A stretch of DNA of 64,000 bases from Octopus sinensis (taxonomy: Eukaryota). Position 1 is the first letter of the stretch, and each line of letters begins with the position of its first letter. The position numbers were made by a program, and so were the translations under genes. This document shows positions 1 through 64,000 of this stretch, one piece after another. The notes below the pieces were generated by a model, which made no database searches, had not been told where the DNA came from, and saw nothing but the letters and a program-made list of their open reading frames with translations. The stretch spans positions 17,732,001 through 17,796,000 of the forward strand of contig NC_043024.1 in assembly GCF_006345805.1 (NCBI RefSeq), given 5' to 3'.

Positions 1-436
1 CGTACAGTCTACCTTTTACTCTGAGCGAGAGGCCCTTTGTCACCAGCAGAGGTAAGAGCTCTCTGAACTTAGCCCAGGCAATTCTTATTCTAGCAGCTAC
101 ACTTTCAGTGCACCCTCCCCCAATACTGACTTGGTCACCTAGGTAACAGAAGCTATCAACTACTTCTAGTTTTTCTCCCTGGAATGTGGCGGAAGTTGTT
201 CTCTGAACATTTTCAGTGTTTTTTATAGCACCTGAGCATCTGCCACATACGAAAACTATCCTCACAGTTAGCCTTCCTTTGATAATGCTGCACCTCTTAT
301 GTGTCCAGAGCTTACACTGGATACATCTTATAAAGTTTCTACCTACGCCTTTTCTACAGATCAAGCAGAGCCATCTACCTGAAGGGTTTGTGGTTTGCCT
401 GCCTTCCTACTTATTAGGACTTTAGTTTTAGCTACA
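1..436 (-). mobile_element. RTE-clade LINE fragment (RT C-terminal region with Cys/His finger), 5'-truncated, runs off the window edge
   Basis: Manual minus-strand translation with one frameshift: AKTKVLISRK../..WLCLICRKGVGRNFIRCIQCKLWTHKRC..FVCGRC..EVVDSFCYLGD..RIRIAWAKFRELLPLLVTKGLSLRVKGRLY. The KTKV, F.YLG and RI..AW.KF motifs are typical of RTE RT. Confidence 0.9.
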
Positions 437-438
437 CA

Positions 439-501
<63 letters not shown>

Positions 502-587
502 TACATATATATTTCTATTTATATGTACATATATATATATATATATATCTATATTACATATATATTACATATATATTTCTATATATA

Positions 588-986
588 GGCGCAGGAGTGG
601 CTGTGTGGTAAGTAGCTTGCTAACCAACCACATGGTTCCGGGTTCAGTCCCACTGTGTGGCATCTTGGGCAAGTGTCTTCTGCTATAGCCCCGGGCCGAC
701 CAATGCCTTGTGAGTGGATTTGGTAGACGGAAACTGAAAGAAGCCTGTCGTGTATATGTATGTATGTGTGTTTGTTTGTGTGTCTGTGTTTGTCCCCCTA
801 GCATTGCTTGACAACCGATGCTGGTGTGTTTATGTCTCCGTTACTTAGCGGTTCGGCAAAAGAGACCGATAGAATAAGTACTGGGCTTACAAAAAGAATA
901 AGTCCCGGGGTCGAGTTGCTTGATTAAAGGCGGTGCTCCAGCATGGCCGCAGTCAAATGACTGAAACAAGTAAAAGAGTAAAAGAG
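588..986 (+). mobile_element. SINE family A, full length (tRNA-like head, microsatellite hinge, tail)
   Basis: A-box-like TGGCTGTGTGG and B-box-like GGTTCAGTCCC, followed by CTTGGGCAAGTG; tail ends CCAGCATGGCCGCAGTCAAATGACTGAAACAAGTAAAAGAG; >20 related copies or halves in the window. Confidence 0.9.
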
Positions 987-1589
987 TATATATATATATG
1001 TACATAAATATATATACACACACACACTCATGTATATACATACACACACTCACACACACACACACACGCATACACACATTTACATATGCACACACACACA
1101 CGTTTAACAAAAGAGGAAAGTGGAAATTTTTTGGTTTTATTTATTGTCCATTATTTCATAATTCACAATTTTAATATGTATTTTGAGTAACACACAACAG
1201 CAACTGTGACCACACATAGGGTTTGTAATAATGGAATAAGCAGATGTTCTTCATAAGACAAAAGCTGAGATTATCCTAATTACCTATATAATAAATATAT
1301 ATATTCTTAGCAAGGTTACCAATGGTTTCATGTAAAGAGGGATCTGTTATCAATTACCAATTGTCATGTGTGACATGAACTTATATATGTAACTTGGTGT
1401 ATCCTCATCCAATATGGAGACAAGTAGCAGCTTTCTTATGTGGCAGGATCAATAATTGTTGAGAGACTGCTTGTTGCATGAAACATTTGGTAACCTTGTT
1501 AATCCACAAATACAGAATATTTATTCACTATTGTCGTATTGAGCATACTCATTCTCATCACTGTTTGATATTAGCATGTCTGTGTATAT

Positions 1590-2731
1590 ATCATCATCAT
1601 CATCATCATCATCGTTTAGCGTCCGTTTTCCATGCTAGCATGGGTTGGACGGGTCAACTGGGGTCTGTGAATCTGGAAGGCTTCGTCAGGCCCAGTCAGA
1701 TCTGGCAGTGTTTCTACGGCTGGATGCCCTTCCTAACGCCAACCACTCCGCGAGTGTAGTGGGTGTTTTTTACGTGCCACCTGCACAGGTGCCAGACAGA
1801 GCTGGCGAACGGCCACGAACGGATGGTGCTTTTACGTGTCACCGGCACGGGGCCAGGCGATGCTGGCAACGGACACGAACGGATGGTGCTTTTACGTGCC
1901 ACCGACACGGGGCCAGACAGAGCTGGCAACTGGCCACGAACGGACGGTGCTTTTACGTGTCACCGGCATGGGGGCCAGCCGAGGCTGGCAACGGACGCGA
2001 ACGGATGGTGCTTTTACGTGCCACCGACACGGTTGCCAGACAGAGCTGGCAAACAGCTACGAGCGGACGGTGCTTTTACGTGTCACCGGCACGGGGGCCA
2101 GCCGAGGCTGGCAACGGACGCGAACAGATGGTGCTTTTACGTGCCACCGACACGGTTGCCAGACAGAGCTGGCAAACGGTCACGAGCGGACGGTGCTTTT
2201 ACGTGTCACCGGCACGGGGGCCAGCCGAGGCTGGCAACAGACACGGACGGATGGTGCTTTTACGTGCCACCGACACGGGGCCAGACAGAGCTGGCAAACG
2301 GCCACGAACGGATGGTGCTTTTACGTGCCACCGACACGGGGCCAGACAGCTGGCCAACGGCCACGAACGGATGGTGCTTTTACGTGCCACCGACACGGGG
2401 CCAGGCAGAGCTGGCAAATGGCCATGAGCGAATGGTGCTTTTACGTATCACCGGCACGGGTGCCAGACGAGGCTGACAGCGGACACGAACAGATGGGTCA
2501 CTTAACCCCTGCTTTCTGATATATGATTTGATTTTGATTGTTCTCACTGGTCTTGCCGGGTCTTCTCACGCACAGCATACTTCCATAGGTCTTGGTCTCT
2601 GGTCATTTCCTTGGTGAGACCTAGAGTTCGAAGGTCGTGCTTCACCACCTTGACCCAGGTTTTTCCTGGGTCTACCTCTTCCACAGGTCCCCTCAACTGC
2701 CAGGGTGTGGCACTTTTTCACACCCTGGCAG
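1590..2731 (-). mobile_element. 5'-truncated RTE copy: ORF C-terminus, 3' UTR with 12 tandem ~61-bp units, (GAT)n tail
   Basis: 2720-2544 reads VKKCHTLAVEGTCGRGRPRK/TWVKVVKHDLRTLGLTKEMTRDQDLWKYAVREKTRQDQ* (one frameshift); UTR has AGGAAGGGCATCCAGC; tail is (ATC)n on + at 1590-1613. Confidence 0.9.
1761..2490. repeat. Minisatellite, 12 x ~60-63 bp with two alternating variants
   Basis: GGTGCTTTTACGT recurs at ~1825, 1885, 1946, 2007, 2069, 2130, 2192, 2253, 2314, 2373 and 2434, plus a variant at 1761. Confidence 0.95.
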
Positions 2732-2752
2732 GTATGTATGTATGTATGTATG

Positions 2753-2796
<44 letters not shown>

Positions 2797-3286
2797 ATAT
2801 ATAATCATATATGCACCAAAAAGTCATACTATATGTTTATCAATGAAACTGTAATGACATGTGAAGAGTTAATAAGCCTGTTAATCGCTTACAAACACAC
2901 ACACACACACACACATATCATTGCGTCTGGGGAGAGTCATTCTGTTTTAATGTAATACTTTGTTAATTAACACACACACTGGTTAAATTTCCACTCATTT
3001 GCTTGATTGATTGATTGATTCTAGTTTCAGCTCATGAGCTGTGGCCATGCTGGTGCACCGCCATTTATTTTTTCTTAAAACTTTCATTGTTTCTTGCAAC
3101 CTCTTTAATAGTCCAAATGTGTGTGTGTGTATATATGATGGCTTCTTTCAGTTTCTGTATACCAGATCCACTCACAGAACTTTGGGCAGTAAAACACTTG
3201 CTGAAGGCCTCAGGTCTGAGCCCTGAAACATGTGTTTGGGATGCAAGCTTCTTACCACACAGCCTCACCTTCACCTTCATATGCAT

Positions 3287-3318
<32 letters not shown>

Positions 3319-4589
3319 CATTATCATCCAGTGTTTTGAATTTAGGTTTTGTCCCCATTCACTGGGGTGGCTGGATCTACCTCAATGCTATAGCAACTGA
3401 GGAAGGCAGGTACAACCCACCCCAGCCTTTGGGCTGGCTGGAGAACATTCTCCTTTGCTATCAAGAGGCTTTTTTGGAGCTGGATTTTCTATGGAGAGCA
3501 TGTCCTTGCTTACCCCCAACCTCAGTTTCTAGACATGAGTGGTCCCAAGACCAAGGCCTCTACCATGATTTTTAAGAAATGTGGTGGAAAACTAACTCAG
3601 GAAGGCAGGGATGCTACTTCCTGAGACCCCTTTCAGAGCCCCCCCTGCCTACATATATATATGTGTATATATATAAGGATCAGCTTCCCTTTCCAGCTGC
3701 TATTTCAGAGACATGATTATATTCATGTCATTATTAGTAATTTGTAATATTTCCATTAATAATCCTTAATCCTTTTCTGTTTAATCAAATCAATAATCCA
3801 CCTATGTCTGGTTACCTCGAACACCTCACAACTTCTTGGTCTCGACGAATCATATTGTCATACAGACAGTTTGTATTAAATTAGGTGGTTGTGGGTGGAT
3901 GGTCACTAGTCTTCTTGGTAAAGTTTTATTTTTGTGGCTAAACATCAAGAACAACAACATTTCTACCCCAACAAGCATCATATAATGATTGTATGTGTGA
4001 CAGATTAAATGGGAGGAAGAAGAAAAGAAATATTATTGGCCTTTTATTTCCATAATTACAAAGTAAGATACACCTTCTTCAAGTTGTTGTTAGACACAAC
4101 TTATTTGTTGGTTCTGCTATCCATTCTGTAGGTGGTTAAATTCATCTTTTGTTGACTGCTAGAAGACTGGTGGAAAAAGAAGAAAGAAAATGTAAAAGAA
4201 TTTACACAAGTAGAGATGATGAAATTTATATGCTTCCTCTTTGACAACTCATCGGTCAAGAAAGAAACAGATACTCTTTGGCTAGATGTCAAATGACCAG
4301 AGCGATAGAGCCATTTTGGGTTCTGTATTTTTTTTTTTAACTAAATTAGGTCCGGCTGAACAAAGGATCCTTTCCTCTGTAATCAGCCTTGACCCACGTT
4401 TGACTTGAAAAGGTTACAGGTTAACAATTAGCACTCATAGATTTCTAAGAACAAAAGCTGACAACAATTCGAAAGAAACTGGTAGAAAGATATAGATTCT
4501 GTTTCGAATCCTGGCTTAGAAGTCTAAGAAGCTATTCATTACAATCACTTCAAACATCAAATCTGAACCATATCAAAGCTAGGTCCTGT

Positions 4590-4886
4590 TATCATCATCA
4601 TCATCATCATCATTACCAACACTATCACCACCACCACCACCAACAACAACAACAATACTCTTGTCATCATCATCATCATCACCCCACCCCTTCCTTTAAT
4701 GCCGACAACAAACACCAACTTTCATCCCTCTCTCTTCATTTATCTTCACTTCCACCACTACCACCACCACCATAACACCAACAACCACTGTCACTGCAAC
4801 CACAACTACTGCTGCCACCACTACTATTACTACTACTACTGTCTCAATCACCACCATTATCATTATCACTTGTAACTGCCGCCACC

Positions 4887-4918
<32 letters not shown>

Positions 4919-5385
4919 CAGCAGTAATACTATACCAGTGTATTTCTTTTATCTCTTCTTTATAATCACCACCATCACCACTACCATTACTACCACTGCC
5001 ACCACTACCAGCATCTCTATTGACACCACCACCACCATCGCAACTACCACTACCACCACCACCGTCACCACAACAACCACTGCCACCACCACTATCGTCA
5101 GCAGCAGCACCACCCCCACCACAGCTATCACTGCTACCACCACAACTGCCACCATCACAACTACCACCACCACTACAACCAGCATCAACACCACTACCAC
5201 AACCACAACTCCCACTGCCACTTTCACAATTACCAGCATGACAACTACCACTACCACCACCATCACCACCACTTCCAGTACCACCTCATGTGCTACTGTA
5301 CTACAACCAACAAGAAATCCTTCCTCTTCTCCTTCCACCTCTCCCCCACCTCCGCTATATTGTCTTATCAACATGCAACACAACC
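4590..5385. repeat. Degenerate (ACC/ACT/ATC)n trinucleotide tract
   Basis: Direct reading; source of the poly-Thr, poly-Val and poly-Pro ORFs. Confidence 0.95.
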
Positions 5386-5679
5386 AATAACTAATTACTG
5401 CCGCACATTTAATTGGAATTAAGAAATAACGAATCTCATTTCATACAATTCGAACCACAACAAACAACAAGACATAAATAAATACAGAAATTAATATCAT
5501 GTAAACAGCAACAACAGCAACAAACCCCACCTTCCCACCAACACCACCATCCTCTTAGAAATATGTGTGTGATGGATGAGGTAGCTCCCAGCCATTCCGC
5601 TATGCATAGAGAAAACTCGGGAAGGGCACGGTTGGAATGTCTTGTTATGTCTGCTCAACATGGCCACCTGGCAGGATTG

Positions 5680-6325
5680 TTAACACACCAGGCAAAATGC
5701 TTAGTGGTATTTTGTCCATCTGCATGTTCTGAGTTCAAACTCTGCCCTGGTTGACTTTGTCTTTGATCTTTCAAGGATCAATTAAATAAGTGCTCGTTAT
5801 GCAATGGGGTCGATGTAATTGACTTACCCCCTTCCCACCCACCAGTATTTCAGGCCTTGTGCCTGTAGTAGAAAGGATTATCATCATCATCATTATTATT
5901 ATTAAGGTGGCGAGCTGGCAGAATTGTTAGCACACCAGGTGAAATGCTTAGCGGTATTTCGTCTGTCTTTACATTCTGAGTTCAAATTCCTCCAAGGTCA
6001 ACTTTGCCTTTCATCCTTTTGGGGTTGATGCCATAAGTACCAGTTAAGTGCTGGGGTCAATATGATCAACTATCCCTCTCCCCATGAATTCCAAGCCTGT
6101 TGTTGTTATTGTTGCTGCTGTTGTTGTTGTCATGGTCGTTGTTGTTGTTGTTGCTGCTGCTGTTGTTGTTGTTGTTTAGGTAGTGAGCTGGTAGAATCAT
6201 TTGAACAATGAGCAAAATGCTTAGAGGTATTTCGTCTGCCCCTGCATTCCAAGCTGTTGTAATTGTCTTACCCCATCGCTGAAATTGCTGGCCTTGTGCC
6301 AAAATTCGAAAGTATTTTTACTGTT
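5680..6325 (+). mobile_element. Three head-to-tail SINE family B copies
   Basis: GAGCTGGCAGAAT.GTTAGCA..GAAATGCTTAGCGGTATTTCG..GAGTTCAAAT..CCTTTCATCCTTT.GGGGT.GAT..ATAAGTACCAG recurs three times, separated by (ATT)n or (GTT)n tails. Confidence 0.8.
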
Positions 6326-6540
6326 ACGCATTGCTATCATCAGCACCACCACCCACACCATCACTTCCACTATAATCAACATCATCGTCATCATCATCAG
6401 AGCTTGACATCAGCTTTTCCATGTTGGTTTAGGCTGGACAAGGTTTTTGATTCCATAATTTACAATTGGACGCATCGGTTGTTGCCAGTTCTTTTAGCCT
6501 CTCATGATGAGTAGGGAGACTGCTTTTCAATTATATTCTT

Positions 6541-6962
6541 CAATTTGTTTCAGTCATTTGACTGCGGCCATGCTGGAGCACCACCTTTAGTTGAACAAAT
6601 CGACTCCATGACTCATTCTTTGTAAGCCTAGTACTTATTCTATCGGTCTCTTTTGCCGAACCGCTAAGATATAGGGACAAAGACAAGCCACCAAGGGATG
6701 TCAAGCGATGGTGGGGGATAAACACAAACATACACACACACACATACAAATATATATATATATATTATATATATATATATATGAATATATATATATATAT
6801 ACAACGGGCTTCTTTCAGTTTCTGTCTACCAAATCCACTCACAAGGCTTTGGTCGGCCCAAGGCTATAGTAGAAAACACTTGTCCAAGGTGCCATGCAGT
6901 GGGATTGAACCCGGAATTATGTGGTTGGTAAGCAAGCTACTTACTACACAGCCACTCCTGTG
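6541..6962 (-). mobile_element. SINE family A, full length
   Basis: Reverse complement of 588-986, with a (TA)n hinge. Confidence 0.9.
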
Positions 6963-7167
6963 CCTATCACAGTATAGCCCAGTGTGCTAACGATTCTGTC
7001 AGCTGACCACCTAAGCAACAAGAACAGCTACAACATTTCACAATATAATGAAGTGGTCACACATAAAAAAGTATGAGAGCAGAGTTTAGTGTTGAAACAC
7101 ACTGTCTTTATGTCAATAAATTTTGAAAATAATAAAGAATTTATTGAGAGAACTGTGTCGTTATTAA

Positions 7168-8009
7168 CCCTTTTGATCTCCCCCCCCCCAGCTGATGCCA
7201 TCCCTGCCATAACACAAACTTCCAATTTTAAAGTGATCTGAATCAAAGACTTCCATCAAAATTTCATGTTAATATATATTCAAAAGGCCAGCTTAATAAG
7301 GACAAAATTATTTTATTAAATTCTTTTATATGTTTCAGTCCAATGACTGTGGCCATACTAGAGCACCGCCATTGTAATCATCTTTCCACTTTCCACCTTT
7401 GTCAGAGCAGCTTTTAGTGAAGAATGGAGTTCGATGCTACTGCCCTCTTTTGATTTTCTTGCTTAGATATTGGCTCATCTGAGATCTCTGCGAGCCAGAG
7501 GTCAAGTTCACATTTGAAAACGTCTACATCCACTCGATGGAGGCTCCTCAGATGCTTCGGCAGACAGTTAAACAGCTGTGGGCCCTTGAAACACAAGCTA
7601 TTGCAGTACATCGTCGTTGCCCGAGATGAAGCAGTCGGCACATTGGGGACAGCACAGTGATGTCCCATTCGTGGTCTGGTATAGCTCTTTACTCCAAAGT
7701 TTGGTTCCAGTCTTTCCAGTATCTTTCATAAATATATATTACTGCATACCTCTCCCGCCTTCACTCCAGGGAATAGAGTCGCAGCTCTTTCAACCTGTCC
7801 CAGTAACTGAATTGTTCCATTTCTTTGTGTTATGTTGTTGGACTGCTCTAAGCTCTGCCATCGTCCTTGTAGTATAATTCTTTGTTGGTAAAGAAAGGTA
7901 AACATGTGTTTGGAACACAAATTAACAGGAAATTTTGATGGAAGGTTTTACTTTAGATTGCTTTCACAGAATCAGGGGGTCGTCTCAGATGTATTTGATA
8001 TCAAAAGGG
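7168..8009. mobile_element. piggyBac-like MITE interrupted by a SINE-A fragment and a CR1-like fragment
   Basis: TTAA|CCCTTTTGAT at 7164-7177 and ATCAAAAGGG|TTCA at 8000-8013 form inverted termini in a TTAA context; related ends at ~9345 and ~14752. Confidence 0.55.
7405..7865 (-). mobile_element. CR1/L2-like LINE 3' fragment
   Basis: EMEQFSYWDRLKELRLYSLE*RRERYAVIYI, then (ORF track) NSLCFKGPQLFNCLPKHLRSLHRVDVDVFKCELDLWL..DEP..RAVASNSI. Confidence 0.85.
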
Positions 8010-8132
8010 TTCAACAGACATTTTACAACGAACCAGACAGGATTTTGAAAATAATCAAGAATTGTAAGGAAGTGTGTTTATTTCAAGAGAAATACTGTGA
8101 TTAAAGGGTTGAAGTAAATTCTGTCCTCATAA

Positions 8133-9138
8133 GCATGGCTGTGTGGTAAGAAGAGTGCTTCCCAACCATGTAGTCTTCGGTTCAGTACTGCTCAGTGGCG
8201 GCTCATAGATAAAATTGGAGGGGTTGCTGCTTCAGAAAATCTTTAGCCATTGTTTTAATTCTGTGTAAAAGAAACAAACATGTAAAAAGAAAATGTGTAC
8301 ATAAACTTGATTGCTTCATGTTTTAGCCATGTAGTGTGTTTAATTTGTTCACTGAACACTGCTGCAAATTCCCCATTGTTTTTCACCCCCCCCCCCAAAT
8401 CACAAAATAAGGGGAGAAAATCTGCCCTATTTTTCAAATCGTGACAGCACTGAAGCTGGAAGCAGAATAATAATCTAATTCTACACTTTATCACACGTTT
8501 TTAAACACAACACACACAAAGTCAAACAGAAACACTACCTTTCACTTGCCACTGTCGTTCACGCAGCGCTCTCTCTCCCTAGCATGAAGCTTCCTGTCTC
8601 AGACATGTGCGCATGCACACAACAACCAAACACTATGTCGCCGGAACTGTGAAGCACACAGTTCTATACAAGGATTTAAAAATTTTTTTCATAAGCTAAG
8701 GGATGGCTACTGAAATTAAGCTTAACGATTATATAATATAAAGAAAAAATTAAAGAGAAAAGGATTCATTATATTGAATATTATCGATAACATCAAGTGG
8801 AAATAGGGGTTGCTACAGTTCCACAGTGCCTATACATGAGCCACCACTGGTACTGCTACATGGTGCCTTAAGCAAGTGCCCTCCACTATAGCACTGGGCC
8901 AATCGAAGCCTTGTGAGTGGATTTAGTAGATAGAAACTGAAAGAAACCTTATGTGTCTTTCTGTTTATGTTTTTATCCTACCAGTGCTGGTTTGTTTACA
9001 TCCCTGTTAAAAAAGAGACTGATAGAATAAGTACCAGGTTTAAGAATAAGTGCTGGAGTTAATTTTCAACTAACCCCTTTAAGAAGGTGCTCTAGTTTGG
9101 TCAGAGACCAAAGGCTGAAACAAGCAAAAGATAAAAGA
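8133..9138 (+). mobile_element. SINE family A split by a hAT insertion
   Basis: Head at 8133-8192 resumes at 8850 (ACATGGTGCCTTAAGCAAGTG) and continues to the tail end at ~9138. Confidence 0.85.
8193..8849. mobile_element. Non-autonomous hAT element (657 bp)
   Basis: TIRs CAGTGGCGGCTCAT / ATGAGCCACCACTG; perfect 8-bp TSD GTACTGCT at 8185-8192 and 8850-8857. Confidence 0.92.
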
Positions 9139-9821
9139 TAACTCTATGTAAAAACTCTTCATTGTTTTCCCCTTTTAAATGAACTAATTTGATCAACGTT
9201 AACCAAACGACTGGAACATAATTTTATGAAAAGTATGCTTATAATTACAATGGAAGATTTAGTTCAAATATAAATATTTTAAAATGGTAAAGCATTGAAT
9301 CCAGAATCGCTTGTGATCTCAGGCAGATTGGTATCAAAAGGGTTAAATGAACAGACTGTGGCACTAAAACTGAAAGAATTATTATATTATTGAAGACATT
9401 GGTTGTTTGTATAAGCATGCGTCAGTGCAATGTGTTGTTGCAGTAACACAATTGCAGCTACACAATGGAACTACCAGGATAATAAAATGGAATATTTTTC
9501 ATGCATCTTTTTATTAATGTTTGAAATGAAATAGTAGAATTCCCCACAGACATATCTTGTCAAACAGAGAAAAATCATATTTATCAAAGTCTGAATGGAT
9601 TGGGAAAATATTAATTTAAAAATTTGTAATCGTTTGGAGCCAAACTTTTATTTACTGTTTATTTTTTTCTATTGTTTTCTACGTGTTGCTGTTTTTGTTA
9701 TTGGTGAGCCACAAGTCAGCTAGCACTGATCAAACAAGCCTATGATCAAATGCATTCCAATTGTGGTTACCCTGCCTTCTTCATATGTGAAGGAAACAAA
9801 ACCGGATTATTTTAACGTATC

Positions 9822-10182
9822 CTCTTTTACTTCTTTCAGTCATTTGACTGCGGCCATGCTGGAGCACCGCCTTTAGTCGAGCAAATCAACCCCAGGACTT
9901 ATTCTTTGTAAGCCTAGTACTTATTCTATCGGTCCCTTTTGCTGAACCACTAAGTTACAGGGACGTAAACACACCACCATTTGCTGTCAAGCGATGTTGG
10001 GGCGACAAACACAAACACATAAATACACTCACACATACATATATACGATGGGCTTCTTTCAGTTTCCGTCTACCAAATCCACTCACAAGGCTTTGGTCAG
10101 CCCGAGGCTATAGTAGAAGACACTTGCCCAAGGTGCCACGCAGTGGGAATGAACCCGGAACCACACAGCCACTCTTGCGCCC
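9822..10182 (-). mobile_element. SINE family A, near full length
   Basis: Tail and head both present on the reverse strand; short deletion in the head. Confidence 0.88.
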
Positions 10183-10593
10183 AGTGTCCTGTTCAAATTT
10201 CAAATTTTCTAAGATGGTGAGCCATGATTTCAGGGATATTTGACTGCTGTTTCTAGCAAGAGCAGTTACCATATAGAGGATCTCTCATTGATTCATGTAA
10301 TGTTGCTTAATTAGTAGGGTCATTAGAACAGACACAAAACCTTGCACAATACCTTGTGGTATTTATTCCAATTTTCTACACTGCAAGTTCAAACTCTTGG
10401 AACATCAACTTAACTTTTCATCCTTTTGGGGTCAATAAAACAACTGTTCTACTAATCTGGTGTAACTGCTCGTGTGTTGGACAGGATGGTTTGGAGACAT
10501 TTTGAATTAGGAGGCGAGTGGGTGTATTGAAACATCCAGCCAAGTGGAATTTTGAAAATAATCAAGGATTTAAAGGCATTTATTAAAATAACT

Positions 10594-10905
10594 GTGGAGG
10601 CACAATGGCCCAGTGGTTAGGGCAGCAGACTTGCAGTCGTAGGATTGCAGTTTCGATACCCAGACTGGGCATTGTGAGTGTTTATTGAGCGAAAACATCT
10701 AAAGTTCGATGAGGCTCCGGCAGGGGGTGGTGGTGATCCCTGCTGTACTCTTTCACCACATCTTTCTCTCACTCTTTCTTTTGTTGTCCTGCTCGCTTAG
10801 CCAGCAGGGTGGCATCATTGAAGGCTAAAACAATGTGAAGCACATTGTGACCAGCGATGTGTAGCAACATCTGATGGCTTGGTCGGTAATGTGATCATGT
10901 GATTA
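10594..10905 (+). mobile_element. tRNA-headed SINE family D
   Basis: TGGCCCAGTGG A-box and GTTTCGATACCC B-box-like motif; same head at 60986 (minus); same tail at ~22000-22110 (minus). Confidence 0.8.
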
Positions 10906-10942
10906 AAATAACTAATTTTGTTATTTTAACATTTGGAATATA

Positions 10943-12138
10943 TTAGGATTGGCAGAAAAGTTCATAGGTTGCTGAAGACACTCAAATAGAATGTGACCAA
11001 ACATAGTCCTCTTTGCAGTCCACACACTTCTTCCATCAGTGTTCCAGTGCTTGGATCCCATTGGTGAAAAAGCTCTCATCCTGTTGGCCAAAAAAGCCAT
11101 CAACAGCATCTATGAAGTCATCATCACTGTGATTCTGGTTCCCAACCGACTGCTTTCTTTCTTGTTGTGGAACAGATGATAGTCAGATGAAACCAAATAA
11201 GGAGAAAAGATAGGGTGGAGCATTGTCCTGATGAAACAAGACCCCTTTTCTCAGTTCAGTGTCCCTGTGTATTTGGTCTTTATAGCCTTTCGTAACTGCC
11301 TCAGCAAGTTGGCATAGGACCACACCTCTCTATTGGTGGTGTGGTTCTTTTGGAAATAGTCATTCAACCCAATGCTTTTAGTATCCCAAAAGACTGAGGC
11401 CATCACCTTCCCTACCAATGAAATGATTTTGGCTTTCTTTGGACCAGGTGAGGAGGGGGTGTTACCACTGCATGGATTGTCTCTTTGTCTCTGGCTCAAA
11501 GCGATGAACTCAACACTCATTTTGGGTTGAGAAACATTCAAAGAAACCTGCTGGATCTGCTTCAAACAATGTCAGATTTTCCCATGATTTTCAGCACATT
11601 TGATCAGGTGTCAGAAGATGTGGCATCCTCTGAGCAAAATCTTCATTATGCTAAGTTCATTGTGCAGAATATTCTCAGCTCTCACTGAATATGCCAATAG
11701 TATTGGCTGTTTGATTCATAGTCAATCGTCCATCATCCATCACCATATGGTGAACACGATCAATGTTTTCCTCGGTGGCGGCAGTTGCAGGATGTCCAGA
11801 CTTGGGTCATCTACAAGACTCTCCATTCCTCTGCTAAATTCAGATGCCCACTTCTGCACTGTTGATAAAGCTGGAGCATCATCTCCTGATGTAGCAGCCA
11901 TGTCACTATGAATGTCCTTGGGGCTTAAACCCTTTTTCTGCAGGCACTTGATAATGCCACAATGCCAAATTTTGTCCCTTTTCAAGAGAGGTGGCTACTA
12001 GTTCTTTGAATAGTCAGTTTACCTGGAAAGAAACAAGGAGGTTATTAATAAGAAGAGCTGAAATTAATGCATGGTAGAATTCACAGCTCAAGCATTACAC
12101 CTCCGTAGTCAGCCTATGAGCTTTTCAGCCCACCCTCG
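10943..12138 (-). mobile_element. Decayed near-full-length mariner transposon
   Basis: ORF pieces KKGLSPKDIHSDM..LSTVQKWASEF and PGPKKAK..GKVMASVFWD; diverged TIRs GGATTGGCAGAAAAGTTCATAGG (~10946) and CCTATGAGCTTTTCAGCCCACCCTCG (to 12138); frameshifted. Confidence 0.9.
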
Positions 12139-12139
12139 A

Positions 12140-12365
12140 ATCATCATCATCATCATCATCCTTTATCATCCACTTTTCTATGTTTGCATGGGTTGGAAGG
12201 AATTTGTTGAGGCAAATTTTCTAAAGCTGGATGCCCATCCTGTCAACAACCTTTACCTGTTTCCAAGCAAGGTAATATTTCCCCTTGACCACACTGGAAA
12301 TGACTAATGCTTCTTGTACGAGAATGACAACCATTTACAACTGTCGCTCAATGTCAAGACAAGGA
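12140..12365 (-). mobile_element. Short retroposon family F, sharing the RTE 3' tail
   Basis: CTGGATGCCC.TCCT tail motif with (ATC)n but a different 5' body; copies at 25800-26050 and 48617-48760 on +. Confidence 0.65.
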
Positions 12366-12369
12366 GAGA

Positions 12370-13010
12370 CACACACATACATACATACACACATACATAT
12401 ACATACACCTGCATACATATATACATACACGTACACACGCATATATATATACACACACATTATAAAGATGAAGGTAGTCAGGATTTTGAATAAAAAACTA
12501 TTTATTGGCACTTTCATCTTTCGAGAAATCCATCATGATGAATATCTCAAAAGAGATGAAAGCACTAAAGAAATAATTTTCATCCAAAATCTTAACTACT
12601 TCGTTTCTCTTAATATGAAAAATCTTTATACCACATCAAACAATCTATACATACATACGTATGTACATACATACACACGCACACACACACACATATATAT
12701 GTGCATAGAGAATACATATATACATCCACACATACATACACACTCATACATGCATACATACATACACACACATACACAAACGCACTCACATACATACACG
12801 CACATAGACACACATTCATACACACATGCACACATACATGCATGAATACACATATATACATACACACATACTCATACACATGCATAATACATAAATACAT
12901 ACATACATAGACACACACACACATACACACACACAACCATATATATACATACTTATAAAAAGAAACACATACATACATACATACATACACACATACATAC
13001 ACATACATTT
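12370..13010. repeat. (CA/TA/CATA)n microsatellite field with an embedded fold-back cassette at 12460-12650
   Basis: Direct reading. Confidence 0.9.
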
Positions 13011-14439
13011 ATTCCTTCATTCCCTTATGTGACAAGCTTTCACTTTCCATCTACCAAATCTTCTCAGAAGACTGAGGTCAGCCTGATGCTATCATTTGTT
13101 GAAGGCGCCACATTTGTGGTTGGGAAATGAACTTCTCCACATGCGGGACACCATGAACAGCTAAGTCCTCTGGGGACCCTAAATACTTTAATGTATTTAT
13201 CGTTGATGCTGTTTTGTGACAGGTCAGCTTTGATCAAGCAAATTTATAATCAAAGGCTTTCCAGCCATGACCATCACAACCTTTTAGAAATAGTAATAGC
13301 TACATTATTTAATCTGTTTTTCCAGTTTCTTTTTTTAATGATGAGACTAGCTTAAGGTGACCCGCTCTACGCACGGGTAAGAGTGTGGTTGCTTCCTTTC
13401 TGTTTTTTACCACCACATTCTCCCTCTTTGTTTCTCTCTCCTTTCTCTCTCACTTTCCCACTCTCTTACTCTTCCTTTCTCTCGGACTTTCCCTTGCTTT
13501 CTCTTACTCTCTATCTTTATCTATCTATCTCTTTCCCATTTATAAACAACAAAAGATCTTGAGTAAGTTGAGAAAGTGAAATATTTTGAAAGATCAATCA
13601 TAAATATCAGGCAGTGACAATAAAACTCTCTATGAATGCAGACAGACATACAGAGAGAGAGAGGGAGGCGGTGGGGGAAAGAGGGACAGCGCTGGAAAAG
13701 GTATCGGGGGGGGGGAGATAGTAGTATCTGTCAAACGTCGTTATAGAGAGAAAGTGATGGGAAGGGAGGAAACAGAGAGAGACAGAGGAAGACATGCAGA
13801 TAAGTGAATGAGAGGAGATTTGTCAAAGTGTGCGTTTCTTGCCCTAGTAACCACACCTTTTAAGATAGGCATTTCTAACCTATCCCACTCACATCCTCAC
13901 CTCATTTTACATGTCCCTGTAAATTTTGGAGTCAATCTTACGGGATCTAGTGTCCTTTAACCCATTCCAATGCCAAAACCAGACAAACAAACTTTTCGCA
14001 TTTCAGATTTATTGATATTGATATGATTTCAGTGAGATTAAGCTGCTATTTCTAGCAGATCAATTAACAAGATAAAAGCTCATTGTTGTGAAAATATTAT
14101 TATTTGTTGTTTAACCCCAGGTCAGCCCTGATTGTGAAGACCTGTAATGAAAGACATTCCAAGCATGACCAATCTGGCTGTTTTTCTTTCAGAGTGTATC
14201 TAGAACTTTTAATGTGTCTGTTCTTTTGTTAAGTTCATAGAGTGTGGGTTGTGGGAGATTAACCTGCCATTTCTAGCAGGTCGAGCCACATTTTTATCAT
14301 GTGTGTGTTGTACCTTCATATGTTGGTGAAACTCTGAAAGCACATTGGAGTTTTAAAGTTCTTAAAACCACAACAACAACAACAACAACAACAATAATAA
14401 CAACAACCAGAAGTGTTTTAAGGTTGTTTTCCCTTCTGA

Positions 14440-14690
14440 AGCAAGGATTACTCTTGAGGGCTCTGTGATAGCCTTTTCTATTCTCCCCTGTCCTCTACAT
14501 TGCCCCCACCCCATCACTAATCCCTGTTGCCTTTATTTCCTCCTCTTTTGTCCTTAGCCATGAATTTTTTTCACTTTTTCTATTTCCTTCCACATTCCTT
14601 TACACTATTCTCCTCACCTGCTCACTTTTGTCCATCCTTTGCACATGACACAACCATTTCATCCCATTTCTCAGAAGTAGTTTTGAAAAG
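14440..14690 (-). mobile_element. Highly degenerate RTE ORF 3' fragment
   Basis: LRNGMKWLCHVQRMDKSEQVRRIV*RNVEGNRK resembles the RLRWFGHV.RM...V.G.R motif. Confidence 0.55.
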
Positions 14691-15199
14691 AACTTTGATA
14701 ATGATGCTAAAAATTTGGCTAGATTATGTAAAATGATTACCTTAGTCATAATTAACCCTTTTATGCCCATATTTCTAATTAGATACACTATCTGTTTCAA
14801 TTAATTTTGAAAATTATTGGGAATTTGGAGATCTTTAGTAAAGTAATTTTGTCATTATGACACTGGCATTTCATTATTTAAATAAAGAAATAACAATTTA
14901 ATTCAGATATAAATGAACTTCTTGAAGATGAACAGTTTAAAACTGTTTAAAAACGGTGTTTTGTATTGGAGAAAAAGAGGAAGAGGCAAGAAGAGATTTT
15001 AAAGATAAAGTTCTGGAAATGACAGGTTTATTAACAAGCAGAATCCTAGGAAATTCTTTGTCATTAATTTTTTATTATTTCTATTTTGTTGCATATATTT
15101 GTTAATCTCCATAACATCAATTCGTTATATTTAAAGCGTTTGCCTATATCTTAAGTTTTTTTCAGTAACGGAGGTTGTTTAAAGCATAACACTCAACAC

Positions 15200-15560
15200 T
15201 TGTTTACTCTTTTACTTCTTTCAGTCATTTGCTGGAGCACCGTCTTTAGTCGAGCAAATTGACCCCAGGGCTTATTCTTTGTAAGCCTAGTACTTATTTT
15301 ATCGGTCTCTTTTGCGAAACCACTTAGTTACAGTTGTCAAGCGATGTTGGGAGAACAAACCTATACACACACATGCATATATATAGATATATACGACAGG
15401 CTTCTTTCAGTTTCCGTCTACCAAATCCACTCACAAAGCTTTGGTCGGCCTGAGACTATAGTAGAAGACACTTGCCCAAGGTTCCACACAGTGGAACTGA
15501 ACCCAGGACCACGTGGTTGGCAAGCAAGCTACTTACCACACAGCCACTCCGATGCCTATT
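15200..15560 (-). mobile_element. SINE family A with an internal deletion
   Basis: Reverse-strand tail and head match 588-986. Confidence 0.88.
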
Positions 15561-16029
15561 TCTTTACTTGAAATATTTTGATTTTTATCTTCGAGTTTGT
15601 TTGATAGTTAAGGTTGTTTACTGTGTAACGCTTTGAAGTCATTACAACTTAAGTTATGTTACTTGATGCTTTGTGTTCACATCCAGCACCTGGATGAACT
15701 TTTCTTCTTTTGTCCTTTTGGGGATTTGATTAGATAAAATAGCAGTCAAATGCCTGTGTTTGAAGAAAACTGTTGACTGGAGAAGAAAGAAAAGAAGATT
15801 GCATAAAAAGTAGAATATATAAGGAGAGGAAGTGGTGGAGTAGGATCGAGGGGAGGAGGTGGTGGAGGAGACAGCAAGAAAAGAAATAAGAAATATATGC
15901 AGCAGGAGAGAAAAGAAGAATGGTAATTTGTGTGTGGATAACAGTGAAGACATGGTAGATATGGGGTATGTGGGTGTGGCTGAGAGATTTAATGTATTCT
16001 TAATAGAGTTGTTTAAGGATAATGAACTA

Positions 16030-16790
16030 AGAAGGTGGTGGTTGGAGTGGGAGTAGCAGGAAGAGAGAGGGGGAGAAAGAGTGAGTCTGTAATATATAGA
16101 CAGATAGATAAGATAGATAGATAGATAGATAAGTGGATTGATGGATAGATAGATAGATAGACAGATAGATAGGTGGATACATAGACAGATAGATAGATAG
16201 ATAGAAAGAGATAGATAGATAGATAAAAAAATAGATCAATAGGGAGTGAGAGTCTGTAAGATATAGATAAGATAGATAGGGAATGAGTCCAAAGATAGAG
16301 AGAGAGAAAGAGAAAGAAAGACAAAGAGACAGAATGAGTGAGAAAGTGAGTGAGAGGGAGAATGAGTGTGAAGATAGAGAGAGAGAAAGAAAGAGTGAGT
16401 GAGGGAATGAGAGAGAGACTGAGGGATATGCAGTTGGTGAACAAGAAAAAGAGACAAGATAAGAGCGTGTGTATGTGTGCAAGAGAGAAAGAGAGAGTGG
16501 GGGGGGATATGCTTTATGAGATGTCATCAATACCAATGAAGTTAAACTAACAGACTTTACTGATTGGTTTAAATATGTAAAACTGATAGATCTAACACTT
16601 TTGTAGTTTCTCCTCTTTACAATATTTCTCTGTCTCTCTCTCTCTCCCCTCTTTCCCTCCCTCCCTCCCCCTCTCTTTCTCATCTATCTTTGTTTGCCTT
16701 CTCTCTCTCTCCCACCAACACCACTTCTGTCTCATCTTCCATCACCTATCTGTCTCTTATCCATCCATCTTTCTCACTCTCTCTCCCCAC
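16030..16790. repeat. (GATA)n, (GA)n and (CT)n low-complexity tract
   Basis: Direct reading. Confidence 0.9.
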
Positions 16791-16811
16791 CAATATTACT
16801 GCTGTTTATCT

Positions 16812-17120
16812 GGTGTGTGGCCTAGTGGTTAGGGCATTCATCTCACAATCGTAAGGTCATGAGTTCAATTCCCAGCGACGCATTGTGTCCTTGAGCAAAA
16901 CACTTTATTTCACATTCCTCCTGTCCACTCAGCTGGCAAAAATGAGGAGTACCTGTAATTCAAAGGACCAGCCTTGTCACACTCTGTATCACACTGAGTC
17001 TCCTCAAGAACTACATTAAGGGTAGGCGTGTTTGTGGAGTACTCAGCCACTTGTGCCTTAATTTCATGAGCAGGCTGCTCCTTTGACTGAATCCTTGTCA
17101 TCGAAACCAACGGAGTGCCA
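16812..17120 (+). mobile_element. tRNA-headed SINE family E
   Basis: TGGCCTAGTGG A-box, GAGTTCAATTCCC B-box, central GTCCTTGAGCAAAACACTTTAT..CCACTCAGCTG; tail shared with 60610-60785 (minus). Confidence 0.8.
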
Positions 17121-17140
17121 GGTTTTATTTTTAATATATA

Positions 17141-17357
17141 CAAGAGGCTGTTGTAAAGTTACTGGCTTTGGGTAACAGAGAATAAAGGAAGAATCAGTTA
17201 ATTATGATTTTATTCAACATATTCCCCTCTCAGATTCACACACTTATTGCAGAGGTCATTCAGTTTTACTAAGCTCTGTAAAAGAACTTGAAAGGTTGTG
17301 CCTCCAACCAGGCCTTTTGTAAAAACCTTAAAGCCAGAAACTTTTCAGCATCCCCCT
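17141..17357. mobile_element. Mariner-derived MITE
   Basis: TA|CAAGAGGCTGTTGTAAAGTTACTGGCTTT pairs imperfectly with AAAGCCAGAAACTTTTCAGCATCCCCCT. Confidence 0.6.
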
Positions 17358-17475
17358 TATCAATATGTCTGTGTATGTGTTTGTCTGTATGCATATGTGT
17401 GTGTGGTGTGTGCACATGTGTGTGTGTGTGTGTGTGTATATACATACATACATACATACATATATACATATACTC

Positions 17476-17860
17476 TTTTACTCTTTCACTTGTTTCAGTC
17501 AATTGGCTGTGGCTATGCTGGAGCACTGCCTTTAGTCAAACAAATCAACCCCAGAACTTATTCTTTGTAAGCCTAGTACTTGTTCTATCAGTCTCTTTTG
17601 CTGAACCACTAGGTTATGAAGAGGTGAACACACCAACATTGGTTGTCATGCAACTGTGAGGGGACAAACACAGACACACAGATACATACATACATATATG
17701 TGCAGGTATTACTGTGTGGTAAGAAGCTCACTCCCCAACCTCATGGTTCTGAGTTCAGTCCCACTGCATGGCACCTTGGGCAAGTGTCTTCTCCTATAGC
17801 CTCAGGCTGATCAAAGCCTTGCAAGTGGATTTAGTAGACAGAAACTGAAAGAAGCCCATT
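17476..17860. mobile_element. SINE-A tail half (minus) adjoining a SINE-A head half (plus)
   Basis: 17476-17700 is the reverse complement of the tail; 17703-17860 is a forward head. Confidence 0.8.
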
Positions 17861-17911
17861 GTATATATATATATGTGTGTGTGTGTACACACACACACAT
17901 GTATATATATG

Positions 17912-17951
<40 letters not shown>

Positions 17952-18014
17952 GAGGTTGGCAGGTGCAGCCCATATGTACACATATGCCTGAGTGTGCTTC
18001 TCTACTCCTCACTG

Positions 18015-18300
18015 TGTTGTCCAGTTGAGAAAAGAATGGATGACAAGCAATTTCTGTAGCATCATTTTCTCCAGGAGATTGGATGAAGAGATGAAGAAAT
18101 AATTGTTCAATTGGTGGAACAACTTAAAACCCGGAAAAAATATTTCCAAGGCTGCAGTAAAAGATGTTGATATTAATTCTAAGTCGTGGAAGATCCTTGC
18201 ATTTGAGACATCTGTCCTATAGAGTCCTGTAAAGAATTGTGCTACAGTGTCTGAGCAGCCGAGACACAGACAAGTTGAGTAGAAGAGGATGTTGGAACAT
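18015..18300 (+). mobile_element. Degenerate RTE (BovB-like) ORF C-terminal fragment
   Basis: RMDDKQF and AAVKDVDINSKSWKILAFETSVL*SPVKNCATVSEQPRHRQVE*KR, with stops and frameshifts. Confidence 0.45.
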
Positions 18301-18478
18301 TCTGGAGTCAGTGAACTGGGGAAAAAGAAAAAAGAATTTCCAGTCATTTTTGGACTCTTCAATCAATGATGTCATAGTCTTCAACTATGAGGATGGATGA
18401 ACGAAGATATGTGCAGTGTGTATGTACACATGTCAGTGTGTGTGTGTGTGTGTATGTATACATACATACACACACACT

Positions 18479-18530
<52 letters not shown>

Positions 18531-19090
18531 TATATATATGTGTGTGTGTGTGTGCGTGTGTTTCTCAGAGGAATTGAGTTGATGGATTATGTTTTACAAT
18601 TCTGTGGACAAGTACTTCCAATATGCTTTTGTGTATGTGTGTGTGTGTGTTCATATGTATGAGTGTGCCTTTTATGTACGGGTTTGTGTATCTGTCTGTG
18701 TGTGCGAATATGTATATGTGTTTAAGTATTAAGTGTGTATGTATGATGCATGAATGCATATGATTATGTAGATAGCGATTAGTATACGGCTTTATTATTT
18801 ATTTGTGGGTATGCATGTAACTATGCCTGTGTCTGTATAGATGCGCAGATACATATACATCTGTCTGTTTATGTGTGCATGGCAATGTGTGTGTGTGTGT
18901 ATGTATATATATATATAAATATATGTAAATATGAAACTATTAGTAGCTCTTTCAGTTGTATACTAAATTGATATATAAATATATATATATAGGGATATAT
19001 ATATATATATATATATATACATAGTTATATATGTGACTACAGTTTCTTTACCTGTTCTGTGTGTATGTACCTGTCAATGTGTGTATATGT

Positions 19091-19127
<37 letters not shown>

Positions 19128-19514
19128 CATACACATATACATATGTGTGTGTGTGTGTGTGTAACTACAATGTCATTATTGTACCAATGTTGTTCATGTC
19201 CACTTTTGTTCCAGCTGTGTTGACAGTCGACCTCCCAGTGGGACTGGATGTTCTCCAATAATATTGATTTATTATAGGAAATGATATTACAGTGGACTCC
19301 CTCATTGTCTCCCTCTCTCTCGCCGCATATTGAAACACGCACACACAAATGTATATACAAATATGCATATATATATATTATATCTATATATTTCTTAAGT
19401 CTGGCTGCACTCATCAGAGCAAAACAGTTGCTATGCTAATGGTGCTTACTGAGGCAGGAATGTGTTCACTGATATCTTCCCCCAGAAAATTAAAACAAAG
19501 AAACACAAACTATC

Positions 19515-19632
19515 TTTTCCGTGTGGTAAGTAGCTTGCATGGCACCTTGGGCAAGTGTCTTCTACTATAGCCTCGGGCCAACCAAAGCCTTGTGAGTGGA
19601 TTTGGTAGACGGAAACTGAAAGAAGCTCGTTG

Positions 19633-19671
<39 letters not shown>

Positions 19672-19880
19672 ATATATTTGTGTGTCTGTGTTTGCCCTCC
19701 AACATCGCTTGACAACTGATGCTGGTGTGTTTACGTCCCCATAACTTAGCAGTTCGGCAAAAGAGACCGATAGAATAAGTACTGGGCTTACAAAGAATAA
19801 GTCCTGGGGTCGATTTGCATGACTAAAAGTGGTGCTCCAGCATGGCCGCAGTCAAATGACTGAAGCAGGTAAAAGAGTAA
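19515..19880 (+). mobile_element. SINE family A with a head deletion
   Basis: Colinear with 588-986. Confidence 0.88.
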
Positions 19881-20159
19881 CACTATGTTAAATTCTGGAG
19901 ACTTGTTGAATCTCTGAGATTGTCTTACCTTCTCGCTTTTAACAAGTACCAGTTGTCATATCAGTCTTTGTTTACTTTCTCTCAAAGCACAGAGAGTTTT
20001 AATAAATCAAGGAATTATCTTTTGTGGTGTTTACTCCACCATTCTTCGTGTTTGTTGCCCAAATTCATGCCACTGCCCATTCTCTGCTCTTTCTCTCAAC
20101 CCATTTTTCATTTTACCTTTATACATTCACAGAAAGCAGAACGGTTAGCACATCACTTT

Positions 20160-20338
20160 TACTCTTTTACTTGTTTGTCATTTGACTATGGCCATCCTGG
20201 AGCACCGCCTTTAGTCGAGCAAATTGAACCCAAGACTTATTCTTTCTAAGCCTAGTACGTATTCTATTGGTCTCTTTTGCTGAACTGCTAAGTTACGGTG
20301 TATGTAAACACACCAGTATCGGTTGGGGGTACAAACAT

Positions 20339-20372
<34 letters not shown>

Positions 20373-20533
20373 GCATATATACGATAGGCTTCTTTCAGTT
20401 TCCATCTACAAATCCAGTCACAAGGGTTTGGTCGGCCCGAGGCTATAGTAGAAGACACTTGCCCAAGGTGTCACACAGTGGGACTGAACCCAGAACCATG
20501 TGGTTCGTGAGCAAGCTACTTACCACACAGCCA
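20160..20533 (-). mobile_element. SINE family A
   Basis: Reverse-strand tail, hinge and head. Confidence 0.88.
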
Positions 20534-20544
20534 ACTTTCTCCAA

Positions 20545-20790
20545 CTTTCTTTAATTGCAAAGTCTTCCAAATTAGTCTTACATAATGCATCTGCTTCTCT
20601 TCTTAGTAAAAATAAAGCAGCCATCCTGCCTTGTTGCACAGTTGTTTTAATGAGATTTTTAATAGACTTCAACAGAGAAAATGAACGCTTAGCTGAGCAA
20701 TTTATCACCATTAATGTTAAAAATATACAAATGGTAATGTCTACATTTGGAAAGGCACACTCAATAATATTTATTTTAGCAAGTTTAAAA
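20545..20790 (-). mobile_element. hAT transposase C-terminal dimerisation-domain remnant
   Basis: IIECAFPNVDITICIFLTLMVINCSAKRSFSLLKSIKNLIKTTVQQGRMAALFLL matches the FPN...FLT..V...S.ERSFS.LK.IK..LR.TM.Q.RL pattern. Confidence 0.75.
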
Positions 20791-21029
20791 TGATTTTCTA
20801 ATGTACCGTAAACTATTTACAATTTTTGTGGTGCCCACCCTTTCCTCAATGCCCTAAGCACATACTTTGCTTAAGGGTTGACCCAGTGTTGCATCCAGCT
20901 GTAGAAAGCAAGCCAAACAGACTGGAGCTGGCTTATGAGTTCCAGTCAAACTGTCCAGCACATGCCAGCATGGAAAACAGCCACTAAAAGATGATGATGG
21001 CACAAGCACGTGCACGTATGAGTTTATGG

Positions 21030-21410
21030 AATATAAAGAAATTGGGAGTATACAAAAATAAAGCATTGAACAAGGAGTTTGATGGTTGTTATACAAGGAT
21101 GCTTAGAGTGGCATTCAATGTCTCCTGGAAGAGTCATACAACAAACGCTGACTTACACCAGGGACTACCAAAAGTAACATTGAAGATACAGCATAGAAGG
21201 ATGAGGCCAGCTGGACACTGCATCAGTCACACCAATGAAATTGTCAGTAAGTTAGTGCTCTGGCAACCAATGAAAGGAAGAACCAGGACAGGAAGGAGGA
21301 AGATGACCTGTATCAACAACTTTCTGAAGGATTTTATTATGGAAGGGGTACAGGAGCTGAGGACCATTATGGAAGATCGAGATGAATAGGAAAGGATGTG
21401 TGGAAACAGT
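21030..21410 (+). mobile_element. Second RTE-like family, ORF C-terminal fragment
   Basis: EFDGCYTRMLRVAFNVSWKSHTTN..RRMRPAGHC..LVLWQP..GR..MEDRD (ORF 20991..21389). Confidence 0.8.
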
Positions 21411-22445
21411 CTTGGGGTGTTCTGAGGGACAACATAGATGGATAGATAGGTAGTGTTGGGCATTTTGCAGCACCCAAGATCATTGAAAGATATACAAACT
21501 CTGGCCAGTTCGTGTGCTTCTATCTTCAGAGGATAGGAAAAATTTTAATGTTTTGGACAGTGATAAGCAATTAATTTTAAAGATGGTGGACGGAGGGAGG
21601 GAAGGGTGGAGTAAGGGAGAGAAGAGTGTGGAGTAGGGGAGATCAGTGTTTGGAGAGAGGAGGATGAGGTAGAAGTGGGTGAAAGCAGGAAATAGTAATG
21701 GGTTATGTAAAGACTAGGAAGAAAGTAATTTTCTAGACAGGGAGACGCTCAGATATCACAACAGATTAAGGAGCGAATTAAGAACATACACGCATACAAT
21801 TATATATATGTGTGTGTGTGTGCGTGCATGCATCCATGCATGTGTGTGTGTGTATACATACACACAGACAGATTTATATATATAAATATATATCTACACA
21901 CAAACATGTACATTTATATCTTTCTATCTATCTATTTATCTCTATCTCTCTCTCTCTACATATATGTATGTGTGTGTATGTATCTGTATGTATATATGTC
22001 ACCGTGACCGACCAGGCTATCAGATGTTGCTATACATCGCTGGTCACAATGTGCTTCACATCGTTTTAGCCTTCAAATGACGCCACCCCACTGACTAAGC
22101 GAGCAGGCCATGTATATATATATATATATACAAACACACACACATATATATGCATATATATGTACGCATACACACACACACATATATACACGTAGATACA
22201 TACATGAATATATGCAAATGTAAAAGTACATATGTAAAAGTATATACACACAGATTATATATTTTTATATACAGATAAGTACACATATTTATATACATAC
22301 ATGTACGTGTGTGTGTGTGTGTGTGTATATACACAAGCAGACTTGACTATATGTATATTTATATCTTTCTATTTATTTATATAACTATATCTATCTCTCT
22401 GTATATATATACATATATATGTGTGTGTGTTTGTGTGTGTGTGCG

Positions 22446-22497
<52 letters not shown>

Positions 22498-22666
22498 ACA
22501 CACACACACGTACATACATACATATGCATAAATATATACAAATACACATATACATATATGCATACACATGCACATATATATATAGTGCATGTGTATACAA
22601 AATATACTTTTATATTTACATATATATATATACATTATATATATTAATATATATATATATATATAT

Positions 22667-22855
22667 AAAACATTATTGGTGAATTGAAGAATGGAGCTGA
22701 ACGCAGATTGAACAGAAATCGTTTTATTTCATTCTACACGTGTTTCGAAAGGCACAAATTACCAAATTGCCTTTCGAAACACGTGTAGAATGAAATAAAA
22801 CGATTCTGTTCAATCTGCGTTCAGCTCCATTTCTTCAATTCACCAATAATGTTTT
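22667..22855. repeat. Inverted repeat with 88-bp arms and a 13-nt loop
   Basis: 22667-22754 versus 22768-22855; two 1-nt indels and no substitutions by eye. Confidence 0.97.
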
Positions 22856-23004
22856 AATTTCAATTATCCGCACCAACGCACGGTTGCAACGCCAGATGGT
22901 TGTACCTCCAACCGTGCTGTTCACTGCTGTGATTTTGCTACTAAGGTATCGGTTAAACTTTTGATTAATCCACTACAAGATTATTCATCTTTCTATTTCA
23001 CATA

Positions 23005-23056
<52 letters not shown>

Positions 23057-23932
23057 TAAAAAGTATATTTTGTATACATACACACAGATTATATTTTCAT
23101 ATATATAAATGCACATATTTATACACATGTACCTGTGTGTGTGTGTGTCTGTTTTCTGCAAAGTGACATTCTCCTCTAATATATCACTTCATCGTTAATG
23201 CACAGACAGAATGGAAATTAAATTCTTGAGAATGGTTGCTGTGGGTGGCCGGAAGTGGTGGGGGAAGTAGAGGGTTAAAGACCAATACATAAATATAAAT
23301 GTAGAGATGCCAAGCAAAGAAGGAAAGAAAAGAAAGGAAGAAAGAGCAGAGAGAAATAAAGGAAAGAAGAACGGCAGAGGGAGAGAGAAGAAGGTGGGGA
23401 AGGTGATTCCTTTTTATCTATTTACTGTAAAAACAATCTGTAAACAGAATGGTAATTCCAAATGTTTTATGAAAGTCCTGCAAGTGTATATTTAACCAAG
23501 CTGTCACTAATTCCATCATTGTTTCTTGTTTACCACAACAAAACATACAATCAATATTGAATAGTGATGTAGAGGCAGTCATTTTTATCATTTTCCCTTC
23601 AGAACTTTACAAACTAAGACATTCTCTCAGATGCTGCCAAAGTTTCACCTTTCATCAGTCATTTGTGACCTTCGAGTATATTTTATTTAGTCTGTTAATA
23701 TTTTACTTGTTTCAGTTATTAGATTGTGCCCAGGCTGGGGCACTGCTTTAAAAAAATTTTTGTCAAATGCATCAACCTCGGTACTTACTTTTTGTTAAGC
23801 CTGGTACTTATTTTATTGGTCTCTTTTGCTGAACTGCTAAGTTACAGGGGCGTAAACACACCAACGTAGGTTGTCAAGCAGTGGTGAGGGGGATGAACAC
23901 AAGCACACAAACACACATACACTCACACACAT

Positions 23933-23964
<32 letters not shown>

Positions 23965-24805
23965 CAGACATGCAGGAAGTAAATAGACACCTTTAATTTT
24001 CAAAATCTTTCATTTAATATGCAAAGCAAACAATTGAAATGTAATTGATAAGTAGGACTACATACTTTAGTATTTAGTTGACATTCCCTTTGCAGTTTTT
24101 AATTCAGAAACTCTTTTTGCCATTGAACTAATGAGCTTTGTGATTGTCTCTTGTGGAATTTCTGCCCTCTTTTCATGCAACAATCGAAACAATTCATCTT
24201 TAGATTTATGTTACTGTCGAGTTTTTCATATAGCTCTATCTAGCATGCTCCAAAGATTTTCAATTGGGTTCATGTCAGGAGATTGGCTCGGCCAAGGAAG
24301 CTTTTTGATCCCATTTTTAGTCAGCCATTGTTGATTCCTTTTCGCTGTGTGGCATGGAGCCCCATCTTCCATGAATAAAAACTCATTTTTCATTATGTTA
24401 TCTTGTGAATACATCGGAAGTAGTCCTTGCTTAAGTATTTCGATGCATTTTTCAGAACGACCATTGCTGTTGACAGCTCCCCAATACCATTACAGAGATA
24501 CCACCATGTTTCACAGCTGGTTGGAGTTGTTTCAAATCAAATTCTGGATTGGGAAGCCTCCAGACCCAAACACATCCACTGTCTGAAAATAATGCAAATC
24601 TGGATTCATCTGAGAAAATCACTCTATCCCAAAATGAACTGGATTTTTCTGACATCTCCTTAGCCCATTTCTTACTTTTCATGATATTAATTGGTTGAAG
24701 GAGAGGTTTTCTTCTAGCTGCTTGTCCATAATATGAGTATTTATGCAGATATGTAACACATGTTCTTGGACTAACTTCTAACTGTTTTGCAATGTCAGAA
24801 TAAAC
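23965..24805 (-). mobile_element. Tc1-like (DD34E) transposon, 5'-truncated and frameshifted
   Basis: [21 protein letters not shown]; FMEDGAPCHTA..WPSQSPDMNPIENLW; TA|CAG terminus at 23965. Confidence 0.9.
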
Positions 24806-25205
24806 AGCACATGACCTTGCAGGTGGCCCCAGTTATGATTTTTTTCAGGTTAGGTAATCCATCCCACTCAAAAGGTTCCTGAATAAGGTTTGTTTAAGGA
24901 TGCTGAACACAACACCCATGTTTCCAAAGGTGAGTTATCCAAACCCCAAAGAATTCCTCTCAAGACATGGCTATGATGCTCCCCCACTACTGCTCGTGAT
25001 CAGAGGTACACATATTGTCAGCCACCAAGGGACATGCTCAACTGCCTATGGTCAAGCAACTGACAAGCAAAACTTTGGTACTGAGCAGAATATTTGCTGT
25101 AATCCATCTTTTATACCAAGACAAAACAATGTACATGACAAAACTTCCAATCAGTTAAGATCAGAAGCCTTGACAGCCAGACCTTGGTACTGCATCAGGG
25201 CATTT
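24800..25205. mobile_element. Unclassified dispersed repeat J, abutting (ATT)n
   Basis: Shares ATAAACAGCACATGA.CTTG.AGGTGG with 61975-62145; both copies abut ATT tracts. Confidence 0.45.
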
Positions 25206-25214
25206 ATTATTATT

Positions 25215-25429
25215 CACGCTGGATGAAATGCTTAGTGTTATTTTGCCCATCGCTATGTTCTGAGTTCAGAATCCGCTGAGGTTGACTTTGCCTTTCATCC
25301 TTTCAGGGTCAGTAACATACATACCAGTAAAACACTAGGGTTGATGTAATCAACTAGTCCCTATCCTCAAAACTTCAGGCCTTGTGTCTTTAGTAGTAAG
25401 GATTATTATTTTTATTATCATTATTATCA

Positions 25430-25466
<37 letters not shown>

Positions 25467-25538
25467 TAAGGTGGTGAGAATCGTTAGCAAGCTGGGTGAA
25501 ATGCTTAGCAGCATTTCTACCATCTTTACGCTCTGAGG

Positions 25539-25574
<36 letters not shown>

Positions 25575-25790
25575 GCCATGAGCTGGCTGAAAAGTTAGCC
25601 TGCCAAGCAAAATTATTAGCAGCATTTAGTCCTCTTTATGTTCCGAGTACAAATTCTATTGACGTTGATTTTGCCTTTCACCCTTTTGGGGTCAATAATA
25701 TACCAGTTGTTTACTGGAGTTGATGTAATTAACTATCACTCTTCCCTAAAACTTCAGACCTTGTGCCTATTATAGAAAAGATTATTATTA
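25215..25790 (+). mobile_element. Three tandem SINE-B copies or fragments in (ATT)n
   Basis: GAAATGCTTAG and CCTTTCATCCTTT motifs recur, separated by ATT runs. Confidence 0.75.
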
Positions 25791-26319
25791 TTATCATTAC
25801 ATGTAGATAAGTGTTTGTGTCTTGTTGTCTTAACATCCCATGGTAGTTGTAAATGAGTGCCAATGTCATACAAGCAGTGTAGTTCATTTCCAATGTTTTG
25901 TAGAAACATGTCCAGCCATTGGGAAAATCTGACTTTTCTCAAAAACCGGTGAAGGTTGGCTAAAGGAAGGGCATCTAGCTGTAGAAAACTTACCTCATCA
26001 AAATCATTCTGATTCACACAAGCATGGAAAAGTGGACAATAAAACAATGGTGTGTACATGTATCTCCATGTATGTGTGTGCGTGTATGTGTATCTTTTAT
26101 TTTTTACTTGCTTTAGTCAATAGACTGTGGTCATGCTGGAGCACTGCCTTAAAGTGTTTCATTCAAAGAAATCGACCCCGGTACTTACTCTAAGCAAGCC
26201 TACGGTCTCTTTTGCCAAACCACTAAGTTACAGGGATTTAAACACACCAACATTGGCTGTCAAGCAATGGTGGGGTAACAAACACAGACACAAAGACACA
26301 CACCACACCTAAATATATA

Positions 26320-26374
<55 letters not shown>

Positions 26375-26473
26375 GTGTGGTGTAAGTATGCATACATACA
26401 TACATACATACATATATATATATATGACAATGATGATATATATGTGTGTGTGTGTGTGTGTTTATGCATATAC

Positions 26474-26520
<47 letters not shown>

Positions 26521-27263
26521 TATTTGTGTGTCTGTCTATGCTTGCATGTGCCTGTATAGGCTATCTTTTTCTGAGTGATGTATATATATATATGGTTAAA
26601 TGCACTGCTGGAGCTCTGATAGCCAGTTAAACATTGAGCAGTGCAGCTCTTCTCTTTCTAACAACTTCTCACCTGAGTAGCCGAGGGATGATTACATTAA
26701 CGTTACAACGCTTCTGGCTAAATCTATATTGGTAGAGCTTTCTGCAGTATATGAAGTACTTTTGTGTTGTGTTAAAAAGAATTAAGGTCCAGAGCGTGAA
26801 CATTTTTCGGGAATGTTTACATTCCTCATGCATGTTAATGTCACAGTTGCTGGCACTAAGGAGAAAAAAATACATTAGCGAATGTCTGTTACAGAACAAA
26901 ATCTAATCTGGCTACTCCCCCCTCTCTCTCTCTTTCTCACTCTCTCTCCATATATGTGTATAGGTGTTTATATGAATTATTGCATTAAACTTACAAACTG
27001 GACCATTTAAGAGCTTCTACAAACTCAACATTAAACCAGCCAACGTATTATCCTGTACATACATCTGAGTGTGCTGCCTTACACACTTTCATGCCTCTGT
27101 GTGTGTGTACATCTGTATATATATATATATGTATACATCTATATATGTATGCCTATTCATATATATATAGTATATGTATATATGTGTACGTACTTATCTG
27201 TGCATATGTATACACACATATACATATACAGGTATGTACATGTGTGTGTGTGTTTAATATATA

Positions 27264-27822
27264 CAGGGTATGGACAGTATTCATTCATATAATGACTATT
27301 TCAGGAAAAAATAAAAGTGTTTTTTATTTTTTGAGATATATTCATTAAATTTGGGTCCATTTGTCTTCAGGAGAAGTTCAATCAATCTCATTTGGTGAAC
27401 CCACCTTTGGCCTCGGTGAAAGCCTCCAGCTGAGCTTGGAGCCGGTCAGAGGCTTTCATCACTATCTCCCATTTTAGACCCCTGAAGGCCCTAGTAATCC
27501 TTACCCTCAGCTTGTCCTTTTAGTTGCAGCTGGATTTGTTGGCCTCTCATTCTACCACACCCGACACAAAGAAGATGAGGTGTTGTAGTCACACATGTTG
27601 GGCACCAAATATCAGGTGCTGCGTGATCAAAGAAGTTCTCCAACAGCCAGGCCCAAGTCTTCTGGTTGGTATTGCAGGTTGTAAAGCCTTCTTACAGCTG
27701 CTCAGTTAAACCAGGACTTCACCTGCTCACTCAGGCCGTAGATGTAGCCATTGGTGTTCAGTTTGAGGCTCTCAGGGAAGAAGTGGGGTGATGTGACATC
27801 ACCTTCAAACATCTTATATGCT
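27264..27822 (-). mobile_element. Tc1/mariner DD37D (maT)-like transposase 3' fragment
   Basis: EGDVTSPHFFPESLKLNTNGYI..VKSWF; KTWAWLLENFFDHAAPDIW; DRLQAQLEAFTEAKGGFTK*; possible TA|CAGGG terminus at 27264. Confidence 0.75.
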
Positions 27823-27979
27823 TATGGAAAGAGCTTCATTCAGTTACTAGCTACCAAATCCACTCACAAGGCTTTGGTCAGCCTGGGGCTATAATGCAAG
27901 AGACTTAGCCACCTTAGACTGAACCAGAAACCATGTGGTTGGAAAGCAAACTTCTTGAGTGCACAGTCATGCCTGCACC

Positions 27980-28015
<36 letters not shown>

Positions 28016-28621
28016 CGTGCGTGATCAAGTAAAATTTATTTTCAGTTCTATAATGAAATTATATTGGACCTACATCATCCGTCATCTTTTTCTATTCACT
28101 GATAACACAATGTCCTCTTACTCATAGACATTTGTGTGGACTAGTGACCTCTATGTTTAAATAACTAAAGAAGCTGAGGACTTCTATAATGAAATCATAT
28201 TGGACCTTGCTACATCATCAGCCATCTTTTTCTATTCACTGAGAACACAATGTCTGACTCATATTTAATCCTGATAAAGATTTTTTTTTTAAATGTGCCT
28301 AAAATATAAATATCTTACATGACTTAAATATTTTAGTTTTAAGTAAGGTTGGGAATCCTCTAGACACTCATCTCCTCTCTACAGTGGCCCCTTGACATTT
28401 CTAAGCACAAAGGTTTCAGAGTAAGTGCAAGTACTCTATATGGTTCCTCAGTGTGTTAGAAATAGCAGCCAAATCTTAATTATATCCTCCAAAATGAAGC
28501 AATACACTGGCTGGTTTACTCTTAGATACATTTAGTCAGAGAAGTAGAAGAAAGGATACTGGAATCTTTTTTCGCATTCATAGGTCTTATGTGTACCAGG
28601 GAAGACATTAAGTTAAATATT

Positions 28622-29031
28622 CTTTTCTACTCTAGGTACAAGGTCCGAAATTTTGAGGGAGGGAGCCAGTTGATTAGAACGACCCCAGTATGCAACTGGT
28701 ACTTAATTTATCGACTCCGAGAGGATGAAAGGCAAACTTGACCTTGGCAGAATTTGAACTCAGAACATAAAGACAGACAACATACCGCTAAGCATTTCGT
28801 CTGGCGTGCTAATGTTTCTTGTTTCTTTACTGCCCACAAGGGGCTAAACAGAGGGGACAAACAAGGACAGACAAACGGATTAAGTGCGTAACTGGTACTT
28901 ATTTAATCGACCCCGAAAGGATGAAAGGCAAAGCTGACCTCGATGGAATTTGAACTCAGAACATAGCGGCAGACGAAATACCACAAAGTATTTCGCCTGG
29001 CATGCTAACGTTTCTGCTAGCTTGCCACCTT
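28622..29031 (-). mobile_element. SINE-B dimer bounded by one 16-bp direct repeat
   Basis: CATTAAGTTAAATATT at 28606-28621 and 29032-29047. Confidence 0.85.
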
Positions 29032-30029
29032 CATTAAGTTAAATATTGTCATCAACACCACTACCACCACGAACCCATCAATCACCATTACCACCACCAC
29101 CACCACCGACAGTGACTGCCACCCCTCCACCCCTCACTTCCACCTTCACCGTTAATCATATTCACCACAAACAGTCACCAGTCTACCACCACCAACACCA
29201 TCATGACCACCATCATCATCATCATTACCACTACCACTAACATCACCACCATCACCCTTATCAAGAGTACTGCTATGTGTGATGATGGGGTGGGGAATAC
29301 CCCAGGGAGAAAGAAATGGTAAGAAAACGTAATATTTGAGAGAAAAATAAACAATTAAAAAAAGATAACATGTAATGAGTGGAACTGAAGAGAGAGGAGT
29401 GTTTGTCATTTTTGGAATGTCAAACAAATGTCATGGCAACGAAACCATGTGTTGGTTGGTGAGGGGGAGTGGCACAGTGGGGTGGTTGAGGGAGGAGCAC
29501 AATAGAGAGGTAGGGAAGGGCACATTTGGGACTTAAAAGTGGAACAGTGGTCAGGGTGGAGTGAGTGGGATGAATGGAAAGATATTATGTGTGTGTGGCA
29601 TAATTGGAGTGGAGAAACCAGGATGTTTAAGGTTCTGTGTGTGTGTGTGTGTGCCCAGATGGTTGGGTGAGTGGATATGGTATTGAATAGCCTAAAGCAG
29701 ATGTCTTATGTATTTGAGCCACTAAACTTACTACCCATTGCAAGGAAAATACAGCCGGAGAAGTTAATGTAAAGTAGATTGTTGCTTTATCCCAGTGAAG
29801 ATATTATCTTGAGTCACAGCATCTCTAGGTCAGTGTATTTATTTTTGCATCAGCTTAGTTGCTCTCATTATCAGTAAGTAGTTTAATGATGCATCAAGAG
29901 AGTTTAGTCTTAGGTTGACTTGCATTCCATCCCAGGAGAGATACTTTCCTCCTCTTCTCACCCTAACATAGTACAGTTCATTCTAATACCCTCAGTTCAC
30001 CACCCAACTGTCAAGCAGAATAGATACCC

Positions 30030-30405
30030 TCTTTTACTTGTTTCAGTAATTTGACTATGACCATGCTGGAGCACCTCCTTTAGTCAAGCAAATTGACCCC
30101 AGGACATATTCTTTGTAAGCCTAGTACTTATTCTATTGGTCTTTTTGCCGAACTGCTAAGTTACAGGGATGTAAACACACCAGCGTTGGTTGTCAAGTGA
30201 TGCTGGGGAGCACAAACACACACACACATATATATATATATATGACGGGCTTCTTTCAGTTTCCATCTACCAAATCCACTCACAAGGCTTTGGTCAGCCC
30301 GAGGCTATAGTAGAAGACATTTGCCCTAGATGCCACACAGTGGGACTGAACCCAGAACCATGTGGCTGGTAAGCAAGCTACTTACCACACAGTCACTCCT
30401 ACACC
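30030..30405 (-). mobile_element. SINE family A
   Basis: Full reverse-strand copy. Confidence 0.9.
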
Positions 30406-31059
30406 TGATACATTTTTGAAATTAATTCAAAGATGGGCTAGCTAGCTATCCCTGTGAATATATATGGTATGTTATATGGTATGAATATATTGGTATGTTG
30501 GTGAACTTACAACGTAACGCAGACGAAATACCGCTAAGCATTTCGCCCGGCGTGCTAACGTTTCTGCCAGCTTGCTACCTTGATAAAACTGAATATTGTA
30601 ACATATTAGATGGTTCTAGATGTGATCTGTGAAGAAAGAAAATAGGAAGCAAGGTAAGGTAGGATGGCCATGGCTGGGATGCTTTTGATTGTTGGTCTGC
30701 TAGATTAGGACTGATTGATGTTTAACAACTTGAACTTTGACAGGTCTCTTAACCCCTTGGAGTGTATCTAGGGTGAGAAAGCCTGGCAGAGCCCATTCCT
30801 CTCCAGGCTAAACTCCTTTCTACAGCTGAGTGAAAGAAGTGTTTTGCTTAAGAACACAATGCATCACCCAGTCTAGAGATTGAAACCACAATCTTACAGT
30901 CAGGAATCCAACACTCTAACCACTAAGCTACGTGCCTTCACTATTACCAGCTTGAACTACCATTACAATAACAGCTGCCAGGTTGAGCTGTTGAAATATC
31001 CAATGTCATCACATGTGAGGCGGGGCAGGTGGGTGGGTTGTTATTAGGTATTGCTAAAG

Positions 31060-31194
31060 GATGTGTGAGTGTGTGTATATGTGCATGTGTGTATTCATGT
31101 GCATATATACATGTATATATGTAAGTGCATCTATATATGTATGTATGTATATATATATTATATATATATTATGTATATTTATATATATTATGTG

Positions 31195-31247
<53 letters not shown>

Positions 31248-31501
31248 GAATATATATATATTATGTATATATATATATATGTATATATATATATAATATA
31301 TATATATATATAAACATATATGCGTGTGTATGTGTTTGAATATATATATACACACACACATATATCATCGTCATCATGGAAAGCAGCTACTGAATGTTGA
31401 TGATGATAATGATATATGTATGTATGAGCATGTCTTTGAATATTATATATTTGTACATGTGTATATATGTATATGTGCATGTATATATGTATGTATGTAT
31501 G

Positions 31502-31536
<35 letters not shown>

Positions 31537-31560
31537 AACCATATGACACACACATGTATT
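31060..31560. repeat. (TA)n-dominated microsatellite field
   Basis: Direct reading. Confidence 0.95.
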
Positions 31561-33486
31561 CAAATTATATTGCATTGATATCAATCTTGATGTCAATGAA
31601 ATAAAAAGTCTAGATGTATTGTAACATTTTTTTCTCAATTTGTACTCTGCATATGTGATACAGCATGCTTAGATCACATTTATATCGCAACTAGCATATC
31701 GAGCCTGCGATGGTGGCAGTGGTAGTGATGACAGTGACAATCCTGGTAGTGACGGGAGTGACAGTGGCGATGGATATATCTTACAGCATCACCGCAAATT
31801 GATACAGTCACACGGGAATATGTTGAGCTGTATCATATACTTCAGGTTTTTCTCCATCAGATGAGCGGGAAGAAGAAGAAGTGTGATATTTTTTTTATTT
31901 CATGTCAATACCCAGACGCATTAACAACCAACGAAATACATCAACGAAAGTCATGTGATACTTATAAAATGAAATTTCTAACATACATATTTTTGTTTTA
32001 AAATGCCATAATTTTTCATCATAATTATGGCCATCGTCATCATCATTATTATTATTATTATTATTGTCATCATCATCTTTATTATTATTTGCTACTATTA
32101 TTATTATTTTTAGTTTCCTTTTAAATTATATATTTGTCTTTAATGTTTACTTATTTTCCTTGAATATCATTTAGTGCTGCAAGCCAATCATAAAATAAAA
32201 AGATATCAAAAACTAATATTAGATATAATGTTAGTGATATCAAATATTTAATCAATATCACAATTTTCTTCACTTCTTCCCTGCAAATGAAAAGCGAATA
32301 AATAACAAAACAAAAAGAAATATAGAAAATACAAAATTCAAATTTTCATTCGTCTTCATTAATTTTCGTTATCATGGTTCGCTTTTTTATTTGTTTCACA
32401 TTTGTTTTTGTTGCAGTTTTTTTCTTCAATTTCTCATTTATTTGTCTTTTGCTCTGAGGAATCGTTCGCAATTGTATATAACAGTTACTTTGCACTTATC
32501 TGGCAGTTAATATTACACATACATAATAAGCTACAATTTGAGGCAAGACAAAAAGGAAGAAAATAAAAAATAAAACATATTCTGTGCAGTGGTAGAAGAG
32601 GGGGAATAAACAGATGTTGTGTAACATAGCTGGTAACAATGCTGCCTGGCAAACGATACATTCATAGTTCAAGTCCAGTCAGTGGAGCCTGCTGTTGTTT
32701 TCTTTTTATTTTTCTATTTCTCAAGTCAGTGCTGAGACACCCTTTAGATTTAAAATGCATTTCTCGCTGCATTGCATGTTCATTTGTCCTTTTGCATCTG
32801 TGATTTTATTCTTCTTCTTCTATATAAATGAAGAGATTTCCTTCGTTTTGTTGCTTTTCTTTCTACGAAATGAAAAGATACATTGCGGAACTGTTATTGT
32901 AATGAGTTGTAGCTATTTACCACCAGATGGTCCTGAACCAGCTGCTAAGTGTCCCACCCGTGAGGGATCAATGTTAGATGTTTCGAAACAATTGTTGTGA
33001 TTAATAATAAATTCTCATATAGTCCATCTTCTGTCATATATATATATATATATCTCTTATTATAAAAGGCAGATTTTATCTGCCTCCCTTTGTCAGTTAT
33101 AGAAATCTACAATATAGGATTTCTTCAATTACAATTTACCTAGCATTTTTAAGAGTAGAATGCATCGGGTCGTGCCAGGTCCACTTTTTAAAATTTCAAC
33201 CCCAATTAAGCAAAATTTAGAGAAAACTCACATTGTGGTGTATGAGTCAAATGCTTCTCTTAGTGTGGGATACAGCACACGCAAACGCACACACACAGTG
33301 TGCAACGAATAAAGCGAAAGTAATTCACTTTCTGTAGTGAGTGACTCTTTCACTCTGCCTCCCACTTCCTCTTTACACACATAGACACGCAAATATATAA
33401 ATAAAATTGTAAGCTAACGTGCGTGTGTGTGTGTGCGTGTGTGTGTGTGAGGGTGCGTGTGTGCGTGTGCGTGAGTGTGTGACAGG

Positions 33487-34165
33487 AAAGTTTTTTAGGA
33501 CGAATATAAGACCTATATCCACGTAGCAGAAAGATCGCCTAAAAGTGTATATAGATATTTAAATGTATTTATATATTCATCTATACACAGATGTATGTAT
33601 AATGTGTGTATATATTTCCATAGAGGTAACCTTTCACTCCATACAAAGTTTTTTAGGACGAATATAACATCTAAAGTATATACAAGTAGCAGAAAGATCG
33701 CCCAAAAGTGTATATAGATATTTAAATGTATTTATATATTCATCTATACACAGATGTATGTATAACGTGTGTGTATATATTTCTATAGACGAACCATTCA
33801 CATTCACTCCCGCAAAAGTTTTTTAGGACGAAAATAAGATCTAAAGTTATCTCTAAGTAGCACAAAGATCGCCCAAAAGTGTATATAGATATATAAATGT
33901 ATTTATATATTCATCTATGCACACATGTATGTATAACGTGTGTGTATATATTTCCATAGAGGTAACCATTCACTCCATACAAAGTTTTTTAGGACGAAAA
34001 TAAGATCTAAAGTTATCTCTAAGAAACAGAAAGATCGCCCAAAAGTGTATATAGATATTTAAATGCATTTATATATTCATCTATACACACATGTATGTAT
34101 AATGTGCATGTATATATTTCCATAGAGGTAACCATTCAATCCATACAAAGTTTTTTAGGACGAAA
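33487..34165. repeat. ~165-bp tandem repeat inside the Helitron (4 units plus the start of a fifth)
   Basis: AAAGTTTTTTAGGACGAA at ~33487, 33645, 33815, 33981 and 34147. Confidence 0.93.
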
Positions 34166-34412
34166 TATTTATATATAAAAGAAAGGTTGGTGTCTGTCTA
34201 CTCCGATTTAGATTCCTAACTACTCCCACATTTTGCGATGCAGTTTAACCAAAACCGGGTATCTTATAGTCGTGATTCATATCGAGCCCTTCTGGATATT
34301 AGCGCGCGTCTACGATGAGTCTATGATTTTACAAATAATTTACCATCATTTTTTTCCATTTTAATGCATATTTTTTTAAATAAAGGGAAGTAATCTCAAA
34401 CTTCACACCAAT

Positions 34413-34934
34413 ATGCGTGCTCATATGCGACGTAATATCACATCAGCAGCATTTCCTCACACCCTCCTTGCACTTGGCGAAGGCAAAATACCAGGGGATG
34501 AAAATGGTAATATTGCCATCGATTCCATTTGTACCATTGTTAAGACGCCTTCTGATCTCAGAGATGCAGTGTTCCCAGATCTACAAGCTAATTATCAGAA
34601 TATGGATTGGATTGGCAAAAAGGCTATACTGGCCCCGAGGAATAAAACTGTTCACCATATTAATGATGAAATGCTAAAACTCATTCCTGGGGAAGTCTAT
34701 GTATATCAGTCTATCGATACAACTCCTGACCCAGAGGACGTCATCAACTATCCAATAGAGGTACTCAATTCCTTTGAGCACCCCGGACTACCACCACATT
34801 TTCTCAAACTTAAAGTTGGTGCCCCTATAATGCTCATCAGAAATTTGGTTCCCCCAAAACAATGCAATGGCACACGCTTGATTGTTAAGTCCTTATCTCC
34901 CACCGTAAACTTATATCAATATTTGCCTGAATAA
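34413..34934 (+). pseudogene. Helitron RepHel PIF1-type helicase fragment
   Basis: AILAPRN..V..IN..L..IPG..Y.SID; E.LNS....GLPPH.LKLKVGAPIMLIRNL.PP..CNGTRL. Confidence 0.92.
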
Positions 34935-35133
34935 TCATCATAATTCAGTGCAATCATTAACAGTACTTTCAAGCAATTCAGCCCCGAGCAACCCCGGGCA
35001 ATTCTGCTAGTATACAATAAAAGCAATTACGATTCAAGTCAATTCTAATGAATTCACTTGAATGCGGTACTTAACTTAGATGCACCAGAAAACTATATGG
35101 TGTTAACCATACAGTAATGTGGGGTGATTATAA

Positions 35134-35306
35134 ACGAGAAAGAAGCAACAAGAATGGATTAGTTTTTAGTACAATTGTTTCATACAAAGACAGGCTTTAT
35201 TAAAAGTTGCAAATATCTGCTGCAATATTTGCAACTTTTAATAAAGCCTGTCTTTGTATGAAACAATTGTACTAAAAACTAATCCATTCTTGTTGCTTCT
35301 TTCTCG

Positions 35307-35307
<1 letters not shown>
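35134..35307. repeat. Perfect inverted repeat with 83-bp arms and an 8-nt loop
   Basis: 35134-35216 is the exact reverse complement of 35225-35307; loop CTGCTGCA. Confidence 0.98.
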
Positions 35308-35337
<30 letters not shown>

Positions 35338-35446
35338 GTCTTGCGAGGGTCATTGTGCCTTGCAAACCAGATACAAAGACAAAATATATATATATATTAT
35401 ATATATTTACACACACACACACACACACACATATATACATCTAAAC

Positions 35447-35477
<31 letters not shown>

Positions 35478-35479
<2 letters not shown>

Positions 35480-35792
35480 AAGGCACTTGGCTCAGTGGTT
35501 AGAGCATAGAGCTTGCGATCGTGAGGTTGTGAGTTCGATTCCCGGGCTGCATGTTGTGTTCTTGAGCAAGACACTTTATTTTACGTTGCTCCAGTTAACT
35601 CAGCTGTAGAAATGAGTTGCAACATCGCAGGTGCCAAGCTTTATCAGCCCCTTAGCCTTTCCCTTGGATAGCATCAGTGGTGTGGAGAGGGGAGGCTGGT
35701 ATGCTGGTCTTCCACAAACAATCTTGCCCTGACTTGTGCCTCGAAGGGTAACTTTCTAGGTGCAACCCATGGTCATTCATGACCGAAGGGGG
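35478..35792 (+). mobile_element. tRNA-headed SINE with an E-type central domain and a different tail
   Basis: TGGCTCAGTGG and GAGTTCGATTCCC boxes; TTCTTGAGCAAGACACTTTAT..ACTCAGCTG as in 16812-17120; tail unrelated. Confidence 0.8.
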
Positions 35793-35802
35793 TCTCCTCC
35801 TC

Positions 35803-35848
<46 letters not shown>

Positions 35849-35862
35849 GTGTATATATGTGG

Positions 35863-35904
<42 letters not shown>

Positions 35905-36040
35905 GTGTGTGTATATATATTATATATATATATATATAATATATATATACATATATATATTATATATATATACATATATATATATAACATATATACATAC
36001 ACACATTCATACATACATACATACATACATATACATATAT

Positions 36041-39000
36041 ATGAAGAAGTGCTGAATTCTTAAAGTGGATGGAACTCATGGAAGAGAGAGACCCAGAAAG
36101 ACATGGGACAGAGTGCTGAATGCTGATCTCAAGATGCTGAGCTTTACAAAGGTGATGACAAAGGATCGAGATATCTGGCATGTTGCTGTAATCAAAAAGA
36201 TCCATTCACTATGGCAGAATTGATATCCTAAACCACTTTTGGTTAGTACTCCTCTCCCAGCTGAAAGAATCTTTGTCTTGAAAGTTATTCAGTGACTCTG
36301 CTGGTGCCCGTCCCACATAAAGAAACACTGATAATGGTGCTATGTAAAAAGCACTGGTGCTTGTGCCACATAAAAAGCACTGGTACCTGGTGCCATGTAA
36401 AAAGCACTGGTACCTGGTGCCATGTAAAAAGCACTGGTACCAGGTGCCATGTAAAAAGCACTGGTACCTGGTTGCCATGTAAAAAGCACTGATGCTTGTG
36501 CCACATAAAAAGCACTGGTACTGGTGCCATGTAAAAAGCACTGATGCTTGTGCCACATAAAAAGCACTGTACTGGTGCCATGTAAAAAGCACTGGTACCT
36601 GGTGCCATGTAAAAAGCACCGGTACCTGGTGCCATGTAAAAAGCACTGATGCTTGTGCCACAAAAAAGCACTGGTACCTGGTGCCATGTAAAAAGCACTG
36701 ATGCTTGTGCCACATAAAAAGCACTGGTACTGGTGCCATGTAAAAAGCACTGGTACCTGGTGCCATGTAAAAAGCACTGGTACCTGGTGCCATGTAAAAA
36801 GCACCTGGTACCTGGTGCCATGGAAAAGCAAGATGATGCTTGTGCCACATAAAAAGCACTGGTACCTGTGTGCCATGTAAAAGCACTGATGCTTGTGCCA
36901 CATAAAAAGCACTGGTACCTGGTGCCATGTAAAAAGCACTGGTACCTGGTGCCATGTAAAAGCACTGGTACCTGGTGCCATGTAAAAAGCACTGGTACCT
37001 GGTGCCATGTAAAAAGCACCGGTACCTGGTGCCATGTAAAAAAGCACTGATGCTGTGCCACATAAAAAGCACTGGTACCTGGTGCCATGTAAAAAGCACT
37101 GGTGCTTGTGCCAATAAAAAGCACTGGTACCTGGTGCCATGTAAAAAGCACCGGTACCTGGTGCCATGTAAAAAGCACTGATGCTTGTGCCACATAAAAA
37201 GCACTGGTACCTGGTGCCATGTAAAAAGCACTGGTGCTTGTTCCACATAAAAAGCACTGGTACCTGGTGCCATGTAAAAAGCACTGGTGCTTGTGCCACA
37301 TAAAAAGCACTGGTACCTGGTGCCATGTAAAAAGCACCGGTACCTGGTGCCATGTAAAAAGCACTGATGCTTGTGCCACATAAAAAGCACTGGTACCTGG
37401 TGCCATGTAAAAAGCACTGGTGCTTGTGCCACATAAAAAGCACTGGTACCTGGTGCCATGTAAAAAGCACTGATGCTTGTGCCACATAAAAGCACTGGTA
37501 CCGGTGCCATGTAAAAAAGCACTGGTACCTGGTGCCATGTTAAAAAGCACTGGTGCTTGTGCCACATAAAAAGCACTGGTACCTGGTGCCATGTAAAAAG
37601 CACTGGTACCTGGTGCCATGTAAAAAGCACTGATGCTTGTGCCACATAAAAAGCACTGGTACCTGGTGCCATGTAAAAAGCACTGGTGCTTGTTCCACAT
37701 AAAAGCACTGGTACCTGGTGCCATGTAAAAAGCACTGGTGCTTGTGCCACATAAAAAGCACTGGTACCTGGTGCCATGTAAAAAGCACCGGTACCTGGTG
37801 CCATGTAAAAAGCACTGATGCTTGTGCCACATAAAAAGCACTGGTACCTGGTGCCATGTAAAAAGCACTGGTGCTTGTGCCACATAAAAAGCACTGGTAC
37901 CTGGTGCCATGTAAAAAGCACCGGTACCTGGTGCCATGTAAAAAGCACTGATGCTTGTGCCACATAAAAAGCACTGGTACCTGGTGCCACATAAAAAGCA
38001 CTGGTACCTTGTGCCACATAAAAAGCACTGGTACCTGGTTCCACATAAAAAGCACTGGTACCTGGTGCCATGTAAAAAGCACTGGTGCTTGTGCCACATA
38101 AAAAGCACTGGTACCTGGTGCCATGTAAAAAGCACTGGTGCTTGTGCCACATAAAAAGCACTGGTACCTGGTGCCATGTAAAAAGCACTGGTGCTTGTGC
38201 CACATAAAAAGCACTGGTACCTGGTGCCACATAAAAAGAACTGTACCTGGTGCCACATAAAAAGCACTGGTACCTGGTGCCATGTAAAAAGCACTGGTAC
38301 ATGGTGCCATGTAAAAAGCACTGGTGCTTGTGCCACATAAAAAGCACTGGTACCTGGTGCCATGTAAAAAGCACTGGTGCTTGTGCCACATAAAAAGCAC
38401 TGGTACTGGTGCCATGTAAAAAGCACTGGTGCTGTGCCACATAAAAAGCACTGGTACCTGGTGCCATGTAAAAAGCACTGGTGCTTGTGCCACATAAAAA
38501 GCACTGGTACCTGGTGCCATGTAAAAAGCACTGGTGCTTGTGCCACATAAAAAGCACTGGTACCTGGTGCCATGTAAAAAGCACTGGTGCTTGTGCCACA
38601 TAAAAAGCACTGGTACCTGGTGCCATGTAAAAAGCACTGGTGCTTGTTCCACATAAAAAGCACTGGTACCTGGTGCCACATAAAAAGCACTGGTACCTGG
38701 TGCCACATAAAAAGCACTGGTACCTGGTGCCATGTAAAAAGCACTGGTACATGGTGCCATGTAAAAAGCACTGGTGCTTGTGCCACATAAAAAGCACTGG
38801 TACCTGGTGCCATGTAAAAAGCACTGGTGCTTGTGCCACATAAAAAGCACTGGTACCTGGTGCCATGTAAAAAGCACTGGTGCTTGTGCCACATAAAAAG
38901 CACTGGTACCTGGTGCCATGTAAAAAGCACTGGTACCTGGTGCCATGTAAAAAGCACTGGTGCTTGTGCCACATAAAAAGCACTGGTACCTGGTGCCATG

Positions 39001-42000
39001 TAAAAAGCACTGGTGCTTGTGCCACATATAAAAAGCACTGGTACCTGGTGCCATGTAAAAAGCACTGGTACCTGGTGCCATGTAAAAAGCACTGGTGCTT
39101 GTGCCACATAAAAGCACTGGTACCTGGTGCCATGTAAAAAGCACTGGTGCTTGTGCCACATAAAAAGCACTGGTACCTGGTGCCATGTAAAAAGCACTGG
39201 TACCTGGTGCCATGTAAAAGCAGCACTGGTGCTTGTGCCACATAAAAAGCACTGGTACCTGGTGCCATGTAAAAAGCACTGGTACCTGGTGCCATGTAAA
39301 AAGCACTGATGCTTGTGCCAATAAAAAGCACTGGTACCTGGTGCCACATAAAAAGCACTGGTACCTGGTTCCACATATAAAAAGCACTGGTACCTGGTTC
39401 CACATAAAAGCACTGGTACCTGGTGCCATGTAAAAAAGCACTGGTGCTTGTGCCACATAAAAAGCACTGGTACTGGTGCCATGTAAAAAGCACTGGTGCT
39501 TGTGCCACATAAAAGCACTGGTACCTGGTGCCATTAAAAAGCACTGGTACATGGTGCCATGTAAAAAGCACTGGTGCTTGTGCCACATAAAAAGCACTGT
39601 ACCTGGTGCCATGTAAAAAGCACTGGTGCTTGTGCCACATAAAAAGCACTGGTACCTGGTGCCATGTAAAAAGCACTGGTGCTTGTGCCACATAAAAGCA
39701 CTGGTACCTGGTGCCATGTAAAAAGCACTGGTGCTTGTGCCACATAAAAAGCACTGGTACCTGGTGCCATGTAAAAAGCACTGGTACATGGTGCCATGTA
39801 AAAAGCACTGGTGCTTGTGCCACATAAAAAGCACTGGTACCTGGTGCCATGTAAAAAGCACTGGTGCTTGTGCCACATAAAAAGCACTGGTACCTGGTGC
39901 CATGTAAAAAGCACTGGTGCTTGTGCCACATAAAAAGCACTGGTACCTGGTGCCATGTAAAAAGCACTGGTACCTGGTGCCATGTAAAAAGCACTGGTGC
40001 TTGTGCCACATTAAAAGCACTGGTACCTGGTGCCATGTAAAAAGCACTGGTACCTGGTGCCATGTAAAAAGCACTGATGCTTGTGCCACATAAAAAGCAC
40101 TGGTACCTGGTGCCATGTAAAAAGCACTGGTGCTTGTGCCACATAAAAAGCACTGGTACCTGGTGCCATGTAAAAAGCACTGGTACCTGGTGCCATGTAA
40201 AAAGCACTGGTGCTTGTTCCACATAAAAAGCACTGGTACCTGGTGCCATGTAAAAAGCACTGGTGCTTGTTCCACATAAAAAGCACTGGTACCTGGTGCC
40301 ATGTAAAAAGCACTGAGCTTGTGCCACATAAAAAGCACGGTACCTGGTGCCATGTAAAAAGCATGCTTGTGCCACATAAAAAGCACTGGTACCTGGTGCC
40401 ATGTAAAAAGCACACCGGTACCTGGTGCCATGTAAAAAGCACTGATGCTTGTGCCACATAAAAAGCACTGGTACCTGGTGCCATGTAAAAAGCACTGGTG
40501 CTTGTTCCACATAAAAAGCACTGGTACCTGGTGCCATGTAAAAAGCATGGTGCTTGTGCCACAAAAAAGCACTGGTACCTGGTGCCATGTAAAAAGCACC
40601 GGTACCTGGTGCCATGTAAAAAGCACTGGTGCTTGTGCCACATAAAAAGCACTGGTACCTGGTGCCATGTAAAAAGCACTGGTGCTTGTTCCACATAAAA
40701 AGCACTGGTACCTGGTGCCATGTAAAAAGCACTGATGCTTGTGCCACATAAAAAGCACTGGTACCTGGTGCCATGTAAAAAGCACTGGTGCTTGTGCCAC
40801 ATAAAAAGCACTGGTACCTGGTGCCATGTAAAAAGCACCGGTACCTGGTGCCATGTAAAAAGCACTGATGCTTGTGCCACATAAAAAGCACTGGTACCTG
40901 GTGCCATGTAAAAAGCACTGGTGCTTGTTCCACATAAAAAGCACTGGTACCTGGTGCCATGTAAAAAGCACTGGGGCTTGTGCCACATAAAAAGCACTGG
41001 TACCTGGTGCCATGTAAAAAGCACCGGTACCTGGTGCCATGTAAAAAGCACTGATGCTTGTGCCACATAAAAAGCACTGGTACCTGGTGCCATGTAAAAA
41101 GCACTGGTACCTGGTGCCATGTAAAAAGCACTGATGCTTGTGCCACATAAAAAGCCTGGTACCTGGTGCCATGTAAAAAGCACTGGTGCTTGTGCCACAT
41201 AAAAAGCACTGGTACCTGGTGCCATGTAAAAAGCACTGGTACCTGGTGCCATGTAAAAAGCACTGGTGCTTGTTCCACATAAAAAGCACTGGTACCTGGT
41301 GCCATGTAAAAAGCACTGATGCTTGGCCACATAAAAAGCACTGGTACCTGGTGCCATGTAAAAAGCACTGGTACCTGGTGCCATGTAAAAAGCACTGATG
41401 CTTGTGCCACATAAAAAGCACTGGTACCTGGTGCCATGTAAAAAGCACTGGTGCTTGTTCCACATAAAAAGCACTGGTACCTGGTGCCATGTAAAATGCA
41501 CTGGTGCTTGTGCCACATAAAAAGCACTGGTACCTGGTGCCATGTAAAAAGCACCGTACCTGGTGCCATGTAAAAAGCACTGATGCTTGTGCCACATAAA
41601 AAGCACTGGTACCTGGTGCCATGTAAAAAGCACTGGTGCTTGTGCCACATAAAAAGCACTGGTACCTGGTGCCATGTAAAAAGCACCGGTACCTGGTGCC
41701 ATGTAAAAAGCACTGATGCTTGTGCCACATAAAAAGCACTGGTACCTGGTGCCACATAAAAAGCACTGGTACCTGGTGCCACATAAAAAGCACTGGTACC
41801 TGGTTCCACATACAAAGCACTGGTACCTGGTGCCATGTAAAAAGCACTGGTGCTTGTGCCACATAAAAAGCACTGGTACCTGGTGCCATGTAAAAAGCAC
41901 TGGTGCTTGTGCCACATAAAAAGCACTGGTACCTGGTGCCATGTAAAAAGCACTGGTGCTTGTGCCACATAAAAAGCACTGGTACCTGGTGCCACATAAA

Positions 42001-45000
42001 AAGCACTGGTACCTGGTGCCACATAAAAAGCACTGGTACCTGGTGCCATGTAAAAAGCACTGGTACATGGTGCCATGTAAAAAGCACTGGTGCTTGTGCC
42101 ACATAAAAAGCACTGGTACCTGGTGCCATGTAAAAAGCACTGGTACTGGTGCCACATAAAAAGCACTGGTACCTGGTGCCATGTAAAAAGCACTGGTGCT
42201 TGTGCCACATAAAAAGCCTGGTACCTGGTGCCATGTAAAAAGCACTGGTGCTTGTGCCACATAAAAAGCACTGGTACCTGGTGCCATGTAAAAAGCACTG
42301 GTACCTGGTGCCATGTAAAAAGCACTGGTGCTTGTGCCACATAAAAAGCACTGGTACCTGGTGCCATGTAAAAAGCACTGGTGCTTGTGCCACATAAAAA
42401 GCACTGGTACCTGGTGCCATGTAAAAAGCACTGGTACCTGGTGCCATGTAAAAAGCACTGGTGCTTGTGCCACATAAAAAGCACTGGTACCTGGTGCCAT
42501 GTAAAAAGCACTGGTGCTTGTGCCACATAAAAAGCACTGGTACCTGGTGCCATGTAAAAAGCACTGGTGCTTGTGCCACATAAAAAGCACTGGTACCTGG
42601 TGCCATGTAAAAAGCACTGGTGCTTGTGCCACATAAAAAGCACTGGTACTGGTGCCATGTAAAAAGCACTGGTACCTGGTGCCATGTAAAAAGCACTGGT
42701 GCTTGTGCCACATAAAAAGCACTGGTACCTGGTGCCATGTAAAAAGCACTGGTGCTTGTGCCACATAAAAAGCACTGGTACCTGGTGCCATGTAAAAAGC
42801 ACCGGTACCTGGTGCCATGTAAAAAGCACTGATGCTTGTGCCACATAAAAAGCACTGGTACCTGGTGCCATGTAAAAAGCACTGGTGCTTGTGCCACATA
42901 AAAAGCACTGGTACCTGGTGCCATGTAAAAAGCACTGATGCTTGTGCCACATAAAAAGCACTGGTACCTGGTGCCATGTAAAAAGCACTGGTGCTTGTGC
43001 CACATAAAAAGCACTGGTACCTGGTGCCATGTAAAAAGCACCGGTACCTGGTGCCATGTAAAAAGCACTGATGCTTGTGCCACATAAAAAGCACTGGTAC
43101 CTGGTGCCATGTAAAAAGCACTGGTGCTTGTTCCACATAAAAAGCACTGGTACCTGGTGCCATGTAAAAAGCACTGGTGCTTGTGCCACATAAAAAGCAC
43201 TGGTACCTGGTGCCATGTAAAAAGCACCGGTACCTGGTGCCATGTAAAAAGCACTGATGCTTGTGCCACATTAAAAGCACTGGTACCTGGTGCCATGTAA
43301 AAAGCACTGGTACCTGGTGCCATGTAAAAAGCACTGATGCTTGTGCCACATAAAAAGCACTGGTACCTGGTGCCATGTAAAAAGCACTGGTGCTTGTGCC
43401 ACATAAAAAGCACTGGTACCTGGTGCCATGTAAAAAGCACTGGTACCTGGTGCCATGTAAAAAGCACTGATGCTTGTGCCACATAAAAAGCACTGGTACC
43501 TGGTGCCATGTAAAAAGCACTGATGCTTGTGCCACATAAAAAGCACTGGTACCTGGTGCCATGTAAAAAGCACTGGTACCTGGTGCCATGTAAAAAGCAC
43601 TGATGCTTGTGCCACATAAAAAGCACTGGTACCTGGTGCCATGTAAAAAGCACTGGTGCTTGTTCCACATAAAAAGCACTGGTACCTGGTGCCATGTAAA
43701 ATGCACTGGTGCTTGTGCCACATAAAAAGCACTGGTACCTGGTGCCATGTAAAAAGCACCGGTACCTGGTGCCATGTAAAAAGCACTGATGCTTGTGCCA
43801 CATAAAAAGCACTGGTACCTGGTGCCATGTAAAAAGCACTGGTGCTTGTGCCACATAAAAAGCACTGGTACCTGGTGCCATGTAAAAAGCACCGGTACCT
43901 GGTGCCATGTAAAAAGCACTGGTGTGTGCCACATAAAAAGCACTGGTACCTGGTGCCACATAAAAAGCACTGGTACCTGGTGCCACAAAAAAGCACTGGT
44001 ACCTGGTTCCACACACATACAAAGCACTGGTACCTGGTGCCATGTAAAAAGCACTGGTACCTGGTTCCACATACAAAGCACTGGTACCTGGTGCCACATA
44101 AAAAGCACTGGTACCTGGTGCCATGTAAAAAGCACTGGTGCTTGGCCACATAAAAAGCACTGGTACCTGGTGCCATGTAAAAAGCACTGGTGCTTGTGCC
44201 ACATAAAAAGCACTGGTACCTGGTGCCACATAAAAAGCACTGGTACCTGGTGCCACATAAAAAGCACTGGTACCTGGTGCCATGTAAAAAGCACTGGTAC
44301 ATGGTGCCATGTAAAAAGCACTGGTGCTTGTGCCACATAAAAAGCACTGGTACCTGGTGCCATGTAAAAAGCACTGGTGCTTGTGCCACATAAAAAGCAC
44401 TGGTACCTGGTGCCATGTAAAAAGCACTGGTGCTTGTGCCACATAAAAAGCACTGGTACCTGGTGCCATGTAAAAAGCACTGGTGCTTGTGCCACATAAA
44501 AAGCACTGGTACCTGGTGCCATGTAAAAAGCACTGGTACCTGGTGCCATGTAAAAAGCACTGGTGCTTGTGCCACATAAAAAGCACTGGTACCTGGTGCC
44601 ATGTAAAAAGCACTGGTACCTGGTGCCATGTAAAAAGCACTGATGCTTGTGCCACATAAAAAGCACTGGTACCTGGTGCCACATAAAAAGCACTGGTACC
44701 TGGTTCCACATAAAAAGCACTGGTACCTGGTTCCACATAAAAAGCACTGGTACCTGGTGCCATGTAAAAAGCACTGGTACCTGGTGCCATGTAAAAAGCA
44801 CTGGTGCTTGTGCCACATAAAAAGCACTGGTACCTGGTGCCATGTAAAAAGCACTGGTACCTGGTGCCATGTAAAAAGCACTGGTGCTTGTGCCACATAA
44901 AAAGCACTGGTACCTGGTGCCATGTAAAAAGCACTGGTGCTTGTGCCACATAAAAAGCACTGGTACCTGGTGCCATGTAAAAAGCACTGGTACCTGGTGC

Positions 45001-46845
45001 CATGTAAAAAGCACTGGTGCTTGTGCCACATAAAAAGCACTGGTACCTGGTGCCATGTAAAAAGCACTGGTACCTGGTGCCATGTAAAAAGCACTGATGC
45101 TTGTGCCACATAAAAAGCACTGGTACCTGGTGCCACATAAAAAGCACTGGTACCTGGTTCCACATAAAAAGCACTGGTACCTGGTTCCACATAAAAAGCA
45201 CTGGTACCTGGTGCCATGTAAAAAGCACTGGTGCTTGTGCCACATAAAAAGCACTGGTACCTGGTGCCATGTAAAAAGCACTGGTGCTTGTGCCACATAA
45301 AAAGCACTGGTACCTGGTGCCATGTAAAAAGCACTGGTACATGGTGCCATGTAAAAAGCACTGGTGCTTGTGCCACATAAAAAGCACTGGTACCTGGTGC
45401 CATGTAAAAAGCACTGGTGCTTGTGCCACATAAAAAGCACTGGTACCTGGTGCCATGTAAAAAGCACTGGTGCTTGTGCCACATAAAAAGCACTGGTACC
45501 TGGTGCCATGTAAAAAGCACTGGTACATGGTGCCATGTAAAAAGCACTGGTGCTTGTGCCACATTAAAAGCACTGGTACCTGGTGCCATGTAAAAAGCAC
45601 TGGTACCTGGTGCCATGTAAAAAGCACTGGTGCTTGTGCCACATAAAAAGCACTGGTACCTGGTGCCATGTAAAAAGCACTGGTGCTTGTGCCACATAAA
45701 AAGCACTGGTACCTGGTGCCACATAAAAAGCACTGGTACCTGGTGCCACATAAAAAGCACTGGTACCTGGTGCCACATAAAAAGCACTGGTACCTGGTTC
45801 CACATAAAAAGCACTGGTACCTGGTGCCACATAAAAAGCACTGGTACCTGGTGCCATGTAAAAAGCACCGGTACCTGGTGCCATGTAAAAAGCACTGGTG
45901 CTTGTGCCACATAAAAAGCACTGGTACCTGGTGCCATGTAAAAAGCACTGGTACCTGGTGCCATGTAAAAAGCACTGGTGCTTGTGCCACATAAAAAGCA
46001 CTGGTACCTGGTGCCATGTAAAAAGCACTGGTGCTTGTGCCACATAAAAAGCACTGGTACCTGGTGCCACATAAAAAGCACTGGTACCTGGTGCCACATA
46101 AAAAGCACTGGTACCTGGTGCCACATAAAAAGCACTGGTACCTGGTGCCACATAAAAAGCACTGGTACCTGGTGCCACATAAAAAGCACTGGTACCTGGT
46201 GCCATGTAAAAAGCACCGGTACCTGGTGCCATGTAAAAAGCACTGGTGCTTGTGCCACATAAAAAGCACTGGTACCTGGTGCCATGTAAAAAGCACTGGT
46301 ACCTGGTGCCATGTAAAAAGCACTGGTGCTTGTGCCACATAAAAAGCACTGGTACCTGGTGCCATGTAAAAAGCACTGGTGCTTGTGCCACATAAAAAGC
46401 ACTGGTACCTGGTGCCACATAAAAAGCACTGGTACCTGGTGCACATAAAAAGCACTGGTACCTGGTGCCATGTAAAAAGCACTGGTACCTGGTGCCATGT
46501 AAAAAGCACTGGTGCTTGTGCCACATAAAAAGCACTGGTACCTGGTGCCATGTAAAAAGCACTGGTGCTTGTGCCACATAAAAAGCACTGGTACCTGGTG
46601 CCACATAAAAAGCACTGGTACCTGGTGCCACATAAAAAGCACTGGTACCTGGTGCCATGTAAAAAGCATGCAGCATACTCTGTAAAGTGGCTGGCACTAG
46701 AAAGGGCATCAAGCTGTAGAAACGAACCCAAAACAGACAATAAAGCCCCATGCAGCCCCTGGTCTTACCAGCTCCTGTCCAACTGAGAAACTCATTTTAG
46801 CATGGAAAATAACGATTAAATAATAATAAATGATGATGACAATGA
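36041..46845 (+). mobile_element. 5'-truncated RTE copy whose 3' UTR contains a 10.3-kb satellite
   Basis: 36041-36223 reads [43 protein letters not shown]. After the array the UTR resumes (TGTAAAGTGGCTGGCACTAGAAAGGGCATCAAGCTGTAGAAAC) and ends AGCATGGAAAA..GATGATGA. Confidence 0.9.
36346..46668. repeat. Satellite/minisatellite array of ~390 units of 27 and 26 bp
   Basis: Unit A AAAAAGCACTGGTACCTGGTGCCATGT (27 bp) and unit B AAAAAGCACTGGTGCTTGTGCCACAT (26 bp), interleaved with a few variants; unit count is length/26.6. Confidence 0.99.
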
Positions 46846-47114
46846 TGGTGCCGGCTGCAGTGGTGGCGGCAACCAAGTAGTAGTAGTAGTAGTATTTTTG
46901 TGTGTTGATGTTTCACCATATTTGCCTGAGGCAATGTGAGGCAGAAAAGCAATGACGTCATCATGTTAGCATTCTCTAGAATAAAACATCCTGAAGCTCT
47001 GCACTTTCAGAGTCCTATGGTGACAGAAGGGCATCTGGCCATAGGATGAATAGGCATCTTCCTATCACATGCCAGCAGGGATAAAAAAAAGTTTAAAGAA
47101 AGCTGATTGACATC

Positions 47115-47530
47115 TTTTATCTTTTACTTGTTTCAGTCTGTGGCCATGCTGGGGCAATGCCTTCAAGAATTTTTAGTTGAATGTATCAACCTCAGTACTT
47201 AATTTTTTAAGTTTCGTACTTATTCTATTAGTCTCTTTTGCCAAACTGCTAAGTTACAGGGATGTAAACATACCAGCACTGGTTGTGAAGCAGTGGGGAG
47301 GAACAAACAAAGACACACACAGACACGTGCTATTGGTGATTTCTTTTCCTTTTTTTCCTTCTTTAGACTTTTCTCTTCTTTCCCGACAAAGAGCTAGGCT
47401 TGAAACATCAAACTCTCTCTTTTCACCAAGCATCAATCTAATATATTCCTTGTACATACCTTCTTGTTCATTAATGTTATTTATTTGAATTCACATATAT
47501 ATATATATATATATAAATATATATAATGTG

Positions 47531-47568
<38 letters not shown>

Positions 47569-47780
47569 ATATACACACATATACATACACACACACACAC
47601 ACACATATATATGATGGGCTTCTTTCCAGCTTCCATCTACCAAATCTGCTCACAAGGCTTTGGTTGGTCCAAGGCTGTCATAGAAGACACTAGCCCGCCC
47701 AAGGTGCCATGCAGTTGGACTGAACCCAGAACCATGTGGTTGAGAAGCAAGCTTCTTACCACACAGCCACAGCTATGCCT
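47115..47780 (-). mobile_element. SINE-A tail (47115-47330) and head (47610-47780) separated by extra sequence and microsatellite
   Basis: Both halves are reverse complements of 588-986. Confidence 0.8.
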
Positions 47781-48060
47781 ATAAAGAGAATGAACAAATA
47801 ACTATGAACTGGCTGAGTTGTTTGAGCATCCAGCATCAATGCTTTGTTGTTCAGGCTCTCAACAGTGTGAGTTCAAATCCTGCCACCAACGTCAATTTTG
47901 TCATTCATCCTTTCCCAAACCCTCAATAAAGGACCATTTCAGGATTAAGGATTGGCTGAATTGTTAGAGAATCTCAAAATGTCTCAACCACTTCCCCTTT
48001 CCAGTTTATGTTCATTAAAATCTTGTAGAATATTATTTGCTAAGATCTATAGATCTAGAC

Positions 48061-48616
48061 CAGTGGTTCCCAAACTCTTTTCATCTGGGCCGTATTTTTG
48101 AATAAAATTTGCTTGTACCTCTACAAATTTTATGTGATAAAATATACATTCAAAGATTAAAAAAAACAATTAATAGTTCGTTAAACATAATATATAACAC
48201 AAAAAAACTTATGATATGATTAAAGTACACAAATTTAATGCAAGGTATAAACTTGTTTTTGTTGAGTAATCTCCTTTATATTAGGCCTAATTTGAGATAA
48301 ACAAACTCTCACCTCCTCATCAACACAAAGCCTTTCCCTCAGTTTTGCCAGAACTGAAGATCCTTGTTCACTGCAATATGTCGTGGAGAACTGTAGAAGA
48401 ATAAATAGTACTTTTGAAGAGACAGATGGATGTGGTTTCTGGTGGTATATCTAAAAAGAGTCCAATCATATTCTAAATTTTGAAGTCATATTCCTTTTTG
48501 GCATATGAATATTTTGAAACTTTCTAAATCTTTGATTGTCTTTCAATTATTCCGCTTCACCTGCTATCCTCTTCTGCCACACCTATGAGGCATACTGTAC
48601 TATTTGGGAACCACTG
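48061..48616 (-). mobile_element. hAT (Charlie/Buster-like) deletion derivative inside a family F copy
   Basis: TIRs CAGTGGTTCCCAA / TTGGGAACCACTG; TSD ATCTAGAC / AGCTAGAC (7/8, NTCTAGAN-type); LLQFSTTYCSEQGSSVL..VRVCLSQIRPNIKEI..KQVYTLH*. Confidence 0.9.
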
Positions 48617-48885
48617 AGCTAGACTGTGGAGGAAATATTACCTTACTTGGGAAAAATAAGGGGTTGGTGACAGGAAGAGTATCCATCTTTAGAAAATTTG
48701 TTTTGATAGATTCCATCCAATCCATGGAAGCATGGATGTTGAAACAATGATGATGATGACAATTTTTTTGTATCAAAATATATATTTTTGGTATCACAAA
48801 ATATGTTTTGACTTCAAAATGTTAATGATGATAATGTTGATGACGATAAGATGCTGACGGTGATAATAATGGATGTATGTGTATA

Positions 48886-48932
<47 letters not shown>

Positions 48933-49408
48933 GTTTGTATGTGTGCGTGCTTGTATGTATATATGAATATGAGCTTAACAGTGCAGCTAGCAGCCCCAAA
49001 ATTGACACCAGTCATGTAAATTTCCTATAATTCTGACAAAGTTGTGCCAGAGACATTTTGGCAATCTAAGTTTGTAAACTCTAAGATTATTATTTGTTTA
49101 TTCTGGATGGAATCCAAGAGGTAGAGATGAGCAAGGTCTGGATCAAACTGTATCCAATGACAGGAGTAAATAAAGAAGAAAAAATTATGACCAAGGTTGC
49201 CTCCCAGGTGGCATTACTGTTCTCAAGTTCTACTGGCAGATCAATACTGTTGCCTTTCCTATATACACACATATACACAACATGACATGTACATGTATGT
49301 GCCATGTGAGCATGGAACTATTAATAGCTCATAAAAATATATACTGCATTCATTAAACTATATATACATACATATATATATGTGTGTGTGTGTATACATT
49401 CATATATA

Positions 49409-49461
<53 letters not shown>

Positions 49462-50654
49462 TTTTTACACATTTCAGTCATTTGACTGTGATCATGCTGG
49501 AGCACCATGTTTCATTAAAGAAATCGATCCCAGGACTTATTCTTTGTAAGCCTAGTACTTATTTTATCAGTCTCTTTTGCCAAACTGCTAAGTTTCGGGA
49601 ACATAAACACACCACCAGCGGTTGTCAAGTGATGGTGTAGGATGATAAACACAGACATACACACACACACACAGACCTGGTTCAGAAGTATGTGGTTAAG
49701 AGGTTCACAGCACAACCACATGTGTTCATGTTCAGTTCCCCCTCTGGTGCCATCGTCTATATAATGATGGTGTTGACGATGACAACAACAACAACAACAA
49801 TGATGATGATGATGATGATGCGTGAGTGTTAACATTTGCACCAGTTTTTTTTCATCTTTCCCTTGCTTAGCGGTTTCAATTTGTCAAACAATTGAATGCT
49901 GCAGATGGATATGATAGACTGAGTCCTGTCATGTGTACTCTAACATGAGCTTTGTACTCTAAGAGTTCAAGAAAAAAAATGTGTGTGTGTGTATGATTGT
50001 GTTTCAGTGTGTATTTGCGATTCTCTGTGTGTTTGTGTTTATGATTGTGTGCGTGTATTCATGATTGTGTAAATTTGTGCTCATGTGTGTATGTCTATTC
50101 ATGGTTGTGTATATGTGTGTATATGATTGTGTGTGTATCTACATATATATGTATATGCATCAATATATATGTGCTTGTGTGTGTATCTATATGTGTGTAT
50201 GTATGTGATTATGTGTGCATCTGTGTGTGTATGTATCTACATATATCTGCATGTGTATCTATATGTATATGCATGTGTATGTATCAATATGTGTGTATAA
50301 GTGATTGTGTGTATATATAAGTGTGTAAGTATGTGTATGCATTTATCTATAGATACGTGTGTATTTCTATCTGTGTATGTGATTACACGTGTATCTATGT
50401 ATGTATGTGTGTGTGTGTGTATCAATAAATATGTGCGTGTATCTATGTGTGTGTGTGATCCTGTATGTATCTATATGTGTGTGTGTGTTTTTCTATAAAT
50501 ATGTGTGTGCATCTATATGTGTGTGTATATCTATGTATTTGTGTGTATATATATGTGTGTGTGCATATATACATGCAATTAGTTGCTGTCTCCACAGACA
50601 CTCCATTAAACATCCACAAAATATTTCTTTCTACCAAAATAGTGAGATATGTGG

Positions 50655-50870
50655 TTTTGGTAGTAGTGTCTGCAGCGGCTGTGGTGGTGGTGGTGGTGGT
50701 GGTGGTGGTGGTGGTGGTGGTAGTAGTGTCTGCAGCGGCTGTGGTGGTGTGGTGGTGGTGGTGGTGGTGGTGGTAGTAGTGTCTGCAGCGGCTGTGGTGG
50801 TGGTGGTGGTGGTGGTGGTAGTAGTGTCTGCAGCGGCTGTGGTGGTGGTGGTGGTGGTGGTGGTAATGAA
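50655..50870. repeat. Compound minisatellite: constant 20-mer with (GGT)n spacers
   Basis: GTAGTGTCTGCAGCGGCTGT occurs four times with variable GGT runs between. Confidence 0.9.
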
Positions 50871-50919
50871 CGTACTGCAAATGGCTGTTGTTGATTTTGA
50901 TATTTAAAAAACCACCGTT

Positions 50920-51123
50920 TACTATTTTACTTGTTTCAATCATTTGACTATGGCCATGCTGGAGCACCACCTTTAGTTGAGCAAATCGACACCAGGACTT
51001 ATTCTTTTTAAGCCTAGTACTTATTCTATCAGTCTCTTTTGCTGAACCGCTACATTACAGGGACGTAAACACACCAGCATCAGTTGTCAAGCGATGTTGT
51101 GGGGGGGGGACAAATACAGACAC

Positions 51124-51185
<62 letters not shown>

Positions 51186-51552
51186 GTCGGGCTTCTTTCA
51201 GTTTCTGCCTACCAAATCCACTCACAAGATTTTGGTCGGCCGGAGACTATAGTAGTTTGTGGTTTGTAAGCAAGCTACTCACCACACACCCACTCCTACG
51301 CCTATGATAACATTGTAAACAAACTTTGGTGTTTAAACTTTGTTTACGATTGTCAAAGGTTGTGAGCACCATATATACATATATACACGATGGGCTTCTT
51401 TCAGTTTCCATCTACCAAATCCACTCACTAGGCTTTGGTTGGCCCGAGGCTATAGTTGAAGATACTTGCCAAAGATGCCACACATTGGGACTGAACCTGG
51501 AACCATGTGGTTGGTAAGCAAGCTACTTACCACACAGCCACTCCTACGCCTA
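50920..51552 (-). mobile_element. SINE-A (internally deleted) plus a second SINE-A head
   Basis: 50920-51303 and 51385-51552 match family A on the reverse strand. Confidence 0.85.
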
Positions 51553-51944
51553 TTTGATAAGAATTTTTTTTACAAAACCCCCAGTTTTTATGAACCAAAT
51601 TAGGAGAAGATTGGACAAAGTACTTTAAGCATTTCTTTTGGCTCTGAACATTTTGAGTTCAAATCCTTCAGAGGTCAACTTCGCTTTTCATCCTTCTAGC
51701 ATTGATAGAATAGGTACCAGTTGAACACTGGGAGTCAATGTTATAAATTAGCCTTCTCCATGCCTCTCAAAATTTCAACTCTTCTGGTTGTTGTAGAAAA
51801 GATTATTATTGTTCTGAGTTCAAATTCCACCAAAGTCAACTTTAGCCTTTCATCCTTTCAGGGTTGATAAAATAAGTACCAGTTGCATACTGGTTTCTGG
51901 TAGGTCTTGACAGATACGTTTATTATTATTATTATTATTATTAT

Positions 51945-52314
51945 TATTGCCTCCACCAAGGAAGGAGGTTATGTTTTCATCAGCATTGGTTTGTCCGTCT
52001 GTGTGCAAAATAACTCAAAAAAGTTGTGAACGGTATTTGATGAAACTTGCAGGAAATGTTGGTAAAGAAACAGATGATGAAATTTTGGTAGTGATTCGGG
52101 AATTTTTATGGAATTTTGAAGGAATTTTCATTTGTTATATTTATTTTACATGAAGTATTACATTACGTTCTTTGATTATCTCCCATGAAAACATGTTCAT
52201 CGTTTCCACATAAGCTATGGTGGCGTTGCTGTTTCCAAAGTTTATTTCCGTTTCTCTATTAGTAATTTTACTTGCATATCTATCTTAAAATGAGTTGCTT
52301 AGCAGAGGTCTGCG
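51945..52314 (+). mobile_element. Helentron/DINE-like non-autonomous element
   Basis: 5' CCTCCACCAAGGAAGGAGGTTATGTTTTCA and 3' GCAGAGGTCTGC subterminal motif; a shorter sister copy is at 53501-53631. Confidence 0.6.
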
Positions 52315-52319
52315 GAGGA

Positions 52320-52810
52320 TGACAAGATGACAAGCCTTGACTATTGGGATCAACTAAAAAAGCTCAGGCTTTGCTCCCTCTACCACCGCTGTGAGCTCTA
52401 TATCATCTGTAAGATGTGAAAAATATTCCATCAACTTTGCCCATCTTTAAAATTTGTCTGAGGCTCCCCCCCCCCCGCCATCCATCCACTACAGAAATGT
52501 TTGTGTCGTATCACAAAACTATGACAGAACTATTTTACCTCAGTTGGCCCTGCTCTCTTCAACATCATGCCAGACACATATAAAGGAGGAAAGTGACTTC
52601 ACGGCATTCAAACAATCCCTAGATGATTAACCCCAACAAATGCCAGATAAACCACCCACACCCAGACATTCTCTATGAACAATACCCCTCTGCTTGAATG
52701 GGCTACAGTTCCTCAGAGCTGACTGTGTGTCTCTTCCAGGTGGTGCTATTAAATTAGACATGGCCTGAGTCAACTTCGGTTGAAACTTATCTAAGTAATG
52801 TAATCTATGC
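52320..52810 (+). mobile_element. Degenerate CR1/L2-like LINE 3' fragment
   Basis: LDYWDQLK; GPALFNIMP..SDFTAFKQSLD..MPDKPPTP..LLEW, with frameshifts. Confidence 0.7.
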
Positions 52811-53500
52811 TGTAACCTTTTAATCAAAGCATGATAACGTGGATAGAGGCTGATATCTTAACATTTCTGATGGTCCTAAGTATAAAAAAAATTATTAAAG
52901 ATTTATATAGAACTACATTCAGAGTATGTCTATAAGCTATTGTGTTTAGACCTGGTTTCTATCCTCAAACTGTTCTGTTATGTAGATGCAATTTTTTTTT
53001 TTTCTTAATAAAGCTCTCTGAAATTAGGAAAATCAAAAATCTGCAACAATCTCAGTCCCATGAGTATCGGATAATGGATTTTCAACTGTGTAAAGAAACT
53101 GATTGTGATGATTATAGTTTTGACGGTGATTGTGGTGAAAGCAGAGACAGTGTTGATGATGACGATGGTCAAGATAAGTATGGGAGGAGGATAAAATAGT
53201 ATTGGTGGTTATAATGGCGTCAGGAGCGACATGATGTGTGATGCTGAGGTGATGATGGTGGTAATAGTGGTGTTGATGATAGTGTTAGTTGTGTGATGGT
53301 GGTATTGCAGTGGTTATACTGGTTGTAGTGGTGAAAGTGACTGCCAAGGTAGCCATCATGGTAACATTGATGGTGATGTCTGTGGTTGAAGTGGAAGCAA
53401 TGACTATGCTGCTGATGATGTTGATGGTTGTGAACTGCTTCAGATAATTCCTGTTTTTAAAGGGTTTTTAAAAAAAAAATCATGTCTGTGTTATTTTTTT

Positions 53501-53631
53501 TTACCCCCGCCAAGGAGGTTATGTTTTTGCCGGCGTTGGTTTGGGAAATTGGGCGATTTTCAGCATGCGTGTATATGAGTGAAGATGAGCTGCTTGGCAG
53601 AGGTCTGCACTCTCCGAGTGCTTTTATGGTT
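53501..53631 (+). mobile_element. Short Helentron/DINE-like copy
   Basis: TTACCCCCGCCAAGGAGGTTATG..GGCAGAGGTCTGCACTCTCCGAGTGC (3' hairpin GCACTC/GAGTGC)..TT. Confidence 0.6.
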
Positions 53632-55047
53632 ATTATTGTTATTAGTGTGGAGCTGGTTTGATAGAATTGGTAGAGCACTCACAAAAATGTTGGCACTGTA
53701 TTATTCTCCTTTTTGTTCCATGGGCAAAAAACACAAAATTTGATTGTTGCCCAACAAACATTGGTCTGTTCTCTTGTTTACCACTGTGTCCAGTTTCTAA
53801 TAAAGTCTAGTTAACTGCAGGAGGGGGGGCTACGATGAAGAGACTAGAAAAGTACACAGCAAATTACAGTCAGAGAATGTAGAACACTTCATCAGCAACT
53901 CTTTATAAAATGTCTGTAACATCTTAAAACATGAATTTAATGGTTTCCATCTTCCCCCCCCCCCACACACACACCCACTCACAAAACATTGAATGTTCTC
54001 TGCTATTTACCATTAAAATGTTTCTGTGTCCATTCCACACTGAAATCATTCTTCAAATTATGGAATATTTGTGTCTGTTTGATTTTTGGAAATTATAGTC
54101 CCCAAATTAGAAATTATCTCTGCCAATAATTATGTAGGAAATTCTGGTCCACTTAACACATCTGATTCTCTGCAGAGAAATCTTCGCATTTTAACTGACT
54201 CTGTCCATCATTTTACCTAAACTAAAAATAATTTGTCCTCTTGGCATGTACAATGATTGCTTGGTCAGCACACTTTACAGACCTCACTTGCAATGGTTGG
54301 TCTTTATAGGCTGGTAAAATGTTATTATTATTATTATTATTCATAATAATAATGATGAAAACAATTTTTTGTTGTTTCTTGGTTAATCTTTTGTGACCTT
54401 AATTTTGTTAGAGCTTTCTGGATAAAAGTGAAGTGTGTTACATGTTAGGAATAAAATAATTCAAAAACCCAATCTTCAGCTACATGTCATGACTAATATT
54501 TCTGATTTCACTTTTGATGAAAATCACTGAAGATCTTATCTCTCTCTCTCTCTCTCTCTCTCCCTCCCCCTCTCTCTCTCCCTCTCTCTATCGTATGTCT
54601 TTTAGCATTTTATATCCCCCACCAAAAAAATATTAATGTGGTTGACATTAGGAAGGGCATCCAGCTGTAGAAACCATGCCAAAATAGACTGGAGTCTGGT
54701 GCAGCCCCTCAGCTTACCAGCCTTGGTCAAACTATCCAACCCATGCCAGCATGGACAATGGATGTTAAATGATGATGATAATAATGGTGATATGTTTGGA
54801 GTGGGTCTTCTTACATACTTTTGTCTACTTCATATATTATTTCTGGTAACGTCCAATGCCATAAAATGACAACAAGTAGTCACGCCATGCAGTTTATTCA
54901 TAATTTGATTCATGGCATTCTCTCTTGTCATTGCAGACATCAAGCCAAGGGGGGACACTTTACAGTTTAACACATCTTATCTTTCTAACACACTAAGTGA
55001 GTGATAAGTTATGTTGAAGAAATAAAATAACAGAAAACCAAACTGTA

Positions 55048-55361
55048 TCATCATCATAATTATCGTTTAATGTCTGCTTTCCATACTAGCATGGGTTGGA
55101 CGATTTGACTGAAGACTGGCAAACCAGTTGGCTGCCCCAGGCTCCAATCTTGATCTGGCAGACTTTCTACAGCTGGATGCCCTTACTAATACCAACCACT
55201 CCGAGAGTTAGTGGGTGCTTTTATGTGCCACCAGCATGAGGGTCAGTCAGACGGTACTGGCAACGGTCATGCTCAAATGGTGTTTTTTATGTGCCACCTG
55301 CATAGGATCCAGTCTAGCGGCACTAGCAACAACCTCACTCAAATATTTTTTCACATGCCAG
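55048..55361 (-). mobile_element. RTE 3' UTR copy with 2-3 units of the repeat-seed motif
   Basis: CTGGATGCCCTT tail; GGTGCTTTTATGTGCCACC at ~55214 and GGTGTTTTTTATGTGCCACC at ~55279; a third degenerate unit follows. Confidence 0.85.
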
Positions 55362-55566
55362 TAAGGCATAGTTAAAAAATAGCTTAATCATGTGGTCAAG
55401 TTTGCTTGGACATTTTAAACCTGCATTAATAGTGGGAAGAATTTGGAGAGGCATTCATTACATACATTGTGTTCTAACGACCAGCTTGAGCAGGGCTCTG
55501 ATTTGGCTTCCATATCAGTAGGTCACTTGTCAGCTCTTATAAAAGTATATAGGAACATATATTGTA

Positions 55567-56486
55567 TTGAGTCATCCCATAAATAATGCAGTTTTTTCGG
55601 ATGCATGAACTAAAAGTTGGAGGGGGACGGCATAAACTACCTGCATCAATTTGTTATAGAAGCATGTAGTAATTTTACCTTGTCCTTATTCTTAGTGCAA
55701 GTCTTGAAGAGTGCAGTTCGATTTTAACAGTTATTTTTTCAAAGTTATAATGGAAGTGACAAAGAAGCATATTTGGCATATTTCACTTTATGAGTTCAAT
55801 AAAGGCAACAACGCAATGGAAAGTGTGAGGAATATTAATGCAGTATATAGGGATCGGACAATAAGCGTAAGCCAGTTTCAACAGTGGTTCCAGAAATTCC
55901 AAGCCGAAAATTACAGCCTAGAAGACAAGCCCTGTCCTGGAAGATCTGTAGAGCTCGACGAGGATGTCCTGCAAACCCTGGTGGAAGAAAATCCTGTTGT
56001 AACTGTTGAGGAACTAGCAGAGAAGCTTGGATTTGGTCATTCAACCAGTTATTCAAATCAGTGCTAGAAGAAAAACGACCATCTTTGGTTTCCAGATGAT
56101 CGGTGTTCTTCCACCAGGATAATGCCCCAGCCACATGCACCAAGGGTGACATTCCAAAGGCTGGAGTAGTTTGAATGGGAAACGATGGTTCACCTACCAT
56201 ATTCACCAGACATTGCCCCATCTGATTATCATTTACTCCACAGTCTTCAAAATCATTTGGACAGAAAAAATTTGAATTATGTAGATGAGATCTGAACAGG
56301 AGGAGTATTTTTTGTCACAGACAAGTGAATTTTAGAAGAGGAGACTTGCAAGTCTACCAGATAGATGGAAGGGCATTGTAGAAAATGAAGGAGAGTATAT
56401 TTTAGATTAAAAAAGAGCTTTGTTTATCTTAATTATGAAAAAAAAAACAAATATAAAAAAACTGCATTGTTTATGGGATGACCCAA
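55567..56486 (+). mobile_element. Mariner transposon with an internal deletion (920 bp)
   Basis: TA|TTGAGTCATCCCATAAATAATGCAG / CTGCATTGTTTATGGGATGACCCAA|TA; HTH ORF MEVTKKHIW..WFQKF..EELAEKL; HQDNA and YSPDIAPSDY motifs. Confidence 0.93.
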
Positions 56487-58827
56487 TATGTAAGTACTTA
56501 TATACTCGTGTATAAGCATACTATATGCTAATAGAGTATCTAAGTATACTATAGTGAGAATATTACGATAGTTAATGCTGACTTCTGTAGTTGTTCATAT
56601 TGGACATTTAAGAACCTTAATTGTTTGTTGGAAAAAAAAAAGTTCATGATTTGCTGTGAGGAGGTAAAAAATACAAAGTTTTTGAAAAGTTGGATTTTTC
56701 ACTCCTTGAAATTTTTTCAGCTAAAATGTTGGCATTATACTCCTCAAGGCACATCAAATTACTTAATTTCTTTTATCTTTCATGGATTAACTTTCCTGAT
56801 TGCAAGTCAAAGCACCTGGAGTGTTTTTAATTCTAGATCCAACATTTTAAAGAATCAACTTGAGGCAGAAGAAAAGGAAAAAAAATTTTTTATAACAATG
56901 GTACATTTGTGTTGTTAAGTAGATTGCTTTGTAACTACATGGTCTTGGGATCAATCCTACTTTAAACAAGGGTCTTTGTTCTGAGTGATGATGTTAACAA
57001 AAAGAAAAAAAGAGGTAGAATCTGTGTGTGTGTGTGTGTGATTTTCTTATGGCAGCAAGGTGGCAGAACCATTAGCATGCCAGGCAAAATGCTTAGCAGT
57101 ATTTTATCTGCTACTACCTTCTGTGTTCAAATTTCACCAAGGTCAACTTTGCCTTTCATTCTTTCGGGATCAATAAATCAAGTACCAGTTACTAGCCTCT
57201 TTCCCCAAAAATTTTCAAGGCCTTGTGCCTAGAGTAGAAATAATTACTTCATCTCAGACTCTTCCTGATTTTGGTGTGGTCTTCATGACATTGTGTACTT
57301 GTTTTATCGATATCTGTTTATCAAGTTGCTAAGTTATATCTTTAACATAATGGGAAGCAACTTGATGCATTGGCTTGCATTGATAAACATAGGCAGACAC
57401 AAACTGAGAAACACACACATATATATCTATTTTTATATACACATACATTAATACACACACACACACACATAAATGTAAGTACACATATATTACATGCGTG
57501 TATAATTATGTATGTGTCTGTGTGTATGATGGACTTGCCCATCATTAGACAACATATGGGAGTTCAGCAATTTCTTGCCAAACAACCACACAGTTGATTT
57601 GTTTATAGCAATCAAATGTTTGTGTAGACATAAGCTCACTCACTCCATCAGATTGACATTACCTGCACAGGTGCAAGTGGGTGCCACATGTCAGATGACG
57701 AAATGATCGCAGAGCAACGTGAAATGAAGTGCTTTGCTCAAGAATACAGCACAATGCTTGGTCTGGGAATCAAACCTACGATATTGCAGTCGTAAGTGCA
57801 ACACCCTAACCACTAAGTCGTGTGACTTCACACACACATAACTGTCCAACCTATGTCAGCAGGGAAAATAGGTATTAAATGATGATAAAATTATGTGTAT
57901 GTATGTATTTATAAGTGTGTATGTGTGTGTGTATATATATTTATATGTATATATATATTAGTGTGTGTAGCTATGTGTATTCATATATACATATATGTAC
58001 GAGTGTGTATATGTGTTTGTTTGACACACATAGATACACATATATATAAAGAAAAGTGTGTTTATGTTGTGGGAGACCCAAAGATTTCTTTTATATTTTT
58101 TGTCAACACCATCATCATCATCATCATCTTCTTTTCTTCTTCTCTTTCCTAGTTGACCTTTTGTATGTTGTTCAGTGGTGTAGGTCACATGTTGTTATTG
58201 CAGAGTGGCCTCAGGCCACGTCTGATGTCAAGTACACAGCCAAAATGATTAACTGCGACAAACAGACAAACATCAACCATGGCTGTCACCACCAATTCCA
58301 CCAGCTGTATACAAACAGCAAACAAGGAAACTTCAGCATTCACTTGACTAGAAACAGCAGCCAAATCTCTTTCTTACGATGTTAGGAGTGGACACATTTG
58401 GATCATGTGCTCTTGGTTCCTCAGATATAGGGGAAAGAAAATGGGGTAGTCATGGCTGGATTGCTTTTGTTTATAGGCCTCCTTGATCAAGACTGACCGG
58501 ATGTTAGACATTAAGAATAGACAATCTATTACCAATATTATACTTGCTGTCGGAAGCCTCTGAAAGGCTGAAATAACAGCCATAAAGGTTTTCTTTTTTC
58601 CTCGAAATATTTAAAATTATTTTGATTTTGAAATTCATTTTCAGTTTCCAAAATTTACTTTCATTTCAAAATCTTTGTCTTTTCTTTTGAAATGTAAATC
58701 TGATTTCCCAACCACATGGTTTCGGGTTCAGTTCCACTGCATGGCACTTTGGGCTTGTGTCTTCTTCTAAAGCCTTAGGCCAACCAAAGCCTTGTGAGTG
58801 GATTTGGTCAGCAGAAACTGAAAGAAA

Positions 58828-59057
58828 GGCAGCGAGCTGGCAGAATCGTTAGCATACTGGGTGAAATGCTTAGCAGTATTTCGTCTGCCATTATGTTCTG
58901 AGTTCAAATTCTGCCGAGTTCGACTTTGCTTTCATCCTTTCAGGGTCGATAAATTAAGTACCAGTTACGCACTGGGGTCAATGTAATCGATTTAATCCCT
59001 TTGTCTGTCTTTGTTTGTCCCCTCTATGTTTAGCCTCTTGTGGGTAGTAAAGAAATA
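58828..59057 (+). mobile_element. SINE-B (alternative tail) inserted into a SINE-A head
   Basis: 15-bp TSD AGAAACTGAAAGAAA at 58813-58827 and 59058-59072. Confidence 0.92.
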
Positions 59058-59334
59058 AGAAACTGAAAGAAATCCATTATGTCTATGTACGGAGCCTCCC
59101 TTGCGATAAATGCCCCACATTCTTCTATGTCACCCTTGGTTTGAACACTCTGGCACCCTCTGCACCCATCAATTTGAAGGGCCTTAATCACTCGCTATAG
59201 ATTAACTACTCAGACACGAGTAATGCTGCCCCTGTCAATGATTATTATATGTGTGTGTGTTTGTGTCTCTTTGTTTCCATATCACATGATAGTCGTAAAT
59301 GAGTGTCACCATCATACAACCATGACAACAACAA

Positions 59335-59765
59335 CACAATGGTAGTGGTGGTGGTGGTGGCGGTGGTGATGACGGAAGTAGTGGTGATTATGGTGGTGAT
59401 GATGATGATGTCATGGTGGTGGTGATGGTGATGTTTTTCTGGTGGTGGTGGTGGTGATGATGACGATGTCATGGTGGTGGTAGTGGTGATGATGATGATT
59501 GCTGGTGGTGGTGGTGGTGGTGATGATGATGATATGGTGGTGGTGGTGGTGGTGGTGGTGGTGATGATGATATGGTGGTGGTGGTGATGGTGGTGGTGAT
59601 GATGATGATATGGTGGTGATGGTGGTTGTGAAGATGATGATATGGTGGTGATGGTGGTTGTGGTAGTGGTGATGATATGGTGGTGATGGTGGTTGTGGTA
59701 GTGGTGATGATATGATGGTGATGGTGGTGATGATGATGCTTTGGTGGTGGTGGTGGTGGTGGTGA
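59335..59765. repeat. (GGT/GAT)n tract
   Basis: Direct reading. Confidence 0.95.
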
Positions 59766-60609
59766 TTTTTTTGTTTTATTATCGAAATTTATTTTTAGTA
59801 TTAGAATTTAGTTTTGCTTTCAAAATGTAATTTTGTTTCCAAAATTTATTTTTACCTTTGAAATGTATTTTCATTTTGAAAGAAATTTTTTTCCATTTTG
59901 GTAATGCTACTTTTATTTTCACAATTTGGCTTTTATTATGTACTTTTTTCCAAAAATATTCTTTTTCACCGAACGCTGCATTCACCATGTATATTTACAT
60001 GTAGCAAACAAACCAATGAGAGACATTCTACATGCTAAAATTAGCAGCTAAATGTCCCTCGTTACTTTCTACCATTTTAAAAACATAGCATGTTAAATAA
60101 TTCACACCTTATTACTCCTAAATAGAGCGGATGGTCATAACTGGAGAGGCTTTCATCATGGGGCTGCTCAATCAGGGCTAATCACCACCATCTCCACTAC
60201 TACTGCAACCAACATTTTCACCACCACCAACACTACCACCACAACCATCAACAACACTGTGAACTAGTCAAGTGCCTCTAAGTGATGTATGGCCTGCTAG
60301 AAACTACAGCTAAATCTTTCTCAATCTACTACACCCTCCCACTTTATAAAAGGAAGGACACATTATGCAGAGTTGTTATGGCATAAACACCTTAGATGAG
60401 AACTGACCTAGGGTTAATTAACAACATGTAATGAATGTAAAAGGTCAAGTTGATGACCCTTCAGATGACCAGTGAAAGGCTTGGGAATCCCCTGCAGGGG
60501 TCAAAACTGGTCCCTCTGTCATATTGCTTGACCTGCTAGAATTTCAGCCAAAGCTCCCTCAAGTTACAATCTGCCATCTAAAGCAAAAAAGGGGTCAGAC
60601 CTTGTAAAA

Positions 60610-60986
60610 TATATGTGGCACTCTGTCAGTTACGATGACGAGGGTTCCAGTTGATCCAATCAATGGAACAGCCTGTTCATGAAATTAACAAAAGTAGCTG
60701 AGCACTCCACAGACCCTTAATGAAGTTCTTGGGGGAGATTCAGCATGACACAGAGTGTGACAAGGCTGGCCCTTTGAAATACAGGTATAACAGAAACAGG
60801 AAGAAAGCATGAGAGAAAGTTGTGGTGGATGAGTACAGCAGAGTTCACCACCCCGCCTGCTGGAGCCTTGTGGAGCTTTAGGTGTTTTCACTCAATGAAC
60901 ACTGACAAAGCCCGGTCAGGGATTCAAAACCGCGATCCTACAACTGCAAGTCCACTACCCTAACCACTTGGCCATTGTGCCTCCAC
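60610..60986 (-). mobile_element. Chimeric SINE: family D head and body with the family E tail
   Basis: 60986-60790 aligns to 10594-10790; 60785-60610 aligns to 16950-17120. Confidence 0.8.
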
Positions 60987-60994
60987 TATATAAT

Positions 60995-61420
60995 ATAACC
61001 CTAGATGGAACACATGAAAGAGGGAGACCTAGAAAGACATGGGACAAAGTACTGAAAGACAAGTTCCACATACTGAACCTCTCAGACAAGATGACAAAGG
61101 ACCGAGATACCCAGTACTTGTTTACTCAAGAAAGCCCATCGTCCACAGCAGAAGTGTTAAGACCACCACCCCCTGGTGAAGTGGGTTGGCCTGCAAGAGT
61201 TGTGTGCCAGTACCACATAATAACCACCCATGCTGGTGCCACATTAAAAGCACCCAGCACACACTGTAAAGTGGTTGGCATTAGGAAGGGCATCCAGCTG
61301 CAGGAACTGTGCCAAATCAGATTTGAACCTGGTACAGCTCTCCTGCTTGCAAGCTCTGATCAAACTGTCTAATCCATGCCAGCATGGAAAATGGACATTA
61401 AAGGATGATGATGATGATGA
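60995..61420 (+). mobile_element. 5'-truncated RTE copy with a single seed motif
   Basis: TLDGTHERGRPRKTWDKVLKD..MTKDRD; TGCTGGTGCCACATTAAAAGCACC once at ~61231; AGGAAGGGCATCCAGCTG; (GAT)n tail. Confidence 0.88.
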
Positions 61421-61604
61421 CACCAGAAGATAGGGTGGTCATGATGGGGTTGTCTTCAACCATGTGTCTCCTAGATCTAGGGCTAGCCTACAGCTAAAGA
61501 ACAACATTAAATTATCACATCTCAAATTGTTTCTATATTCTGACTTAATTCAATAAATTTTCAGGAATTTTACCAAATTCTTTCATTTTTAATTGTTTTT
61601 ACAT

Positions 61605-61712
61605 CTATTTCTGACATTTATTAATTTTTCTCTTTTTCTTCTTCTTTCTTCTTCCAGGTAAGATTCTCCTCTTATTTTTACAATCAGTGACCTTTCAACC
61701 TTGTAGGTAAGA
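61605..61712 (+). other. Candidate splice signals: branch point, polypyrimidine tract, AG|GTAAG, then a second AG|GTAAG 49 nt later
   Basis: CTGAC at ~61611; ~30-nt pure T/C tract; CAG ending 61657 directly followed by GTAAGA; TAG|GTAAGA at 61706/61707. Confidence 0.45.
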
Positions 61713-61924
61713 TTTATTTTTACATTCTCTTTTGTGTTTCAATGGTTTCAATCATTAGACTGTAGCCATGCTGGGGCATCACTTTGAAGAACATTTAGTC
61801 GAATGAATTAACGTTGCTTTCGTTCATACTTTAAATTAAAATTACTATAATTTTGAATTTTTATCACTTCTTCTTCTCCTCCTCCTTCTTCTTGCTGTTC
61901 TTGTTGTTGTTGCTGCTGCTGCTA

Positions 61925-61974
<50 letters not shown>

Positions 61975-62149
61975 TTGAGTGAGAGATCAGTGCATGCCAT
62001 CAAAGTGACACTGGGGTAAAATATATGAAGCCCAGTATACCCATCATGACTACCTGTCTGATAAGGGTACACCAGGCACATGCATAACAACCATATGTGC
62101 ATGACATGGTGATCTCATATCAAGATAAACAGCACATGATCTTGTAGGT

Positions 62150-62550
62150 GGGGCAGAATCATTAGCACACTGGACGAAATGCTTAGCAATATTTTGTCTG
62201 TCTTTTTATTCTGAGTTCAAATTCCACTGAAGTCAACTTTGCCTTTCATCCATTCAGAGTTGATGAATTAAGTACCAGTGAAACACTGGGGTCAATGAAA
62301 TCATCTAGTCTCTTAATTTCAGGCCTTGTGTCTTTAGTAGAAAGGTTTATTACTATAAAAGCAGTCAGCGTACTGGACAAAATGCTTAGCGGTATTTTGT
62401 CCATTGCTATGTTCTAAGTTCAAATTCTGCCAAGATCAACTTTGCCTTCCATCCTTTAGATAAAATAAGTACCAGTTGTGCACTGGAGTTGATGTAATTG
62501 ACCTACCGCCCCACCCCTGAAATTGCTGGCCTTGTGCCAAAATTTGAAAC

Positions 62551-62552
<2 letters not shown>
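62150..62552 (+). mobile_element. Two tandem SINE-B copies
   Basis: Family B motifs occur twice, ending in (ATT)n. Confidence 0.8.
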
Positions 62553-62595
<43 letters not shown>

Positions 62596-62958
62596 CACCT
62601 CAATGCCGTTAGGTTGTTGATTGAAGATATTGTGTCTACCGGGGTTTGTATTGTTTGTCAAGTCACAACAAGGGCCTCAGGCAAACTACTTTATGCAATA
62701 TGCATGCAGTTCCAAGTAATACTGACTTTTGCAATACACCTAGATTGTAGGGTATTTCTAAGGTTTTCAGATGTTTTTTTCAGATTGGGTGGTATTGAAC
62801 CCAATGCTCCGATGACAATAGAGATAACCTTTATGCTTGACTCTCGTAGCTGCCACATATTAGCAATCTCAATTCTCAGGTCTCCATATTTATCAACCTT
62901 TTCCCTTTCCTTCATGATATGTTGATCTCCTGGAACTGCTTTGTCGATTATTAGGCAC
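62596..62958 (-). mobile_element. R4/Dong-like non-LTR retrotransposon 3' fragment (restriction-like endonuclease)
   Basis: CLIID.AVPGD..EREKVDKYGDLRIEIANMWQL..VISIVIGALG, then after a frameshift LQKSVLLGTACILHKV; flanked on both sides by (ATT)n. Confidence 0.85.
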
Positions 62959-63054
62959 ATTATTATATTATTATTATTATTATTATTCAGTACCCGTTGA
63001 GCGTAGGGGGTTGAAGTAATTCACTAACCCCACCCCTTCCCTGAAACTGTTGGC

Positions 63055-63545
63055 TCTGTGGCAAAATTTGAAACCATTATTGATATTAGTTTCAAATTTT
63101 GACACAAGGCCAGCAATTTCAGGGGTGGTCCTAAGTTTATTACATTGACCCCAGTGATCAACTGGTACTTATTTCACTGACCCCAGAAGGATGAAAAATA
63201 AATTCAACTTCAGTGGAATTTGAACTCAGAACATAAAGCTGCATGAAACACCATGAAGCATTTTGCCCAGCATGCTAAAAGTTCAGCCAACTCGTCTCTT
63301 TAAAACCATTATTATTATTATTATTATTAAGGTGGCAAGCCAGAATTGTTAGCATGCCAGGCAAAATGCTTAGCGATATTTTGAATGGCATTATGATTTG
63401 GGTTCAAATACTGCTGGGGTTGACTGCTTTTCATCCTTTCAGGGTCGAGGAAATAAGTACCAACTGAGCACTGGGGTTGATGAAATCAACTTAGCCCCCC
63501 CACCAGAAATACCAGGCCTTGGGCCTATAATAGGAAGGATTATTA
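63055..63545. mobile_element. Divergent pair of SINE-B copies (minus 63055-63300, plus 63328-63545)
   Basis: Family B motifs on opposite strands around an (ATT)n run. Confidence 0.75.
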
Positions 63546-63584
63546 TTAAGGTGGCAAGCTGGGATTCTTTTCTTTCTTTTCTTT

Positions 63585-63956
63585 TATTCTTTTATTTGTT
63601 TCAGTCATTTGACTGTGGCCATGCTGGAGCACCACCTTTAGTTGAGCAAATCCACCCCAGGACTTATTCTTTTTAAGCCTAGTACTTATTCTTAGCTGAA
63701 CCACTAAGTGACGGGGATGTAAACACACCAGCATCAGTTGTCAAGCAATGTTGGGGGAACAAACACAGACACACAAACATATACATACATATATATATAC
63801 ATATATATGACGGGCTTTTTTCAGTTTCCGTCTACTAAACCCACTCACAAGGCTTTGGTCGGCCCAAGGCTATAGTAGAAAACTCTTGCCCAAGGTGCCA
63901 TGCAGTAGGACTGAACCCAGAACCATGTGGTTGGTAAGCAAGCTAATTACCACACA
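63585..63956 (-). mobile_element. SINE family A
   Basis: Reverse-strand tail, hinge and head. Confidence 0.9.
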
Positions 63957-64000
63957 AAATGCTTAGAAGCACTTTTTCCATCTCTTTACATTCTGAGATA

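Follow-up and report, generated by a model that had tools for sequence, protein, structure and literature searches.

A 10.3-kb tandem array at a repeat-prone site in the 3' UTR of an RTE-like LINE copy from Octopus sinensis

Tandem arrays embedded in transposable elements (TEs) seed satellites (PMC7004042, PMC12692304). In the Tat/Ogre LTR-retrotransposons of plants, satellites are derived from hypervariable tandem repeats of the 3' UTR (Macas et al. 2009; Vondrak et al. 2019, PMC7004042). Central repeats that expand into satellites are described for Tetris in Drosophila virilis and for Helitron-borne repeats in bivalves (cited in PMC7004042 and PMC12692304). A simple-repeat 3' end is typical of RTE elements (PMC2887409, PMC9115989), their tails produce microsatellite families through slippage (Tay et al. 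2010, PMC2887409), and the 3' UTR of the octopus element RTE-2_OV is largely taken up by a tandem repeat that follows the ORF directly (Petrosino et al. 2022, PMC9115989).

Here we analyse a window of 64,000 nucleotides from Octopus sinensis (contig NC_043024.1, positions 17,732,001 to 17,796,000 of the forward strand; all coordinates below are positions in this window), in which a 10.3-kb array of 26/27-bp units lies inside the 3' UTR of an old copy of a putative RTE-like LINE. To our knowledge, satellites are essentially undescribed in cephalopods, whose RTE elements attract attention. The locus is a clean, fully sequenced intermediate on the path from TE to satellite in such an animal: it keeps every stage in one place, from old flanks and degenerate units at the edge through higher-order units and macro-duplications to a young end, and the comparison of copies shows that the seed is a trait of the family, not a one-off. 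The principle that TEs give rise to satellites is already established, and in this respect the finding is confirmatory and unsurprising.

Anatomy of the array and its flanks

The main array (36335–46668, plus strand) measures 10,334 bp as assembled and was resolved by TRF into 388.7 copies with a period of 27 and 83% matches; longer periods over the same array gave 90% (period 53) and 87% (period 80). Cutting at the conserved core, a motif expected 0.01 times in the shuffled window, yielded 383 units with 56 distinct sequences, and 333 of these units were accounted for by ten common types. The 27-bp unit A (CTGGTACCTGGTGCCATGTAAAAAGCA) occurs 167 times and the 26-bp unit B (CTGGTGCTTGTGCCACATAAAAAGCA) 81 times, followed by D (31), C (27), a (17), b (12), c (10), E (8) and F (5). 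Units A and B are combined into AB (53 bp) and AAB (80 bp) higher-order units. The extent given in the earlier note, about 390 units of 26/27 bp over 10.3 kb, agrees with the TRF result, but its term 'near-identical' was too strong, as A and B differ at 5–6 positions; the one KpnI site per A unit that it named is borne out by the sequence, with 231 GGTACC sites or about one per A-type unit. The TG/CA dimorphism of A and B may represent two CpG-decay products of CACGTA, a state that is kept in two other family copies (the one at 1597–2735 and L007b from O. vulgaris) and of which no unit is left in the array. As a long head-to-tail array of homogenised monomers (rare-variant density 0.7%) the locus has the form of a satellite, and with a tandem unit of 10–100 bp and internal variant structure it has that of a minisatellite or VNTR as well. 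The minus strand of the array is free of stop codons in all frames because of the unit sequence and the 27-bp (9-codon) period, and contains spurious ORFs of up to 3066 aa. It can thus contaminate gene predictions, while masking the array as a simple tandem repeat hides its TE origin.

On a larger scale the array is roughly a three-fold macro-repeat built from a non-periodic mosaic of units. Macro-block 1 (36650–38950, plus strand), recognised by recurrent unit words, consists of a D/a/b-rich domain followed by a C/c/E-rich domain, with the D–C junction at 37950, and its best non-self partners within the array are macro-block 2 (40415–42715, plus strand; junction anchor 41715) and macro-block 3 (42635–44935, plus strand; junction anchor ~43935). 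Block 3 is closest to block 2 (J2–J3 score of 2002 versus a background of 1672 ± 51, 6.5 sd above; 95% identity between 39772–42091 and 41970–44298), indicating that this was the most recent large duplication. Pairwise identity of the macro-blocks is only about 92–95%, and exact common blocks of 200–388 bp are found at offsets of about 2.2 and 5.5 kb. Ungapped autocorrelation is blind to this long-range structure because of the 26/27-bp alternation, and gapped and anchored comparisons were used. Rare variants fall in density from 5' to 3' along the array; their load peaks in the first kb, and the final part (44335–46668, plus strand) is the most homogeneous, with two rare edits in 2.3 kb, and presumably the youngest.

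On the left, the array is preceded by the last 59 codons of a LINE ORF from a 5'-truncated copy (36044–36223, plus strand), as judged from the translation and from alignment to two related copies (L008 and L009) and to a sister copy at 60995–61430. The natural stop codon lies at 36221–36223. An in-frame TGA at 36052–36054 aligns with CAG in L008 and L009 and is therefore a real nonsense change; the same alignment ruled out that this codon lies outside the element, the homology with the sister copy starting only at 36068. The UTR spacer (36224–36297, plus strand), with a stop context (TGATATCCTAAA) common to L009, leads to two degenerate edge units, CTGCTGGTGCCCGTCCCACATAAAGAAACA and CTGATAATGGTGCTATGTAAAAAGCA (36298–36353, plus strand; direct reading), which grade into the array. 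On the right, the last unit runs directly into the conserved 3' tail of the family (46669–46822, plus strand), which is decayed here and has lost its terminal nested stem-loop, and the element ends in a simple repeat of the (AAT)n(GAT)n type (46823–46848, plus strand) with the same (GAT)n end as other copies. The right flank (46669–46848) is homologous to the tail of the sister copy (61255–61430) and to four further copies in the window. Three other copies in the window are collinear with both flanks, and the array occupies precisely the position of the motif on the 5' side of the tail, which bears out the earlier reading of ORF tail and GAT tail as the two sides of one UTR.

The flanks are old and the array is young, as the earlier note had also proposed. 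In the tail, 15 of 72 family-invariant columns are changed (21% private changes, versus 6.5–15% in five other copies), and together with the lost stem-loop and the nonsense codon this marks a decayed element. Taken against family-invariant columns rather than a subfamily consensus, the contrast between 21% in the tail and 0.7% rare variants in the array may reflect differences diagnostic of the subfamily as well as decay after insertion, and some of the rare variants are single-base indels in A-runs, possibly sequencing errors that would make the array look older.

The LINE family and its repeat-prone site

The C-terminal tail and the 3'-end architecture fit an RTE-like LINE. A profile of three window tails matched 428 proteins in an exhaustive HMMER scan, the best being a protein of Octopus vulgaris; the matches sit at the extreme C-terminus of long Exo_endo_phos+RVT_1 proteins, which are distant (plant) relatives and no full-length members of the family itself. 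The top HMMER match (P0002), an unrelated protein with a 52-aa-period repeat that accumulates partial matches, was rejected as spurious. Neither the 55-aa focal tail nor the three-tail alignment had a match in word-indexed protein searches, and no family copy with an RT domain joined to this tail was found. The GRPRKTW...DRD.W tail resembles the C-termini of BovB/RTE elements. Every complete copy ends in a simple sequence, (GAT)n or (AAT)n(GAT)n, and not in poly(A), as do RTE elements. Variable 5' truncation with a common 3' end, another RTE trait, is also seen: copies are truncated in the ORF tail (focal copy, sister copy and the copy at 1597–2735), in the repeat region (the copy starting at ~55360 and L010) or in the tail (54634 and 20880). 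The extremely short 3' UTR of RTE elements is not found here, since spacer, repeat region and 170-nt tail together span 250–700 bp even when unexpanded. The UTR of the octopus element RTE-2_OV is about 600 nt long (PMC9115989), and a short UTR may therefore not be a rule for cephalopod RTEs.

In a survey of 12 UTR-bearing family copies, scored for at least two units directly on the 5' side of the tail, nine had tandem units ending in GGTGNCAYRTAAAAGCACC at this same UTR site, seven of them firmly. The idea that the satellite was born in one copy from a single motif is not supported by this result. Even the sister copy (60995–61430, plus strand; frameshifted ORF tail, intact tail hairpin, (GAT)n), said to have the motif once, has a second, degenerate 26-bp unit just upstream of the motif, which itself was correctly placed (~61235–61254, GGTGCCACATTAAAAGCAC). 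A copy of another subfamily (1597–2735, minus strand) carries 12 units of 61 bp at this site (1768–2496), arranged as a 123-bp dimer higher-order repeat in which each unit ends in GGTG[GA]CACGTAAAAGCAC. A further copy (55045–55360, minus strand) is 5'-truncated inside the repeat region and retains two full 66-bp units and a partial one, the tail and a simple repeat. Three O. vulgaris copies (L007a, L007b and L007c) have 3–5 units at the same site, and the units at ~55215–55360 correspond position by position to those of L007a and L007c, so that the repeat region must have been inherited from a master element. Copies reduced to the tail occur on the plus strand at 54634–54789, where the copy is deeply 5'-truncated and its terminal stem has a compensatory AUCC/GGAU form, and at 20880–21000.

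An intermediate stage is seen at an unrelated locus, L010, which holds 36.6 diverged 26-bp units (about 0.95 kb) in the same register. Their consensus is identical to unit A at 22 of 26 positions, and the copy is 5'-truncated inside the array, with upstream sequence that has no homology to the element; the repeat thus moves together with its element. Only one or two units are present in the other copies most closely related to the focal subfamily (L008, L009, L015 and the sister copy), and one copy (L013) has decayed units of roughly 90 bp. Unit length follows lineage, with 26/27 bp in the focal copy and L010, 61–68 bp in the copies at 2735 and 55k and in L007a–c, and about 90 bp in L013. The repeats accordingly occupy a fixed internal site in many copies and differ in unit length and sequence between lineages, as a satellite seed does, and the one expanded array, the focal one, and the intermediate one of L010 are each still flanked by the element tail. 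That the LINE family acts as a genome-wide satellite seed, an established concept, is plausible. A protein search with the array-encoded ORF as a proxy for other arrays gave one marginal match, leading to L010, and neither this search nor the copies examined contained a second long homogeneous array. The only loci known from several sequencing runs (L015–L019 and L020–L023) have no array and are 99.8–100% identical. The exact array unit had no match in metagenome contigs, and a conserved 20-mer of the tail had six matches in metagenome and prokaryote genome contigs, all by chance and without extended homology.

The hairpins that had been predicted for the units do form (MFE: unit A, −8.1; ACCGG variant, −10.1; GTTCC variant, −1.2). 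Reading the ACCGG variant as a compensatory change is not needed, however, since GCACC is found family-wide and ACTGG can be the result of CpG-to-TpG decay. A real 48-nt stretch of the array folds like shuffled sequences (z of 0.08), and both strands of 134-nt stretches of all three arrays, folded as single-stranded DNA, reach z values of −2.3 to −2.8. We considered, and dropped, the idea that the motif contains a conserved hairpin: only the sister copy was significant (z of −2.7), the other copies were not, and covariation was absent. Overall, the folding calculations suggest a moderate hairpin propensity of the array.

Origin of the array

The data are best accounted for, with a probability of roughly 0.75, by an old, 5'-truncated RTE-like insertion that brought along a heritable UTR repeat region, which expanded after insertion to about 389 units as a neutral by-product. 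Most copies of the family carry a spot prone to repeats, and in the focal copy this spot has expanded to an extreme and been homogenised recently. The family 3' UTR is ordered as stop codon, spacer, repeat region, a conserved ~170-nt tail with a terminal nested stem-loop, and (GAT)n. The repeat region, composed of units ending in GGTGNCAYRTAAAAGCACC, is a heritable part of the element with variable copy number; some subfamilies have 1–5 units of 61–68 bp there, and another has 26-bp units numbering in the tens. The molecular mechanism, the unit number inherited at insertion and the neutrality of the outcome are inferred. After insertion, the 26/27-bp version may have been duplicated first on a small scale, which fixed AB and AAB as higher-order units, and then by unequal exchange or segmental duplication over several kb, which gave the roughly three-fold macro-repeat; the 3' end would have been homogenised last. 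Inverted repeats within the units could form single-strand hairpins in alternative registers, plausibly favouring slippage.

Most of the array length could instead have been present in the RNA template, if a master element with a very long 26/27-bp array gave rise to a copy that was truncated just upstream. L010, which starts inside its array, indicates that arrays of at least ~36 units pass through retrotransposition; the copy starting at ~55360 is likewise truncated inside the repeat region, and the focal copy, L009 and L010 have a tail indel signature in common. Yet such an origin needs reverse transcription through 10.5 kb with a stop within the next 280 nt, and the nearest copies hold so few units. 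The array is also about 30 times more homogeneous than the tail, so that the present sequence was homogenised long after insertion, and the macro-repeat and polarity suggest duplication in situ; we regard this origin as unlikely. An assembly artefact, be it the over-expansion of an array that is in truth much shorter or the concatenation of reads from several loci, has to be considered because long low-complexity arrays are error-prone in assemblies and some of the rare variants are indels of one base, as errors in long reads typically are. The 56 distinct units in a non-periodic mosaic and the macro-blocks of about 92–95% identity provide unique read anchors, and both junctions are clean, the left edge grading through degenerate units, which makes an artefact improbable.

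That the flanks come from two insertions, an array-plus-tail copy resembling L010 having inserted into, or beside, the UTR of one that was older, is very improbable. Copies truncated inside an array do exist (L010), and of all relatives L009 comes closest to the left flank, with the right flank at about the same distance from each of them. However, the divergence of the two flanks is similar, they have the same orientation and are exactly collinear with intact copies, and the array lies at the repeat site of the family, where degenerate edge units form a continuous passage from the left UTR and the final unit adjoins the tail directly. Target-primed reverse transcription does not make copies that lack the 3' end, so a further deletion would have to be assumed for the left part on its own. 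It is hardly to be expected, finally, that the array has a function, for example as a source of small RNAs, as a repeat related to chromatin or centromeres or as a structured RNA. The inverted-repeat content of the units, the stop-free minus strand and the transcription of octopus RTE elements in the brain (PMC9115989) could be taken to point that way, but Rfam gave no match, single units fold like shuffles, the stop-free strand follows from unit sequence and period, and the host element is dead. A neutral by-product is most likely, and a cellular function is not indicated. A wider view, that an octopus RTE-like subfamily has a heritable, hairpin-prone 26-bp minisatellite in its 3' UTR, which retrotransposition spreads, and that repeated local blow-ups of it are a major source of octopus satellites, is offered tentatively and may well be wrong; if true, the Ogre 3'-UTR pathway would have its counterpart in a LINE, and a layer of variable copy number would be added to a TE family reported to be active in octopus brain.

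Comparison with known systems

The minisatellite-like features of the array, namely a 10–100-bp unit, higher-order variant patterns, polarity and mosaic structure, are those of classical minisatellites and VNTRs, in which mosaic structure is attributed to unequal exchange or gene conversion. The array differs from these in being unusually long and embedded in a transposable element. With RTE microsatellites and RTE-2_OV the family shares the simple-repeat 3' end, the spreading of repeats by 3' partial copies and the slippage that is invoked. The units in those systems are 1–6 bp long and lie at or near the 3' end (RTE-2_OV being compared by its description), whereas here units of 26–68 bp are internal to the UTR, upstream of the 170-nt tail, and reach 10.3 kb at one locus. 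As in Tetris and the Helitron-borne repeats, an internal TE repeat is a dispersed seed that is occasionally amplified locally into a satellite-like array. Their carriers are DNA transposons or Helitrons, with a transposition chemistry different from that of a LINE, and their satellites are documented genome-wide and by FISH, while the focal array is known from one locus. Tat/Ogre elements likewise have short arrays at a fixed site downstream of the coding region, dispersed with the element, with unit length and sequence that differ by lineage, and now and then one of these arrays grows long and homogenised. The octopus case differs in its carrier, a non-LTR LINE of a cephalopod, and in the single expanded array that is seen, and the mechanism proposed for Ogre, strand transfer in virus-like particles, is inapplicable to target-primed reverse transcription.

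Array and enclosing element

The repeat was delimited with Tandem Repeats Finder, which returned a single array at 36335-46668 (+) with a period of 27, 388.7 copies and 83% matches; the fit was better at a period of 53 (90% matches) or 80 (87%). Cutting the array at the conserved core gave 383 units with 56 distinct sequences, 333 of the 383 falling into ten common types. The most frequent were A (27 bp, CTGGTACCTGGTGCCATGTAAAAAGCA, n=167) and B (26 bp, CTGGTGCTTGTGCCACATAAAAAGCA, n=81), followed by D (31), C (27), a (17), b (12), c (10), E (8) and F (5); an example of an A/B dimer is GGTACCTGGTGCCATGTAAAAAGCACTGGTGCTTGTGCC. Both analyses agree with the coordinates and the count of ~390 units in the earlier note, but its description of the units as near-identical is too strong, given the 5-6 positions that distinguish A from B. 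The KpnI site GGTACC is present 231 times, about once per A-type unit as had been predicted; B-type units are not cut. On the minus strand, the array (36209-46751) has long stretches that are stop-free in every frame; the resulting ORFs (2344, 3066, 1841 and 1132 aa) are a mechanical consequence of the unit sequence and of a period of 27 bp (9 codons), and can mislead gene prediction.

The left flank (36041-36223, +) translates to a LINE ORF tail of 59 aa, and the right flank (46669-46848, +) consists of the conserved 3' tail of the family, with an (AAT)n(GAT)n simple repeat at its end. The focal locus, with the array collapsed, was aligned to three window copies at 60995-61430 (+; the sister copy), 2735-1597 (-) and 55360-55045 (-). 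Both flanks were collinear with these intact copies, which bears out the proposal that the array is enclosed by the ORF tail and UTR tail of one element. The in-frame TGA at 36052-36054, reported previously, lies opposite CAG in two related copies and is thus a true nonsense change. The array is positioned exactly at the conserved motif GGTGNCAYRTAAAAGCACC, directly 5' of the ~170-nt tail; this motif (0.01 chance occurrences expected in the window) was found only in these UTRs within the window. On its left side the array is preceded by two degenerate units (36298-36353) that merge gradually into it, whereas its last unit passes directly into the tail.

Word-indexed protein searches with the ORF tails gave no match. 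An exhaustive HMMER scan, using a profile made from three window ORF tails, yielded 428 proteins at E <= 0.001, and the long matches were proteins bearing Exo_endo_phos and RVT_1 domains, aligned at their very C-terminal end. Judged from sequence, this combination is the architecture of an APE-type LINE. The best full-length match was a hypothetical protein of Octopus vulgaris (chromosome record OX597824.1, assembly GCA_951406725.2). The C-terminal motif of the ORF tail presumably fits the RTE clade; together with the (GAT)n end and the 5'-truncation pattern it makes the label 'RTE' well-founded, if not proven. RTE elements with simple repeats at the 3' end have been described (PMC2887409), and in octopus the ~600-nt 3' UTR of RTE-2_OV is mostly a tandem repeat beginning straight after the ORF (PMC9115989). 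Directly behind one of the tail-only copies of this family, at 20991-21389, begins a LINE-C-terminus-like ORF of 132 aa (…GRTRTGRRKMT…EDRDE) that belongs to a different element and has no Pfam match.

Repeat units in other family copies

The other tail matches in the window also adjoin tandem arrays. The copy at 2735-1597 (-) carries 12 units of 61 bp in 123-bp dimers, each unit ending in GGTG[GA]CACGTAAAAGCAC, and the copy at ~55360-55045 (-), which is 5'-truncated within the repeat region, has two full 66-bp units and a partial one. The repeat region of the sister copy (61200-61257, +) holds the one clear motif described earlier, but in addition a degenerate 26-bp unit. At the same UTR site, three independent copies within 20 kb of O. 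vulgaris (L007a, b and c) carry units of 42-68 bp, numbering at least 3.5, 3 and ~5. The units of L007a, L007c and the window copy at 55 kb match position by position (e.g. the unit ending TTACTGGCATGTGAAAAAA), which shows the multi-unit region to be inherited from the master element. Among further loci fetched from public assemblies, L013 has ~530 bp of decayed units at the UTR site, and L008, L009 and L015 have a single motif each. The most informative locus, L010 (Logan assembly, run SRR11869390), contains 952 bp, equal to 36.6 diverged 26-bp units, followed directly by the tail and (GAT)n; its consensus unit is in register with focal unit A and shares 22 of 26 positions with it. No homology to any element part was seen in the 348 bp preceding this array, and on the simplest reading L010 was 5'-truncated within its own array, in which case the repeats were already in the RNA template.

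Overall, at least two units were present in nine (seven firmly) of the 12 copies with both UTR and tail, and one unit in the other three; a tail indel signature is common to the focal copy, L009 and L010. These units at the same site, and the 26-bp array of L010, contradict the idea in the earlier note that a single motif at the focal locus gave rise to the 26/27-bp repeat. As far as the sequences tell, the repeat site is a family trait, and the focal locus is special for its scale and homogeneity.

In the copies nearest to the focal ORF tail, those of L009 (1281-1900) and L015 (820-1270), a C/T-rich insert of 450-650 bp in the UTR separates the stop codon from the single motif; the focal copy is without this insert, so that UTR architecture varies sharply even within the subfamily. 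Loci L015-L019 and L020-L023 represent the same two element loci, assembled from up to five Logan runs (SRR11869384/385/390/391/394). Their identity of 99.8-100% across runs indicates that the runs are probably from one species, and they would readily serve to compare L010-like arrays among individuals.

Age and growth of the array

In a six-tail alignment, 72 columns were otherwise invariant, and the focal tail had private changes at 15 of them (21%, compared with 6.5-15% for the other five tails); part of these changes may be subfamily-diagnostic differences rather than post-insertion decay. The sister copy and those at 2735 and at 54.6 kb retain the nested terminal stem-loop (GUCC..CCAUGC-NN-GCAUGG..GGAC), the last with a compensatory AUCC/GGAU version of the stem; both stems are lost in the focal copy. 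In the array, by contrast, the summed edit distance of the rare units to the nearest common type was 71 over 10,334 bp (0.7%), some of these variants possibly being sequencing errors, with 16 edits in the first kb versus 2 in the last 2.3 kb. With these two reservations, the tail changes, lost stems and low number of array edits uphold the earlier contrast between decayed flanks and a homogeneous array, and support an old element with a recently homogenised array.

The string of unit types contains AB and AAB higher-order units, and long words recur in it, such as BAaDCCcABABABCCAEBA at ~37.9, 41.7 and 43.9 kb, each time after a D/a/b-rich domain. Exact shared blocks of 200-388 bp are found at offsets of ~2.2 and ~5.5 kb. 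Macro-blocks anchored at D-C junctions (J1-J3) are one another's best partners within the array: the J2-J3 pair scored 2002, where random pairs matched in phase gave a background of 1672 +/- 51, and 39772-42091 is 95% identical to 41970-44298 (typical pairs, ~91%). The higher-order units, recurring blocks and macro-block similarity point to staged growth, in which small duplications would have fixed dimers and trimers, and multi-kb blocks would then have been duplicated about three-fold. Such a pattern is what unequal exchange would leave behind, as opposed to slippage of single units alone.

In principle, as L010 demonstrates, most of the array could have been inherited when the element inserted, but we consider this unlikely since it leaves the homogeneity, the polarity and the macro-repeats unexplained. 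An assembly artefact is less probable still: the units form a non-periodic mosaic and not a loop of identical sequence, and identity between the macro-blocks is only 92-95%. That the flanks derive from two separate insertions is very improbable, because they are collinear and in the same orientation, the array coincides with the family repeat site, and target-primed reverse transcription gives no products without the 3' end. Compared by identity with the relatives, the left flank came nearest to L009, and the right flank was about equally distant from all of them. To a function of the array, to which no evidence points, we assign the smallest probability. The data are best described by recent homogenisation within an old element.

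Folding as single-stranded DNA was assessed on both strands for 134-nt segments of three arrays (focal, 61-bp and L010), all of which folded better than shuffles (z -2.3 to -2.8). Single units and 48-nt stretches did not differ significantly from shuffles, and neither covariation in the motif nor an Rfam match was found. The longer stretches suggest a moderate hairpin potential, which could promote slippage. The pairing arithmetic of the previously proposed unit hairpin is correct, but the ACCGG variant can be read more simply as the family-wide GCACC state, with ACTGG as its CpG-to-TpG derivative. The 2735 and L007b copies retain CACGTA, and L010 likewise shows the CATGTA/CACATA dimorphism; CATGTA (A) and CACATA (B/C) may be the two possible decay products of CACGTA.

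Neighbouring repeats and known systems

The whole window is dense in TE fragments and microsatellites. A 173-aa ORF at 34413-34934 contains a Pif1 2B helicase domain (E 2.5e-15), and a short way upstream of it, at 33487-34165, there is a tandem repeat of 166 bp (4.1 copies, 89% matches); the two may belong to a Helitron-like fragment with its own tandem repeat. The region is flanked by tRNA-derived SINE-like sequences at 35500-35800 and 20380-20540, with box-B-like GAGTTCGATTCCCGG and GGGACTGAACCCAGAACC. Just past the end of the focal element, 46849-46900 (GGTGCCGGCTGCAGTGGTGGCGGC…GTAGTAGTAG) looks like the unit, 45 bp long, of an array at 50700-50865 that is rich in (GTG)n (TGGTGG…GTAGTAGTGTCTGCAGCGGCTGTGG; region 50681-50865), and a similar TGG-rich compound minisatellite occupies 59340-59766; these may be tails of another repeat family. 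In O. vulgaris, L007 16635-17923 (OX597824.1) holds seven copies of a 184-bp unit (93% identity), the consensus of which looks like a tRNA-derived SINE (…GAGTTCAAATTCCGCC…); it would be another TE-derived tandem array in octopus.

Our literature search found no description of the 26/27-bp repeat, nor of a minisatellite-bearing RTE UTR in cephalopods. Whether the focal array, known here from one locus, is to be named a satellite hinges on genome-wide abundance. Short tandem arrays embedded in TEs are dispersed as seeds, some of which expand to satellites, as described in most detail for the 3' UTR of plant Ogre retrotransposons (PMC7004042). This seed principle is summarised in a recent review with LINEs among the satellite sources (PMC12692304), and RTE elements are known microsatellite progenitors (PMC2887409). 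The focal locus is a neat, well-resolved example of this established principle rather than a surprising one.
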